64,000 nucleotides of DNA from contig JASGHJ010000002.1 in the NCBI GenBank assembly GCA_047602405.1, positions 2,880,001 to 2,944,000 of the forward strand, in the 5' to 3' direction. Each line of letters begins with the position of its first letter. The stretch's first letter is position 1. Source of the stretch: Anaeromyxobacteraceae bacterium (GTDB taxonomy: Bacteria > Myxococcota > Myxococcia > Myxococcales > Anaeromyxobacteraceae). Under the pieces are notes generated by a model, which was given only the letters and a program-made list of their open reading frames with translations, ran no database searches and was not told the origin of the DNA. A program made the position numbers and the translations under genes. Below are positions 1 to 64,000 of this stretch, one piece after another.

Positions 1-1332
1 GATGCGGACCTTGTCCTGGCCGTCGCGGCTCGTCGTGAAGGTCTTCGACTTCTCGATGGGGATGGGGGTGTTCTTGTCGATGATCTTCTCGGTGAAGCCG
101 CCGACCGTCCCCACCCGCAGGGAGAGCGGCGTCACGTCGAGCAGGTAGCTCGCCTGGCCGTAGACCGCCGCCTCGCTGTTGAGGAGCGCCGCCGCCTGGA
201 TCGAGGCGCCGAGGGCGACGACCTCGTCGGGGTCGATGCCGGTCATGGCCTCCTTCTGGAAGTAGTGGCGGACGCTGTTGCGGATGATGGGCAGGCGGGT
301 CGGGCCGCCCACCAGGATCACCGCGTCGATGTCGGCGGCGGTGAGGCGGGCCGACTGGAGCGCCTCGTCGCAGACCTTGAAGGTCCGCTGCACGAGGTCC
401 ATCACCATCCGGTTGAACTGCTCCTGCTCGAGGTGCTGGGTGAGGTCGAGCACCTGGCCCTCCGGGGCCTGGCAGATCCCCTGGACGAAGATCTCGGCCT
501 TGCCGTGGCGGCCCACCTCGATCTTCGCGGTCTCGCCGGCCTCCTTCAGCATCTGGAGGCAGTACTTGTTCTGGCGCAGGTCGAGGCCGTGCTTCTGGAG
601 GAAGTCGTCGGCCAGCCACGTCATGATGCGATCGTCGAAGTCGTCGCCGCCGAGGTAGGTGTCACCCGCGGTCGAGAGCACCTCGAAGACGTCCTTGCCG
701 ATCTCGAGGATCGAGACGTCGAAGGTGCCGCCGCCGAGGTCGTACACGCAGATCTTCTGCGAGATGTCCTTGCCGAAGCCGTAGGCGAGCGCGGCGGCGG
801 TGGGCTCGTTGATGATGCGGAGCACCTCGAGCCCGGCGATCCGGCCGGCGTCCTTGGTGGCCTGGCGCTGGTTGTCGTTGAAGTAGGCGGGGCAGGTGAC
901 GACCGCCTTCCTCACCTCGCGGCCGAGCGCCGTCTCGGCGATCGCCTTCATCTCCTTGAGGACGAGCGCGGAGATCTCCGGGACCGCGAAGCTCTTCCCC
1001 TTCACCTGGACCCGGACCGAGTTGTTCGGGCCCTCGACGATGCCGTACGGCATCACCGCCTGCGCCTTCTTCACCTCGTCGGAGAAGAAGAAGCGGCCGA
1101 TGAGGCGCTTCGCCGAGTAGACGGTGTTCTCGGCGTTCGTGATGATGTTCTTCTTGGCGTTGTTGCCGACGAGGACCGTGCCGTCCTCGAGGAACGACAC
1201 GCAGGAGGCGTGGGTCCGCTCGGCCCACTCGTTGAGCAGCACCTGGGGCGGCGCGCCCGCCTCCGTGACGGCGGCGACGCAGCTGTAGCTCGTACCGAGG
1301 TCGATGCCGATCGCGATGCCGTCGTCGCTCAT
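1..1332 (-). CDS. Hsp70/DnaK-family protein (3' end runs off the window)
   Basis: Minus-strand translation [20 protein letters not shown]..., [70 protein letters not shown] at 1332. Confidence 0.95.
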
Positions 1333-1382
1333 GAGGTCGGTGGGTGATGGCGTGGTGAGCCAGCGATCACGCCGGTTTAGGG

Positions 1383-1412
1383 ATCCTAGCGGCCGGGTCT
1401 CGACCCTGTCAA
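1383..1412 (-). promoter_or_regulatory. sigma70-type promoter for the Hsp70 gene
   Basis: TTGACA-18 nt-TAGGAT on the minus strand about 50 nt upstream of the ATG. Confidence 0.6.
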
Positions 1413-1509
1413 ACACGTGGCCGCGCCTTCGTTCGCCCGACGGTGCGTGCGCGCCCGTGGGATGGCCCTGTCACCCCGATCCGTTATTACATTCGGACCT
1501 GGGAGAACC

Positions 1510-2400
1510 ATGGGCGCGCTCGTCGCCGTGCTCCAGACCGATGCCAGCCTGATGCGGTGCCAGCTGGCCCGCCTCGCCGCCCACGTGACGCTCGGCGGCG
1601 TCTCGTCCGGCGGCAGCTCATCCGGCGGCAGCTCATCTGGCGGCACGGCCCCGGCCGACCCGCCCCCGGACGCGTACGGCTTCGGCTACTACGAGGGCGG
1701 CAGCGTCCTCCTCGGCCACCGCCCCTCCGGCGCCGCGTCGCCCCTCGGCCTGCCCGAGCTCGTGGGCGACGTCGACTCCGAGGCGCTCCTCGCCCACGCG
1801 CGCCGGGCCACCGTCGGCAAGGCGCGCGAGGAGAACACGCACCCGTTCCGGCACCACCAGTGGCTGTTCGCCCACGACGGCACGATCTCCGGCTGGACCG
1901 AGGTCAAGCCGCGCCTCGTCGCCGCCCTGCCGGACTTCCTCCGCCGGTCCATCGGGGGCGATACCGACTCCGAGCACGCGTTCATGCTCTTCCTCGACCA
2001 GCTCCGCGCGGAGGGACGGCTCGACGACCCGGACCTCGAGCCGGCCGCGGCCGCGCGGGCGCTGGGGCGGACGGTCAGGGCCATCGAGGCGCTCGCCCGG
2101 GAGGCAGGCGAGCAGCGCCCGAGCCGGCTCGTGCTCGCGGCCACCAACGGCCGGCTGCTCGTCGCCGCGCGGCGGGGCGGGCCGCTGTACTACGCGCTGT
2201 TCGAGGGCCTGCTCCCCTGCCCGCTCCACGGCCTCGGCGTCGACGCCACCGAGAGCCAGCCGGCGTTCCGGCAGCACCGCGCGGTGAAGGCGGTCTGCTT
2301 CGCGAACCGGCTCACCTCCTCGAACGGCTTCATCGAGGTGCCGGAGGGCAGCGTGGTCGCGGTGGGGCGGAACCTCTCCGTCTCGGTCTCCCCGATCTAG
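1510..2400 (+). CDS. class II glutamine amidotransferase (EgtC/YafJ-like), lacking the N-terminal catalytic Cys
   Basis: AHARRATVG, ENTHPF, WLFAHDG and GDTDSE motifs; GGGAGA RBS before ATG 1510. Confidence 0.85.
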   Translation: MGALVAVLQTDASLMRCQLARLAAHVTLGGVSSGGSSSGGSSSGGTAPADPPPDAYGFGYYEGGSVLLGHRPSGAASPLGLPELVGDVDSEALLAHARRATVGKAREENTHPFRHHQWLFAHDGTISGWTEVKPRLVAALPDFLRRSIGGDTDSEHAFMLFLDQLRAEGRLDDPDLEPAAAARALGRTVRAIEALAREAGEQRPSRLVLAATNGRLLVAARRGGPLYYALFEGLLPCPLHGLGVDATESQPAFRQHRAVKAVCFANRLTSSNGFIEVPEGSVVAVGRNLSVSVSPI

Positions 2401-2409
2401 CGACGCGGT

Positions 2410-3453
2410 TCACGCGCCCCAGGGCCGGGGCACGTACAGCTCCTCCCAGGTCGAGATCGCGAACCGGTCGGTCATCCCCGACAGCCAGTCCACGACCGCC
2501 CGCCCGAGCTCCTCGGGATCGCGCCCGGCGAGCCCGGATCGGGCGGAGAACCGCGCGGGATCCTCGAGGCACCAGGCGTGCAGGTCCTTCAGGATCCGCT
2601 GCGCCTTCACGAACTCCTCGTGCACGACGGGGTTCTCGTAGACGCGGGCGTAGAGGAAGTCGCGGAGCGCGAGGAGCGCCTCGTGCACCGCGGGCGACAG
2701 CGCGATGTGCCCGCCGCCGTCGACGTCGGAGGTCTGGATCACGTCGTGCACGAGCGTCGCGAAGCGCTGCGAGTGCGAGGCGCCGAGGGTGGTGCGGATC
2801 CCGGCCGGGAGATCGCCCTCGCCGAAGAGCCCGGCGCGGAGCGCGTCGTCGAGGTCGTGGTTGACGTACGCGATGATGTCGGCGAGCCGGACGATCTCCG
2901 CCTCGAGCGTCAGGGACTTCTGCCCGCCCTGGAGGAGCACGTTCCCCTTGCCCTTCGAGTGACGGAGGATCCCGTCGCGGACCTCGGCGGTGAGGTTGAG
3001 CCCCTCCCCGTCGCGCTCGAGCACCTCGACGACGCGGAGCGACTGCACGACGTGGTGGAAGCCGCCGGGGACGAGCGCGTTCAGGGCCCGCTCGCCCGCG
3101 TGGCCGAAGGGCGTGTGCCCGAGGTCGTGCCCCATCACCATCGCCTCGACGAGCATCTCGTTGAGCCGGAGCGCCCGGGCGATGGAGCGCGCCACCTGCG
3201 CCACCTCCAGCGTGTGCGTGAGGCGGGTGCGGTAGTGGTCGCCCTTCGGGGCGAGGAACACCTGCGTCTTCCCCGCCAGGCGGCGGAAGGCCTTCGAGTG
3301 CACGATGCGGTCGCGGTCCCGCTGGAAGGCCGGGCGCTCGTCGTCCTCCCGCCAGGGCCGCTCGCGCCCCTTCGACCGCGACGACCGGGCGGCGCGCGGG
3401 TGGAGCGTGCGCTCCTCGAGCTCTTCCAGCATCTCGCGGATCGTCTGGGCCAT
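2410..3453 (-). CDS. dgt: deoxyguanosinetriphosphate triphosphohydrolase (HD domain)
   Basis: FQRDRDRIVHSKAFRRLAGKTQV, RTRLTHTLEV, HDLGHTPFGHAGE, YVNHDLDD; start MAQTIRE. Confidence 0.95.
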   Translation of the reverse strand: MAQTIREMLEELEERTLHPRAARSSRSKGRERPWREDDERPAFQRDRDRIVHSKAFRRLAGKTQVFLAPKGDHYRTRLTHTLEVAQVARSIARALRLNEMLVEAMVMGHDLGHTPFGHAGERALNALVPGGFHHVVQSLRVVEVLERDGEGLNLTAEVRDGILRHSKGKGNVLLQGGQKSLTLEAEIVRLADIIAYVNHDLDDALRAGLFGEGDLPAGIRTTLGASHSQRFATLVHDVIQTSDVDGGGHIALSPAVHEALLALRDFLYARVYENPVVHEEFVKAQRILKDLHAWCLEDPARFSARSGLAGRDPEELGRAVVDWLSGMTDRFAISTWEELYVPRPWGA

Positions 3454-3473
3454 GCCTGGCTCCTTACCGCCGG

Positions 3474-4265
3474 TCACCCGTAGAAGCTCGCCTCGAGCGT
3501 GGCGAGGAAGAGGTTCGACGCCGCGTGCACGAGCACCGGGGCCGCGACCGACCCGGTCCGCGCCCGCAACCAGCCGAACAGGAGCCCCGGGAAGAAGGTG
3601 GCGAGCCGCCAGGGCTCGAGCACCACGAGGTGCCCGGCCGCGAAGAGCGCCTGGGTGGCGAGGAAGCCCGGGCCGAGCCGGGCCCCGAGGAGCGTGCGGC
3701 CGGGGCCGGGCACGGCCCGCGCCCAGGAGGTCTGCATCCAGCCCCGGTAGAAGAGCTCCTCCGGCAGCGCCACCACGAGGAGCTGCACCGGGATGCGCCA
3801 GAGGAGCCCCTCCGGCGCCCGCCAGGTGAACGCGGCGGGCGCGCCGTAGGGCGCGAGCGCGTGGGCGAGCGCGGGCGGCAGGGACGGCAGCGCGCGGGAG
3901 AAGGCCCAGAAGCCGAGGCCGAAGAGCGGGAAGACCACCGCGCAGGTCCCGAGCGCCCAGAGCGCGCCGCGCGCCCAGTCCCGGCGCACCACCGGATCGC
4001 CGGGCCCGGTGCCGGGGAGCCCGAGGCGCTCCCAGCCCTCGCCGCGGAGGCGGAGCCGCCGGTCCGGGAGGGTCACGAACAGGACCGCGGCCACCCCGGC
4101 GAGGTTCGCGCCGAGGAGGCCCGTGGGCTCGACGAGCGAGAGGAGCTTCGCGCAGAGGATGCCGCCGACCGCGAGCAGCCACGTGCGCACGAGCACGGGC
4201 GGCGGATCGGCCGGGCCGGCGGCCTCGTCGGGGTGGGTGCGCGCGTCGTCGGGTGGGACGGCCAC
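3474..4265 (-). CDS. CPBP (CAAX/Abi) glutamic intramembrane protease, myxosortase MrtX/MXAN_2755-like
   Basis: Multi-TM protein with LPEELFYRG, FAAGH, FFPGLLFGWLRARTGS and HAASN motifs; sits next to a MYXO-CTERM gene. Confidence 0.8.
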   Translation of the reverse strand: MAVPPDDARTHPDEAAGPADPPPVLVRTWLLAVGGILCAKLLSLVEPTGLLGANLAGVAAVLFVTLPDRRLRLRGEGWERLGLPGTGPGDPVVRRDWARGALWALGTCAVVFPLFGLGFWAFSRALPSLPPALAHALAPYGAPAAFTWRAPEGLLWRIPVQLLVVALPEELFYRGWMQTSWARAVPGPGRTLLGARLGPGFLATQALFAAGHLVVLEPWRLATFFPGLLFGWLRARTGSVAAPVLVHAASNLFLATLEASFYG

Positions 4266-4418
4266 GACGAGCGCATCTCACGCGCCCGACGGCGCGTCAA
4301 ACTCGTGTGCCGCGCGCGCGGCCGGTGTAGGCCGAGGTGCGCCGGGCGGGCCGGCCGTGGGTTCGGCGTACCCGGGAGCGCGTGCTAACCTGACGAGGTT
4401 CCACAGGGAGCCCCGCAC

Positions 4419-9737
<5,319 letters not shown>

Positions 9738-9778
9738 GGGGGCTTGCTCGTCCCGAGCTTCTCGGCCTGGCCGCGAGT

Positions 9779-10092
9779 CCGTGGGAGCCAAACGGGCCTC
9801 CGCGACAGCGCTTGCTCGGACGGGTTTGAGACGGAAGAGATTGCCGGAACCGTTGCCGTTCCACGGCGGTGATCGCGCAGCAGGCCTGCGGACCATGTGC
9901 GCGTGACGGCGTCGTGCGCTGCGCGCACGGCGCCGTCCTCGCGCGATGGTTCCTTGGCCTGCAATGCGAGATGTGGTGACGGTACCTCGCCCGTCGCTCG
10001 CTGCGCGCTGCTGCGGAGGCCCGTTTGGCTCTCGGGCGTCGTGGACGGCGGTGCGGCCGATACTGCTGGGGTGCTGGTGAACGACTAACGGT
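9779..10092 (+). repeat. copy 1 of a ~300-bp palindromic non-coding repeat
   Basis: Aligns with the reverse complement of 10122-10437; its own ends pair (9783-9803 with 10013-10033). Confidence 0.85.
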
Positions 10093-10121
10093 AGGTCACC
10101 CGCCGTCCGTCACCTCATCGG

Positions 10122-10437
10122 AACCATCAGTTCATCACTCGCCGCCCAGCAGTATCGGCCGACCTCAGTCCGCTACCTCCGAGGGCGAAACGCGTCTCCG
10201 CAGCGGCGCGCAGCGAGCGACGGGCGAGGTTCCGTCTCCACATCGCAGCATTGCAGGCCTAGAGATGTGGGCGGGTGACGGCATGGCGCGCGCAGCGCGC
10301 TGTGCCGTCACCCGCATCTCAATCGACGGCCTGCTGCCGCCGATCACCGCCGTGGAACAGCAACGGTTCCGGTGATCGGTCCCGTCTCAAACCCGTCCGA
10401 GCAAGCGCCGTCGCGGAGGCGCGTTTCGCCCCCACGG
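10122..10437 (-). repeat. copy 2 (inverted) of the ~300-bp palindromic non-coding repeat
   Basis: A 27-nt block at 10382-10408 is the exact reverse complement of 9808-9834; its own ends pair (10181-10201 with 10413-10433). Confidence 0.85.
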
Positions 10438-10538
10438 CAACGCACCGTCGACGACAAGGGGGGAACGAACGGCCAAGCGTGGGACGAACGGTTGGCCCCC
10501 ACGGCAGCGCACCGTCGACGACAGGGGAAACGAGCGGT
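10428..10538 (+). repeat. two-copy direct repeat, period 67 bp
   Basis: GCCCCCACGGCARCGCACCGTCGACGACA-purine run-AACGARCGG at 10428 and 10495. Confidence 0.8.
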
Positions 10539-10540
10539 TC

Positions 10541-11113
10541 TTACTCGACCACCCAGATCATCTCCCACCTGCGGCCCTCGCGGGCCGCAGGCACGGAGAG
10601 GATCACGTCCTGGAGCTGGCGGCGGGCGCAGTCGACCGCGCCGGGGTCCTCGGGGGGCGGCACGGGGACGCCCGCCGGGAACTCCTTCGGATCGTGCGCC
10701 GTGCCCTTCACCTCGACGACGCGCACCCGGCGGTCGAGCGACTCGAAGCCCAGGAGCAGCTCGGCGTGGAGGAGCCGGCACGGGCGCACGCGGTCGGCGT
10801 AGGCGTGGAGCGCCTCCTGGATCTGCGCCGTCCAGGCCTGGAGCGCGGCGGCGCGCTCGCCGAGGTCGGCGGGCAGCGTCTCCTTCGCGGTGCCCTCCCC
10901 GGGCTCCCTCGGCTTCGGGGGCGCCTCCCGCGGCGGCGGCGGGGGGCTGGCGTTCGGCAGCACGATTTGCGGCAGCGGCGCGGGTGCCGCGGCCTCGGGC
11001 GCCGGCGCGGCGCCGGGTCCCTTCACCGGCCCCTCGAGCGACAGCACGAGCCACACTCCGCCCGCGGCGAGGAGCACGATCCCTGCGAGGCCGGCGAGGA
11101 GCCCCTTCCTCAC
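10541..11113 (-). CDS. hypothetical membrane-anchored Pro-rich protein
   Basis: N-terminal TM helix and Pro/Ala linker; GTG start overlaps the ptsG stop (GTGA). Confidence 0.7.
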
Positions 11114-12958
11114 GTCGCCTTGACCGCCTCGGCCAGCCTGTCGGCGTGCTCACCCACGATGAGGTGGAGGATACCAGGTCCGGCCTGCATCACCGCCATG
11201 ACGCCCGCGCCGCGGGCGCCCGGCTCGTCGAACCGGCCGGGGTCCGCGAGCACGACGCGCAGGCGCGTGAGCGCGACGGCATCGAGCGAGCGCAGGTTCT
11301 CGCGGCCGCCGAGGGCGCGAAGGAGCGGCGGAGCCGCCTCGGCGACCCAGGCGTCCGCGCCGGCCGCCGCGGCGGCGAGGCCCGGCCCCGGCGCCGGCAG
11401 GGAAGCCGGAGCGGGCGGAGCGGCCGCTTGCGCCGCCCCGTCCGCCTCGGCCCCCGCAGAGGCCGCAGTCGACGCGAGGTAGAGCTGCATGTCGGTCTTC
11501 AGGTTCTCCGACACCGGCCCGAAGATCGCCTGCACCCCGTTCCCGATGACGACCACGCCGGTGGCGCCGAGCGCCTTGAGGCGCGCCTGGTCCACCCGGG
11601 CCGGGTCGGCCACCGTGATGCGCAGGCGGGTGATGCAGGCGTCGAGGGCCTTCAGGTTCGGGCGGCCGCCGAACGCGAGCACGAGGTCGCGCGCCTTCGA
11701 GGAGCCGGCGGAGGTGGCGGCGTGGGCGGCCTGCGCGACCGGCGCGTCCTCGCGGCCCGGGGTCTTGAGGTCGAGCCAGCGGATCGCCGCGCGGAACGTG
11801 ACGTAGTAGATGCCCGCGTAGATCGGCCCGAACACCAGCACGAGCCACCACTTCTGCGAGAACGGGTTGAGGACGTTGAAGACGACGAAGTCGATCCCGC
11901 CCTGGGAGAAGGTGAAGCCCATGTGCACGCCGAGCGTCGCGAACAGGAACTGGGCGGTCGCGACGAGGAGCGCGTGCACGAGGTAGAGCTGCGGCGCCAC
12001 GAACAGGAACGCGAACTCGATGGGCTCGGTGATGCCGGTGAGGAACGAGGTCAGCGCGGCCGAGATCATCATGCCGCCGACGGCGGTGCGGTGCTCGGGC
12101 TTCGCCGAGTGCCAGATGGCGATCGCGGCGGCGGGCAGGCCCCACATCTTGAAGAGGAAGGCGCCGCCGAGGATGCCGGCGGTCGGGTCCCCGGAGAAGT
12201 AGCGCTGGATGTCGCCCGTGACGGTCTTGCCGGTCACCGGATTGACGAAGCTGCCGATCTCGTAGAAGAACGGCGCGTTCCAGATGTGGTGGAGCCCGAA
12301 GGGCACCAGCATGCGCTCCACGAAGCCGTAGAGCGTCGCCGCGAGGCGCGGGTCGCCGACCGCGGCCCAGTGGGAGAAGACGTTGATGCCGCGCCCGATG
12401 GGCGGCCAGACCACCGCGAGCACGAGGCCGAGCCCGATGGCCGAGAGCGCGGTGATGATGGGCACGAAGCGCTTGCCGGCGAAGAAGGCCAGGTAGGGCG
12501 GCAGCGAGATCCGGTAGAAGCGGTTGAACATCCACGCCGCGAGCGCGCCGGCGAGGATGCCGCCGAACACCCCGGTCTGCATGGACTTGATGCCCATGAT
12601 GGTGGCCGGCGGGATGCCCCACACCCCGGCCAGCACGCCCATGGTCGCGAGCATGACCGTGTAGCCGATCATCGCGGCGATGGCCGAGACGCCGTCGTTC
12701 TCGGTGAACCCGAGCGCGACCGCGATGGCGAAGATGAGCGGCATGTTGCCGAACACCACGTCGCCGCTCATGCGCATCAGGTCGGAGACGACCTGCGGCA
12801 TCCAGTGGAAGTTCGCCGCGCCGATGCCGAGGAGCAGGCCCGCGACCGGCAGCACCGCCACCGGCAGCATGAGGGACTTGCCGATTCTTCTGCAGGAACC
12901 CGAACGCGCCGGTGAGCGCGCCCTCCCCCGCCGGAGCCGCCGCCGCCGTCGTCGTCAT
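11110..12958 (-). CDS. ptsG: PTS glucose-family EIICB with an extra degenerate C-terminal EIIB; +1 frameshift near 12885 (probable sequence error)
   Basis: (FLQKIGKS)[46 protein letters not shown] 12958 overlaps the stop of the upstream PTS gene. Confidence 0.9.
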
Positions 12959-15516
12959 GTGAGCACCTTGGTCGCGGTGGCCGCGCCGGACTCGTCGAAC
13001 TGCACGAGCGCCTGGCGGACCTCCGCCGTGGTCCTGCAGCGCAGCACCTCGGTCGCGAGCTCGGAGCACTCCGAGAGCCGGTGCCGCGAGATGGCGGCCT
13101 TCACCGGCGCGATGGAGGGCACGCTCACCGACAGCTCGTCGAGGCCGAGGCCCACGAGGAGCGGGACGGCCAGCGCCTCGGAGGCGAGCCCGCCGCAGAC
13201 CCCCACCCACTTCCCCTGCTCGTGGGCGCCCTCGACCGTCATCGCCATCATCCGCAGCACGGCCGGGTGGAGCGCGTCGGCCTGGCGGGCGAGCCGGGGG
13301 TGCCCGCGGTCCATCGCGAGCGTGTACTGGGTGAGGTCGTTCGTGCCGATGGAGAAGAAGTCCACCTCGCGCGCGAGCTGCTCGACGATCACCGCGGCCG
13401 AGGGGACCTCGACCATGATGCCGACCTTCACGGCGCGGGGGATGGCCTGCTGCTCCTCGGCGAGGAGCGCCTTCGCCTGGCGCAGCTCCTCGAGCGTCGC
13501 CACCATCGGGAACATGAGGTGCAGGTTCCCGGCCGGCGCCGCGCGCAGGATGGCGCGGAGCTGGACCCGGAAGACGTCCGGATAGGCGAGGCTGACCCGG
13601 ATGCCGCGCAGGCCCAGGAAGGGGTTCTGCTCCCTCGGCAGCGGCATGTACGAGAGCGGCTTGTCGCCGCCCACGTCGAGGGTCCGCACGATGAAGCGGC
13701 GGTCGCGGCCCAGCGCCTCGGCCATCGCGCCGTACTCGGCGGCCTGCTCGTCCTCGCCCGGCGCCACGTCGCGGTCGGCGAAGAGGAGCTCGGTGCGGAG
13801 CAGCCCCACGCCCTCGGCGCCGGAGGCGAGCGCGGCCTTCACGTCCTCGAGCGTCGCCACGTTCGCGGCGACCTCGATGCGGTGGCCGTCCCGCGTGCGC
13901 GCGGGCTGCCCTGCGGCGGCCGCCTCCTGCTCGCGCCGCGCGGCCTGGTCGGCGATGCGCTGCCTCACCGCGATGACGTGCCCCTCGTCCGGGCTCACCT
14001 TCACGAGGCCGATGGCGCCGTCGATGACGACCCTCAGGCCGTTCGGCAGGCTGAGCGCGTGCTCCTCGATGCCGCACACCGCCGGGATGCCCATCGAGCG
14101 GGCGAGGATCGCCACGTGGCTCGTCGAGCCGCCGGTGGTCGTGCAGAAGCCGAGCACGACCTTCGGGTCGAGGGCGGCCACCTCGGAGGGGGTGAGCTCG
14201 TCGGAGATCAGGATTGACCCGGGCGGGATCTCCGCCTGCGCGGTCGCCGCGCCGGTGAGGAGCCCGAGGAGCCGCCCGCCAACGTCGCGGAGGTCCGCCG
14301 CGCGCTCGCGCATCAGCGCGTTCTCGAGCTGCTCGAGCTTCGCCGCCTGGCCGGTGTACGCCTCGCGCCAGGCGAAGGCGGCGCTCTTGCCCTCGGCGAG
14401 GTGCCGCTCGGTGGTCTCGATGAGGTCCGGGTCCTCGAGCAGCGCGAGCTGCACGTCCAGGATCGCGGCCTTGCCGGGGTCGGCGGCGTGGCGCTCGAGC
14501 GCGTCGATCTGCCGGGCCGCCTCGCGGACCGCGGCGGCGTACCGGGCGCGCTCCTCGTCGGGCGTGCCGCCGCGCTCTTCGACCGCGATGGCGGCGTGGC
14601 GGCGCTGGAACACCTTGCCGATGGCGAGCCCCGGCGACGCGGGCGCGCCGACGAGCTCGTTCGAGCCGCTCGGCGCGACCCGCGGGACCGGCGCGCGGCG
14701 CGCCTCGGGGGCGACCGGCGCGTCCGACGCCTTCTCCCCGAGGCCGTGGGCGACCTGGGCGGCGAGGTGGGCGACCGCCGCGGCGGCGTCGGGGCCGGTG
14801 GCCTCGAAGACCACCTGCTCGCCCTGCTGGGCCGAGAGCCCCATGATCGCGACGACCGACTTCGCGTTCACCCGGTCGGCGCCGCGCACGAGGGTGACCG
14901 ACGACTGGTACTTCTTCGCCTCGCCCGCGAGCACCGCGGCGGGCCGGGCGTGGAGGCCGACCCGGTTCGGGATCGCCACCGGGGCAGACCGCACCGTCTC
15001 GCCGGACACGCTGGCCGCGCGCGCCTGGGCGCCGCCGAGCTCCACGGTGAGGAGCACCGAGCGGCCCGCCTCGACGAGGCCCCTGGCGGCCTCGAGGCGG
15101 CTGACGCGCTCGACGTTCGTGACCACGACCTCGGTGAGCAGGCTGCGGGCGGTGCGGGCGATGGCGTCGAGGTCGAGGCGCAGCACCGGCTGGCCGCGCT
15201 CGACGTGGTCGCCGAGGGCGACGAGCGGGGTGAACCCCCGCCCGGCCAGGGTGACCGTGTCGAGGCCGACGTGGACCAGGACCTCGACCCCGGCCGCGCT
15301 CGTGATGGCGAGCGCGTGGTGGGCGGAGTGGAGCTGGGTCACGTCACCGGTGATCGGGGCGAGCACCTCGGCAGAGGTGGGGTCGATCGCCGCCCCGTCG
15401 CCGACCATCTTCCGCGCGAAGACGGGATTGGGCACCGAGTCCAGCGGCACGACCACGCCGGACAGCGGGGCGACGATCTCGATCCTCGTTGGTGATCCCG
15501 ACATGGCCACGCTCAC
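12955..15516 (-). CDS. multiphosphoryl transfer protein EIIA(Glc)-HPr-Enzyme I fusion
   Basis: EIIA EVLVHVGLDTV, HPr GLHARPA and NAKS, EI TSHVAILARS, GLLRTE, RTLDVGGDK, SIGTNDLTQY; true start may be ATG 15504. Confidence 0.95.
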   Translation of the reverse strand: MSVAMSGSPTRIEIVAPLSGVVVPLDSVPNPVFARKMVGDGAAIDPTSAEVLAPITGDVTQLHSAHHALAITSAAGVEVLVHVGLDTVTLAGRGFTPLVALGDHVERGQPVLRLDLDAIARTARSLLTEVVVTNVERVSRLEAARGLVEAGRSVLLTVELGGAQARAASVSGETVRSAPVAIPNRVGLHARPAAVLAGEAKKYQSSVTLVRGADRVNAKSVVAIMGLSAQQGEQVVFEATGPDAAAAVAHLAAQVAHGLGEKASDAPVAPEARRAPVPRVAPSGSNELVGAPASPGLAIGKVFQRRHAAIAVEERGGTPDEERARYAAAVREAARQIDALERHAADPGKAAILDVQLALLEDPDLIETTERHLAEGKSAAFAWREAYTGQAAKLEQLENALMRERAADLRDVGGRLLGLLTGAATAQAEIPPGSILISDELTPSEVAALDPKVVLGFCTTTGGSTSHVAILARSMGIPAVCGIEEHALSLPNGLRVVIDGAIGLVKVSPDEGHVIAVRQRIADQAARREQEAAAAGQPARTRDGHRIEVAANVATLEDVKAALASGAEGVGLLRTELLFADRDVAPGEDEQAAEYGAMAEALGRDRRFIVRTLDVGGDKPLSYMPLPREQNPFLGLRGIRVSLAYPDVFRVQLRAILRAAPAGNLHLMFPMVATLEELRQAKALLAEEQQAIPRAVKVGIMVEVPSAAVIVEQLAREVDFFSIGTNDLTQYTLAMDRGHPRLARQADALHPAVLRMMAMTVEGAHEQGKWVGVCGGLASEALAVPLLVGLGLDELSVSVPSIAPVKAAISRHRLSECSELATEVLRCRTTAEVRQALVQFDESGAATATKVLT

Positions 15517-15599
15517 TTGCCGTCAACGCCCGGCTCGAAACCCTACCCAACCGCCCTGCCCCACACCAGCCCTCGCCGCGGGGGGCCCCCGCGAGACGA

Positions 15600-16781
15600 T
15601 CACCGGAAGTCGTAGCGGAGCCGCACCCGGAAGGACGTCAGGTCGTTCTCCCAGGCGGTGTTCGCGTCGACGTCCTGGAGCTGCGCGCGGCTGAAGCCCA
15701 CGACCGCCTTCACCGAGAGCCCCTCGATCGGCAGCTTGTACTGCGCGGCCACGAACGCCTGGTGGTGCTTGTCGTGGTCGCCCTTCTTGAGGTCGTCCTG
15801 GGTGAAGTGGTAGCCGCCGCCCAGCAGGAGGTCGCCGATCCAGCCCTCGGCGAAGCCGCCGAAGGTCTTGCCGTCGAGCGTCTTGTTCGCGTCGACGAGG
15901 CCGTCGATCTGGGTCGCGTCCACCGACATGAGCGTCGCGTTGGCGCCGACGGTCACGTTCGCGATGCGGTACTGGAGCCGGCCCGAGAAGCCCTTCGTGG
16001 TCTGCTCGACCTTGTTGTTGTCGGCCTGCGGCGACTCCTTGAAGTACTCGTAGCCGCCGACGAAGGTGAAGCCATACCCGCGCAGGGCGAGCACCGGCCG
16101 GATGCCGAGCTTGTTCTGCTCGGACTGCTGGCCGTAGACGCCGCCGAGCTCGAGGGCGGCCCACTCCGCCGGGTACCAGTGCGCGGCGAGCTGGCTGGGC
16201 TCGTCCATGTAGCCGAGCGCGGACTCCAGGCGGTGCATCGGCGGGCCGCCGAGCGCACCGGCCTCCTCGGCCGCGTACCGGTCGAAGCCCATGCCGCGGT
16301 AGTACGGCTCCCAGCCCAGGAACCGGCCCACCTGCACGTCCCAGGTCCGCTGGCCGATGCGCAGGAAGGCGTCCTGCGTGTGGGGCTCGTACTGGGACTT
16401 CGTGAACTCGTTGTCCATCGCCACGAACTGGGCCCGGGCCTCGGCGAAGAGCGCGCCGAGCTCGCGGCGGTACTGCACGCCGAGCACGAGGCGGCCCTGC
16501 CCGTAGTTCGCGCCCTGGTCGTAGGCGCCGGACTGCGTGTTGTTACGGGAGAGGTAGCCGACGTCGTACCAGGTGTAGCCGGACAGCCGGAGCGGCCCGG
16601 ACGGCGCCCAGGTCGGCACGGTGTACGAGTCGGTCTCCTCGCCCGGCCGGCCGGCCTCGCCGCCCCAGAAGGTGATGCGGGGGTCGGTGACGACCGGCGC
16701 GGCGGCGGGCTCCTCGGCGCGGACGGCCGGGGCGGCGAGCAGGACGGCCAGCGCGGCGGCCCACGTGATCTTGGCGTTCAT
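15600..16781 (-). CDS. outer-membrane beta-barrel porin-like protein
   Basis: Signal peptide ending AVRA/EE, alternating amphipathic strands, aromatic C-terminus RVRLRYDFR. Confidence 0.75.
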   Translation of the reverse strand: MNAKITWAAALAVLLAAPAVRAEEPAAAPVVTDPRITFWGGEAGRPGEETDSYTVPTWAPSGPLRLSGYTWYDVGYLSRNNTQSGAYDQGANYGQGRLVLGVQYRRELGALFAEARAQFVAMDNEFTKSQYEPHTQDAFLRIGQRTWDVQVGRFLGWEPYYRGMGFDRYAAEEAGALGGPPMHRLESALGYMDEPSQLAAHWYPAEWAALELGGVYGQQSEQNKLGIRPVLALRGYGFTFVGGYEYFKESPQADNNKVEQTTKGFSGRLQYRIANVTVGANATLMSVDATQIDGLVDANKTLDGKTFGGFAEGWIGDLLLGGGYHFTQDDLKKGDHDKHHQAFVAAQYKLPIEGLSVKAVVGFSRAQLQDVDANTAWENDLTSFRVRLRYDFR

Positions 16782-16808
16782 GGTGCGTGTCTCCCGAGGT
16801 GTCCCGCC

Positions 16809-19127
16809 CTACTGGACGGTGAACGTGCTGGTCTTGGTGTTGGCGTCGGTCGTGTCGGAGGACGGGCCGACCCAGAGCGGGTACTCCATCTTCTCGACGG
16901 TCATCGCCTTCGTGGCCGTGTTCCAGTAGGCGAGATCCGCCACCTTCACGGTGAGCGTCACGGTCTCCGACGCGTCCGGGGCGAGCGTCCCGGTGCGGCC
17001 GAAGGCGGCGAGCGTCTTCTTCGGGCGCCCCCAGGTGTCGTTGACCGCGGTGTTCCCGAAGCCGACGTAGAGCTGGACCACCTCGGCGCCCGCCACCGGC
17101 CCGGTGTTCTTCACGTCGACCTTCACCGTCACGGTGCCGTCGGCGGCGGCCGTGGGGGTCACGACCTGGAGGTTCGAGTACGCGAAGGTCGTGTAGCTCT
17201 GGCCGAAGCCGAAGGGGAAGAGCGGGGTCTTGTTCGCGCGATCGAGGTACCGGTACCCGTGGTAGTAGGAGTACTGGACGTCACCGATGGCGGCGTTGTC
17301 GAAGGCCGGGAGGTCCGACTCCGCCACCGGGAAGCTCTGGACCACCTTGCCGGACGGGTTGACGTCGCCGAACACGAGCTCGCCGAGGGCGGTGCCCTCG
17401 CGCATGCCGGCGAACCAGACCATGAAGACCGCGTCGACCGAGTCGATCCAGGGCTTCATGACCACCGCGCCGCCGCTCTTCACGAGCACCACGATCTTGA
17501 GCGAGGGCTTCGCCGCCTTCATGGCGATGACGGCGTTCAGGTTGTCGATGTCCCGCTGGGGCAGCGACATCGAGACGCGGTCCTTCCACTCGCCCTCCTC
17601 GCCGGCGGAGGAGCGGGCGAGGTCGGCGTAGTAGTACGCGCCCACCACGAAGACCACGTCGGAGGCCTGGATGGAGGTCTCGTTCCCCTGCACGAACTCG
17701 TAGGTCAGCGCGCACTTCGCCTGGCCGCCGCAGGAGGTCTTGGAGGTGTTGGTCGCGCCGAGGGCGTCGTAGAGCCCCTCGTACGGCGTGAACACGAGCG
17801 AGGAGTCCACGACCTTCGCGTCGGACGAGCCCTTGTCGCCCATGTTCTCCGAGTTCGCGAACTTGCCGACCACCGCGATCCGGTTCACCGCGGCGCGGGA
17901 GAGCGGCAGCACGTCGTCGGCGAGCGCCCGGGTCGGGCCGTTCCGGAGCAGCACGATGCCCTGCTCGGCCACGGTCTGGGTGAGCAGCTGCGCGTCATCG
18001 GCCTTCGTGAGCCACGGCGCCCAGTCCGCCTCCTTCGCCCACTTGTCGATCACGCCGAAGTGGACCTTCGCGTAGAGGATCCGGAGCACCGCCTCGTCGA
18101 TGAGGGCCTCGTCGACCTTGCCCTGCTCGACCGCGGTCTGCAGGAGGTTGCCGTAGAAGTAGGCGGAGTCGAAGATCGTCGGGAACGCGCCGGAGCTGAA
18201 CGGCATCTCGATGTCGAGGCCGGCCGCCGGCGAGGTGAGGGTCGCGCCCTTCGCGAACCAGTCGGAGACGACCCAGCCCTGGTAGCCCCACTCGCCCTTC
18301 AGGATGTCCCGCACCATGGCCTTCGAGTAGCCGGAGTAGCTCCCGTTGACGCGGTTGTAGGAGGCCATGACGCACGAGACGCCGGCGTCGGAGGCCTTCT
18401 TGAAGTGCGGCAGGTACACCTCGCGCAGCGTCCGCTCGTCGAGGACCGCGTTCACGTAGATGCGGGTGTCCTCGATGTTGTTCGCCGCGAGGTGCTTCGC
18501 GCAGGCCTGGATCCGGTAGTCGGCGGGGTTCTCGGGCGTCGCCTGGGCGCCGGCGATGAAGGCCTCGCCCATGACGCCGAGGAGGTGGCTGTCCTCGCCG
18601 TAGCTCTCCTGGGCGCGGCCCCAGCGCGGGTGCGTGACCTGGTTGATGGTCGGCGCGAGGAGGACGTGGCGCCCGAGGTACCGCATCTCGTCCGCCTCGA
18701 CCTTGCCGATGGCCGTCTCGAGCGACGGGTTCCAGGTGGACGCCCGGGCCTCGGCGACCGGGAAGACGGTCGTGCCGTAGTCCGAGTTCATCCAGCGCAC
18801 GCCGCGCGGGCCGTCCATGAAGCGGTACCCGGGGACCGAGAGGCGGGCGTTGTCCTCCTGGTCGAACATGTTGTTCGGGTTGTAGGCGGGCCCGGACATC
18901 TGCTGGACCTTCTCCACCAGCGTCATCTGGCGGAGGAGGTCCTTCGCACGAACCACCTCGGGGTCCTCGCAGGGCAGCCCGACCTTCTTGATGGCGGCGT
19001 CGCAGAGGTCGGGGCCGGGGCCTTCCTTGTTGATCGGGTGCGGACCCCAGGGCTCCCCGCAGCCCACGGCGGCGAGCGCCGCCGCGAGGCCGAGGGCGTG
19101 GACGAGGTGGTTCGTGCGCGTGGTCAT
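16809..19127 (-). CDS. GH3 beta-glucosidase (BglX-like) lipoprotein with C-terminal Fn3-like domain
   Basis: Lipobox AAVGC; DGPRG, WGRAQESYGED, CAKHLA, MASYN, VSDW nucleophile, GEGEWKDR, PLFPFGFGQSYT, EVVQLY. Confidence 0.95.
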   Translation of the reverse strand: MTTRTNHLVHALGLAAALAAVGCGEPWGPHPINKEGPGPDLCDAAIKKVGLPCEDPEVVRAKDLLRQMTLVEKVQQMSGPAYNPNNMFDQEDNARLSVPGYRFMDGPRGVRWMNSDYGTTVFPVAEARASTWNPSLETAIGKVEADEMRYLGRHVLLAPTINQVTHPRWGRAQESYGEDSHLLGVMGEAFIAGAQATPENPADYRIQACAKHLAANNIEDTRIYVNAVLDERTLREVYLPHFKKASDAGVSCVMASYNRVNGSYSGYSKAMVRDILKGEWGYQGWVVSDWFAKGATLTSPAAGLDIEMPFSSGAFPTIFDSAYFYGNLLQTAVEQGKVDEALIDEAVLRILYAKVHFGVIDKWAKEADWAPWLTKADDAQLLTQTVAEQGIVLLRNGPTRALADDVLPLSRAAVNRIAVVGKFANSENMGDKGSSDAKVVDSSLVFTPYEGLYDALGATNTSKTSCGGQAKCALTYEFVQGNETSIQASDVVFVVGAYYYADLARSSAGEEGEWKDRVSMSLPQRDIDNLNAVIAMKAAKPSLKIVVLVKSGGAVVMKPWIDSVDAVFMVWFAGMREGTALGELVFGDVNPSGKVVQSFPVAESDLPAFDNAAIGDVQYSYYHGYRYLDRANKTPLFPFGFGQSYTTFAYSNLQVVTPTAAADGTVTVKVDVKNTGPVAGAEVVQLYVGFGNTAVNDTWGRPKKTLAAFGRTGTLAPDASETVTLTVKVADLAYWNTATKAMTVEKMEYPLWVGPSSDTTDANTKTSTFTVQ

Positions 19128-19139
19128 CGCTTTCTCGCT

Positions 19140-21743
19140 CTAGAAGCTGTTGGTCTGGATGCCGAAGCCGCGGACGAGGGTCGCGTCCTGGCCGTCACCC
19201 GCGACGTCCGGGAGCTGCGAGCCAGCGGTCGCGTCGGAGGCCGGGAGGCCCACCGGCAGCTTGCCGCGGCCGTTCACGATGCCGAACGCGACGTCCATGG
19301 CGACCTTGTCGGAGTGCTGGTTGGCCGGGAGGATCCCCATCCAGTCGATGTAGAGGCCGCTGATCCCGAGGGCCGCGGCCTGGAGCTCGCTCACGACGAG
19401 CGGCCGGCCCGCGTCGACGAACACGACGATCTGTGCCTGCGAGGCGGGGCCGCCGCCGGAGTTCGTCGCCCACCAGGTGATGGCGTCGCGCGCCTCCTGG
19501 ACCGGCGCCAGGACGGTCGCGTCCGTGGCGCCGTAGGTGAGCGCCGGCGTCGGGAGGCTGAGCGCGCCCGCGTCGGAGTCCGCCGCGAAAGGCGCCGCGA
19601 TGCGGACGAGGACGTAGTCGGAGAGCGCGAGCCGCTGCTTGCGGGCGACCACCGGGTCCGAGGAGATGGTGAATTCCTTCACCTTCGGGGCGTCGTTGTT
19701 CATCGTCCCGTAGCCGGCGGACACCGAGCGCACGTAGTCGAGGTCGAAGTCGCCGGAGATGAAGTAGTCGCAGCCCGCAGCGACGTACGGCTCGCCCGGA
19801 GGCGCCGGGAGCACCTTCATCGTCCCGTTGCCCGCGTTGCCCTTGTCGCCCGTCTGGTGCCCGTCGCCCTTCAGCGGATCGCCGTTCAGCCAGCCCGCAG
19901 GCTTGTCCTTGTTGACGAGCAGCACCATGCCGCGGTTCATCGCGTCGAGGCCGGCCTGGAAGGCCGTGTCGGCGCCGACGAGCGTGGGCGCCAGCGCGGC
20001 GTCGACGTACGGGTTCTCGAACAGGCCGAGCTGGAACGTCACGGCGAGCACGTGGGTGGCCGCCGCCGTCACCTGGGCGTCGGACAGCCCGGCCGCGGCG
20101 AGGTCGGTGGTCGCGTTGACGCCGAGGAACTGGTCGACCCCCGCGCCCACCGCCTTCGCGATGCGCTGGGCCTTCGTCGAGCCCTCCATGCCCCAGGGCG
20201 CGCCGAGCGGGGCGACGCCGGCGTCGTTGAGGATGCCCGCCGGCGCGAGCACGAGGCCGCCGAAGGAGAAGTGGTTGCGGAGGACCGAGGTGACGATCGT
20301 CGAGTTGTAGGACGAGGCGACCTGCTCGATCGTCGAGCCGTTGACCGCGCCGGAGAGCCCGGTCCACGCGCCCTGCTTCGGCACGCCGTAGCCGGTCATG
20401 ACGCCGGCCACGCCCGCGCCGAAGGCGCCCTGGAACGCGTTCACGTGGTCGTCGAACTTGGTCGAGTAGCCGTAGTACTTGCCCTTCGAGAGGCGGGCGT
20501 CGAAGCCGTCCGCGGCCGGACCCGCGCCGGGGAAGTGGCCGACGACCGCGGCGACGCCGGTCGAGGAGAGCGCGGTGCCCTGCAGGCCCTTGACCAGGGC
20601 CGCCGCCATCGCCGACACCGAGGCGGAGTCCTCGCCGAAGGTGAACTGCGAGCTCTGGAGCCGCGGGTCGGTGGCGAGATCGGCGGGGACCGAGAGCGCC
20701 ATGGTGATGCCGATGGCGCGGTACTCCTTCGCGACGATCTTGCCGTAGTTCTCGACGAGGGCGAGGTCGCCCGTGGCGCCCAGCGCGAGCTCGTTCGGCC
20801 ACTGCGTGAAGCGATTCGCCTTCACCCGGCCGTTGCCGGTCTGGTGCGCGGCCTCGCTCGAGAGGACGAACGGCACGCCCCAGGTCGCGGCCTCGGCGCG
20901 CTCCTGGATCGCGTTGGCCCAGGTCGCGCGGTTACCCACGCCGGCCGTGTTCGCGGTGGTCTGGCCGAAGCGGATGCCGGCGTCGACGATGGCGAGCGTG
21001 CCGGCGGACGGCGTGGCGCTCGAGATGGTGTCGGAGAGGGAGGCGTGGGCGAGGAGCGCGAGCTTCTGCGCGGTGGTCATGCGGGAGGCGAGGTCGGCGG
21101 CGCGAACCGCGGCGCCCTTCGTCCAGTCCTCGTAGGGCTGCAGGGCGGCGTCACCGGACGCGTCCTTGAAGTCGAGGGAGACCGAGCACTGCACGCTCGG
21201 GTCGCCCGCGACGCTCGCGAAGGTGGTGCTGGTGGTGAGCTTCGCCTTGTGGCCGGTGCCCGTGCCGACCTTGATGACCGGCTGGGCGGCGATGAGCGCG
21301 TTCTTCTTCGCGACGTTGGCGGCCTTGTCGCACTCCGCCGTCCCCGTGCCGACGCAGAGGTTGTTCGTGCAGGCCTGGCTGGCGCCGCAGTCGGCGACCT
21401 TGTGGCAGGTCGTGCCGGGGGTCGTCTCGGGGACGCAGGTGCTCGCGCTGCCGCAGTACTGCTGCGCGGGGCAGTCGGTGTGCAGCGTGCAGGTCGGAGC
21501 CGGCGCGGTGCAGACGTGGCTCTGGCAGGTCTTCGGCGAGGCGCAGTCGACCGCGCGGTTGCAGTCGACGCCCGGGTTCGGGAACGCGGTGCAGGTCCCG
21601 CTCGCCGAGCAGAACTTCTGCGCGGCGCAGTTGTCGTCCGAGGTGCACTCCGGCCCGACGGGGTCGGGGCCGCCACCACCGCCGCAGGCCGCGAGGCCCG
21701 AGAGTGCCGCCACCGCGATGAGCCAACCGAGTCTCTTCGTCAT
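19140..21743 (-). CDS. GH3-fold lipoprotein with Cys-rich N-terminal repeats; catalytic motifs degenerate
   Basis: Lipobox LAAC; YEDW, WPNELALGA, FTFGED, GLFENPYVD, GKLPVGLP; KHF is GHF and the SDW region reads LAPA. Confidence 0.85.
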   Translation of the reverse strand: MTKRLGWLIAVAALSGLAACGGGGGPDPVGPECTSDDNCAAQKFCSASGTCTAFPNPGVDCNRAVDCASPKTCQSHVCTAPAPTCTLHTDCPAQQYCGSASTCVPETTPGTTCHKVADCGASQACTNNLCVGTGTAECDKAANVAKKNALIAAQPVIKVGTGTGHKAKLTTSTTFASVAGDPSVQCSVSLDFKDASGDAALQPYEDWTKGAAVRAADLASRMTTAQKLALLAHASLSDTISSATPSAGTLAIVDAGIRFGQTTANTAGVGNRATWANAIQERAEAATWGVPFVLSSEAAHQTGNGRVKANRFTQWPNELALGATGDLALVENYGKIVAKEYRAIGITMALSVPADLATDPRLQSSQFTFGEDSASVSAMAAALVKGLQGTALSSTGVAAVVGHFPGAGPAADGFDARLSKGKYYGYSTKFDDHVNAFQGAFGAGVAGVMTGYGVPKQGAWTGLSGAVNGSTIEQVASSYNSTIVTSVLRNHFSFGGLVLAPAGILNDAGVAPLGAPWGMEGSTKAQRIAKAVGAGVDQFLGVNATTDLAAAGLSDAQVTAAATHVLAVTFQLGLFENPYVDAALAPTLVGADTAFQAGLDAMNRGMVLLVNKDKPAGWLNGDPLKGDGHQTGDKGNAGNGTMKVLPAPPGEPYVAAGCDYFISGDFDLDYVRSVSAGYGTMNNDAPKVKEFTISSDPVVARKQRLALSDYVLVRIAAPFAADSDAGALSLPTPALTYGATDATVLAPVQEARDAITWWATNSGGGPASQAQIVVFVDAGRPLVVSELQAAALGISGLYIDWMGILPANQHSDKVAMDVAFGIVNGRGKLPVGLPASDATAGSQLPDVAGDGQDATLVRGFGIQTNSF

Positions 21744-21824
21744 GTCCTCGTCTCCTCGCTGCTGCTTCGGTGTCGGCGCGGGGGGCGCCGAGCGTCGGGT
21801 TCTTCCGCCTTCCCGGCTCCGCGG

Positions 21825-21857
21825 CCCCCCTCCCCCGCGTTGGCGGGTGGAGGGGGG
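21825..21857. repeat. GC-rich hairpin (REP- or terminator-like) between GH3 genes
   Basis: CCCCCCTCC-CCCGC...GCGGG-T-GGAGGGGGG inverted repeat. Confidence 0.45.
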
Positions 21858-21958
21858 CCCCGGGGCCGCGGAGAGGGCGCCCACGTCAGGAGTCCGGGCT
21901 CCCCGGCGTGGCGCGCCTTCTCCGGCGGCTTTGCTGCTACTGCACCTTCACGTGCGGG

Positions 21959-24616
21959 CTAGTTGCTCGGGAGCGCCGAGCCGGTGCCCGTGACGAAGAG
22001 CGGGAAGTACGAGTCGTTCGGCAGGTCCTCGTACTGCTCGTTCACGGCCTTCTCGTCCCGCGGGAACTCGACCGGGAGCCGGGCCGCGCCGTAGGCGTAG
22101 CCGGCCGGGGTCGTCGGCACGTTCTTGTTGAAGAGGAAGTCGAGGACCGCGCGGTCGTACGCGCCGAACTCGACGAGGAACGTGTCCACGCCGGCGTGGG
22201 CCGTGGCGGTGGTCGTGGTGACCTGGCTCGGGTTGACGTTCGTGCCGTCCCAGAGGACGGGGTAGCAGAGCTCCTTCGCGGCGTCGCTGCCCGCGGCGTC
22301 GCAGCCCACGCGCTCGTCGAGCGTCTTGAGCCCGTTGATGAAGGGCGTCACCGGGCTCGGGCGGTCCATGTGCATCACGAGGACGATGCGGAGCGTGGAC
22401 TTCGCGGCCGGGACGACCGTGCCGTCCGCCTTCTTGTAGCCGTCGCGGATGCGGAAGAGGTCGATGACCTTCTGCGCGTCCTTGACGGCCGGGGCGCGGC
22501 CGGAGTCGTTGTTGAGGCCGGGGTACGGCGCGTCGAACGAGAGCGGAACGCCCGCGTCGAGGCCGGAGTAGGTGCCCTTGCGCGCCGTGATGCGAAGGAC
22601 GGCGATGTCGGCGTCCGCAGCGGTCGCGGCGGCGACGATCGGGAGCTTGAAGCCGGCGGTGCCGGCCGTGCCAGCGCCCGCGGCGCGGTAGTCGTAGTCG
22701 GCCGCGAGGACCGGCGAGAGCCCCGCGAGGGCGTTGATGGGCGCCGTGCTGTAGCGGTCGGGGCCGTTGAGCGCGTCGGCGACGCCGTCGAAGAACACCT
22801 CGACGCTGCCGTCCTTGTCGGCGTCGGAGGCGAACTCACCCACGTCGGGCGCGCCGGCCGTGCCGCCGGCCACGTCGGTGTAGCGGCTCTGCGAGATCGG
22901 GAGCCGACCCGGGTTCGTGGTGCCCGCGTTCTGGACGAGGACGATCGCCTTCTTCTGCGCGTCGAAGCCGTTCTGCATGGCCTCGGCGTTGCGGGCGAGG
23001 GCGGTGGTGGCGTCGCTCGTGTACGGGTTCTCGAAGAGGCCGAGCTTGAACGTCATCTCGAGGATCTTCGTCGCCGCGCCGTTGATCTCGGCCTCGGTGA
23101 GGAAGCCCTGGTCGTAGGCGGCCTGGACGATCGTGACGGAGTCGGAGCCGAGCTGGTGCGAGCCGGCCTTCACGAAGATCGCCGCGCGCTCGGGCTGGCT
23201 GAGCGCCTCGACGCCGAAGGCGGCGCCGGACATCGTGCCCCAGTCGGAGGTGACCATGCCGTCGAAGCCGAGCTCGTTCTTCAGGAGCCGGGTGATCATG
23301 CCGTAGGAGAACGCCGTGCCGTACTGCTCCGGGTTCCACTCGTAGATGCCCTTCTCGATCGAGTAGCAGGGCATGACGGCGGCGGCGCCGGCGTCGATGG
23401 CGTACGTGAAGGGCTTCACGTGGTTGTCGAAGTTGCCGCCCGGGTAGACGTTGTACTTGCCGCGGTAGCCGTGGGAGTCACGGCCGTCCTCGTCGGGGCC
23501 GGCGCCGGGGAAGTGCTTCATGGTCGCCGCGATGCCGCCGCGGAGGCCGCCCGCCTTGCCGGCCTGGAAGCCGAGGATGACCTCCTTGCCGATCTTGCCG
23601 ACGTGGTCGGGCTGCTCGCCGAACATCGTGATGAAGCGCGCCCAGCGGGGCTCGGTCGCGGAGTCCATCATCGGGCCGAGCTGCCAGCGGAAGCCGATGC
23701 CCATGAAGTCCTTGCGGACCGTGTCACCGTACTGGAACGCGACGTCCGCGCTGTTGATCGCGCCGAGGCCCATCGGGTTCGGCCACTGCGAGACGGCCGG
23801 GGTGATCGAGAGCGTCTGGACGCCGGCGGTCGAGGTGGACTGGGTCACGAAGTGGACCGGGTCCGCGGTGATGGCGAACGGGATGCCCCACTTCGAGCCC
23901 TCGACGATCGCCTGGAGGTTGTTGACGTAGGTCTGGTACTGCGTCGGGGTGATGTCCGCGAGGCGGATGAGCGCCTGGCGGCGGTTCTCGACGAAGAGCG
24001 CGTTGATCGTCGACTGGACGAAGATGCCGTCGGTCGTGCCGGAGCCGATGGAGCCCGCCTCGCCCATCAGGCCGGTCTTCTCCTTCACGGCCATGCGGGC
24101 GACGAGGTCCTTCGCGCGGCAGACGTCGGAGTAGCGCCAGTCCTCGTACTTCTCGAGGGTGCCGTTCGCGTTCAGGTCGCGGAACTGGAGCCCGTCCACG
24201 GTGATGGCGCTCTTCTTCGTGAAGGGCACCTCGACCGCGGCGGTCGCCGTGTTGGCGTCGTCGTCGTAGGTGTAGGCGGCCGCGTTGGCGCCGAGCACCT
24301 TGCCGCTCGGCGCGATGCGGCCCGCCGTGGCGGTCGCCGCGGCGAAGTCGACCGCGAACTTGAGGGTGGGCTGGACGGTGTTGACCTTCACCGTGCAGGG
24401 ATCGACCGGCTCGGGCGTGACCGAGGCGACGCAGACGCCCGCCTTGCAGGTCTGGCCCGTCGGGCAGAGGCCGATCGGGTAGTCCAGGCTGCACGCCGGG
24501 ATCTCACCGGGGACGGGGACGGGCACTTCGACGGTCTTGACCTCGGTCTCGGTACAGGCGGCGAGGCCGAGCGCGAGCAGCGCGGCCATGCCGATCCTCT
24601 GAATCGTGACTCGCAT
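21959..24616 (-). CDS. GH3 glycoside hydrolase lipoprotein
   Basis: Lipobox LAAC; FRDLNANGTLEKYEDWR, ATEPRWAR, MKHFPGAGP, VTSDWG, GLFENPY. Confidence 0.92.
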   Translation of the reverse strand: MRVTIQRIGMAALLALGLAACTETEVKTVEVPVPVPGEIPACSLDYPIGLCPTGQTCKAGVCVASVTPEPVDPCTVKVNTVQPTLKFAVDFAAATATAGRIAPSGKVLGANAAAYTYDDDANTATAAVEVPFTKKSAITVDGLQFRDLNANGTLEKYEDWRYSDVCRAKDLVARMAVKEKTGLMGEAGSIGSGTTDGIFVQSTINALFVENRRQALIRLADITPTQYQTYVNNLQAIVEGSKWGIPFAITADPVHFVTQSTSTAGVQTLSITPAVSQWPNPMGLGAINSADVAFQYGDTVRKDFMGIGFRWQLGPMMDSATEPRWARFITMFGEQPDHVGKIGKEVILGFQAGKAGGLRGGIAATMKHFPGAGPDEDGRDSHGYRGKYNVYPGGNFDNHVKPFTYAIDAGAAAVMPCYSIEKGIYEWNPEQYGTAFSYGMITRLLKNELGFDGMVTSDWGTMSGAAFGVEALSQPERAAIFVKAGSHQLGSDSVTIVQAAYDQGFLTEAEINGAATKILEMTFKLGLFENPYTSDATTALARNAEAMQNGFDAQKKAIVLVQNAGTTNPGRLPISQSRYTDVAGGTAGAPDVGEFASDADKDGSVEVFFDGVADALNGPDRYSTAPINALAGLSPVLAADYDYRAAGAGTAGTAGFKLPIVAAATAADADIAVLRITARKGTYSGLDAGVPLSFDAPYPGLNNDSGRAPAVKDAQKVIDLFRIRDGYKKADGTVVPAAKSTLRIVLVMHMDRPSPVTPFINGLKTLDERVGCDAAGSDAAKELCYPVLWDGTNVNPSQVTTTTATAHAGVDTFLVEFGAYDRAVLDFLFNKNVPTTPAGYAYGAARLPVEFPRDEKAVNEQYEDLPNDSYFPLFVTGTGSALPSN

Positions 24617-24708
24617 CTAGGAGCTCCTTCGGTGAGAAGCGGTTGCGCTGCGGGACGCCCGGAATTGTGGCGCAGCGTGCCCGGTGTGCGTGCAGCGGGC
24701 TTCCCGGT

Positions 24709-24736
24709 TCTTGATCTTTCGTTTTCGGTTTCTTGC
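24709..24736 (-). promoter_or_regulatory. conserved upstream motif GCAAGAAACC...CGAAAGATCAAGA (probable AraC operator)
   Basis: The same motif recurs upstream of the paralog at 27726-27762. Confidence 0.6.
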
Positions 24737-24851
24737 AGCTGGGGCCCGAACCCGGAGCCGCGTGGCTGCGCTGCGTCACCACACCGAAAAGAACGAGGGC
24801 CGGCGCGGCGCAGGACTTGCGCCGGCCGGCCCCGTTCAACCCACCGTCAGG

Positions 24852-27647
24852 TCAGTTCGCCGGCAGGGCGATCCCGGCGCCGTTGATGTACGACGGCTGC
24901 CAGGAGTCGTTCGCCACGTCCTCGAGCTGCCCACGGACGGCCGCATCCGAGGAGGGGAGCTCCATCGGCAGGCGGGCCGAGCCGTAGGTGAAGCCGGTCG
25001 GGACGTTCTTGTTGAAGACGAAGTCCAGCACCGCGCGGTCGTAGGCGCCGAAGTCGGCGAGGAAGGCGTCCACGCCGGTGAAGGTCGCCAGCTGGTTGAT
25101 GTTCGCCTCGTCGGAGACGCTCGGGTAGGAGCCGGCCTGGCCGGCGAGCTCGTCGAGGCTCACGAGGCCGACGATGAACGGCCGGACGATGCCGGGCCGC
25201 GTCGTCTGCTGCACGAGGATGATCTTCAGGGTGGCGTTCGTCGGCAGGACCTGGGTCCCATCCGACTTCTTGTAGCCGTCGCGGGCGCGGAACGCGTCGA
25301 GCACCTTCTTCTTCGAGGCCGCCGCGGCCGCGAGGCTCCCGTCGACCTGGTTCACGAGCTGGTCGGGCGTGAGGACGCCGTCGTAGGAGAGCAGGCCCTC
25401 GAAGGTGCGGGCGGACGCGCGCGGGACGATGCGGATGATGGCGATGTCGGCCTTCGTGATGTCGGCGGTCGCCTCGACGGGCAGCGTGTAGCCCGCGACG
25501 CCGGCGGTGCCGCTGCCGGCGGCGGTGTAGTTGTAGTCGCCGAAGAGGTCGTTCACGTCGTCCTGCTTCGCCGCCTCTGCCGCCGTCGGGCCGACGATGC
25601 TGTCGAAGACGCCGTCGTAGTAGACGGTGACCTTCGCGTCGCCGTTCGTGTCGCAGTGGAACTCGCCGACGTCCGGCGCGCTCGCGGTGCCGCCCGCCTT
25701 GTCGGTGTAGCGGGTCCCGTTGATGGGCAGGTAGCGGATCGAGGACGTCGCGTGGTCCTGGTTGCGGAGCAGCACGATCGCCTTCTTCATCGTCTCGAAG
25801 CCGTCACGCCGGTCGGCCTGCGTCCGCATCGAGGTCGCGGCGTTCGCCGCCACCACGTACGGGTTCTCGAAGGCGCCCGTCTTGAACGTCATCTCGAGGA
25901 TCTTCTCGGCCGCCGCGTCGATCTCGGCCTCGCTCACGAGGCCCTGGTCGAAGGCCTGCTGGAAGGCGGTGTTCGAGTCGATGCCGAACTGGTGCGAGCC
26001 GGCGTGCAGCCACTGCGCGCCGCGCTCCGCGTAGGTCCAGTTCTCCATGTTGAAGGCCTGGCCGTTGGCCGTGTTCCAGTCGCCGGTCACCATCCCGGTG
26101 AAGCCCATGCGCTTCTTCGCGAGGCCGGTGATGAACTCGTAGGAGAAGCCCGACGGGATCTGGAGCGGGTCGTACTGGTACTGATCCTTGTAGATCGCGT
26201 AGCACGGCATGATCGCCGCCGCGCCCACGTCGAAGGCCGCCTGGAACGGGATGAAGTGCGCCTCGAGGTTGTTGCCCGGGTAGACGTTGAAGCGGCCCGG
26301 GTAGGTGTGGGCGTCCATGCCGTCGTCCTCGGCGCCGTGGCCGGGGAAGTGCTTCATGGTGGCCGCGATGCCGTTGCGGAGGTCGCCGGTCGCGCTGCCC
26401 TGGAAGCCGATCACCATCGCCTCGACGTGCTTCGAGACCGCCACCGGGTCGGAGCCGAGGACGCCGGCGATGCGGCCCCAGCGGGGCTCGGTCGCGGAGT
26501 CGGCCATGGGCCCGAGCTGCCAGCGGAGGCCGGCGGCCATGAACTCGCGGCGGACGCAGTCACCGTGACGGCGGGTGAGGTCGCGGTCGTTGATCGCGCC
26601 GAACGCGAGCGTGCTCGGCCAGTTCGTCATCAGCGTGGACTTCGAGATCGACATCGTGCCGTCGGCCGCCATGGAGGCGCTGATGGAGTGCGCCGGGTCG
26701 GCGGAGACGATCGCCGGGATGCCCAGCGGGAGCCCCTCGGCCATCGCCTGCACGTTGTTGAAGTAGGTGGCGAGCTGGGTGCCGGTGAAGCCAAAGCGCG
26801 TGAGGCCCTGCCGGTAGTTCCAGTACGCGATGTTCTGCACCGTCGAGTCGGCGAGCACGCCGTCGTTGGAGCCGTTGCCGAGCGAGCCGCCCGAGTTCAT
26901 GAGGCCGACCTTCTGCGGGACGGTCATGCGCTTCACGAGGTCGCGCGCGCGGCAGAGCGGCGAGTAGCGCCAGTCCTCGTAGCGCTCGAGGGTGGTGTTG
27001 TGGTTGAGGTCGCGGAAGTCCTTCCCGTCCACCGTGATCTTGGCCTTCTGCGTGTAGGGCACCTCGACGGCGGCGGTGGCGGTGTTGTTGTCGGCGTCGT
27101 ACGTGTACGCGACGCCGCCGGCCTTCGTGGGCTTCGCCGCGGCGAAGCCGAGCGTCGGCTGGGTGGTGGTCACCTGCGCGGCGCAGGGGTCGACCTCGGC
27201 CGGGGTGACCGGCGGGACCGCGGAGGCGATGATGCAGCCGCCGCCGTAGCACGCCCACCCGGTCGGGCAGGTGCCGGCCTGGTTCGCGGCGGAGCAGATG
27301 CTCGCGGTCGTCGCGCAGGCGCCCATGAAGCAGGTCTGGCCAGCGTCACACGTGCCGTTCGGCACGGTCGGGCTGCACGCGGCCGGGACCGAGGCCGCGA
27401 CGATGCAGCCGCCGCCGTAGCACTGGAAGCCGTTCGGGCAGCTGCCGGTCGCGTTGGTCGCGCTGCAGAGCGAGGCGGTCGCGACGCACGCGCCCTGCGA
27501 GCAGGACTGGCCGGAGGCGCACTGGCCGGTCGGGTAGGTGGGACTGCAGTCCGGGATCCGATCCACGTACTTCGTCTCGGTGTCCGTGCACGCGGCGAGG
27601 CCGGCGAGCACGAGCGAGGCGAAGAGGAGGTTCTTCGGTACGCGCAT
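24852..27647 (-). CDS. GH3 glycoside hydrolase lipoprotein with four Cys-rich N-terminal repeats
   Basis: Start MRVPKN after GGAG; lipobox LAAC; YEDWR, ATEPRWGR, MKHFPGHG, VTGDWN; clear paralog of 21959-24616. Confidence 0.92.
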   Translation of the reverse strand: MRVPKNLLFASLVLAGLAACTDTETKYVDRIPDCSPTYPTGQCASGQSCSQGACVATASLCSATNATGSCPNGFQCYGGGCIVAASVPAACSPTVPNGTCDAGQTCFMGACATTASICSAANQAGTCPTGWACYGGGCIIASAVPPVTPAEVDPCAAQVTTTQPTLGFAAAKPTKAGGVAYTYDADNNTATAAVEVPYTQKAKITVDGKDFRDLNHNTTLERYEDWRYSPLCRARDLVKRMTVPQKVGLMNSGGSLGNGSNDGVLADSTVQNIAYWNYRQGLTRFGFTGTQLATYFNNVQAMAEGLPLGIPAIVSADPAHSISASMAADGTMSISKSTLMTNWPSTLAFGAINDRDLTRRHGDCVRREFMAAGLRWQLGPMADSATEPRWGRIAGVLGSDPVAVSKHVEAMVIGFQGSATGDLRNGIAATMKHFPGHGAEDDGMDAHTYPGRFNVYPGNNLEAHFIPFQAAFDVGAAAIMPCYAIYKDQYQYDPLQIPSGFSYEFITGLAKKRMGFTGMVTGDWNTANGQAFNMENWTYAERGAQWLHAGSHQFGIDSNTAFQQAFDQGLVSEAEIDAAAEKILEMTFKTGAFENPYVVAANAATSMRTQADRRDGFETMKKAIVLLRNQDHATSSIRYLPINGTRYTDKAGGTASAPDVGEFHCDTNGDAKVTVYYDGVFDSIVGPTAAEAAKQDDVNDLFGDYNYTAAGSGTAGVAGYTLPVEATADITKADIAIIRIVPRASARTFEGLLSYDGVLTPDQLVNQVDGSLAAAAASKKKVLDAFRARDGYKKSDGTQVLPTNATLKIILVQQTTRPGIVRPFIVGLVSLDELAGQAGSYPSVSDEANINQLATFTGVDAFLADFGAYDRAVLDFVFNKNVPTGFTYGSARLPMELPSSDAAVRGQLEDVANDSWQPSYINGAGIALPAN

Positions 27648-27725
27648 GGCTGCTCCTGGAGTTGCGAGTGTGGGTGCCCGGAGGACACGCACCATGCGCG
27701 CTCGACCCCGAGTTCACTTCCGGGA

Positions 27726-27762
27726 TCTTGATCTTTCGGTTTCCGAATTTTTGGTTTCTTGC
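27726..27762 (-). promoter_or_regulatory. conserved upstream motif GCAAGAAACC...CGAAAGATCAAGA (probable AraC operator)
   Basis: AT-rich patch between the divergent AraC and GH3 genes; matches 24709-24736. Confidence 0.6.
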
Positions 27763-27908
27763 GGTTCGGCCCGGGAAGGCTTGCTGCATCGCGTGATGGC
27801 GGAGTCTCCGGCCTCCCCGAGAGGAGCAAACGACTGCAGGTCGATCGCACCCTGCGACGGCGCTGCCTCTTGCCCGGGCACGCAAGACCCGGCTACGGTC
27901 CCGCCGGA

Positions 27909-28808
27909 ATGATCTCCCCAGGCGCCCCCGGCGCCTTCTTCGCGCGCGTCGAGCGCGGGACGCCGAGGTGCTATGCCCCGGCGGAGGGGGGCCCGCGCGG
28001 CTTCGTGCGGACCTGGAGCACCGTGGGTGCGGCGCGCTTCGCGTGCGAGCCCTGCGAGGAGCCTCAGGGGCACCTCTTGAACCACCTCGTCACGCTCCAC
28101 CTCTCCGGCGAGGCGGTGCTCGACCTCGGCCTGCCGGGGCGCGACTGGGAGAGCCACCGCGTCGCCCATCACGGCATCGGGCTGTGGCCCGCCGCGTTCG
28201 AGCACGCGGTCCGCACCCACCAGCCCGCCGACGTGCTCTTCGTCGAGCTCGCGCCCGGGTTCGTGGAGTCCGCCCTCCTCGACGCCCACGCCAGCGAGCC
28301 GGTCCTGCCGGTCGTCGGCGGCGAGGACCCGTTCGTCGAGCACGTCCTCCTCGCGCTCGCGTCGGAGGCGAAGGCCGACACGCCCACCGCCGCGGCCCGG
28401 GTCGAGAAGCTCGCCGCGGTGCTCGTCGCCCACCTCGCCGAGCACCCGCTGCGCGGGCCTCCGCCGCTCGCGCCGGCGAGCTCGCTGCCGAGCCCCAAGC
28501 TGCGCCGCGTGCTCGATCACATCTCCGGGAACCTCGACGCGGCGCTCACGCTGCAGCGGCTCGCCGAGCTCGCGGACATGGACGTCTTCCGCTTCACGCG
28601 CGCGTTCAAGCAGTCGACGGGCAGCTCCCCGCACCGGTACGTGCTCGAGGCCCGCATCGCGCGCGCGAAGGAGCTCCTCGGGAACCGCGCGCTCTCGATC
28701 ACCGACGTGGCGCTGCAGACCGGCTTCGCGACGCCGAGCCACTTCTCGGTGACGTTCCGGCGGATCACCGCCCTCACCCCGCGCGCGTTCCGCGACGGGC
28801 TGAAGTAG
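27909..28808 (+). CDS. AraC-family transcriptional regulator
   Basis: C-terminal LTLQRLAELADMDVFRFTRAFKQSTGSSPHRYV...SITDVALQTGFATPSHFS; start uncertain. Confidence 0.92.
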   Translation: MISPGAPGAFFARVERGTPRCYAPAEGGPRGFVRTWSTVGAARFACEPCEEPQGHLLNHLVTLHLSGEAVLDLGLPGRDWESHRVAHHGIGLWPAAFEHAVRTHQPADVLFVELAPGFVESALLDAHASEPVLPVVGGEDPFVEHVLLALASEAKADTPTAAARVEKLAAVLVAHLAEHPLRGPPPLAPASSLPSPKLRRVLDHISGNLDAALTLQRLAELADMDVFRFTRAFKQSTGSSPHRYVLEARIARAKELLGNRALSITDVALQTGFATPSHFSVTFRRITALTPRAFRDGLK

Positions 28809-28815
28809 AATCCCG

Positions 28816-28867
28816 CGCCCCTCGTCTCCGGGGCCGCTGCGCGGCCCCTACGCTCGGGGCGAACGGA
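28816..28867 (-). repeat. REP-like palindrome (family copy A)
   Basis: TCCGTTCGCCCC-GAGCGTAG-GGGCCGC-GCA-GCGGCCC-CGGAGACGA-GGGGCG between convergent genes. Confidence 0.75.
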
Positions 28868-28894
28868 GCCCTTGTTGCTGGAGGAGCCCCGAAG

Positions 28895-29659
28895 CTACGG
28901 CCCGAGCACCGGACGGATGCCGTACCCGCCCACCTTCCAGGCGCCGCCCTCCTCCACCAGCGTGACCCGCTCGAGGAAGCGCACGCCGTCGGGGCCCCGC
29001 GTCTCGTACTGCGTCGCGATCACCCACGCGCCGGACGCGTCGCGCGACTGGGTCCGGTAGCGCTCGGTGCGCGTCGCCGGGTAGCGCAGCGCCTTGCGGA
29101 CGCCCATGAGCTGGGCCCACTGCGACGTCGCCTGGATCTCCGAGCGGAAGGAGGCCGCCGCGGTGGCGATGGCCGCCTCGGGCCGGCCGTCGTCCAGCAG
29201 GAGCACCCACGCCTTCCCCGCTGCGGCCGCCGCGGCGGTGCGCGCGCGATCCGCGCGATCGGCGGCGGCCCCGGCCGCCGGGTGCGGGGTGAGGCGCGCC
29301 TCCGCCTGCGGCGCGCCCTTCGCCCGGCGGAAGCCCGCCCCGGCGGGCTCGTACACGTGTTCCACCGCGCCCGCGCGGCCGGCCGCGCGCACGGTGAGCC
29401 TCACCTCGCTCGCGGCGGCGAGCTCCGGGCCGACCGCGGCGGCGACCGCGTCCGCGTCGCGCGCCAGGCGCGCCGGGTCGGCGGTCTCGGCGGCGTACGA
29501 CACCTGGAGGCCGGCGCCCGCCGCCCGGGACGGGTGCACCTCGAAGACCCGGAACACCGCGCCCGACGGCGTGTGGAGGTCCACCTGGCGCGGCGGCGCG
29601 GCCGGGCCGGCGGCGAGGTGGAGCGACAGGGCGGCGGCGAACGGGGCGAGGGCGATCAT
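28895..29659 (-). CDS. secreted DUF4019-like protein
   Basis: AGKAWVLLLDDGR...QYET...ERVTLVEEGGAWKVGGYGIRP C-terminal domain. Confidence 0.7.
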   Translation of the reverse strand: MIALAPFAAALSLHLAAGPAAPPRQVDLHTPSGAVFRVFEVHPSRAAGAGLQVSYAAETADPARLARDADAVAAAVGPELAAASEVRLTVRAAGRAGAVEHVYEPAGAGFRRAKGAPQAEARLTPHPAAGAAADRADRARTAAAAAAGKAWVLLLDDGRPEAAIATAAASFRSEIQATSQWAQLMGVRKALRYPATRTERYRTQSRDASGAWVIATQYETRGPDGVRFLERVTLVEEGGAWKVGGYGIRPVLGP

Positions 29660-31879
29660 CGGCGGGCCTTCCTTTCACGGCGGGCGGGGCGCGCCGCGGC
29701 GGCCGGCGCCGGCGCGGCGGTGAGGCCGCCCCGCCGGTCGAGCCAGCGGCGGAGCAGCACGGGCAGCGCGAGGGCCGGGACCTCGTAAAGGAGCCAGCTT
29801 CTTCTCCCGCTCCCAGGCGTACCAGTTGTCGGACAGCTTCTCGAACGGCACGAGCCCGAGCGCACACAGGATGGCGTTCACGGCCAGGAACACCGTGAAG
29901 TGCCAGACGAGCACGTCGAGCGTGGACCGGCCGAGGAGGTGGACCGGCGAGCCCTCCGGCAGGAACCGCGCCGCGTGGTGCGCGAGCTGGAAGACCATCA
30001 GCACGAGGAGGAGGCTCGTCGCGACCGGGACCCACACCCGCACGTTCGCGACGTTCCCGAGCACGAAGTTGTAGCGGATGTTCCCGAGGTTCACCGCGAG
30101 CACGTTCACGAGCGCGAAGGCCACGACCAGGAACCACGGCGCGAGCAGCACCCGCGCGAGGCGCTCCTCGTGCAGGCGGACCACGTGGCCGGCCAGGAAG
30201 AAGAACAGCGCGAGCGCGGTGCGCACGCCGGTGAGCCGGAGATCCTCGAACGACTGGAGCCCCTGCTCGAGCACCGGGACGAGCAGCGGGGCGAGGACGG
30301 CGAGCGCCGCCGTCGCCCAGGCCTTCCCGGGCCGCCAGACGACCACCTGGAAGACCACGTGCACGAGGAAGAGCTGCAGGATGAACCAGGCCGCGAGGTA
30401 CAGGTGGTACTGGTGGCCGTCCTCGAACGGCTGCACGAAGAACCCGCGCAAGGTCGCGAGCACCTCCGCCCGCGAGCCGAAGGCCGGGATGGCGTAGCCG
30501 AGCCGGATGCCGCCGAGCGCGAGCAGGAACGTCAGGACGGCGAAGAAGAGGTTCCAGCGGAAGTAGAGGAGGAGCTGGGTCCTCGCCTTCCCGGCGAGGA
30601 ACCGGAGCTTCGCGCCGAGCCCCTCCTTCGCGGTCGCGAGGTAGCCCGACGCGAAGAAGAACAGCGGCATGTGGAACGTGTACGCGTCGAGGAACAGGTG
30701 CGGCGGCTGGTGGTGGTGGCCCATCACCACCATCACGATGCCGAACGCCAGCATCACGTCGACGTGGCGCAGCCGCCCCCCGCTCCCCCCGCTCCCCCCG
30801 CTCCCCCCGCTCGCCCTCTCGCCCCCGCTCGGCCCCTCCCGTCCGTTCGTCCTGAGCGTAGCCGCCGCGAAGCGGCGGCGTAGTCGAAGGACGGGCAACC
30901 CGATCGCCGGCACGAGGTAGAGGAGCCACCAGCGGTCGAGCTTGAACGTGCGCGCCGCCGCCGGGAGGTCTGCGGCGGCGAGGAGCCCCGCGCCCACGAA
31001 CGCGAGGTCCACCAGGAACAGCACCGCGGCGTGGAGCGCGAGCACCGCGACCCACGCGCGCCCCACGGCGAGGAGCGCCGAGCGCGGCGGGACGACCTCG
31101 GCCGCGTAGCCGGCCAGGGACCAGCCCATGAGCGCGATGGGCGCGGTGGTGAGGAGCGCGGGCCCGGGGGTGGCCCCGAGGCTGCCCCGCTCGATCGCGT
31201 ACCCGAGGGCGCCCCCGTTCTTCGCGATCGTGTCCACGAGGAGGAAGCCGCCCACGATCACAGTGGGGGCGCGCAGGCGCCGGGCGAGCGCCGGGCTCGC
31301 CGCGAGCCCCGCGCCCGCGAGCAGGAACGCGAGCGCGAAGGCGAGGCGCGCGAGGAGGAGCTGGCCGCCCGGCTCGAGCGCTCCGTCCCCGCCCGCCGCC
31401 ACCGCGAGGAGCGCCGCCGCGGCCGCGCCAATCCATGCGCCGGCCGCTCGACCGGGCGCCGGCGCGAGCACGGCGAGGAGCGCGAGCCCCGCCGCGGAGG
31501 ACGCGAGCATCCAGGCCGCCGGGAAGAGCCCCGGCGCCGCCGCGAGCCCGAGCGGCGCGAGCGCCGCCTGGAGGAGCGTGTCCCCGGCGCTGCTGGCGAT
31601 CGCGCCCGGCGGCGGGAGCCCCGCGCGGGAGAGCGCGAGCGCGAGCAACACCGCGAGCGCGGTGCCCGCCCACGCGACGGCGGCCCACCGGCCGGCCGCG
31701 GCGAGGAGCGCGCGCCGGCCGCGCGGCGCGGCGAAGCCCACCGCGAGGAAGAGGAAGCCCGCCGCGAAGGCGGCCACCGGGTAGAAGAGGAACGCGGGCT
31801 GGTAGCGCGCCGCCATGACGGCGGCCACCGCCGCGAGCCCGAGCATCGCCTGGCCGTGCCGTTCGTGCACGGGCGGCAC
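29656..31879 (-). CDS. acyltransferase-3 family membrane protein, two tandem halves; +1 frameshift near 29800
   Basis: C-half RHVDVMLAFGIVMVVMGH, YTFHMPLFFFASG, AWFILQLF; N-half is a degenerate homologue; correct C-terminus is in the 29656 frame. Confidence 0.75.
30776..30894 (+). repeat. C-rich (CCCCCCGCT)n tract plus REP-like palindrome (family copy B)
   Basis: CCGTTCGTCCT-GAGCGTAG-CCGCCGC-GAA-GCGGCGG-CGTAGTCGA-AGGACGG at 30843-30894. Confidence 0.75.
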
Positions 31880-31968
31880 CCTTCCACGAAAGGCGGCGGC
31901 GCGGCAAGCGGCGGCACCCCGGGTACGGGGTGCGCCCTCTCCCGCTCAGCCCGGCCTCCGGGAGTGAC

Positions 31969-34505
31969 TCACTGACAGTCAATCTTCGGGATCCGGCCCC
32001 CGAACTCGAGGTCGAGATAGAACTGCACGTTCTTGTTCCCGGGCAGCACGCAGTACGCGTTCAGGAGCGGCTGCATGTCGCCGTGGTACACGTAACGCGC
32101 CACGAACTGCGCGACGAGCTGCTCCGCGTTGACGGCGCGGACCAGCGCGTCGTCGTGACCGGCCAGGTGCGGGAGCACGCTCGCCTGGTGCCGGGGCAGC
32201 TCCCACTCCGGGACCCTCTCCTCCCGGACCGAGATGTCCTCGAAGTACTGGCGGTCGTCCGTGTTGACGCGCTTCTCCTCGCCGATGAGGCGCGCCATGG
32301 CCGGCTCGTCGAGCCAGAAGAAGCCGGCCACGCGCGCCACGGTGTCGAGCTGGAACTGCTGGGCCTCGAACCACGGGGGCAGCCGGTCGAGCTTCGCCTG
32401 CAGCGTCCCGGCGTCGACGCCGAAGGGCTCGGGCGTGCCGAGCAGGAAGGCCTGGTCGGAGCCGTACACGTGCCAGAGGGTCGCCGTGGGGAAGACGCTG
32501 CGGAAGGTGTTGAGGAGGATCCTCAGCCGGGCGCCGCGCATGGTGCGATCCACCGGGAACCACTGCGCGAAGACACCCCCGGGGCGCAGGCGCGCCTTCA
32601 CCGAGCGGTAGAACTCCTGCGTGTACAGGATCCAGCTGTCGTAGGCGCGCGGGTGCGTCGAGTCGGAGACGATGACGTCGTACGGCTTGCCGCTCGTGAC
32701 GAGGTAGTTGCGGCCGTCGTCGGCGTGGAACCGGAACCGGGGCTGGTGGAAGACGTCGCCGTTCACCTCGGTGAACAGGTCGTTGATGCCCCGGACGTCG
32801 GGGTTCAGGTCCACGACGTCGAGCGACGCCACCTCTTCCGAGGCCAGCACCGAGCCGGCCGTGATCCCCGCCCCGAACGCGATCACCAGCGCGTCCTTGG
32901 GCGTCGTCGACCCGTGCACCATCACCGGCAGGGCGCCGAGCAGCTTGAAGAGCTGGACGTGGAAGAAGCGCGTCGAGGCCTCCTCCACACCGTTGAGGTA
33001 CATGTCGCGGTAGGCGCCGATGCGCTCGTCCTCGTGCTCGATGACGGTCACGTTGGCCGCGCGCCCCTCCAGGGCCAGCCGGACCTCCACCCCGGCCCAT
33101 GCCCGGCCGGTGCGCCACCTTGTTCGCGTAGAGCCCGGTGATGCTCGGCATGAGCACCGTCAGGAGGACGAGCGTCGCCGCCACGACCGCGCCCGCGGTC
33201 GCCCAGCGCGGCGCGCTCCTGCCCGGCGCGAGCAGGTTGATCATCGCCAACGCGACGCAGATCGACGCCAGCCCGACCAGCACGCCGTGCGCGCCGATGA
33301 CGGGCACGAGGAAGTGGTTCACGAGCCCCGCGCCGAGGACGCCCCCGGCGGTGTTGAGCGCGTAGAGCGTCGCCGCGTCGCGGGTGGCCGTGCCGCGGTT
33401 CCGGGGATCCAGCATCCGCACCGCGATCGGCAGGAGCGCGCCGAGCGCGACCGTGGGCGCCGAGATGACGGCGAGCACGAGGAGCCGGTTCTGCGTCGGC
33501 TCGTAGGCGGTGCTGGAACCCGCCGAACGAGAGGATGACGTACGGCGCCGCCAGGAGGAGCGCCGCCGCGGCGAGCGAGAACACGCCGAAGAGGCGCTCG
33601 CCGGAGCGCGTGCGGCGGGCGAGGAGGTCGTGGAGCCACGTCCCGAGCACGGCGCTGATCCCGGTGCCGATCAGGAACCCCGTCAGGACGAACGCGAAGA
33701 CGGATCCCCTGTTTCCGATGAAGAGGATCACGAGCCGCGTCAGGAGCACCTCGTAGGCGAGCGCGACGAAGCCGACGCCGAACGTCGCGACGAGGAGGAA
33801 CCGGCGCAGGCCCGGGCGGACGGCGGCTGCCTCCGCGGGCGACCCCTCGACTGCAGCTTCCGCCGGCGCCCGGTCGAGGAGCCTCGCCGCGAGGGCGAGG
33901 CCGGCCGCGACGACGTTGAGGATGCAGGCGCCGACGAGCGTCGCGTGGACACCGTGCTCGAAGATGAGCCGGTGGCCCGCGAGGTAGCAGCCGACGGCCG
34001 CGCCGAGCGTGTTGACGCTGTACAGGAGCCCGATGCGCGTCGTCCGCCCGGATGCGCTGGCGGCGCCCGAGACCATGGCCGGGAACGTCGCGCCCATGAG
34101 CAGCGCCGGGACGAGGAGGGCGGCCATCGTCACCACGACGCGCACCGCCGTGAGCAGCGTTCGCGCGGGCACGCTGCCCGCCAGGCCGGAGAAGGCTGCG
34201 GCGAGCGCCTCGAACAGCGACGGAGACGCCAGGATGTAGGCGCCGATGGCGAGCTCGAGGGCGAGGTAGAACCCGAGCGACGCGCGACGCCGGGCGAGGA
34301 GCTTTCCGGCGACGTAGCTGCCGAGGCCCAGGCCGCCCATGAAGACGGCCGTGATCATCGCGGTCGCGCTGAGGGAGTTGCCGACCACCACGATCAGCAT
34401 CCGGTTCCACGTCACCTCGGCGAAGAGGCTGCTCGCGCCCGACGCGAAGAAGGCGCAGTAGACGAGGACCGAGAAGAGGGTCGATCGATCCGGGGTACGG
34501 GGCAC
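31969..34505 (-). CDS. fused MFS-like/spermidine synthase protein; two +1 frameshifts (~33520 and ~33110)
   Basis: FFASGASSLFAEVTWNR, LYSVNTLGA, ALVIAFGAGITAG, DDGRNYL, YDVIVSD, LYTQEFY, GGVFAQW spread across three frames. Confidence 0.85.
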
Positions 34506-34663
34506 GGGAACTCCCTTCGTTTCGGCCCCACGTCGCATCGAGCCGACGCCGCATTGACGCCCATTCACTGAGGCATGTCGTGACGTCGGTCAACTGCGGG
34601 CCCCGGTTCGCCCCGGGAGAAGGCGGGAGGCACGCACCCAGAGTCATCGGCGCGCAGGGGCAC

Positions 34664-35218
34664 TCACGGCAGCCGCCGGAGGACGCGACACGGGTTCCCC
34701 GCGGCCACGCAGCGGGCGGGGACGTCGCGGGTCACCACGCTCCCGGCGCCGACGGTCGCGCCCTCGCCGACGGTCACGCCGGGCAGGATCACCGCCGCCC
34801 CGCCGATCCAGGCCTTCGCCCCGATCCGGACCGGTCGGGCGAGCTCCGGGCCCTTCACCCGCTCGTCCGGGTCGACCGGGTGGGTGGCCGTGTAGATCTG
34901 CACCGCGGGCCCGAGGAACGCGTCGTCGCCGATGTCGATGCGCGCGCAGTCGAGGAGCACGCAGCCGGTGTTGAGGTACGCCCGCGCGCCGAGGTGCACC
35001 TGGGCGCCGTAGTCCACGAACAGCGGCGGCTCGATCCACGCGCCCGCACCGACCGCGCCGAGGAGGCCGCGCAGGATGGAGAGGCGGCCCTCGACGTCCT
35101 CGGGGTCCGTGTCGGCGAGCTGCCTCGCGAGCCTGCGGGCCCTCACCCGCGCCGCGACGAGCTCGGGATCGCTCGCCAGGTAGAGCTGCCCCGAGAGCAT
35201 CTTCTCGCGTTCGGTCAT
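34664..35218 (-). CDS. maa: maltose/galactoside O-acetyltransferase
   Basis: MTEREKMLSGQLY, IEPPLFVDYG, QIYTATHP, hexapeptide repeats, AAGNPCRVLR. Confidence 0.9.
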   Translation of the reverse strand: MTEREKMLSGQLYLASDPELVAARVRARRLARQLADTDPEDVEGRLSILRGLLGAVGAGAWIEPPLFVDYGAQVHLGARAYLNTGCVLLDCARIDIGDDAFLGPAVQIYTATHPVDPDERVKGPELARPVRIGAKAWIGGAAVILPGVTVGEGATVGAGSVVTRDVPARCVAAGNPCRVLRRLP

Positions 35219-35349
35219 CGCGTCCTCGCCCCGGACTTAGCCGGGGGCCGGGCGGCGCGCACCCCGCCCGCGCCGCCGCGGCTCGACCCGGGGTGCGGCG
35301 ACACGACGGCCTGAAGCGGGCCGCGCGGGCCGGGTGGTAGAGAGAGCGC

Positions 35350-37361
35350 GTGCGCACCCCGAGCCCCGGCGTCCTGAAGCTCTCGATCGCAGCCGCCCTC
35401 GCCCTCGCGTTCGCGGTCCAGGTCGCCGCGTCCGTGTCGCGCGACTCCGCGACCTGGGACGAGGGCAACCACCTCTACTCCGGCCTGCGCATCTGGACCC
35501 GCGGCGACTTCGGCCTCAACCCCGAGCACCCGCCCCTCGTGAAGCTCGTCGCGACGGCGCCGCTCCTCTCGCTCGGGCTCAGGATCGAGGAGCCGCGCGA
35601 CCTCGAGTTCGTGAAGGCCGCCTTCCTCGGCGGCCGCGCGCTCCTCCTCGAGAACGACCCCGCGGCGATCCTGCTCCGCGCCCGCCTCGCGGTGGCGATC
35701 TTCGCCGCCCTGCTCGCCGCCTTCGCGTTCCTGCTCGCGCGGACGCTCCTCGGGACCTGGGCCGGCCTCGCCGCGCTCGCGGTCCTCGCGTTCGAGCCGA
35801 ACGTGCTCGGGCACTCGGGCCGGGCGACGAGCGACGTCGCGGTCTCGGCGTTCCTCCTGGGCACGATCTGGGCGTTCCTGCGGTACCTCGCGGCGCCCGG
35901 CGTGGCCCGCCTGGCCGTCGCCGGCGTCCTCGCGGGGCTCGCGCTCGCGACGAAGCACACGGCCGTGCTGCTGTTCCCGATGCTCGCGCTCCTCGCCGCG
36001 GGCGAGCTCCTGCCTGGCCCGGGTGCGGCCGGCCCAGGCACGGCCGGCGCCGAGCCGCCGCGGCGCCGCGCGGCCCGGCTCGCCGGCGCGCTCGTCGCGA
36101 TCGGGCTCCTCGCCGTCGCGATCCTCTGGGCCTCCTACGGGTTCCGCTACGCGGCGCGGCCGGCCGGCCTCGCCATGAACCCGCCGCTCGCCGAGTACGT
36201 GAAGCCGCTCGGCGCGCTCGACCGCGCGGTGCTCGGCGCGTTCGCGTCCTCGAGGCTCCTGCCCGAGGCCTGGCTGCAGGGCTCGCCGCGGCGCGGCTCA
36301 ACGCGGAGGGCTACCACAGCTTCGCGCTCGGCGAGATCTACCCGACCCGCGTCTGGTTCTACTTCCCGCTCGCGCTCACCGTGAAGGCGACACTGGGCCT
36401 CCTCGCGCTCGCGGCCGTCTCCGCCTGGGCGCTCGCCACCGGGCGGCTCGGGGGACGGCGCGCGGTGCTCGCCCTCACCGTCCCGCCCGCGGTGTACCTC
36501 GCGGTCGCGATGGCCTCCGGGATGAACATCGGCATCCGGCACCTCCTGCCGGTCATCGCCTGGCTCGCCGTGCTCGGCGGGGCCGGCGCCGTGGCGCTCG
36601 CGCGCACCGGCCGGCGCGGAGCGCTCGTCGCGGCGGCGCTGCTGGCGCTCCACGCGGGCTCCACGGCCGCCGCCTTCCCCGAGTACGTGTCGTACGCCAA
36701 CGAGGCCTGGGGCGGCTCCGCGCGCAGCCACCTCCTCCTCACCGACTCGAGCGTGGACTGGGGAGAGCAGCTCCTGTCGGTGAAGCGCTGGTGCGTGGCC
36801 CACGGGATCACCGACGGCTGGTTCGCCTACTTCGGCCAGGGCGTCCTCGAGCCCTCGGGATACGGCCTCCCGCTCCGGCCACTGCCCACCGCCGACTCGC
36901 TCTGGATCGGCGAGCCCATCCAGGTGCCGCCCGTGATCGAGGGAACCGTGCTCGTGAGCGCAGGGGTGCTGTCCGGCTTCGAGTTCGGGCCGGGGCCGCT
37001 CGACCCCTACGCCGAGTTCCGCACGCTCCCGCCGGTGGACGTCATCGACCATGCGGTCTTCGTCTACCGCGGCCGCTTCGAGCTCCCGCTCGCCTCCGCG
37101 CTCGGGCGCGCACAGCAGGCCGTGGCCCTCGCCGGCGAGCACCGCGCCCGGGAGGCGCTCGCCGAGGCCGAGGAGGCCGTCCGCCTGGCCCCGCGCGCCG
37201 TCGCCGCGTGGTCGTCGCTCGGGGACGCGCTCGCGGAGGACGGTCGGCGGGACGAGGCCCGCGACGCGCACCGGCGTGCGCTCTCCCTGGCGCGCGAGGT
37301 GGAGCCCCGCTTCCAGGCGGGCTGGGTGACGGAGCTCGAGGGGAAGCTCGCGAAGCCCTGA
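35350..37361 (+). CDS. GT-C (GT39/ArnT-like) membrane glycosyltransferase with C-terminal TPR; -1 frameshift near 36280
   Basis: SATWDEGNH, NPEHPPLVK, ALATKHTA, NIGIRHLLP, DSSVDWGE, TPR-like tail. Confidence 0.85.
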
Positions 37362-37389
37362 GGCGGCGCCGCCTCGGGGCCTCGCGGGG

Positions 37390-37756
37390 CTACGCCCCGA
37401 CCGCGCGCCGGACCAGCGCGACGACCGCCGCCGGGTCGAGCGGCTTCTTCAGGATCTCGTCGGCGCCCATCCGCCGGTACGTCTCGAATCTCGCGGTCCT
37501 GGATGCGGGACGACATGAGCACGAGGAAGGTCTTCTTCCAGTGCGGGTGGGTCTTCACGAGCCGGCAGACGTCGGCGCCGTTCAGCTTCGGCATGTAGAT
37601 GTCGACGAGCAGCGCGTCGGGCCCCGTCTCGGCGAGCTTCTTGAACACCGCCTCGCCGTCCATCGCGGAGACGACCTCGAAGCCCGCGTCCTCGAGCGCG
37701 CCGGAGAGCGCGTCGATGACCGCCTGGGAGTCGTCGACCACGAGGACCTTCTTCAT
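37390..37756 (-). CDS. single-domain response regulator; +1 frameshift near 37488
   Basis: MKKVLVVDDS, LLVDIYMPKLNG, then GADEILKKP in the shifted frame. Confidence 0.85.
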
Positions 37757-37781
37757 CCGAGGGTTTATACTGCACGTCGCC

Positions 37782-38594
37782 ATGGATCGCGACCCCGCGG
37801 TCGCCGGCCGGTTCTACGGCGCGGACCCCGCCTCGCTCGCAAGCGAGGTCGACGGTTGGCTCGTGTCCCCCGCCCCGCCCGCGCCCGCGCTCGGCCTCCT
37901 CGCACCCCACGCGGGCTACGTCTACTCCGGCGCCATCGCCGGCGCCGGCTACGCCCGGGTGGCGGTCCCCGCGCGCGTGATCGTCCTCGGCCCGAACCAC
38001 ACCGGGCTCGGCGAGCCCGCCGCGCTCTGGCCGGACGGCGCCTGGCATACGCCGCTCGGCGACGTGCCCGTCGACGCGGAGCTCACCGCGGCGCTCCTCG
38101 CGCCCGCCGGCCCCGGCGCGGAGCCCGCGGCGGCCCCGGACGTCGCCGCCCACCGCCTGGAGCACTCGCTCGAGGTGCAGGTGCCCTTCCTGCAGCGCGC
38201 CCACCCGGGCGTGCGCATCGCGGGGCTGTGCCTCTCGCACCTGTCCTTCCACGCGTGCGAGGCGGTGGCCCGGGCGGTCGCCGCCGCGAGCGCGGCCACC
38301 GGGGCGCTCGTCGTCGCGTCCTCCGACATGAGCCACTACGTGAGCGCGCGCGAGGCGCGGACCCTCGACCACCACGCCCTCGAGCGGCTCCTCGCGCTCG
38401 ATCCGCGCGGGCTCTACGACGTCGTGCACCGGGAGGGCATCACGATGTGCGGCGTCGTCCCCGCGACCGTGATGCTGCTCGCCGCCCTCGCCCGCGGCGC
38501 GCGCGAGGCGGAGCTCGTCCGGTACGGGAACTCCGGCGAGGTGAACGGCGACGATCGCCGGGTGGTCGGCTACGCGGCGGCGGTGGTGCGCTGA
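37782..38594 (+). CDS. amrB: AmmeMemoRadiSam system protein B (MEMO1 family)
   Basis: PAVAGRFY, APHAGYVYSG, GPNH, EHSLEVQ, ASSDMSHY, TMCG, VVGYA. Confidence 0.93.
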   Translation: MDRDPAVAGRFYGADPASLASEVDGWLVSPAPPAPALGLLAPHAGYVYSGAIAGAGYARVAVPARVIVLGPNHTGLGEPAALWPDGAWHTPLGDVPVDAELTAALLAPAGPGAEPAAAPDVAAHRLEHSLEVQVPFLQRAHPGVRIAGLCLSHLSFHACEAVARAVAAASAATGALVVASSDMSHYVSAREARTLDHHALERLLALDPRGLYDVVHREGITMCGVVPATVMLLAALARGAREAELVRYGNSGEVNGDDRRVVGYAAAVVR

Positions 38595-38648
38595 ACGGCA
38601 CCGCCGCGGCGCGCTCGAGCGCCGCGGCGGCGGAAGACGGTGCGAGGC

Positions 38649-39245
38649 CTACTGCGCGAGCCCGATCTGCTTCATGAACTCGCCGTTGTCCCAGAACAGG
38701 AACTCCTCGAACATGATCCCGTCCTTGTTCCAGTGGCCGATCGTGGCCATCGGGATGCGGTAGGCCTTCCCGGTGGGCTGGATGAACTTGCCGTCGCCGA
38801 TGGCCATGGGCTTCGTGAAGGTGCCCTCGAGCCAGCCGGTCACGGCGGTCCACTCGCCGTCCGCGGTGCCGAAGCGCACCGGGTGCTCCTCGATCCGGTT
38901 GTCGGGGGCGAAGGTCCACATGACCTTCAGGTCCTCGATGTGCTTCTCGATGCCCTGGGTGGTGTGACCGTCCGGCCAGTGCACGACGACGTCCTTCGTG
39001 TGGCTCCGGTGGAGATCCTGCCACTGCTGGCCGGTGTAGACGCGGAAGTCGAGGTCGTCGAAGTTCGCGAGGTTGCGCGCGAGCTCGGCGGGGACGCCCT
39101 TCGCCTTCGGGGCGGGCTCCCCGACCTTCGTGCCCGGCCACCGGGGTGAGGCCTTCTCGTCGGCGTGGGCGGGGACGGCGCCGAGCAGGGCGCCGCCGAG
39201 GACGGCGGTGAGAGCGAGCGAGGTGATGCGGTTCGTGTGGGTCAT
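38649..39245 (-). CDS. secreted SnoaL-like ester cyclase
   Basis: Signal peptide AHA/DE; FDDLDFRVY, HWPDGH, GTFTKPM, EEFLFWDN. Confidence 0.8.
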   Translation of the reverse strand: MTHTNRITSLALTAVLGGALLGAVPAHADEKASPRWPGTKVGEPAPKAKGVPAELARNLANFDDLDFRVYTGQQWQDLHRSHTKDVVVHWPDGHTTQGIEKHIEDLKVMWTFAPDNRIEEHPVRFGTADGEWTAVTGWLEGTFTKPMAIGDGKFIQPTGKAYRIPMATIGHWNKDGIMFEEFLFWDNGEFMKQIGLAQ

Positions 39246-39641
39246 GGCTTCGTTCCTTTCGTTCGCTCGATATGCGCCCGTCCCGCATCCGGTTCAATGC
39301 GTTGACGAGCACATGTCCGTTGCGAACATGGAACACACCTCCATCCGTCCGGGATCCGCTCCGCGCACGCGGGCGCACAGCCACCCCCGCGAACGCTCGC
39401 CCAGGTTCGGCATTCACCGAGGGTCGGAGCCTGCCGCGCGGCGGCCACCGCCTGCGTCGCCGCGGCCGACCTCTCCACCTCGGCCGCGTGCACCGCGGGG
39501 CTCGAACGTGCCGCCGAGCTCGGGCCAGGTGTTCGGCGAGAGCGCCTACCCCGCGGGCGGCCCGACGGTCTTCCTCGACGGTACGGCCACCGACGACCTC
39601 GCCTTCGGGCCGTCGGCGCCGGTCGCCGGCGTCGTGATCTT

Positions 39642-40583
39642 CTAGCGCCGGCGGAGCCTGATCAAACCGAGCCCGGCGAGGAGCGCGAGCACGCCCTCCC
39701 CACCGGTGCCGCAGCCGCCCTTCTTCTTCGGCGCGGTCACGCAGGTGAGCGTCCCGCCCGCCTTCGGGTACACGGCGCAGACGCCGTCGACGTCGCCCTG
39801 GGCGAGGGAGCGCTTCGAGACCTCGCCGACGGAGGCCGTCGCGGCCATGGTGAGGTCCGAGTACGGCGTGTGCGCGAAGCCGATGAAGTGCCCGGCCTCG
39901 TGCGTCGCCGTGTTCTGGAGATCCATGTAGTAGCAGCCGGCCTCGCCGTAGCTGGTGCAGGCGTGGTCGCCCGCGCCGGGCACGGAGCAGGTGAAGTACC
40001 AGCCCTGGGCGCGGGTCGTCCCCATCGCCGTGCCCGACGAGGCCCCGGTCCAGTCGATGAACTCCATGTCGGCGTCGACGATCTCGCCGGTGGAGGGCGC
40101 GTAGGTCGTCGTGGTGAGCGCGATGATGTTCGTGCCGCCGAGGTTGCCGGTGTTCTCGAAGCAGTTGTACGTGTCGCCGCAGCGGATGGAGGGGTCCGTG
40201 AAGCACGGGTCCTTGGAGGCGACGGCGTCGTTCGAGCACCAGCCCTTCCGGAACACCACCAGGTTCTCGTTCGCGCCCTTCGAGTCGTACCCGAGCTTGA
40301 TCGACGTCGTGTCGGCGCCGCGCACGAGCGCGAGGTCGGTGCAGGTCTGCTGCGCGCCGGTCCAGGCGGCGAAGCCCGCCTCGACGGCCTTCGCCGCCGC
40401 GGAGTCGGTCGTGGAGAGCGGGCCGCAGGAGGCCGAGGTGGCCGTGCGCGCCGGGTTGACGTGGTAGGTGATCGAGCGCGGCTTCCAGTACAGGCACGCC
40501 TTCGTGTCCGGATCGGCGGACCGCACGTACTGCGGCCCCGTCTGCCCGGCGACGAGCGCGGCCACGGCGAGCGCGGCGATCAC
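39642..40583 (-). CDS. myxosortase-dependent (MYXO-CTERM) matrixin-like zinc metalloprotease
   Basis: DLQNTATHEAGHFIGFAH with Met-turn; C-terminal KKKGGCG...LLAGLGLIRLRRR; GTG start overlaps the upstream stop. Confidence 0.88.
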   Translation of the reverse strand: MIAALAVAALVAGQTGPQYVRSADPDTKACLYWKPRSITYHVNPARTATSASCGPLSTTDSAAAKAVEAGFAAWTGAQQTCTDLALVRGADTTSIKLGYDSKGANENLVVFRKGWCSNDAVASKDPCFTDPSIRCGDTYNCFENTGNLGGTNIIALTTTTYAPSTGEIVDADMEFIDWTGASSGTAMGTTRAQGWYFTCSVPGAGDHACTSYGEAGCYYMDLQNTATHEAGHFIGFAHTPYSDLTMAATASVGEVSKRSLAQGDVDGVCAVYPKAGGTLTCVTAPKKKGGCGTGGEGVLALLAGLGLIRLRRR

Positions 40584-41119
40584 CGCGACACCTCCGCGTC
40601 GCCCACGCGCCGCGCGAGCTCGGCGAGCCGCATCGGCCCGACCGCCCGCTCGCCCGCCTTCAAGGTGCTCCCCTGGAAGTGGATGCCCTCGAGCGCGGGC
40701 ACCGCCTCGCCGCCCTCCACCTGGAACTTCCCGAGCGCGAGCCCGTTCAGCTCGAAGAAGTCGCCGCGCCGGGAGAGGAACACGACCACGTCCTCGCCGT
40801 CCTCGAACGGCGGCGCGGCGTCCACCCGCTGGGCGAGGTCGCCGACCTGGCCGCCCGGGACGATGATCCGCACCCGCGCCCCCGGCGCACCCTTCCAGGC
40901 CTCCGCCACCTCGACGACGACCTCGGTCAGGATGGTCCGGTGGTCGCGCGTGAAGAAGCTCGAGCGCGAGACCACGCGGCCCCGGACCACGGCGTCGGAG
41001 GCGCGCGCGACGGTCTCCACGCTCGTCTCGAGGAAGACCGCCGCGGAGGTCCGCGAGGGCGCTGCCCAGCCTGCGATCGCGAGCGCCAGGAGGGCCGCCG
41101 GGAGGAGCCTCATGAGCAT
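40580..41119 (-). CDS. secreted hypothetical protein co-transcribed with the metalloprotease
   Basis: Signal peptide; SDAVVRGRV, PGGQVG, GEDVVVFL, GLALGKF. Confidence 0.75.
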   Translation of the reverse strand: MLMRLLPAALLALAIAGWAAPSRTSAAVFLETSVETVARASDAVVRGRVVSRSSFFTRDHRTILTEVVVEVAEAWKGAPGARVRIIVPGGQVGDLAQRVDAAPPFEDGEDVVVFLSRRGDFFELNGLALGKFQVEGGEAVPALEGIHFQGSTLKAGERAVGPMRLAELARRVGDAEVSR

Positions 41120-41153
41120 CTTTCGAGTCTACCTGTGCTAGCTTGCGCCCGCC

Positions 41154-42576
41154 ATGGAACCGAAACCCCGCGTCCGTTTCGCACCTTCCCCCACCGGTTA
41201 CCTTCACATCGGGGGCGCCCGCACCGCGACTCTTCAACTGGCTCCACGCGCGGCGGCACGGGGGCACGTTCGTCCTGCGCATCGAGGACACGGATCGGGA
41301 GCGGTCGACCGACGCGGCCACCGCCGCGATCTTCGACGCGATGAAGTGGCTCGACCTCTCCTGGGACGAGGGCCCGGTGGTCGGCGGCCCGAACCCGCCC
41401 TACTTCCAGACCCAGCGCGGGGAGATCTACCGCGAGCACGCCATGAAGCTCGTGCGCGAGCGGAAGGCGTACGCCTGCACCTGCACGAAGGAGGAGCTCG
41501 ACGTCCTCCGCAAGCAGGCCGAGGCCGAGAAGCGCCAGTTCAAGTACCCGGGCACCTGCCGGGACAGGCCGTACGACGCCTCGAAGCCGCACGTCATCCG
41601 CTTCCGGATCCCGGACGGCCGCTCCGAGACGAGCTGGGACGACCTCGTGAAGGGCGTGATCTCGACGCCGCACGACACGCTGCAGGACGAGGTCATCCTC
41701 CGCTACGACGGGATGCCGCTCTACAACTTCGGCGCGGTCGTCGACGACGTCACCATGAACATCACGCTCGTCGCCCGCGGCGACGACCACGTGAACAACA
41801 CCGCCCGGCAGATCCTCATGTACGAGGCGCTCGGCTTCCCGGTGCCGAGGTTCGCCCACCTGCCGATGATCCTCGGCGCCGACAAGGCCCGCCTCTCGAA
41901 GCGCCACGGCGCGACCTCGGTCACGCAGTACCGCGACATGGGCTACCTGCCCGAGGCGGTCGTGAACTACCTCGCCCGGCTCGGCTGGTCGCACGGGGAC
42001 CAGGAGCTCTTCACCCGAGACGAGCTCGTCGCGGCGTTCGACTTCAAGGACGTCGGCGCGACCGCCGGCGTGTTCAACCCGGACAAGATGGCCTGGGTGA
42101 ACCACGAGTGGCTGAAGAAGCTCTCGACCGAGGAGCTCGCGAAGAAGGCGCTGCCCTACTTCGTCGCGGCGGGCCTCCCCGCGGCCGACGACGCGAAGCT
42201 GCGGCACGTGTGCGAGGTCGCGAAGGAGCGCGCCCGCACCTTCGGCGAGTACGTCCAGCAGTTCCGCTACTTCTACGCCCCAATCCAGCTCGACCCCAAG
42301 GCGAAGGAGAAGCAGCTCACGAAGGACACCCAGCCGATCCTGAAGGCCATCCGGGACGGGATCGCGGCGCTGCCCTCGCTCGAGACCGCGGGGCTCGAGG
42401 AGCTCTTCCAGGACGCGGCCGCGGCGCGGGGGCTCGGCCTCGGCAAGATCGCCCAGCCGGTGCGCGTGGCGCTCACCGGCGGCACGGCGTCGCCGGGCAT
42501 GTACGACGTGGTCCAGATCCTCGGCCGCGACGAGACGCTGAAGCGGCTCGACGACGCGATCGCGCTGATCGGCTGA
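41154..42576 (+). CDS. gltX: glutamate--tRNA ligase; +1 frameshift near 41229 (probable sequence error)
   Basis: RVRFAPSPTGYLHIGGARTA then LFNW...LRIEDTD, RGDDH, LSKRHGA, RVALTG. Confidence 0.95.
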
Positions 42577-42582
42577 CCGGAT

Positions 42583-43401
42583 TCACTCCCCCTCTCCCCG
42601 CGGCTGCTCCGGGGGGAGAGGGGGCTCCTGGAGCACCAGGGCCTCCTCCACGATCTCCCGGAGTCGCGCCGCGAACCGCGCCGCGGGCGCGCCGTCGACC
42701 ACGTCGTGGTCGATCGACAGCGTGAGCGGCAGGATCTCCCGCGGCTCGACCCGCCCGTCCACCACCCACGGCCGCCACGCCACCGCGCCGACCGTGAGCG
42801 CGAGCGTGTGCAGCGGCACGATGCCGATCGCCCAGCCGCCGCCCGTGCCGAACATCCCGACGGAGGTGACGAGCGCGGTCCCGGCCGAGCGCTTCATGAG
42901 CCGCGGGCTCCGGCGCAGCGCGCGCAGGAAGGCCCGGCGCGCGACGCCGGGCACGAACCGCGACAGCCGCGCGAGCGCCCCCGAGCGCTGGGCGCTCGTG
43001 CGCGGCTCGGCCTGCACGCGGCGGAGCTCCTCGTGGAGCGCGAGCGCGGAGCGCCGGTTCGCGGCCCGGATCACGTGCGGGACCGCCACCCCGCCCCGCT
43101 CCGCCTCGACGAGCGTGACGACGTCGACGTCCTCGAAGAGGACGAGCCGCCCGCGCCAGTCGCGACAGGCGTGCAGGAGCCGGTCCGCGTCGATGGCGCG
43201 GGCGAGGCTCGCCACCAGGAACGCGGTGAAGGAGAGCTTCCCGCCGCCCGGCCCGCCGGTCGCGAGGCGCGCGCGCGCAGCGGTGACGTCGAGCTCCAGG
43301 ATCGCGTGGACGACGTGTCTGCGGACACCCACCTCGAGCGCGTCGACGACGTCGTGGCGGGAGCGCGGGAAGGGTCTCGTCTCGAAGCCGTCGGCCTGCA
43401 T
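42583..43401 (-). CDS. stand-alone 2-oxo-acid dehydrogenase E2 catalytic-domain-like acyltransferase
   Basis: GTALVTSVGMFG and LTLSIDHDVVDGAPAARF; no lipoyl domain. Confidence 0.85.
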   Translation of the reverse strand: MQADGFETRPFPRSRHDVVDALEVGVRRHVVHAILELDVTAARARLATGGPGGGKLSFTAFLVASLARAIDADRLLHACRDWRGRLVLFEDVDVVTLVEAERGGVAVPHVIRAANRRSALALHEELRRVQAEPRTSAQRSGALARLSRFVPGVARRAFLRALRRSPRLMKRSAGTALVTSVGMFGTGGGWAIGIVPLHTLALTVGAVAWRPWVVDGRVEPREILPLTLSIDHDVVDGAPAARFAARLREIVEEALVLQEPPLPPEQPRGEGE

Positions 43402-43589
43402 GCGCGCGGCAGGATACGAGACCGGACCGGCGCCGCCTTGCGGCGATACCGCCCACCCCGGGACTTGCCGCCGGGGTGGGACCGTTCATCCCGAGCGTAG
43501 GCCCGCCTTCGGCGGGCCGGAGTCGAGGGACGACCCCCCGGAAGCGCAGAGTTGCGGGAGGGACCCAGGTGGGATATTCGCCTGGATCC

Positions 43590-45896
<2,307 letters not shown>

Positions 45897-45922
45897 GGTC
45901 GGCGCAGCCGCCCCGGCCCACG

Positions 45923-46528
45923 TCAGGCGTCCTCGAGGTAGCCCGAGAAGCTCGCGAGCACGTACCGCACCACGCCCGTGCCGGAGTTGACCACGACGTG
46001 GAAGACCACGTTCGTCCCGGGGTCGGCGCGCAGGTGCACCGCGCTGCCGACCGTGTGGATCTCTCCCGTCTGCGAGACCGGCACGAGCATGTGATCGATG
46101 GCGACGCCGGGGTACGGCGCGCCGCCGAGGTGCGAGCCGGCGTTGGCGACCTTCAGCGAGTACGACGCCGCCGCTCCCGCCGCGAGCATCACGTAGCCGG
46201 AGACGTGCTCGATGACGAGCCGCTTGCCCGCGGGCACCGTGTAGAGGGTCACGTCCGCGAACGGGGTGGCGCTGCATTCCTGGGTGCACGTGCTCTGCCC
46301 CTGCACGGGCTGGACGGCGGCCGCCGCGGTGCCGCCGCCCTCGACCTTGACGGTGCCCTGCACGGTCACCGGCACCGTGTTCTGCACCACGACCGGGACG
46401 GCGCGCGGGCCACCCCGGTGATCGCGATCGTCGGCCGCGGCGGGCACTGCGGAGAGGGACAGCGCGAGGCCAGCGGCGGCGAGGCGCGAGAGGGAAACGG
46501 AGCGGAACGGGGTCACGGGAGCCTCCAC
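45923..46528 (-). CDS. secreted hypothetical protein
   Basis: Signal peptide AAA/DD; LYTVPAGKRLVIEHVSG...SFSGYL; start uncertain. Confidence 0.7.
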   Translation of the reverse strand: MEAPVTPFRSVSLSRLAAAGLALSLSAVPAAADDRDHRGGPRAVPVVVQNTVPVTVQGTVKVEGGGTAAAAVQPVQGQSTCTQECSATPFADVTLYTVPAGKRLVIEHVSGYVMLAAGAAASYSLKVANAGSHLGGAPYPGVAIDHMLVPVSQTGEIHTVGSAVHLRADPGTNVVFHVVVNSGTGVVRYVLASFSGYLEDA

Positions 46529-46684
46529 GACCAGGGGGAGGGCGAGGTCGCCCCCGTGAATGATCGCGAGAACCGGGCTCGATGCGCCTCACGCTCGGTT
46601 GGGGCGCACCCGGCCGAGCCGCGGGAGTAAGCTCCGCTGGCCGGGGCGACCCCAGGATGGGGTCCTCGCCCCGAGGGAGGCACC

Positions 46685-47338
46685 ATGACGGAGTCGGCAC
46701 GTCAGGCGCTCGTGGGGCTCAGGGACTGGACCACGCTGCAGTGGTACGTGGTGCCGCTCCTCATCGTGCTCCTGCTGGTCTACGCAACCGAGCTGCGCGA
46801 GGCGCGGCGGACGGGCAACTGGGACTGCGTCGTCGCGGGGCTCGCGCTCTTCTCGGCGGACTTCGTCAACGAGACCGTCAACGGGTGGATCCTCGCGCTC
46901 TCCGGCTACAGCGCGCTCTGGCTCGCGCCGGGCCCCACGGCGCTGCGCACGCTGGTCGGCTGGAACCTCGAGATCATGTTCATGTTCGCGCTCGCCGGGA
47001 TCGTGTGGTGGAAGTGCCTGGGGCCCGACCCGCGCGCCCGCATCCTCGGCGTGCCCGACCGCTGGTTCTGGGCGATCGCGATGTCGGCGTTCGCGGTCCT
47101 GGTCGAGAACGCGCTGAACTCCGGGAAGCTCCTGATGTGGGACTACGCCTGGTGGAACCGCGGCCTCGTGGGCGGGATCCCGATCTTCCTCTTCGGGTAC
47201 CTGTGGTTCTTCGTGGCCGCGAAGTACGCGATCGAGCGCCCCACCCTGAAGGCGAAGTTCATGGTCCCGGCCGTGCTCGGCGGCCTCGCGGTCGTCGGAA
47301 ACGTGGTGGGGCTGGGCATCCTGGGGTTCAGGTACTGA
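46685..47338 (+). CDS. hypothetical integral membrane protein
   Basis: GGAGG RBS; about six hydrophobic helices. Confidence 0.8.
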   Translation: MTESARQALVGLRDWTTLQWYVVPLLIVLLLVYATELREARRTGNWDCVVAGLALFSADFVNETVNGWILALSGYSALWLAPGPTALRTLVGWNLEIMFMFALAGIVWWKCLGPDPRARILGVPDRWFWAIAMSAFAVLVENALNSGKLLMWDYAWWNRGLVGGIPIFLFGYLWFFVAAKYAIERPTLKAKFMVPAVLGGLAVVGNVVGLGILGFRY

Positions 47339-47376
47339 CCGCGGGCGGCGGGCCGGCGCAGACGTCTGCGTCCAAC

Positions 47377-47547
47377 CCTCCCCCGTCCGTCCCTCTCCCC
47401 CCCGTCCGTCCCTCTCCCCCCCGCCCGTCCCTCTCCCCCCGCCCGTCCCACTCCCCCCGCCCATCCCACTCCCCCCCCCGTCCCTCTCCCACCCCCGTCC
47501 GTCCCGAGCGTAGCCCCCGCGCAGCGGGGGCGGAGACGAGGGACCGG
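47377..47547 (+). repeat. about 6 imperfect C-rich tandem units followed by a REP-like palindrome (family copy C)
   Basis: (CCCCCGYCCGTCCCWCT)n, then CCGTCCGTCCC-GAGCGTAG-CCCCCGC-GCA-GCGGGGG-CGGAGACGA-GGGAC. Confidence 0.8.
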
Positions 47548-47627
47548 GGCCCGGGACTCAGATCCGCCCTGAGCCCCAGCAGGATCCTGCGATCTCACTG
47601 TCAGACCGGGGTGGCAGGATCGCGGGC

Positions 47628-49472
47628 ATGGACGCGTGCGCGGCCAGCGAGATCGTCGGCGGAGTGCCTCCGGAGCTCGTGCCTCCGGAGCTCGCCCCGG
47701 CGGCTGCCTCGAACGACGCCGTCTCCGCGCAGGCCGCGAGCGGCATCACGCACCGCGACCCGCTCGGCGACCGCTGGGATCTCCGCGCGCCGCGGTGGGA
47801 TCTCCCGACCTTCACGCTGTTCGAGCTGCGCGAGCTCTGGCTGCGCGGCGACGGCGGCCTCGAGAAGTACGAACGCGCTCTCGCCCAGGGCGCTCGCATG
47901 CTGCGGGCCCTGCAGGTCAGCCGCGCCGCGGTGCTCGCCAAGTTCACGGAGGGTGACCGGCTCGCCCGGCTGGGCTTCTCGAGCCTCGGGGACTTCACCG
48001 AGAACCTCCTCGGCACCCGCCGGCGCGCCGCGCAGGTGGAGGTCCAGCTCTCGAAGGCGCTGCGGGAGCGGCCGCTCCTCAGGGCCGCGGTGCACGCCGG
48101 CACGGTGAGCCCGTCGGCGGCGCTCGCGGTCCTGCCGGTCACCCCCGGGGACGACGAGGCGCGCTGGGTCGAGCGCGCGGCCGAGCTGCCGGTCCGCAGG
48201 CTCAAGCAGGAGGTGAAGCGGGCGCTGAAGGAGCGGAAGGCGCTGCCGGGGCCCGACGCGGCGGAGGAGAAGAGGGAGGAGGACGAGGCGCCCTGGGTGC
48301 ACCTCGACGTGCCGATCTCGGATCGGGCCAGCGAGCGGCTCCACAAGGCCCTCGCCCTCGCCGGCGAGCTCGTCGAGAGCCCGCACCGGTTCGTCCAGCT
48401 CGAGGCGCTCGGGCAGGAGTTCCTCTCCGAGCACCCGGGCGACGAGTGGGACGTGAAGGGCGCGGAGCTCGCCCTCGATCGAAAGCTGCATCCCCTCGAC
48501 GTCCCGACGAAGCGGAACGCCGCGGAGGCGAAGCTCGAGTCCGAGACCTCTTCCTGGGAGTTCCTCGACCCCGTCGTCCCGGTGCCTTCGGTCGAGCTCG
48601 ACCCGCTCGACGCTGCCACCGACGACGACCTCTACGGCACGGCGCTCGGCCTCTCCCTGGAGATCAAGAGCTGGGAGGACCTCATCGGCTTCTGCTCGGC
48701 GGTCGTGAAGGGCGCCCGGCTCCACAAGGAGGCCGGCTTCGTCGACTTCCGTCACTACGCGACCGAGCGGCTCGGCGTCCCGGCCCGCACCATCGAGACC
48801 CGCGCCGCGCTCGAGAAGCACCTCTGGGAGAAGCCCGAGCTCAAGGTCGCCAAGGAGATGGGCCTCAGCTACTCGAAGCTGCTCCTCCTGAAGGAGGTCC
48901 CGCAGGACCAGATCCTGGAATTCGCGAAGCGGGCCGAGACCCTGACGGTGGTCGAGCTCAAGGAGGCCGTCCAGGCGCGGACCGACGCGCATATGTCTGC
49001 GTCGAAGCGGTTCCGGGTGTGGGTCCCCCGCCGGGTCGCCCTGCTGCTCCACCAGGCGTTCCTGGCCTCGTTGGCGCTTCCGGTTCCGCCGGAGGAGGCG
49101 GAGACCCCCCAATCCAGCACCCTGGACGGCGCCTTTCTCGGGAAGCTCGCGGACCACTTCATCGCGGTCTGGGGCGGCGACGTGATGGAGCCGAAGACGG
49201 TCTCCCAGAAGCAGCGCGCGAAGTACCCGCGCTGCTGCTTCCCCGGCTGCAGCCGCCGCAGCGACCACGGCCACCACATCGAGTTCCGCAGCCACGGCGG
49301 CTCGGAGGACGCCTGGAACCGCATGCCGCTCTGCGCCTTCCACCACCACGTCGTCGTCCACGGCGGCCACGCCACCATCACCGGCATCTTCCCCGACGCC
49401 GTCGAGTTCCGCGTGAACGGCGTCGTCTGGAAGGACGCGAAGTTCGGGCGAACGCGCGCGGAGCGGGTGTAG
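47628..49472 (+). CDS. HNH endonuclease with a duplicated DUF222-like N-terminal region
   Basis: C-terminal CCFPGC...HGHHIEFRSHGG...NRMPLCAFHH; two GF-x-(S/D)...(E)xLG...LS helical modules. Confidence 0.85.
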   Translation: MDACAASEIVGGVPPELVPPELAPAAASNDAVSAQAASGITHRDPLGDRWDLRAPRWDLPTFTLFELRELWLRGDGGLEKYERALAQGARMLRALQVSRAAVLAKFTEGDRLARLGFSSLGDFTENLLGTRRRAAQVEVQLSKALRERPLLRAAVHAGTVSPSAALAVLPVTPGDDEARWVERAAELPVRRLKQEVKRALKERKALPGPDAAEEKREEDEAPWVHLDVPISDRASERLHKALALAGELVESPHRFVQLEALGQEFLSEHPGDEWDVKGAELALDRKLHPLDVPTKRNAAEAKLESETSSWEFLDPVVPVPSVELDPLDAATDDDLYGTALGLSLEIKSWEDLIGFCSAVVKGARLHKEAGFVDFRHYATERLGVPARTIETRAALEKHLWEKPELKVAKEMGLSYSKLLLLKEVPQDQILEFAKRAETLTVVELKEAVQARTDAHMSASKRFRVWVPRRVALLLHQAFLASLALPVPPEEAETPQSSTLDGAFLGKLADHFIAVWGGDVMEPKTVSQKQRAKYPRCCFPGCSRRSDHGHHIEFRSHGGSEDAWNRMPLCAFHHHVVVHGGHATITGIFPDAVEFRVNGVVWKDAKFGRTRAERV

Positions 49473-49492
49473 CGACGTCCGACCGCCCGCCG

Positions 49493-49816
49493 CTACGAGA
49501 CGACCGCCACCGGCCCGAGCATCGCGGTCATGAACCGCGTCGCGTCCTCGAGCATGTGCTCCGAGAACGCGAGGCCGGCGCGGTACGGCGGGTCGCGCGT
49601 GGACCAGGCGATGTTGGCCATCCCGGCCACCTCGAACGGCACGATCTCGGACCGGAGGCGCACGCGCACCATCGTGTCGCGCGGGATGGGCATGAGGAGC
49701 TGCACGCGGCAACCGCCCGCGCCGAGGTCGTCCGCCTGGCAGGTCTGCAGCTGCCCCTGCACCGACAGCTCGACGGCGAAGGCGGCCTGGTAACGGCGAA
49801 AACGTCTCGGCTCCAC
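49493..49816 (-). CDS. PilZ domain protein
   Basis: RRFRR (RxxxR) and DLGAGG motifs, GLAF near the end; GTG start. Confidence 0.8.
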   Translation of the reverse strand: MEPRRFRRYQAAFAVELSVQGQLQTCQADDLGAGGCRVQLLMPIPRDTMVRVRLRSEIVPFEVAGMANIAWSTRDPPYRAGLAFSEHMLEDATRFMTAMLGPVAVVS

Positions 49817-49944
49817 GGATCCCCCGGCGAGCCTTATAGCCCACCCTGCCTGGCCCCGGAGCCCCGCGTCCGCGGGGCCTCGAAGGCTCCGGGACCATGG
49901 CCGACCGCGGGGGGCTCCGGAGGGCGGACTGCCTCGACGACCCG

Positions 49945-51246
49945 CTACAGGAACGCGAGCCGGCCGTAGTCCGAGCCCAGGCTCTGGTTCGTCATGGCGG
50001 ACGACTGCCCGAGCCACCGGTCGAGGATGGTGGCGTACACCGACCGGAAGTCGAGCGTCATCACCATGTTCTTGTTCGCATCCGGCTTGGCGAGGTCCGG
50101 GTAGGTCCCGTACATGCCGCCGGTCACGGAGCGACCGACGCAGAACGCCAGGCCGGCCGTGCCGTGGTCGGTCCCGCCGTCGTTCTCGGGGATGCGCCGG
50201 CCGAACTCGCTGTAGGCGAAGATCATCGTGCGCGCCTGGGCGTTGCCGTCGGGCGTCTCGATGCTCGCGAGGTCCTCGTAGAACGACCGGATCGCGCCGC
50301 CGAGCTGCCGCATCAGCTGCGGGTGATCGCGGAGCTGGTTGGAGTGGGTGTCCCAGCCTCCGATCCGGGCGAAGAAGACCTCCGTGCCGAGGTTCGCCGC
50401 GATCATCTGCGCGATCAGCTTGAGGCGGCCGGCGAGGCCGCCCGACACGCCGGCGATCCGGTAGCCCTGATCGCCGGGGTAGAGCACCTGCGGGGTGCGA
50501 ACCGGCAGCGAGCCGTCCGCACCGAACCGGTTCTGCGCCTCGTAGAACAGGTTCCCGGTGGACTTCGCCGCGTCGTAGCTCGGCGAGCCGGCCTGCGCCG
50601 CCGTCACGGCCGCCAGCCACTGCTGCTCGAGCACGTCGGGCTGGAAGGTGCTCCCGAGGCGGCCACCCCGGAGGCGCGAGGGATAGACGAACCCGGACGC
50701 CCCGGAGATCGAGACGAAGCTCTTGTCTGCGCCGCGGAACATGAGCGGCACGTCCCCGGTCACCGTGATGCCGCGGAGCGCGTCGTTGGCGCTGAACGCG
50801 GTGTCGGCGTAGCGCCCGAGCCAGCCGGTGTTGTCCGGCTGCGCGCGCCCCTGGCCCCAGAGGTCGTTCGCCTCGAAGTGCGAGAGGTTCGGCTTCGGCA
50901 TGCCGATGCCGGGGAACCAGGCCACGCGGCCGCGCGCGTGCAGATCGGCGAAGCCCGTCAGGTCGTCGTGGATGCCTGCGTCCTGGTCCCCGAGGTCGTA
51001 CGCCTGGCTCGTGAGGATCTTGAGGTTGGGGCGCGCCGCCTCGTACGCCGCGCGGTTCGCGCCCTTCATCGGGATCATCATGTTGAGCCAGTCGTTCCCG
51101 CCGTCGATGAAGACGACGACGAGGATCGGCTTCGCGGGGATCGGGAGCGCCGGCTCGCGCTCGACCCGCGTGGCGCTGCAGCCCGCGGCAGCGGCGAGGC
51201 CCGCCGCCCCCACACCCTGGATGAACTCGCGTCGAGTGATGGCCAT
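49945..51246 (-). CDS. DUF1501 family Tat-exported protein
   Basis: TRREFI Tat motif, GGNDWLN, SHF, GGWDTH, SEFGRR, GTDHG, DFRSVY. Confidence 0.9.
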   Translation of the reverse strand: MAITRREFIQGVGAAGLAAAAGCSATRVEREPALPIPAKPILVVVFIDGGNDWLNMMIPMKGANRAAYEAARPNLKILTSQAYDLGDQDAGIHDDLTGFADLHARGRVAWFPGIGMPKPNLSHFEANDLWGQGRAQPDNTGWLGRYADTAFSANDALRGITVTGDVPLMFRGADKSFVSISGASGFVYPSRLRGGRLGSTFQPDVLEQQWLAAVTAAQAGSPSYDAAKSTGNLFYEAQNRFGADGSLPVRTPQVLYPGDQGYRIAGVSGGLAGRLKLIAQMIAANLGTEVFFARIGGWDTHSNQLRDHPQLMRQLGGAIRSFYEDLASIETPDGNAQARTMIFAYSEFGRRIPENDGGTDHGTAGLAFCVGRSVTGGMYGTYPDLAKPDANKNMVMTLDFRSVYATILDRWLGQSSAMTNQSLGSDYGRLAFL

Positions 51247-51256
51247 GGCGGTCTCC

Positions 51257-52889
51257 CTAGTAGAGCTGCCCGCCAGGCGAGCAGAGGATGAGGAAGGCGA
51301 GGCGCCGCGCGGAGGCCTTGTCGGCGTCGTTCCAGTTGCCCCAGGCGCCCGGCCAGAGCGCGGACAGCCAGCTCGCGGCGACGGCCGACGGGATGAGGCC
51401 CGGCTGGAGCAGCGCCTTCAGCCGGTCGTAGACCTGGCTCGGCGAGGTCGGGGGCGTGGGGAACCAGGCGTCCGGGCTCGAGGGGAAGAGGGTCACCGGC
51501 GTGCCGTTCTGGTCAGCGGTCTCGGCGAGCGCCACCGCCGCGGCGAGCTTCGTCCGGTAGCGATAGGTGTTCGAGCTCAGCCAGGCGACGTCCTCCTTCC
51601 AGCCGTTCGGGCCGTTGGGATCGAGGAGCCGCATGCCCATGTCGTCGAAGTAGGGCGTGGCGAGCACCCAGGACGGGAAGCGCCCCGCCGCCGCGGTGGC
51701 GCCGGCGAGGTCGTAGCCCAGGAGCCGTGCGGCACGGACCGCCCAGGAGACGGGTCCCTCGACCAGGCCGAGCTGGTTCGCGTAGAAGTAGTTCGACTTG
51801 AGCAACAGCTTCATGATCGCCCGCATGTCGTAGCCGGCCGTGTAGATGAGCCCCGCGAGGTCGTCGACGTCCGCCTGCGTGAACTGCGTCGTGACGAAGT
51901 GCCGGAGGAGGCGAGCCGCGAGGAACCGGGCGGACTGCTTGATCGTCGCCTCGGTCGGCTTCGAGAGGATCGCGCGGATCAGCTCCTCGCCCTTCTCCAT
52001 GCCGGCGGGCGGCACCTCCGCCTGGAAGCTCCCGCCCAGGAAGGTCAGGCTCGGGGCGGTCCCGGGGTTCCGGCGCATGTTGGGGAGGTTCGCCTGGTTC
52101 TCGCCGCCGAGGTCCCAGCGAAGGTGGCCCGCCGGCGTGGCACGGCCGTCGTAGACCGCGAACGTCCCCTTCGCGATCCGGCGGTTGTTGGTGTTGCCCG
52201 GCTCCGCCGAGACGTCCGCCGGGTCCACCGTGAAGCTCCAGCCCGCCAGGGCGACCGCCAGCTCCGAGATGTCGGGCTGGTTGTAGATGGTGTCCACGCC
52301 CACCGAGTACAGCTCGAGCACCTCGCGGGCGTAGTTCTCGTTGGGCACGCGCGTACCGCTCGCGTTGTTGCGGACCGAGTCCAGCCGAGATCGCCATGGC
52401 CGGGTCCTTCGAGACGGCCACGAGGAGATCGCCGAACGGATCCAGCCCGCGGGCGCCCAGCATGTCCCACTGGTTCACCATGAGGGCGACGTTGTCGACC
52501 TTGTGCTGGCCGGTGGCGAAGAGGTTGTGCCAGAAGAGCGCCATCCGCTCGCGGAACGGGTACGCGGTGTACTGCATGCGGAAGGCGATGAACGCCTGGG
52601 CGCGCTCCAGGTCGTTGCGCCACGCGTGCGCGACGCCGCCCACGCGGTAGGGGTGAGGCCCGGTGTCGGTGTCGTCCTCGCGGATGGGATCCGCCACGGC
52701 GAGCGCGTTCGCCGGGATGTCGGCGGCCCCGGTGCCGTCCACCCAGGCATCCACGAGCGCGGCGGTCGAGCCGAACGTCCCCAGGTAGGCGTCGGCCTGC
52801 TCCGGCGTCATGCCGAAGCCCGCGCGACGGGCCAGGTGCAACACCTCGTCGCGGGTCCACGCGGTGCTCTTCGGGTTCAGATCGGCCAT
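51257..52889 (-). CDS. DUF1800 family protein; +1 frameshift near 52390
   Basis: HLARRAGFG, ERMALFWHNLFAT, DPAM(AIWLD), PNENYAREVLELYSVG, PNGW. Confidence 0.9.
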
Positions 52890-52920
52890 GCGCGATCCTC
52901 CTCGTGCGTCGAAGCTTCGG

Positions 52921-53430
52921 TCAGCGGGGTGCGCCCTGCTCGATCCACGCGCCCAGCGTGTCGATCGTGGCCGGGCAGAGCGGACTCGTTCCCGTCGGCA
53001 TGCGACCGCCGTAGCTCGCCTCGTCGGCCGGCTCGTTCGTCACCTTGAAGTAGATCCAGGACTTCGAGGTGTCGAAGGGCTTGATGAGGAGGTAGCCGGG
53101 CGGTGAGCCGGAGGGGGCCACGTCGACGATGTCGTCGTAGACGTCGTCCGCGGTGCGGCCCGCGTGCGTCGCCCACTCGATCTTGCCCTTCGGCAACACC
53201 CCGCCGGACGGAGGGCCGTGACACGTCGTGGACTTGGAGCCGCAGCTCGACTGCATGGCGGGGAGGATGTGCGCCGCGAAGGTCGGGTTCGGAATCCCCC
53301 CCGGCGCCGCGGGCCCCGCGAGGATGGGGCACGTGAACTCGGGTGTCTGCGCGCCGGACCCGGAGTCGGATGGCGAGCAGGCGGCCAGCGAGAGGGACGC
53401 GGCGAGGGCCAGGCGTGAAAGCGCGTTCAT
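52921..53430 (-). CDS. lipoprotein with a CX6CH motif (possible cytochrome c-like)
   Basis: Lipobox LAAC; PTFAAHILP, CGSKSTTCHG, GRMP, WIEQGA. Confidence 0.75.
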   Translation of the reverse strand: MNALSRLALAASLSLAACSPSDSGSGAQTPEFTCPILAGPAAPGGIPNPTFAAHILPAMQSSCGSKSTTCHGPPSGGVLPKGKIEWATHAGRTADDVYDDIVDVAPSGSPPGYLLIKPFDTSKSWIYFKVTNEPADEASYGGRMPTGTSPLCPATIDTLGAWIEQGAPR

Positions 53431-53564
53431 CGGATGGTCTGGGTGCGATTGATCCGTATCACGACGGAAAGTGAATCGCGATGTGGGCGGACAACCACCT
53501 CGGCCCCGACCCGGGGGAGGTAACCCGTGACCATGTCTGTCGGTGAGGGGCCGGTCCGCGGAGG

Positions 53565-54770
53565 CTACGGGGCCGCGAAGGCCCGCGCGGGCTTCCCGAG
53601 CAGGTAGCCCTGGAGGAGGTCGACCTCGAGCCCGGCGAGCGCCTCGCGCTCGGCCTCCGACTCGATGCCTTCCGCCACGACGAGGATGCCGAGGTCGTGC
53701 GAGGCCCGCGTGATGGACCCGACGAGCTTCTTCCGCACCGGGTCGGTCTCCACGCCGCGCACGAGCGACATGTCGATCTTCACGACCTCGGGGCGCAGCC
53801 GCGCGAACGAGGCGAGGCCGGCGAACCCGGCGCCGAGGTCGTCGACCGCGATGCGGAACCCGAGCCCGCGCAGGACGTCGAGCCGGGGGCCGAGGTCCTT
53901 CACGTCGGAGAGCGACGCGCGCTCGGTGATCTCGAGCACCACCCGGCGGGCCTGCTTCGAGAGCGGCGCCTCCTCGTCGTAGAGGTCCGGGTCGTCGAGG
54001 TCGAGCGGGTGGAGGTTCACGAACGCCACCACGCCCTCGGGGATGTGCTGGAGGCCGGCGGCGACGGCCTGGCGGACCGAGCGGCCGAGGTCGTTCAGGC
54101 GGTTGAGCTGCTCCGCCGCCAGGATGAAGTGGTCGGGGCGCGCGAGCGACGGCTCGTCGGTGCGGAGCAGCGCCTCGTAGGCGAAGACCTCGCCCGAGCG
54201 CCAGTCGGTCACCGGCTGGTAGGCCATCCAGCGCGCCGCGAGCGCCCGCTCGAAGCGCTCCTCGAGCTCGACCCGGGCGCGGACGCCGGCGCGGGCGGCC
54301 TCCTCGCCCACGAGGCGGAACGCCTGCTCGCGGGCCACCGCGAGGCGGTAGGTGCGCACGGCGTCGGAGACGGCCTCGGTGAGCTCGTCGGTGCCCACCG
54401 GCTTCTGCAGGTAGCGGAACGCGCCGGCCTCGACGGCCTGGATCGCGGACTGGAGGTCGGCGGAGCCGGTCGCGAGCACCACCGGCACGTCCGGGGCGAG
54501 CTCGTGCACGACCCGCAGCACGCCGAAGCCGTCGAGCCCGGCCATCCGGATGTCGGTGATGACGGCCTCGAAGTGATCGCGGGCGAGGAGCCCGGACAGC
54601 TCGCGGGACTCCTCGAGGATCTCGACGGCGAAGCCCGCCGCCTTGAGGATGCGTCGCCACGAGTGGAGGACGAGCTGGTCGTCGTCCACGAGCAGCACCC
54701 GCCCCTTCGACTGGGCGTGGGCGCCGGAGGCGGCCGCTTTGCTGCTGGTCTTGGTACTGGGGGGCGTCAT
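53565..54770 (-). CDS. response regulator with an EAL c-di-GMP phosphodiesterase domain
   Basis: REC VLLVDDD, DIRM, QKP; EAL YQP, YEALLR, LEITE, DDLGAG, KID, VAEGIE, QGY. Confidence 0.92.
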   Translation of the reverse strand: MTPPSTKTSSKAAASGAHAQSKGRVLLVDDDQLVLHSWRRILKAAGFAVEILEESRELSGLLARDHFEAVITDIRMAGLDGFGVLRVVHELAPDVPVVLATGSADLQSAIQAVEAGAFRYLQKPVGTDELTEAVSDAVRTYRLAVAREQAFRLVGEEAARAGVRARVELEERFERALAARWMAYQPVTDWRSGEVFAYEALLRTDEPSLARPDHFILAAEQLNRLNDLGRSVRQAVAAGLQHIPEGVVAFVNLHPLDLDDPDLYDEEAPLSKQARRVVLEITERASLSDVKDLGPRLDVLRGLGFRIAVDDLGAGFAGLASFARLRPEVVKIDMSLVRGVETDPVRKKLVGSITRASHDLGILVVAEGIESEAEREALAGLEVDLLQGYLLGKPARAFAAP

Positions 54771-55078
54771 GGGTGGCGCGGCTCCGCCGGGCCCAATGTG
54801 CGAGTTCCGGGCCACGGTGTCCACCCCGGCCCGTCCCCGGACCGCGCGTCGCTGCGCCGGCCAATCCTGCCCGCAAGATATCGACGCCACGGCAGGATCT
54901 GCCGCACCCACCCGCCGCCCGGCGGCGCCCCCCGCGCCGGAGGCCCACGCCGGGAGGGGGGTCGGCGGCACCCCGAGGCGCGGCGAAACCCGGGCGATCG
55001 ACCTGCCCCGGGGCGCACGCCCTGCGGGCCGGTCAGCGGGTGTTGCGGACGAGCCCTCCGAGACGCCCGACCTCCCGA

Positions 55079-55762
55079 TCAGCGGGAGATCTGCGCCCAG
55101 GAGATCGCGTAGTCGTTGTCGTCGATCGCGACCGAGCAGCCGCGGCGCCAGTCACCCCAGCGGTCGTCGTCGTGGTCGTCCTTGTGGTCGCCGTCCTTCT
55201 TCTTCGGCGGCGGCACCCGGCGCAGGCAGGCGCCGAAGGTGTACGTGCCGGCGCCCGGGATGGCGGTGGCGACGATCGGGTAGCCGTGGCGCGTGTGGCC
55301 GACGTCGACGTTCTGGAACACGTCGGGCACGAGCGGCGCGGGGGCGGCGTCCTTCCTCGCGAGGCAGAAGGTGAGCGACACCTCGACCTCGCCCGAGCGC
55401 GTCCCGAGCGCGAGCGTGCCGGAGGCGGTGATGCGCTGGCCCTCGAGGAGGCCCACGGCGGCGGTGGGGCCGACGAAGACGAAGTCCTTCGCGTCGTCGC
55501 GGCCGATCGCGGCGATGCTGCCGGCGAGCGACACGGTGTCGACGATGGCGGTGGCGCCCTGCGGGCCGACGTCACCCTGGAGGCCTTGCGGCCCCGGCAC
55601 GCCCTCGAGGCCCTGCGGGCCGGTGTCGCCCTTCGGGCCCTGCGGCCCGGTGGGCCCGGTGGGCCCCTGGACCGCCACCGTGGCGGCCGACGAGCCGGTC
55701 TTCGTGCTCGAGCCGCACGCCGTGAGGACGGCGAGCGCGGCGAGCGTCGCGATGAGGCGCAA
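55079..55762 (-). CDS. collagen-like lipoprotein
   Basis: Lipobox LTAC; about 13 G-X-Y triplets; start (TTG) uncertain. Confidence 0.75.
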   Translation of the reverse strand: MRLIATLAALAVLTACGSSTKTGSSAATVAVQGPTGPTGPQGPKGDTGPQGLEGVPGPQGLQGDVGPQGATAIVDTVSLAGSIAAIGRDDAKDFVFVGPTAAVGLLEGQRITASGTLALGTRSGEVEVSLTFCLARKDAAPAPLVPDVFQNVDVGHTRHGYPIVATAIPGAGTYTFGACLRRVPPPKKKDGDHKDDHDDDRWGDWRRGCSVAIDDNDYAISWAQISR

Positions 55763-55886
55763 GATGGTGTTCCCCCTGAGGCCCAGGATGGTACCCCACC
55801 GGCGGGGGTGTGCGGTGGCCCCCGACGGCGCCACACCCCCCGGGGCTCGCGGGGCGCCTCCCTCGAATCCTGGGACAGCAAGGCCC

Positions 55887-56705
55887 TCAGTCGTCGAGGC
55901 CGTGCTGCTCGAGCGCCCGCGCCGCCTCGGACCGCGAGTCCGGATTCACGGTCAGCTCATAGGCGCGCAGCCGCTGGTACGCCGCGTAGCTCGCGTCCTG
56001 CCACGCGACGGCGAGGCCGCGCCAGCCGTCGAGGCACGCGAGCCGGAAGAGGTAGTCGCGGACGAACGCCGCGAGGAACACGAGCGGGAGCGCCCAGACG
56101 CCCGGGGGCCTCCCGGCGTCCACGCGGGTCTGCGCCTTGAGCTCGCCGTAGCGCAGCGTCTTCAGCGATTGGTGCACGAGCGTGGGGCTCTGGTGGTGCA
56201 GGAACGGCGCGCGCAGGGTCTCGACCGGGCCGCCGAACACCATGGTCTCGTGCACGCGCACGTCGGTCCAGCGCGCGCGGCCCCGGTGGTAGAGCCGGCC
56301 CTGCTTCTCGCCCACGAGCGGCCGGTAGAAGCGCATGGGCCTGCCCATGTAGGAGGCCGAGCGGAGCAGCCACGCGCCCGCCTTCCGCTCCGCCTCGAGC
56401 GCCGGGAGCCGCGCCTCGATCTCCGCCGCGAGCGCGGGCGAGAGCTCCTCGTCGGCGTCGAGGAAGAGGATCCAGTCGTTCCGGGCGAGCGTCGAGGCGT
56501 GGTTCCGCTGCGGCCCGAAGCCGAGCCAGGGCTGGTCGACCACCCGCGCGCCGTGCGCCACGGCGACGTCGCGGGTGCGGTCCCGCGAGCCGGAGTCGAC
56601 CACGATCTTCTCGTCGGCGAACGGCACCGAGTCGAGGCAGCGCCCGAGCTGGTGCGCCTCGTTGCGGGCCATGACGAGCAGGGTGAGCGGGATCCGCGCC
56701 ATCAC
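55887..56705 (-). CDS. GT2 glycosyltransferase (WaaE/KdtX-like)
   Basis: VVDSGSRDRT, WLGFGPQRN, WILFLDADE, VHE. Confidence 0.9.
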   Translation of the reverse strand: MMARIPLTLLVMARNEAHQLGRCLDSVPFADEKIVVDSGSRDRTRDVAVAHGARVVDQPWLGFGPQRNHASTLARNDWILFLDADEELSPALAAEIEARLPALEAERKAGAWLLRSASYMGRPMRFYRPLVGEKQGRLYHRGRARWTDVRVHETMVFGGPVETLRAPFLHHQSPTLVHQSLKTLRYGELKAQTRVDAGRPPGVWALPLVFLAAFVRDYLFRLACLDGWRGLAVAWQDASYAAYQRLRAYELTVNPDSRSEAARALEQHGLDD

Positions 56706-56720
56706 CGGCTCCAGGACATG

Positions 56721-56754
56721 AAAAAGCCCCGCAGCTGGACGAGGGCTGCGGGGC
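56721..56754 (-). terminator. intrinsic terminator downstream of tRNA-Glu
   Basis: GCCCCGCAGC-loop-GCTGCGGGGC followed by TTTTT on the minus strand. Confidence 0.8.
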
Positions 56755-56760
56755 CGATGC

Positions 56761-56835
<75 letters not shown>

Positions 56836-56850
56836 ATTTTTCGAGCCCTG

Positions 56851-56879
56851 CTTCTACCCGCGGGCGCTGCGGCAGTCAA
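56851..56879 (-). promoter_or_regulatory. possible sigma70 promoter for tRNA-Glu
   Basis: TTGACT-17 nt-TAGAAG. Confidence 0.45.
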
Positions 56880-56907
56880 CGCCGGGATGCGGGGTGGGAC
56901 ATTACAG

Positions 56908-56978
56908 CTGGGGGACAAGGATTCGAACCTTGATAGCCAGATCCAGAGACTGGCGTCCTGCCGTTAGACGATCCCCCA
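56908..56978 (-). tRNA. tRNA-Gln (CTG)
   Basis: TGGGGGA acceptor stem, loop CT-CTG-GA, GGTTCGAATCC; CCA not encoded. Confidence 0.95.
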
Positions 56979-57041
56979 ATCTCGTTCCGGACGCTCAGCG
57001 GCCCGGCTGCTGCTGCGCTGCTGCGCTACCTCTCTGCTGCT

Positions 57042-57401
57042 CTACTGCTTCTTCTCCGGCTCCTCGGCGATCACGACGAAGACCCTCGTCTCGCCGCGGA
57101 GCTCGTAGACGTTCAACCCTTCCCACCTGCCCGGCTTCGCGTCCGGGTTCTCGATGTGCACGGCCTTCACGGCGGGAAGATCCGCGATCGGCCGCCGCCG
57201 GTACCTCGGTCCGTAGACCTGGCGGTAGAACTTCAGCGTCTCCTCGAAGCCCCGGCCGACCTTGTACCGGCGGTCCGCCACCTTCACGGCGTCGTCCGGG
57301 AGCGTGGCCCCGGCGACCTCGGTGGCGAGCGCCGCGCCCGGCAGGAGCGCGAGGAACGCAACAAGCGCGGCCTTGTAGCGCGTGGCGGCGTGCATCGTCA
57401 A
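57042..57401 (-). CDS. secreted hypothetical protein
   Basis: Signal peptide ALA/TE; coding-like codon usage. Confidence 0.7.
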   Translation of the reverse strand: MTMHAATRYKAALVAFLALLPGAALATEVAGATLPDDAVKVADRRYKVGRGFEETLKFYRQVYGPRYRRRPIADLPAVKAVHIENPDAKPGRWEGLNVYELRGETRVFVVIAEEPEKKQ

Positions 57402-57432
57402 GGGTCCCGTGTACCCGTCCCGGACCGCCCCG

Positions 57433-57981
57433 TCAACGCCAGACCCCGTAGGCCTTCCCCTTGTGGCCGGCCTCGCGGAGCACGAGCTCCCCGCGCTTCC
57501 AGGCGGCGGCCGCCTTCGGGCCGATCCAGCTGCCCTTCGGCTCGCTCCGGCGCCAGCTCTTCTTGAACAGGGTCGTGATCTCGTCGAACACCGACCGCAG
57601 GCCGCGGGGCTTCCCCTTGCGGTCGGTCGGGTCGTCGCTGACGTCGAGCTCGGCCCAGAGCCGGCCCTGGACGAGCTCGCCCTTCTCGTTCGGCACCGAG
57701 CGCTCGTAGTGGAAGACCGGCGACGGGATCTCCTCGATGACGAGCATCCCGCGGTCCGGGCCGCGCTTCACCGGGTGGACGATCACCGGCCCGAGGCGCT
57801 CGGCCGCCATGTACCAGCTCGAGGCGTCGCCGAGGCGCTCGACGGAGTCCTCGTGCACGGGGATCGGCGCGAAGCCGGGGGGGATGAGCTCGGGGTAGAG
57901 CGTGAGCTCGCGCCGCGCGAGGACGCGGAACAGCGCGCGCTCGTCGTCGGGCAGCATGAAGTAGAAGATGGTGGCGGCCAT
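57433..57981 (-). CDS. hypothetical protein
   Basis: Abuts the upstream stop; GC3-rich codons. Confidence 0.7.
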   Translation of the reverse strand: MAATIFYFMLPDDERALFRVLARRELTLYPELIPPGFAPIPVHEDSVERLGDASSWYMAAERLGPVIVHPVKRGPDRGMLVIEEIPSPVFHYERSVPNEKGELVQGRLWAELDVSDDPTDRKGKPRGLRSVFDEITTLFKKSWRRSEPKGSWIGPKAAAAWKRGELVLREAGHKGKAYGVWR

Positions 57982-59331
57982 TCACTCCCGTCCAGGGAGC
58001 TGGTCATACCGCCTTCCGGCCGCCTCCGCGACCTTCCCGAGATCGTCCGCCGACGCCCGGTCGTGCGCGCCCCCGGGCCCGCGGTCCGCGTAGAGCACGT
58101 TCACGATCCGTCCGTCGCAGAGGATCGGCACCGCCACCCCGCCCAGCGGCGGGCCGCCGCCGATGGCCTGGACGAGCTTCCAGTCGGCCTCGACGTGCGC
58201 GAGCGGCCCGTCGACCGTCATGCCGTGGAGGACCGCGGCCGAGACGATGCCCGGGTCGCCGAGCGGGAGGAGGAGCGTGCGGAGCGCCTCGGCGCCGACC
58301 CCCGGGGCCCGGCCGTCGATGGCGCACGCGAGGCCGTTGTCGAGGCGGAAGAGCACGGTCCGGTAGAACCGGCCGGCGGCGTGGCGGAGCAGGATGCCGA
58401 GCACGGCCTCGCGGTCGCGGGCGGCCGCCATGGCGGTGAGCGAGACCTGCAGGTCCACCGGCCACTCGGCCGGGGGCTCGCCCGGACGCACCGGCACGGC
58501 GGGCGGCTCGCCGCGGTCGAGCGCGAGCTTCGCCAGGAGGTCGCGGGTGAAGGAGGGCAGCTCGAGCGGCGGCGGCTCCGGGCGGCCGCGCGGCGGCGGG
58601 GCCTCCACGGGCTCCCCCTCGAGCGGCGCGTCCTCGGCCTCCCCGGGCCCGGAGAGGTCGAGCGCCGGCACGCCGCCGGGGAGCGGCGGCGTGGGCGCGT
58701 CCACGAGGGCCCGGCCGGCCGGCGGGGCCACCACCGGCTCCTCGTCCTCGCCGGCGAGGCCGAGCAGCGCCGGGCCATCCTGATCGACCACCTGCCCGGT
58801 CACGGCGTCGAACGCGCGGGCCCGCGGCGCGCGCGCGGCGCCGGGCGCCTCGGAGGGCGCGCGCGGCCGGAGGATCCCGGAGCGCATCGCCACCGCGCGC
58901 AGGTGGCGGTCCACCCGGTAGTGCGCGCGGAGCAGGTGCGCGAGGCGGGTCTCGGTGACCACCGCCGGCGCCACCTGCTTGCCTGACACGAAGGAGATCT
59001 CGTCGAGCAGGCCCAGCGCCCCGGGCTCGATGCAGCAGACGGTGAGCCGCCGGCCCTCGACCCGGTACGGCACCGCGTTGCAGCGGTCGGCGAGGTCGGC
59101 CGGCACGAGCGCGAGCGCGGCCGGGTCGGGGGTGAGGTCGTCGCCCGCGAGCCAGGGCACGCCGTACTTCGCCCCCAGCACCTCGGCGAGGTCCTCCTCG
59201 CGCACGGCGCCCGCCTCGATGAGGTTCGTGCCCAGGCGGCCGCCGAACAGCACCTGGTTCTCGAGGGCCGCGTGGAGGCCCTCGAGCGTGCACGCGTTCC
59301 TCGCGAGCAGCATGTCGCCGATGCGCCGCAT
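57982..59331 (-). CDS. MshEN/GspE-N domain protein with Pro-rich linker and GAF-like C-terminus
   Basis: RIGDMLL...RLGTNLIEAG tandem motifs, AVPYRVEGRRL; C-terminal VPILCDGRIVNVLYAD. Confidence 0.8.
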   Translation of the reverse strand: MRRIGDMLLARNACTLEGLHAALENQVLFGGRLGTNLIEAGAVREEDLAEVLGAKYGVPWLAGDDLTPDPAALALVPADLADRCNAVPYRVEGRRLTVCCIEPGALGLLDEISFVSGKQVAPAVVTETRLAHLLRAHYRVDRHLRAVAMRSGILRPRAPSEAPGAARAPRARAFDAVTGQVVDQDGPALLGLAGEDEEPVVAPPAGRALVDAPTPPLPGGVPALDLSGPGEAEDAPLEGEPVEAPPPRGRPEPPPLELPSFTRDLLAKLALDRGEPPAVPVRPGEPPAEWPVDLQVSLTAMAAARDREAVLGILLRHAAGRFYRTVLFRLDNGLACAIDGRAPGVGAEALRTLLLPLGDPGIVSAAVLHGMTVDGPLAHVEADWKLVQAIGGGPPLGGVAVPILCDGRIVNVLYADRGPGGAHDRASADDLGKVAEAAGRRYDQLPGRE

Positions 59332-59339
59332 CCGCCCCC

Positions 59340-60755
59340 TCAGGCCCTCCCCGGCTTCGTGAGCCGCGCGGGATCCAGGACCCGGCGCGCCTCCGCCGAA
59401 CGCAGCGTACCGGTCTCCACGGCCACCTCGCGAATCCCACGGCCGCTCGACAGCGAGGTCTTCACGATCTCCGCGGCACGGACATACCCGATCCGTGGGG
59501 CGAGCGCGGTCGCGAGGCTCACCGTCCGCTCCGCGTAGTCATTGCAGCGAGCGGTGTCGGCCTCGAGCCCGCGGGCGCAGCGGTGGTCGAACGTGTGCAC
59601 CGCGGCGGCGAGCACCTCCATCGCGTGGCAGAGGTCGAAGGCCACGAGCGGCATCATGACGTTGAGCTCGAGCTGGCCCGCCGCGGCGGCCCAGGCGATG
59701 GCGCCGTCGAGGCCGATGACCTGGTACGACACCATCGAGAGCATCTCGGCCATCGAGGGGTTCACCTTGCCCGGCATGATCGACGAGCCGGGCTGGACCG
59801 CCGGCAGCCGGAGCTCGCCGAGCCCGGTGGCCGGGCCGCTCCCGAGGAGCCGCACGTCGCCCGACAGGCGCACGAGCTCGAGCGCGGCGACCCGGAGCGC
59901 GCCCGAGAGCGCCGCGAAGGGCGCGAGCGACTGCATCGCGTAGAACGGGTTCGGGTGCGGCTGCAGCGGGATGCCGGTGAGCTTCTCCAGCTCCTTCGCG
60001 GCGAGCGCGGCGTAGCGCGGGTGGGCGTTCACGCCGGTGCCGACGGCGGTGCCGCCGAGGCCGACGAGCGAGAGCTCCGGGAGCACGTCGCGGATCCGCC
60101 GCGCGGCGTTCCGGACCGCCGCCGCCCAGCCCGAGACCTCCTGGCCGAGCCGGATGGGCGTCGCGTCCATGAGGTGCGTGCGGCCCGACTTCACCACGCG
60201 GTCCCAGGCCTTCGCCTTCTTCTCGAAGGTGCCGGCGAGGTCGGAGAGCGCGGCGAGCAGCGGCGGCGCGAGCTCCAGGGCGGCGAGCCGGATCGCGGTC
60301 GGCACGACGTCGTTCGTCGACTGCGCCATGTTGACGTCGTCGTTCGGGTCGACCGCCGCGCGGTCCCCGCGCGTCCGCCCGAGGAGCTCGGCGGCCCGGT
60401 TCGCGAGCACCTCGTTGACGTTCATGTGGTGCGAGGTGCCGGCGCCGGCCTGGTACACGTCGACGACGAACTGCTCGCGGTGGTGGCCGGCGAGCACCTC
60501 CCGCGCGGCCGCCTCGATGGCGCGCGCCTTCACCCTAGGTAACAGGCCCAGCCTCGCGTTCGCACGCGCGGCGGCGATCTTGATCCGCACCGTCGCGTCC
60601 ACGAACGCCGGGTGGGCGACGAGCCCGGAGATCGGGAAGTTCTCGACCGCGCGCGCCGTCTGCGCGCCGTAGAGCGCCGCCGCCGGGACGCGCAGCTCGC
60701 CCATCGTGTCGCGCTCGGTCCGCGTGCGCGGACGGCGCCCCCCCTGCTTGGCCAT
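59340..60755 (-). CDS. aspartate ammonia-lyase / class II fumarate hydratase family lyase
   Basis: LYGAQTARA, QAGAGTS, NMAQSTND, KSGRTHLMDA, GSSIMPGKVNP. Confidence 0.93.
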   Translation of the reverse strand: MAKQGGRRPRTRTERDTMGELRVPAAALYGAQTARAVENFPISGLVAHPAFVDATVRIKIAAARANARLGLLPRVKARAIEAAAREVLAGHHREQFVVDVYQAGAGTSHHMNVNEVLANRAAELLGRTRGDRAAVDPNDDVNMAQSTNDVVPTAIRLAALELAPPLLAALSDLAGTFEKKAKAWDRVVKSGRTHLMDATPIRLGQEVSGWAAAVRNAARRIRDVLPELSLVGLGGTAVGTGVNAHPRYAALAAKELEKLTGIPLQPHPNPFYAMQSLAPFAALSGALRVAALELVRLSGDVRLLGSGPATGLGELRLPAVQPGSSIMPGKVNPSMAEMLSMVSYQVIGLDGAIAWAAAAGQLELNVMMPLVAFDLCHAMEVLAAAVHTFDHRCARGLEADTARCNDYAERTVSLATALAPRIGYVRAAEIVKTSLSSGRGIREVAVETGTLRSAEARRVLDPARLTKPGRA

Positions 60756-60764
60756 GTCCCCGTT

Positions 60765-61466
60765 CTAAGGGACGGCGAGCCTGGAGGCCAGCCTTCGCAG
60801 CGCCAGCTCCGTCTTCGCGTCCTCGATCTCGCCCGCCTCGCAGGCGCTCAGGGCAGCCCCGAGGCCGCGCCAGGTCAGCAGGGCGCCCTCCTCCAGGGGT
60901 GAACCGTCCCCGGGGCCCGGCGCGTCGTAGGTATCCGGTCCAACGTTCGGCTTCTCCACCTCCACCTCGAGGAGGTGGATCTTCTCGGAGACGATGCCCG
61001 GCAGCGGGAAGAAGGGCCCGCCCAGCCTCAGGAGGCGCGAGGGCTCGACGGTGAGGCCGGCCTCCTCGTGCAGCTCGTCGGCGCCGCGCCGCTGCAGCGC
61101 CTCGAAGCCGAGCTCGCCCGGCTCGAGCACGCCGGCGACGAGCTCCTCCACGAGCAGGTACTCGGGCTCCGGCAGCACCGGCGTCCGGCCGCGGCGGAAG
61201 TACGCCGCCGGCCTGAGGCCGCGGCGGGTGAGGACCTCGATGCCGTCCCCCGGGGCGCCGGTGCGGGCCGCGGTCCGAGCCCAGACGCAGACCGCGACGG
61301 CGTCGAGCGTCGGGCGGTCCACGAGATCGATCGGGTAGGTGCGCGAGCACGTGCCGTCGGCGTGGCGGTTGCGCGCGGTGAGGCGCTTCAGGCGCAGGAA
61401 CCCCTCGTCCAGGCGGGCACGGTGGGTGTAGTCCTCGACGACCTCGATCGCGGCGACGCGGGGCAT
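60765..61466 (-). CDS. NUDIX hydrolase (ADP-sugar pyrophosphatase-like)
   Basis: ELVAGVLEPGE...ADELHEEAG NUDIX box, EDAKT. Confidence 0.85.
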   Translation of the reverse strand: MPRVAAIEVVEDYTHRARLDEGFLRLKRLTARNRHADGTCSRTYPIDLVDRPTLDAVAVCVWARTAARTGAPGDGIEVLTRRGLRPAAYFRRGRTPVLPEPEYLLVEELVAGVLEPGELGFEALQRRGADELHEEAGLTVEPSRLLRLGGPFFPLPGIVSEKIHLLEVEVEKPNVGPDTYDAPGPGDGSPLEEGALLTWRGLGAALSACEAGEIEDAKTELALRRLASRLAVP

Positions 61467-61735
61467 GGGGAGAAGGTACCCCCGAACCCGGCGCGGCGCG
61501 GTGCGGCGCGCCCGGCGCGAGGGTCCACGGAACCGGGTCTATGCAACCCCGGGTTCGGGCGGTCGAACCTTACGCCCGCGCCCGGTGAAGACCCGACACG
61601 CATAACCCCCCGCCGGGACGCGACTCCGCCTCCGCGCGCCCGGGGTCTCGCTGGCTCCGCTCGTGCAACGCTCACGCGCACCCTGCCCCACCGCGGCCAC
61701 CACGGCGCGCGGCCACGGCTGGACGGACTCAACCC

Positions 61736-64000
61736 ATGACCCTCCGCACGCGCATCCTCCTCCTGATCGGCCTGTTCGGCCTCGGCTTCGCGGTCCTCAC
61801 GTTCGTCGAGCTGGGCCGCCTCGAGCGCGTCGCCCTCGGGCTCGCGATCCTCGCGCTGACGGGCGTCGCGGCCTGGCGGATCGACCTCAGGCTGCGCCGC
61901 ACCTTCGGCGCGCTCGGCGGCCAGCTCTCCCTCGCGGAGGCGGCGATCTCGCGCGGGCAGCTGTCGTACCGGGCCCGGCCGGAGGCGGTCGACGAGGAGT
62001 TCCGGCCGCTCGTCGCCGGCCTCAACCACACCCTCGACGCGTTCGAGGCGCCCATCCGCGAGGCCGCCCGCGTCATCGGCGACATCGCGAACGGCCAGCC
62101 GCTCACGCCGGTCACCGCCCGGTACCAGGGCGACTTCGACGCCCTCAGGGACGACCTCAACGAGGTCGTCTCGATGGTGCTGGCGCGCGGCAGGGAGATC
62201 GACCGCCTGCTCGCGAGCGCCGTCGAGGGCAAGCTCGACGTCCGCGGCAACGCCGCCCTGTTCAAGGGCGCCAACAACAAGGTCGTCGCCGGCATCAACG
62301 GCATGCTCGACGCGCTCGTGCGGCCGCTGCAGGCCTCCGCGCAGGTCGTCGCGGCCATCTCCCGCGGCGAGCTCCCGCCCCGCATGCAGGGCGAGGCGCG
62401 CGGCGAGTTCGCCGTGCTGAACGAGAACCTCAACGCCTGCATCGACTCGGTCAACGCGCTCGTCGCCGACACCCGCGCGCTCGCCGACGGGGCGATCGCG
62501 GGCAGGCTCGAGGTGCGCGCCGACGCGACCCGGCACCGCGGCGACTTCAGGAAGATCGTCGAGGGCGTCAACGCCACGCTCGACGCGCTCGTGGGCCCGC
62601 TCCAGAAGGCGGCCGACGCCTTCGACCGGATCTCCCGCGGCGACGTGCCCTCACCCATCACCGAGGAATGGCGGGGCGACTTCAGGAAGGTGCGGGAGAG
62701 CCTCAACACCTCGATCGCCGCGATCACCCGGCTGGTCAACGACAGCTCCGCGCTCGTGGACGGCGCGGTCAACGGCCACCTCTCGATGCGGGCCGACGCG
62801 AAGGCGCACCAGGGCGACTTCGCCGCGATCATGGACGGCATGAACCGCACGCTCGACGCGGTGATCGCGCCGGTGGCGGAGGCGGACAAGGTCCTCTCGG
62901 AGCTCGCGAAGCGCAACCTGAAGGCGCGCGTGACCGGCGCCTACCGCGGCGAGCACGCCCGCATCAAGCGCTCCACGAACGCGACCGCGCAGGCGCTCCA
63001 CGACGCGCTCCTGCAGGTGGCGGGTGGCACCGAGCAGGTCTCCTCTGCGGCCACGCAGATCGCGGCGTCCTCGCAGGCGGTCGCGGCGGGCGCGTCCGAG
63101 CAGGCGGCCGCCATCCAGGCCTCCTCCGAGAGCCTGGTGTCGGTCACATCCATCACCGAGCAGGCCGCCGGCGACGCGCAGAAGGCGAACGCGCTCGCGC
63201 GCGAGGCCCGCACCTCGGCGGAGGACGGCGCGAAGTCGATGGACGAGATGCAGGCCACGATGAACCGCATCCGCGCCTCCGCCGAGAGCACCTCGCAGAT
63301 CATCAAGGACATCAACGAGATCGCGTTCCAGACCAACCTGCTCGCCCTCAACGCCGCGGTCGAGGCCGCGCGCGCCGGCGAGGCCGGGCGCGGCTTCGCG
63401 GTCGTCGCCGAGGAGGTCCGCTCGCTCGCGCTGCGCGCGAAGGAGGCGGCGCAGAAGACCGAGGGGCTCATCAAGCAGTCGGTCACGCAGGCGGGCCACG
63501 GCGAGGAGATGTCCCGGCAGGTCACGACGAAGCTCGCCGACATCGTCTCGGGCATCGGCAAGGTCTCCCAGATCGTCGACACCATCGCCTCGGCGGCGAA
63601 GGTGCAGAAGTCCGGCATCGACCAGGTCTCGAAGGCCGTCTCCGAGATGGACAAGGTCACCCAGCAGAACGCGGCGTCGGCGGAGGAGTCCTCCTCGGCC
63701 GCCTCCGAGCTCTCCGCCCAGGCCGACGAGCTCGCCGAGATGGTGTCGAGCTTCCAGCTCGACCGCGAGCAGAAGGCGCTCGTCGTCGGGGGCAACGGCA
63801 CGCGCTCGGACGACGAGGACGACGACTCCACGCTGGTGTGGACGCCGGCCATCGCCGTCGGCCACCACGACATCGACACGCAGCACCAGGAGCTGTTCCG
63901 CCGCCTCGGCCAGCTCCTCGACGCGGTGCGGTCGGGGCGCAGCGCCGAGATCGGCCGCCTCTTCGACTTCCTCGGCGTCTACTGCGTCGACCACTTCGGC
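61736..64000 (+). CDS. methyl-accepting chemotaxis protein with poly-HAMP and C-terminal hemerythrin (3' end runs off the window)
   Basis: Two N-terminal TMs, repeated G(D/E)F...NxTLD HAMP units, [34 protein letters not shown], then [20 protein letters not shown]...DHF. Confidence 0.92.

Follow-up and report, generated by a model that had tools for sequence, protein, structure and literature searches.

REPINs, as described in the portions of PMC3116915 that deal with them, are extragenic inverted doublets that can lose their interior and that serve as targets for insertion sequences (ISs). A second described association, set out in part of PMC11893778, pairs the nuclease Ssn with a short palindrome, the SRM. 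We analyzed a 64,000-nt window (the whole stretch presented above) from an Anaeromyxobacteraceae genome, G000, in which two facing hairpin units occupy the gap between two converging genes. These units belong to a repeat family, family A, that we interpret as a REPIN/BIME-type non-autonomous mobile element of unusually large size: two unlike, facing units of ~330 nt that would fold as single-stranded DNA (ssDNA) and would have been spread by an enzyme encoded elsewhere. We put the probability of this reading at roughly 0.6. In the open literature we found no description of the family A repeat.

The window locus and its genomic copies

A sequence-only reading of the window had described two inverted copies of a rod-like non-coding element of ~250 nt. 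The copies are real: Positions 9779–10092 match the reverse complement of 10122–10437 in 251 of 318 columns (79%), with exact blocks of 27 nt (9808–9834/10382–10408) and 17 nt (10054–10070/10145–10161) as reported and further exact blocks of 25 and 18 nt that had been overlooked. The closing and apical stems also lie where that reading placed them, and each copy is a strong fold on its own (z −6.6 to −7.8 on both strands; 0 of 100 dinucleotide shuffles as good). The proposed size describes the rod (~253 nt), but the conserved unit extends to ~330 nt and consists of an ~18-nt leader, the rod, and, on the side toward the partner unit, a ~60-nt tail (Table 1). Open reading frames crossing the pair are disrupted by indels among the copies. 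A fold-back assembly artifact is ruled out by the 79% likeness of the copies, by the same pair at the orthologous place in a sister species (G010), and by pieces in contigs of four public runs. The doublet does lie between convergent genes, whose ends flank it at 9737 and 10541. Farther right, at 11110–15516 of the window, a glucose-type PTS EIICB gene adjoins a fused EIIA-HPr-EI gene, as read from the translations.

Table 1. Features of the hairpin pair and its flanks, in window coordinates
Feature	Position	Strand	Basis
Left flanking gene, 1772 aa, MopE-type and IPT/TIG repeats; stop 27 nt ahead of unit 1	4419..9737	+	
Unit 1 (A-type outer stem): leader, rod hairpin, tail; sense of upstream gene	9764..10096	+	Alignment mapped to window
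Unit 1 closing stem, 5' arm; pairs with 10005–10034	9782..9811	+	
Alternative small REP-like hairpin within the unit 1 closing-stem arm	9783..9801	+	
Unit 1 invariant GA facing CT at 10011–10012: two-base in-stem mismatch	9804..9805	+	
Unit 1 inner and apical stems	9880..9962	+	
Unit 1 apex, GCGCAGC DNA mini-hairpin	9918..9924	-	Motif as defined in part of PMC13037366
Unit 1 conserved tail	10035..10096	+	
Central spacer, variable; ~20–230 nt in other pairs, often short tandem repeats	10097..10118	.	
Unit 2 (B-type outer stem); sense of right-hand gene	10119..10452	-	
CCATCAGTTCA, unoccupied form of the IS1111 target, 2 mismatches from CCGTTAGTTCA	10124..10134	+	
Unit 2 apex, GCGCAGC DNA mini-hairpin	10290..10296	+	
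Unit 2 closing stem, 5' arm; pairs with 10180–10209; invariant mismatch 10411–10412/10202–10203	10405..10434	-	
Partial stuttered copy of unit 2 outer end, 85% to 10415–10460	10482..10527	-	
Right flanking gene, 190 aa, no Pfam family; convergent; stop 89 nt from unit 2	10541..11113	-	

A profile built from the two window copies (cut-off E below 1e-30) recovered 31 units at 16 loci of G000: One stands alone, and the rest form 15 inverted pairs, of which one has an internal deletion. Pairwise identity among the units is 61–96% (median 77%). All 31 are intergenic; by a crude gene caller, 28 lie 6–345 nt behind a same-sense stop codon, three are without a call, and none of the 31 is placed against an antisense gene. 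The polarity of A-type units shows no bias with respect to replication direction (6 of 14 origin-proximal). As separate observations, the 29 loci of family A and a second family, B, avoid the origin-proximal chromosome (dnaA at C1:1.06 Mb) in a post hoc combined test (KS P 0.009; family A alone, P 0.11), and the spacer of one pair (C1:2051565–2051625) holds a single-copy fragment that we take to resemble an IS21-family end.

Across 92 genomes of the bacterial family, DNA and covariance-model searches place family A in two, G000 and G010. Weak BLAST matches in other members of the genus were rejected as GC-rich coding DNA. A degenerate-pattern search of a genome collection returned two loci titled Anaeromyxobacter sp., which are the same DNA as counted loci, together with one unrelated chance match; the same pattern matched one metagenome contig and nothing in viral contigs, plasmids, or phages, this being a strict pattern that may miss distant relatives. 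The contigs of the four public runs carry pieces of family A amounting to at most 13% of words; one run is a metatranscriptome, of low depth and from other strains, and its contigs cannot show expression. Inside G000, an inner-tail weight-matrix scan matched the family A ends to nothing else (a scan to which we give no weight, as it found 18 units and no more), and a genome-wide seed scan for other long rods was insensitive, recovering only 14 of 51 known A and B units.

Comparison with relatives reveals both arrival and loss. At two loci, nine outgroup genomes (four and five) keep the same genes with only short spacers, so the element was gained there. Ten of the 16 loci were compared between G010 and G000: In G010 one pair is whole, two are internally deleted, three or four survive as end remnants (the fourth doubtful), and three have left no trace. 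At one of the last three, a unit of another type is present in contig L090. The whole pair is the window's own locus, with different stem tiers and four extra outer-end stutters. The element has thus been lost or has collapsed at 9 of the 10 compared loci, between flanking genes that retain about 90% identity. All three G010 loci are orthologous to G000 loci, so no insertion postdating the split is seen. Judged from these orthologous sequences, family A copies have undergone decay and conversion since G000 and G010 separated. In one sludge contig an A-type end adjoins the right-hand gene, an arrangement that fits inversion or conversion. For a MITE of a DDE transposon one would expect a target duplication and terminal inverted repeats in common with an autonomous IS; no duplication was seen by eye at family A loci, but the flanks there are old and stuttered. 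Copy number, empty sites, and remnants all agree with the earlier suggestion that a non-autonomous hairpin element lies as a doublet between two convergent genes.

Conserved pairing, strand preference, and exchange of stem tiers

The structure alignment comprises 32 units, three from G010 and 29 from G000, whose two deleted units were omitted. Pairing is conserved across all of them: The 58-pair structure is 94.8% paired, compared with 87.5% after shuffling and 30–51% when slid. Changes on both sides are found in 16 of the 58 pairs; this count alone does not exceed the shuffle control (62 of 500), whereas the paired cells and the covariation score do (0 of 500). The units are related by descent, so these counts overstate independent events. 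When every column pair with two Watson–Crick states was scanned without bias, the predicted helices came out as the top two diagonals, with seven pairs each against at most three for any other. Selection on the fold, as first proposed, is likely, but arm-to-arm copying in a DNA palindrome yields compensatory changes too.

The whole pair folds best by unit-to-unit pairing. Between the partners of a pair, the outer and middle stems resemble each other less than between random units (P about 0.001), and 13 of 14 intact pairs contain exactly one A-type unit (P 0.003). Because partners are less alike than random and an A-type unit is joined to a unit of another type, the within-unit rod is what is kept.

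Which nucleic acid adopts this rod bears on the alternative that survives best, in which each converging gene transcribes the unit in the same sense as a 3'-untranslated RNA structure (a terminator, a pause site, or a block to exonuclease), selection acts on the RNA fold, and the spread is ancient. The position of 28 of 31 units behind a same-sense stop, with none against an antisense gene, speaks for it, as does covariation within the unit, the fold that a transcript would form first. The G–U cells of the closing stem on the transcribed strand point the same way (71 vs. 51 without the invariant mismatch), as do the pieces in one metatranscriptome assembly, within the limit on contigs given above, and the discussion of REP dimers as RNA elements in the part of PMC3733652 devoted to them. 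Other features argue for DNA. The apex reads GCGC-TNC-GCGC in 27 of 31 units (16 TGC, 10 TTC, and 1 TAC), one of the remainder having GCA and three a four-base loop; such a loop occupies 7.8% of the 4,222 GCGC-NNN-GCGC sites in G000, and the copies being related, the 27 represent three loop states rather than 27 events. The opposite strand of the T-N-C units reads GCGNAGC, a DNA mini-hairpin whose RNA counterparts are much less stable according to the section of PMC13037366 that treats it. This mini-hairpin lies on the non-transcribed sense, the UNCG-like reading of the RNA strand has a C–C closing pair, and the consensus fold is better on the GCGNAGC strand (−105 vs. −88). G–T and A–C cells number 103 and 83 (71 and 51 without the invariant mismatch), showing no strong one-strand bias. 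No promoter-like or terminator-like site, including a U-tract terminator, was found at the units. Loss or collapse at 9 of 10 compared G010 loci, between genes kept at about 90% identity, also weighs against a 3'-untranslated role, which we regard as improbable, though deserving of consideration.

An Rfam search agreed with the first reading that the element matches no known RNA family: None reached the gathering score over the element, the sub-threshold matches being generic long-hairpin miRNA models, and six loci of IS and other families likewise gave no match at gathering score. The stand-alone structured ncRNA that it had also suggested is not supported, given the lack of a promoter-like site, the similar numbers of G–T and A–C cells, the DNA-type apex, and the loss of copies at most sister-species loci compared. 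As units follow genes in the same sense, read-through RNA will contain them, and they may have an RNA-level effect in such transcripts. For RNA discovery the locus is a caution, the strong covariation here most likely reflecting a DNA fold.

The stems also record exchange between copies. The arms of a given tier, be it outer, middle, or inner, co-segregate fully although up to 250 nt apart (normalized MI 1.00; apex 0.71), whereas different tiers are mixed among copies (normalized MI 0.33–0.68). The four-gamete test fails for 2,826 of 5,356 column pairs. When a stem tier is exchanged between copies, both of its arms move together. A distinctly unlikely account would make do with such processes and involve neither a dedicated enzyme nor selection: Recombination and template switching would generate long palindromes and disperse them, and arm-to-arm copying would mimic compensatory change. 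The end stutters and hairpin collapses do look like replication slippage, template switching lengthens the identity shared by the arms of imperfect repeats in the cases treated in the relevant part of PMC3820800, and no enzyme was found. Arm-copying should, however, erase the GA/CT two-base mismatch inside the closing stem, yet all 32 units retain it; conservation extends to the unpaired tail and side regions, and slippage leaves the arrival at 16 unrelated loci unexplained.

In a separate observation, made by eye, stuttered end copies often end at CCTCC(GC), just ahead of the invariant mismatch (outer ends at G000 C2:1350362, 1993567, 3293132, and 3365505, and at G010 C2:642693), which may reflect either cutting preferred at this site or slippage from one short direct repeat to another.

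Candidate enzymes, guest elements, and sister families

No mobilizing gene was found for family A. In the searches, which also covered families B and C (below), no A, B, or C unit lay near 25 Y1 loci (6 in G000 and 19 in five family-C genomes) or in 25 GIY-YIG loci from 17 genomes, and none of five further G000 Y1 copies found by tblastn was at any of the 16 loci. The integron-integrase model TIGR02249 reached 84 bits at best, against a cut-off of 265. A Y2/IS91 search was uninformative, its control giving no match either. A motif scan for reverse transcriptases found only the group II intron type, none beside a unit.

This last result bears on a retron-like, reverse-transcribed unit, in which the transcript of the upstream gene would be copied to DNA and the copy strand would carry the mini-hairpin. 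The closing stem, side hairpins, and long apical stem together presumably resemble the outline of a retron RNA, and the mini-hairpin does lie on the strand that a reverse transcriptase would make. With group II intron enzymes alone in the scan, and with inverted pairs and end stutters unexplained, we consider this origin very improbable. Two observations stand apart from it. Seven near-identical group II introns in G000 (C1:439134, 557348, and 2073579; C2:769431, 1212227, 1713039, and 1786988) each apparently sit at the start codon of a host gene. At C1:1892794–1893096 (L297, L300), a small GIY-YIG (Ssn-like) gene lies inside an array of short palindromes, of which there are about 200 genome-wide and three in the window (30843, 43482, and 47495); homologs of this gene in other members of the genus are flanked likewise, as in the known Ssn/SRM pairing.

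The preferred reading, a mobile ssDNA hairpin pair, can be laid out as a series of steps. The rod would form when the DNA becomes single-stranded in replication or transcription. An ssDNA transposase, most likely of the HUH (Y1) type, would then have recognized the mismatched terminal stem and put the pair into gaps between converging genes; the choice of an HUH enzyme is a guess by analogy with REPINs and IS200/IS605 ends, as far as these are treated in the pertinent part of PMC3116915. Copies would recombine with one another, only products with matching arms persisting, and unlike partners would persist because a perfect 330-bp palindrome would be deleted. The central gap, finally, would offer a tolerated landing place for other DNA.

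Such DNA is present in four family A pairs, which are 2.2 kb long and each have inside a 1,470-bp element with no other copy in G000. The four guests differ at 1–3 of 1,470 bases and encode an IS110-family recombinase (DEDD and Transposase_20: PF01548 and PF02371; NF033542, 228 bits against a cut-off of 140). Their ends have 13-bp sub-terminal repeats with 7 and 3 bases outside and a downstream non-coding region; IS1111 elements are defined, in the portion of PMC11187229 concerned, by 11–13-bp sub-terminal repeats with 7 and 3 bases outside and a long downstream non-coding region. At each of the four junctions, CCGTTAGTTCA is reconstituted at the unit's inner end. This 11-mer is absent elsewhere in G000, unoccupied units differing from it by 1–4 mismatches, so all four perfect sites are filled and no perfect free target is left. 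The right end of the guest has a predicted fold with two loops, one of which holds ATGAACT and then CTGTTAG, complements of the two target strands; the guide order, top-strand complement followed by bottom-strand complement, is that of the IS1111 elements with seek/bridge RNA covered in the same portion of PMC11187229. In IS1111 relatives from G090, G069, G074, G093, and G236, the guide segments change with the elements' own targets, as judged by eye. A non-coding RNA from the right end is predicted to guide the recombinase to the inner end of the unit. Set beside known IS1111 elements, the guest is new, and so is its target, the inner tail of family A; it offers a clear natural instance of a bridge RNA programmed onto a repeat specific to one lineage. 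The guest is a recent parasite or passenger, not the maker of the repeat. In another IS1111 relative (L095, in G100), a hairpin of ~155 nt, which has a short direct repeat, is inserted into the non-coding right end.

The attC core boxes are RYYYAAC and GTTRRRY, which the GCCAAAC/GTTTGGC of A-type stems presumably resembles. A long attC-like site, another of the initial suggestions, is not supported: AAC/GTT is not kept, 6 of 32 units reading TCGAC/GTCTC; no integron integrase exceeds the cut-off; and the units form inverted pairs rather than a same-orientation array. That the units are ends of an IS1111 element, or attC-like cassette sites, has almost nothing to recommend it even though 4 of 15 pairs enclose the IS and attC and REP sites are targets of IS1111 members (as covered in part of PMC11187229), because the IS copies differ at 1–3 of 1,470 bases and the units around them at roughly 20–40%, the IS has its own ends, and its relatives occupy other targets.

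Two sister families show the same build. Family B has 20 units in G000; between the units of one pair lies a 216-aa ORF whose TPR match is weak. Family C occurs in 6 of 92 genomes, from six other species (G006, G009, G011, G016, G019, and G022), three of which (G011, G006, and G016) carry it behind the same host gene as one A pair. C units lie behind stop codons in 24 of 26 cases, and many are solo. IS1111 elements related to the guest sit in C units of G006 and G009. In several C pairs the units flank 380–1,030 nt of DNA with a lower GC content, in which lie an AAA ATPase with DUF4276 and two short ORFs of unknown kind. Like A, both families have a leader, a ~250-nt rod, and a tail, in facing pairs or solos behind stop codons; each has 16–17 Watson–Crick swap pairs, and C has in common with A the GCT-TC-GC apex (15 of 27 C units). 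B and C pairs can enclose genes, whereas A pairs enclose only IS DNA. Searches by nhmmer, shared words, and covariance model found no sequence homology among families A, B, C, and D, and despite the same build, common descent of A, B, and C is not supported by these comparisons.

We offer only as a speculative extension that A, B, and C form an undescribed class of giant paired ssDNA hairpin elements in Anaeromyxobacteraceae, moved by some enzyme and acting as capture platforms between converging genes. They would take up ISs and small foreign genes (the defense-like AAA ATPase and DUF4276 among them) much as integrons do, but with inverted hairpin pairs. If the passengers in B and C were captured via the hairpins, this would be a new gene-uptake route in myxobacteria.

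Two more repeats were noted in passing. In six genomes of another genus (G069, G070, G073, G074, G077, and G078; L202–L225), a further structured repeat lies behind stop codons and is targeted by IS1111 relatives in G069 and G074. At 46 sites in G000 (e.g., C2:261085, 261264, and 261910) there is a ~70-nt double-hairpin repeat with GNA-type loops, three copies of it among tRNA genes, and no transposase beside it.

Comparison with known repeat systems

The published SRM pattern, in the form in which it is available from PMC11893778, matches 0 of 32 A, 0 of 20 B, and 0 of 27 C units. CGTC-REPs and SRMs with Ssn nonetheless share with family A, on the partial accounts of PMC11893778 and PMC3733652, the character of ssDNA hairpins behind gene ends, and such short repeats abut several A outer ends. 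The Ssn-like genes of these genomes are flanked by the short repeats, not by A units.

The closest likeness is to REPINs, REP dimers, and BIMEs, so far as they are characterized in the relevant portions of PMC3116915 and PMC3733652. These, too, are extragenic, multi-copy inverted doublets between convergent genes, with unlike partners, a stem mismatch, interior deletions, tandem end copies, and targeting by ISs. In a further REPIN-like trait, an A unit is bounded by two inverted REP-like palindromes of ~25 nt, and 30 of 31 units stand in inverted pairs. Family A departs from REPINs in scale and content: Its units are ~330 nt, about three times longer, with a conserved structured interior and tail, the paired units span ~690 nt, and there are only 16 loci. 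In place of the GTAG tag, GTGG is found in 21 of 32 outer ends and GAGA/GAGG at the inner ends, and no RAYT gene is flanked by the same repeat. Family A works like a REPIN or BIME while lacking the tag and a cognate RAYT. Most REP-like repeats are too short for the history of their spread and persistence to be read from them. The A units are long and variable enough to show theirs—matched-arm exchange of tiers, non-identical partners, and an invariant mismatch—and so provide defined substrates for finding the enzyme.
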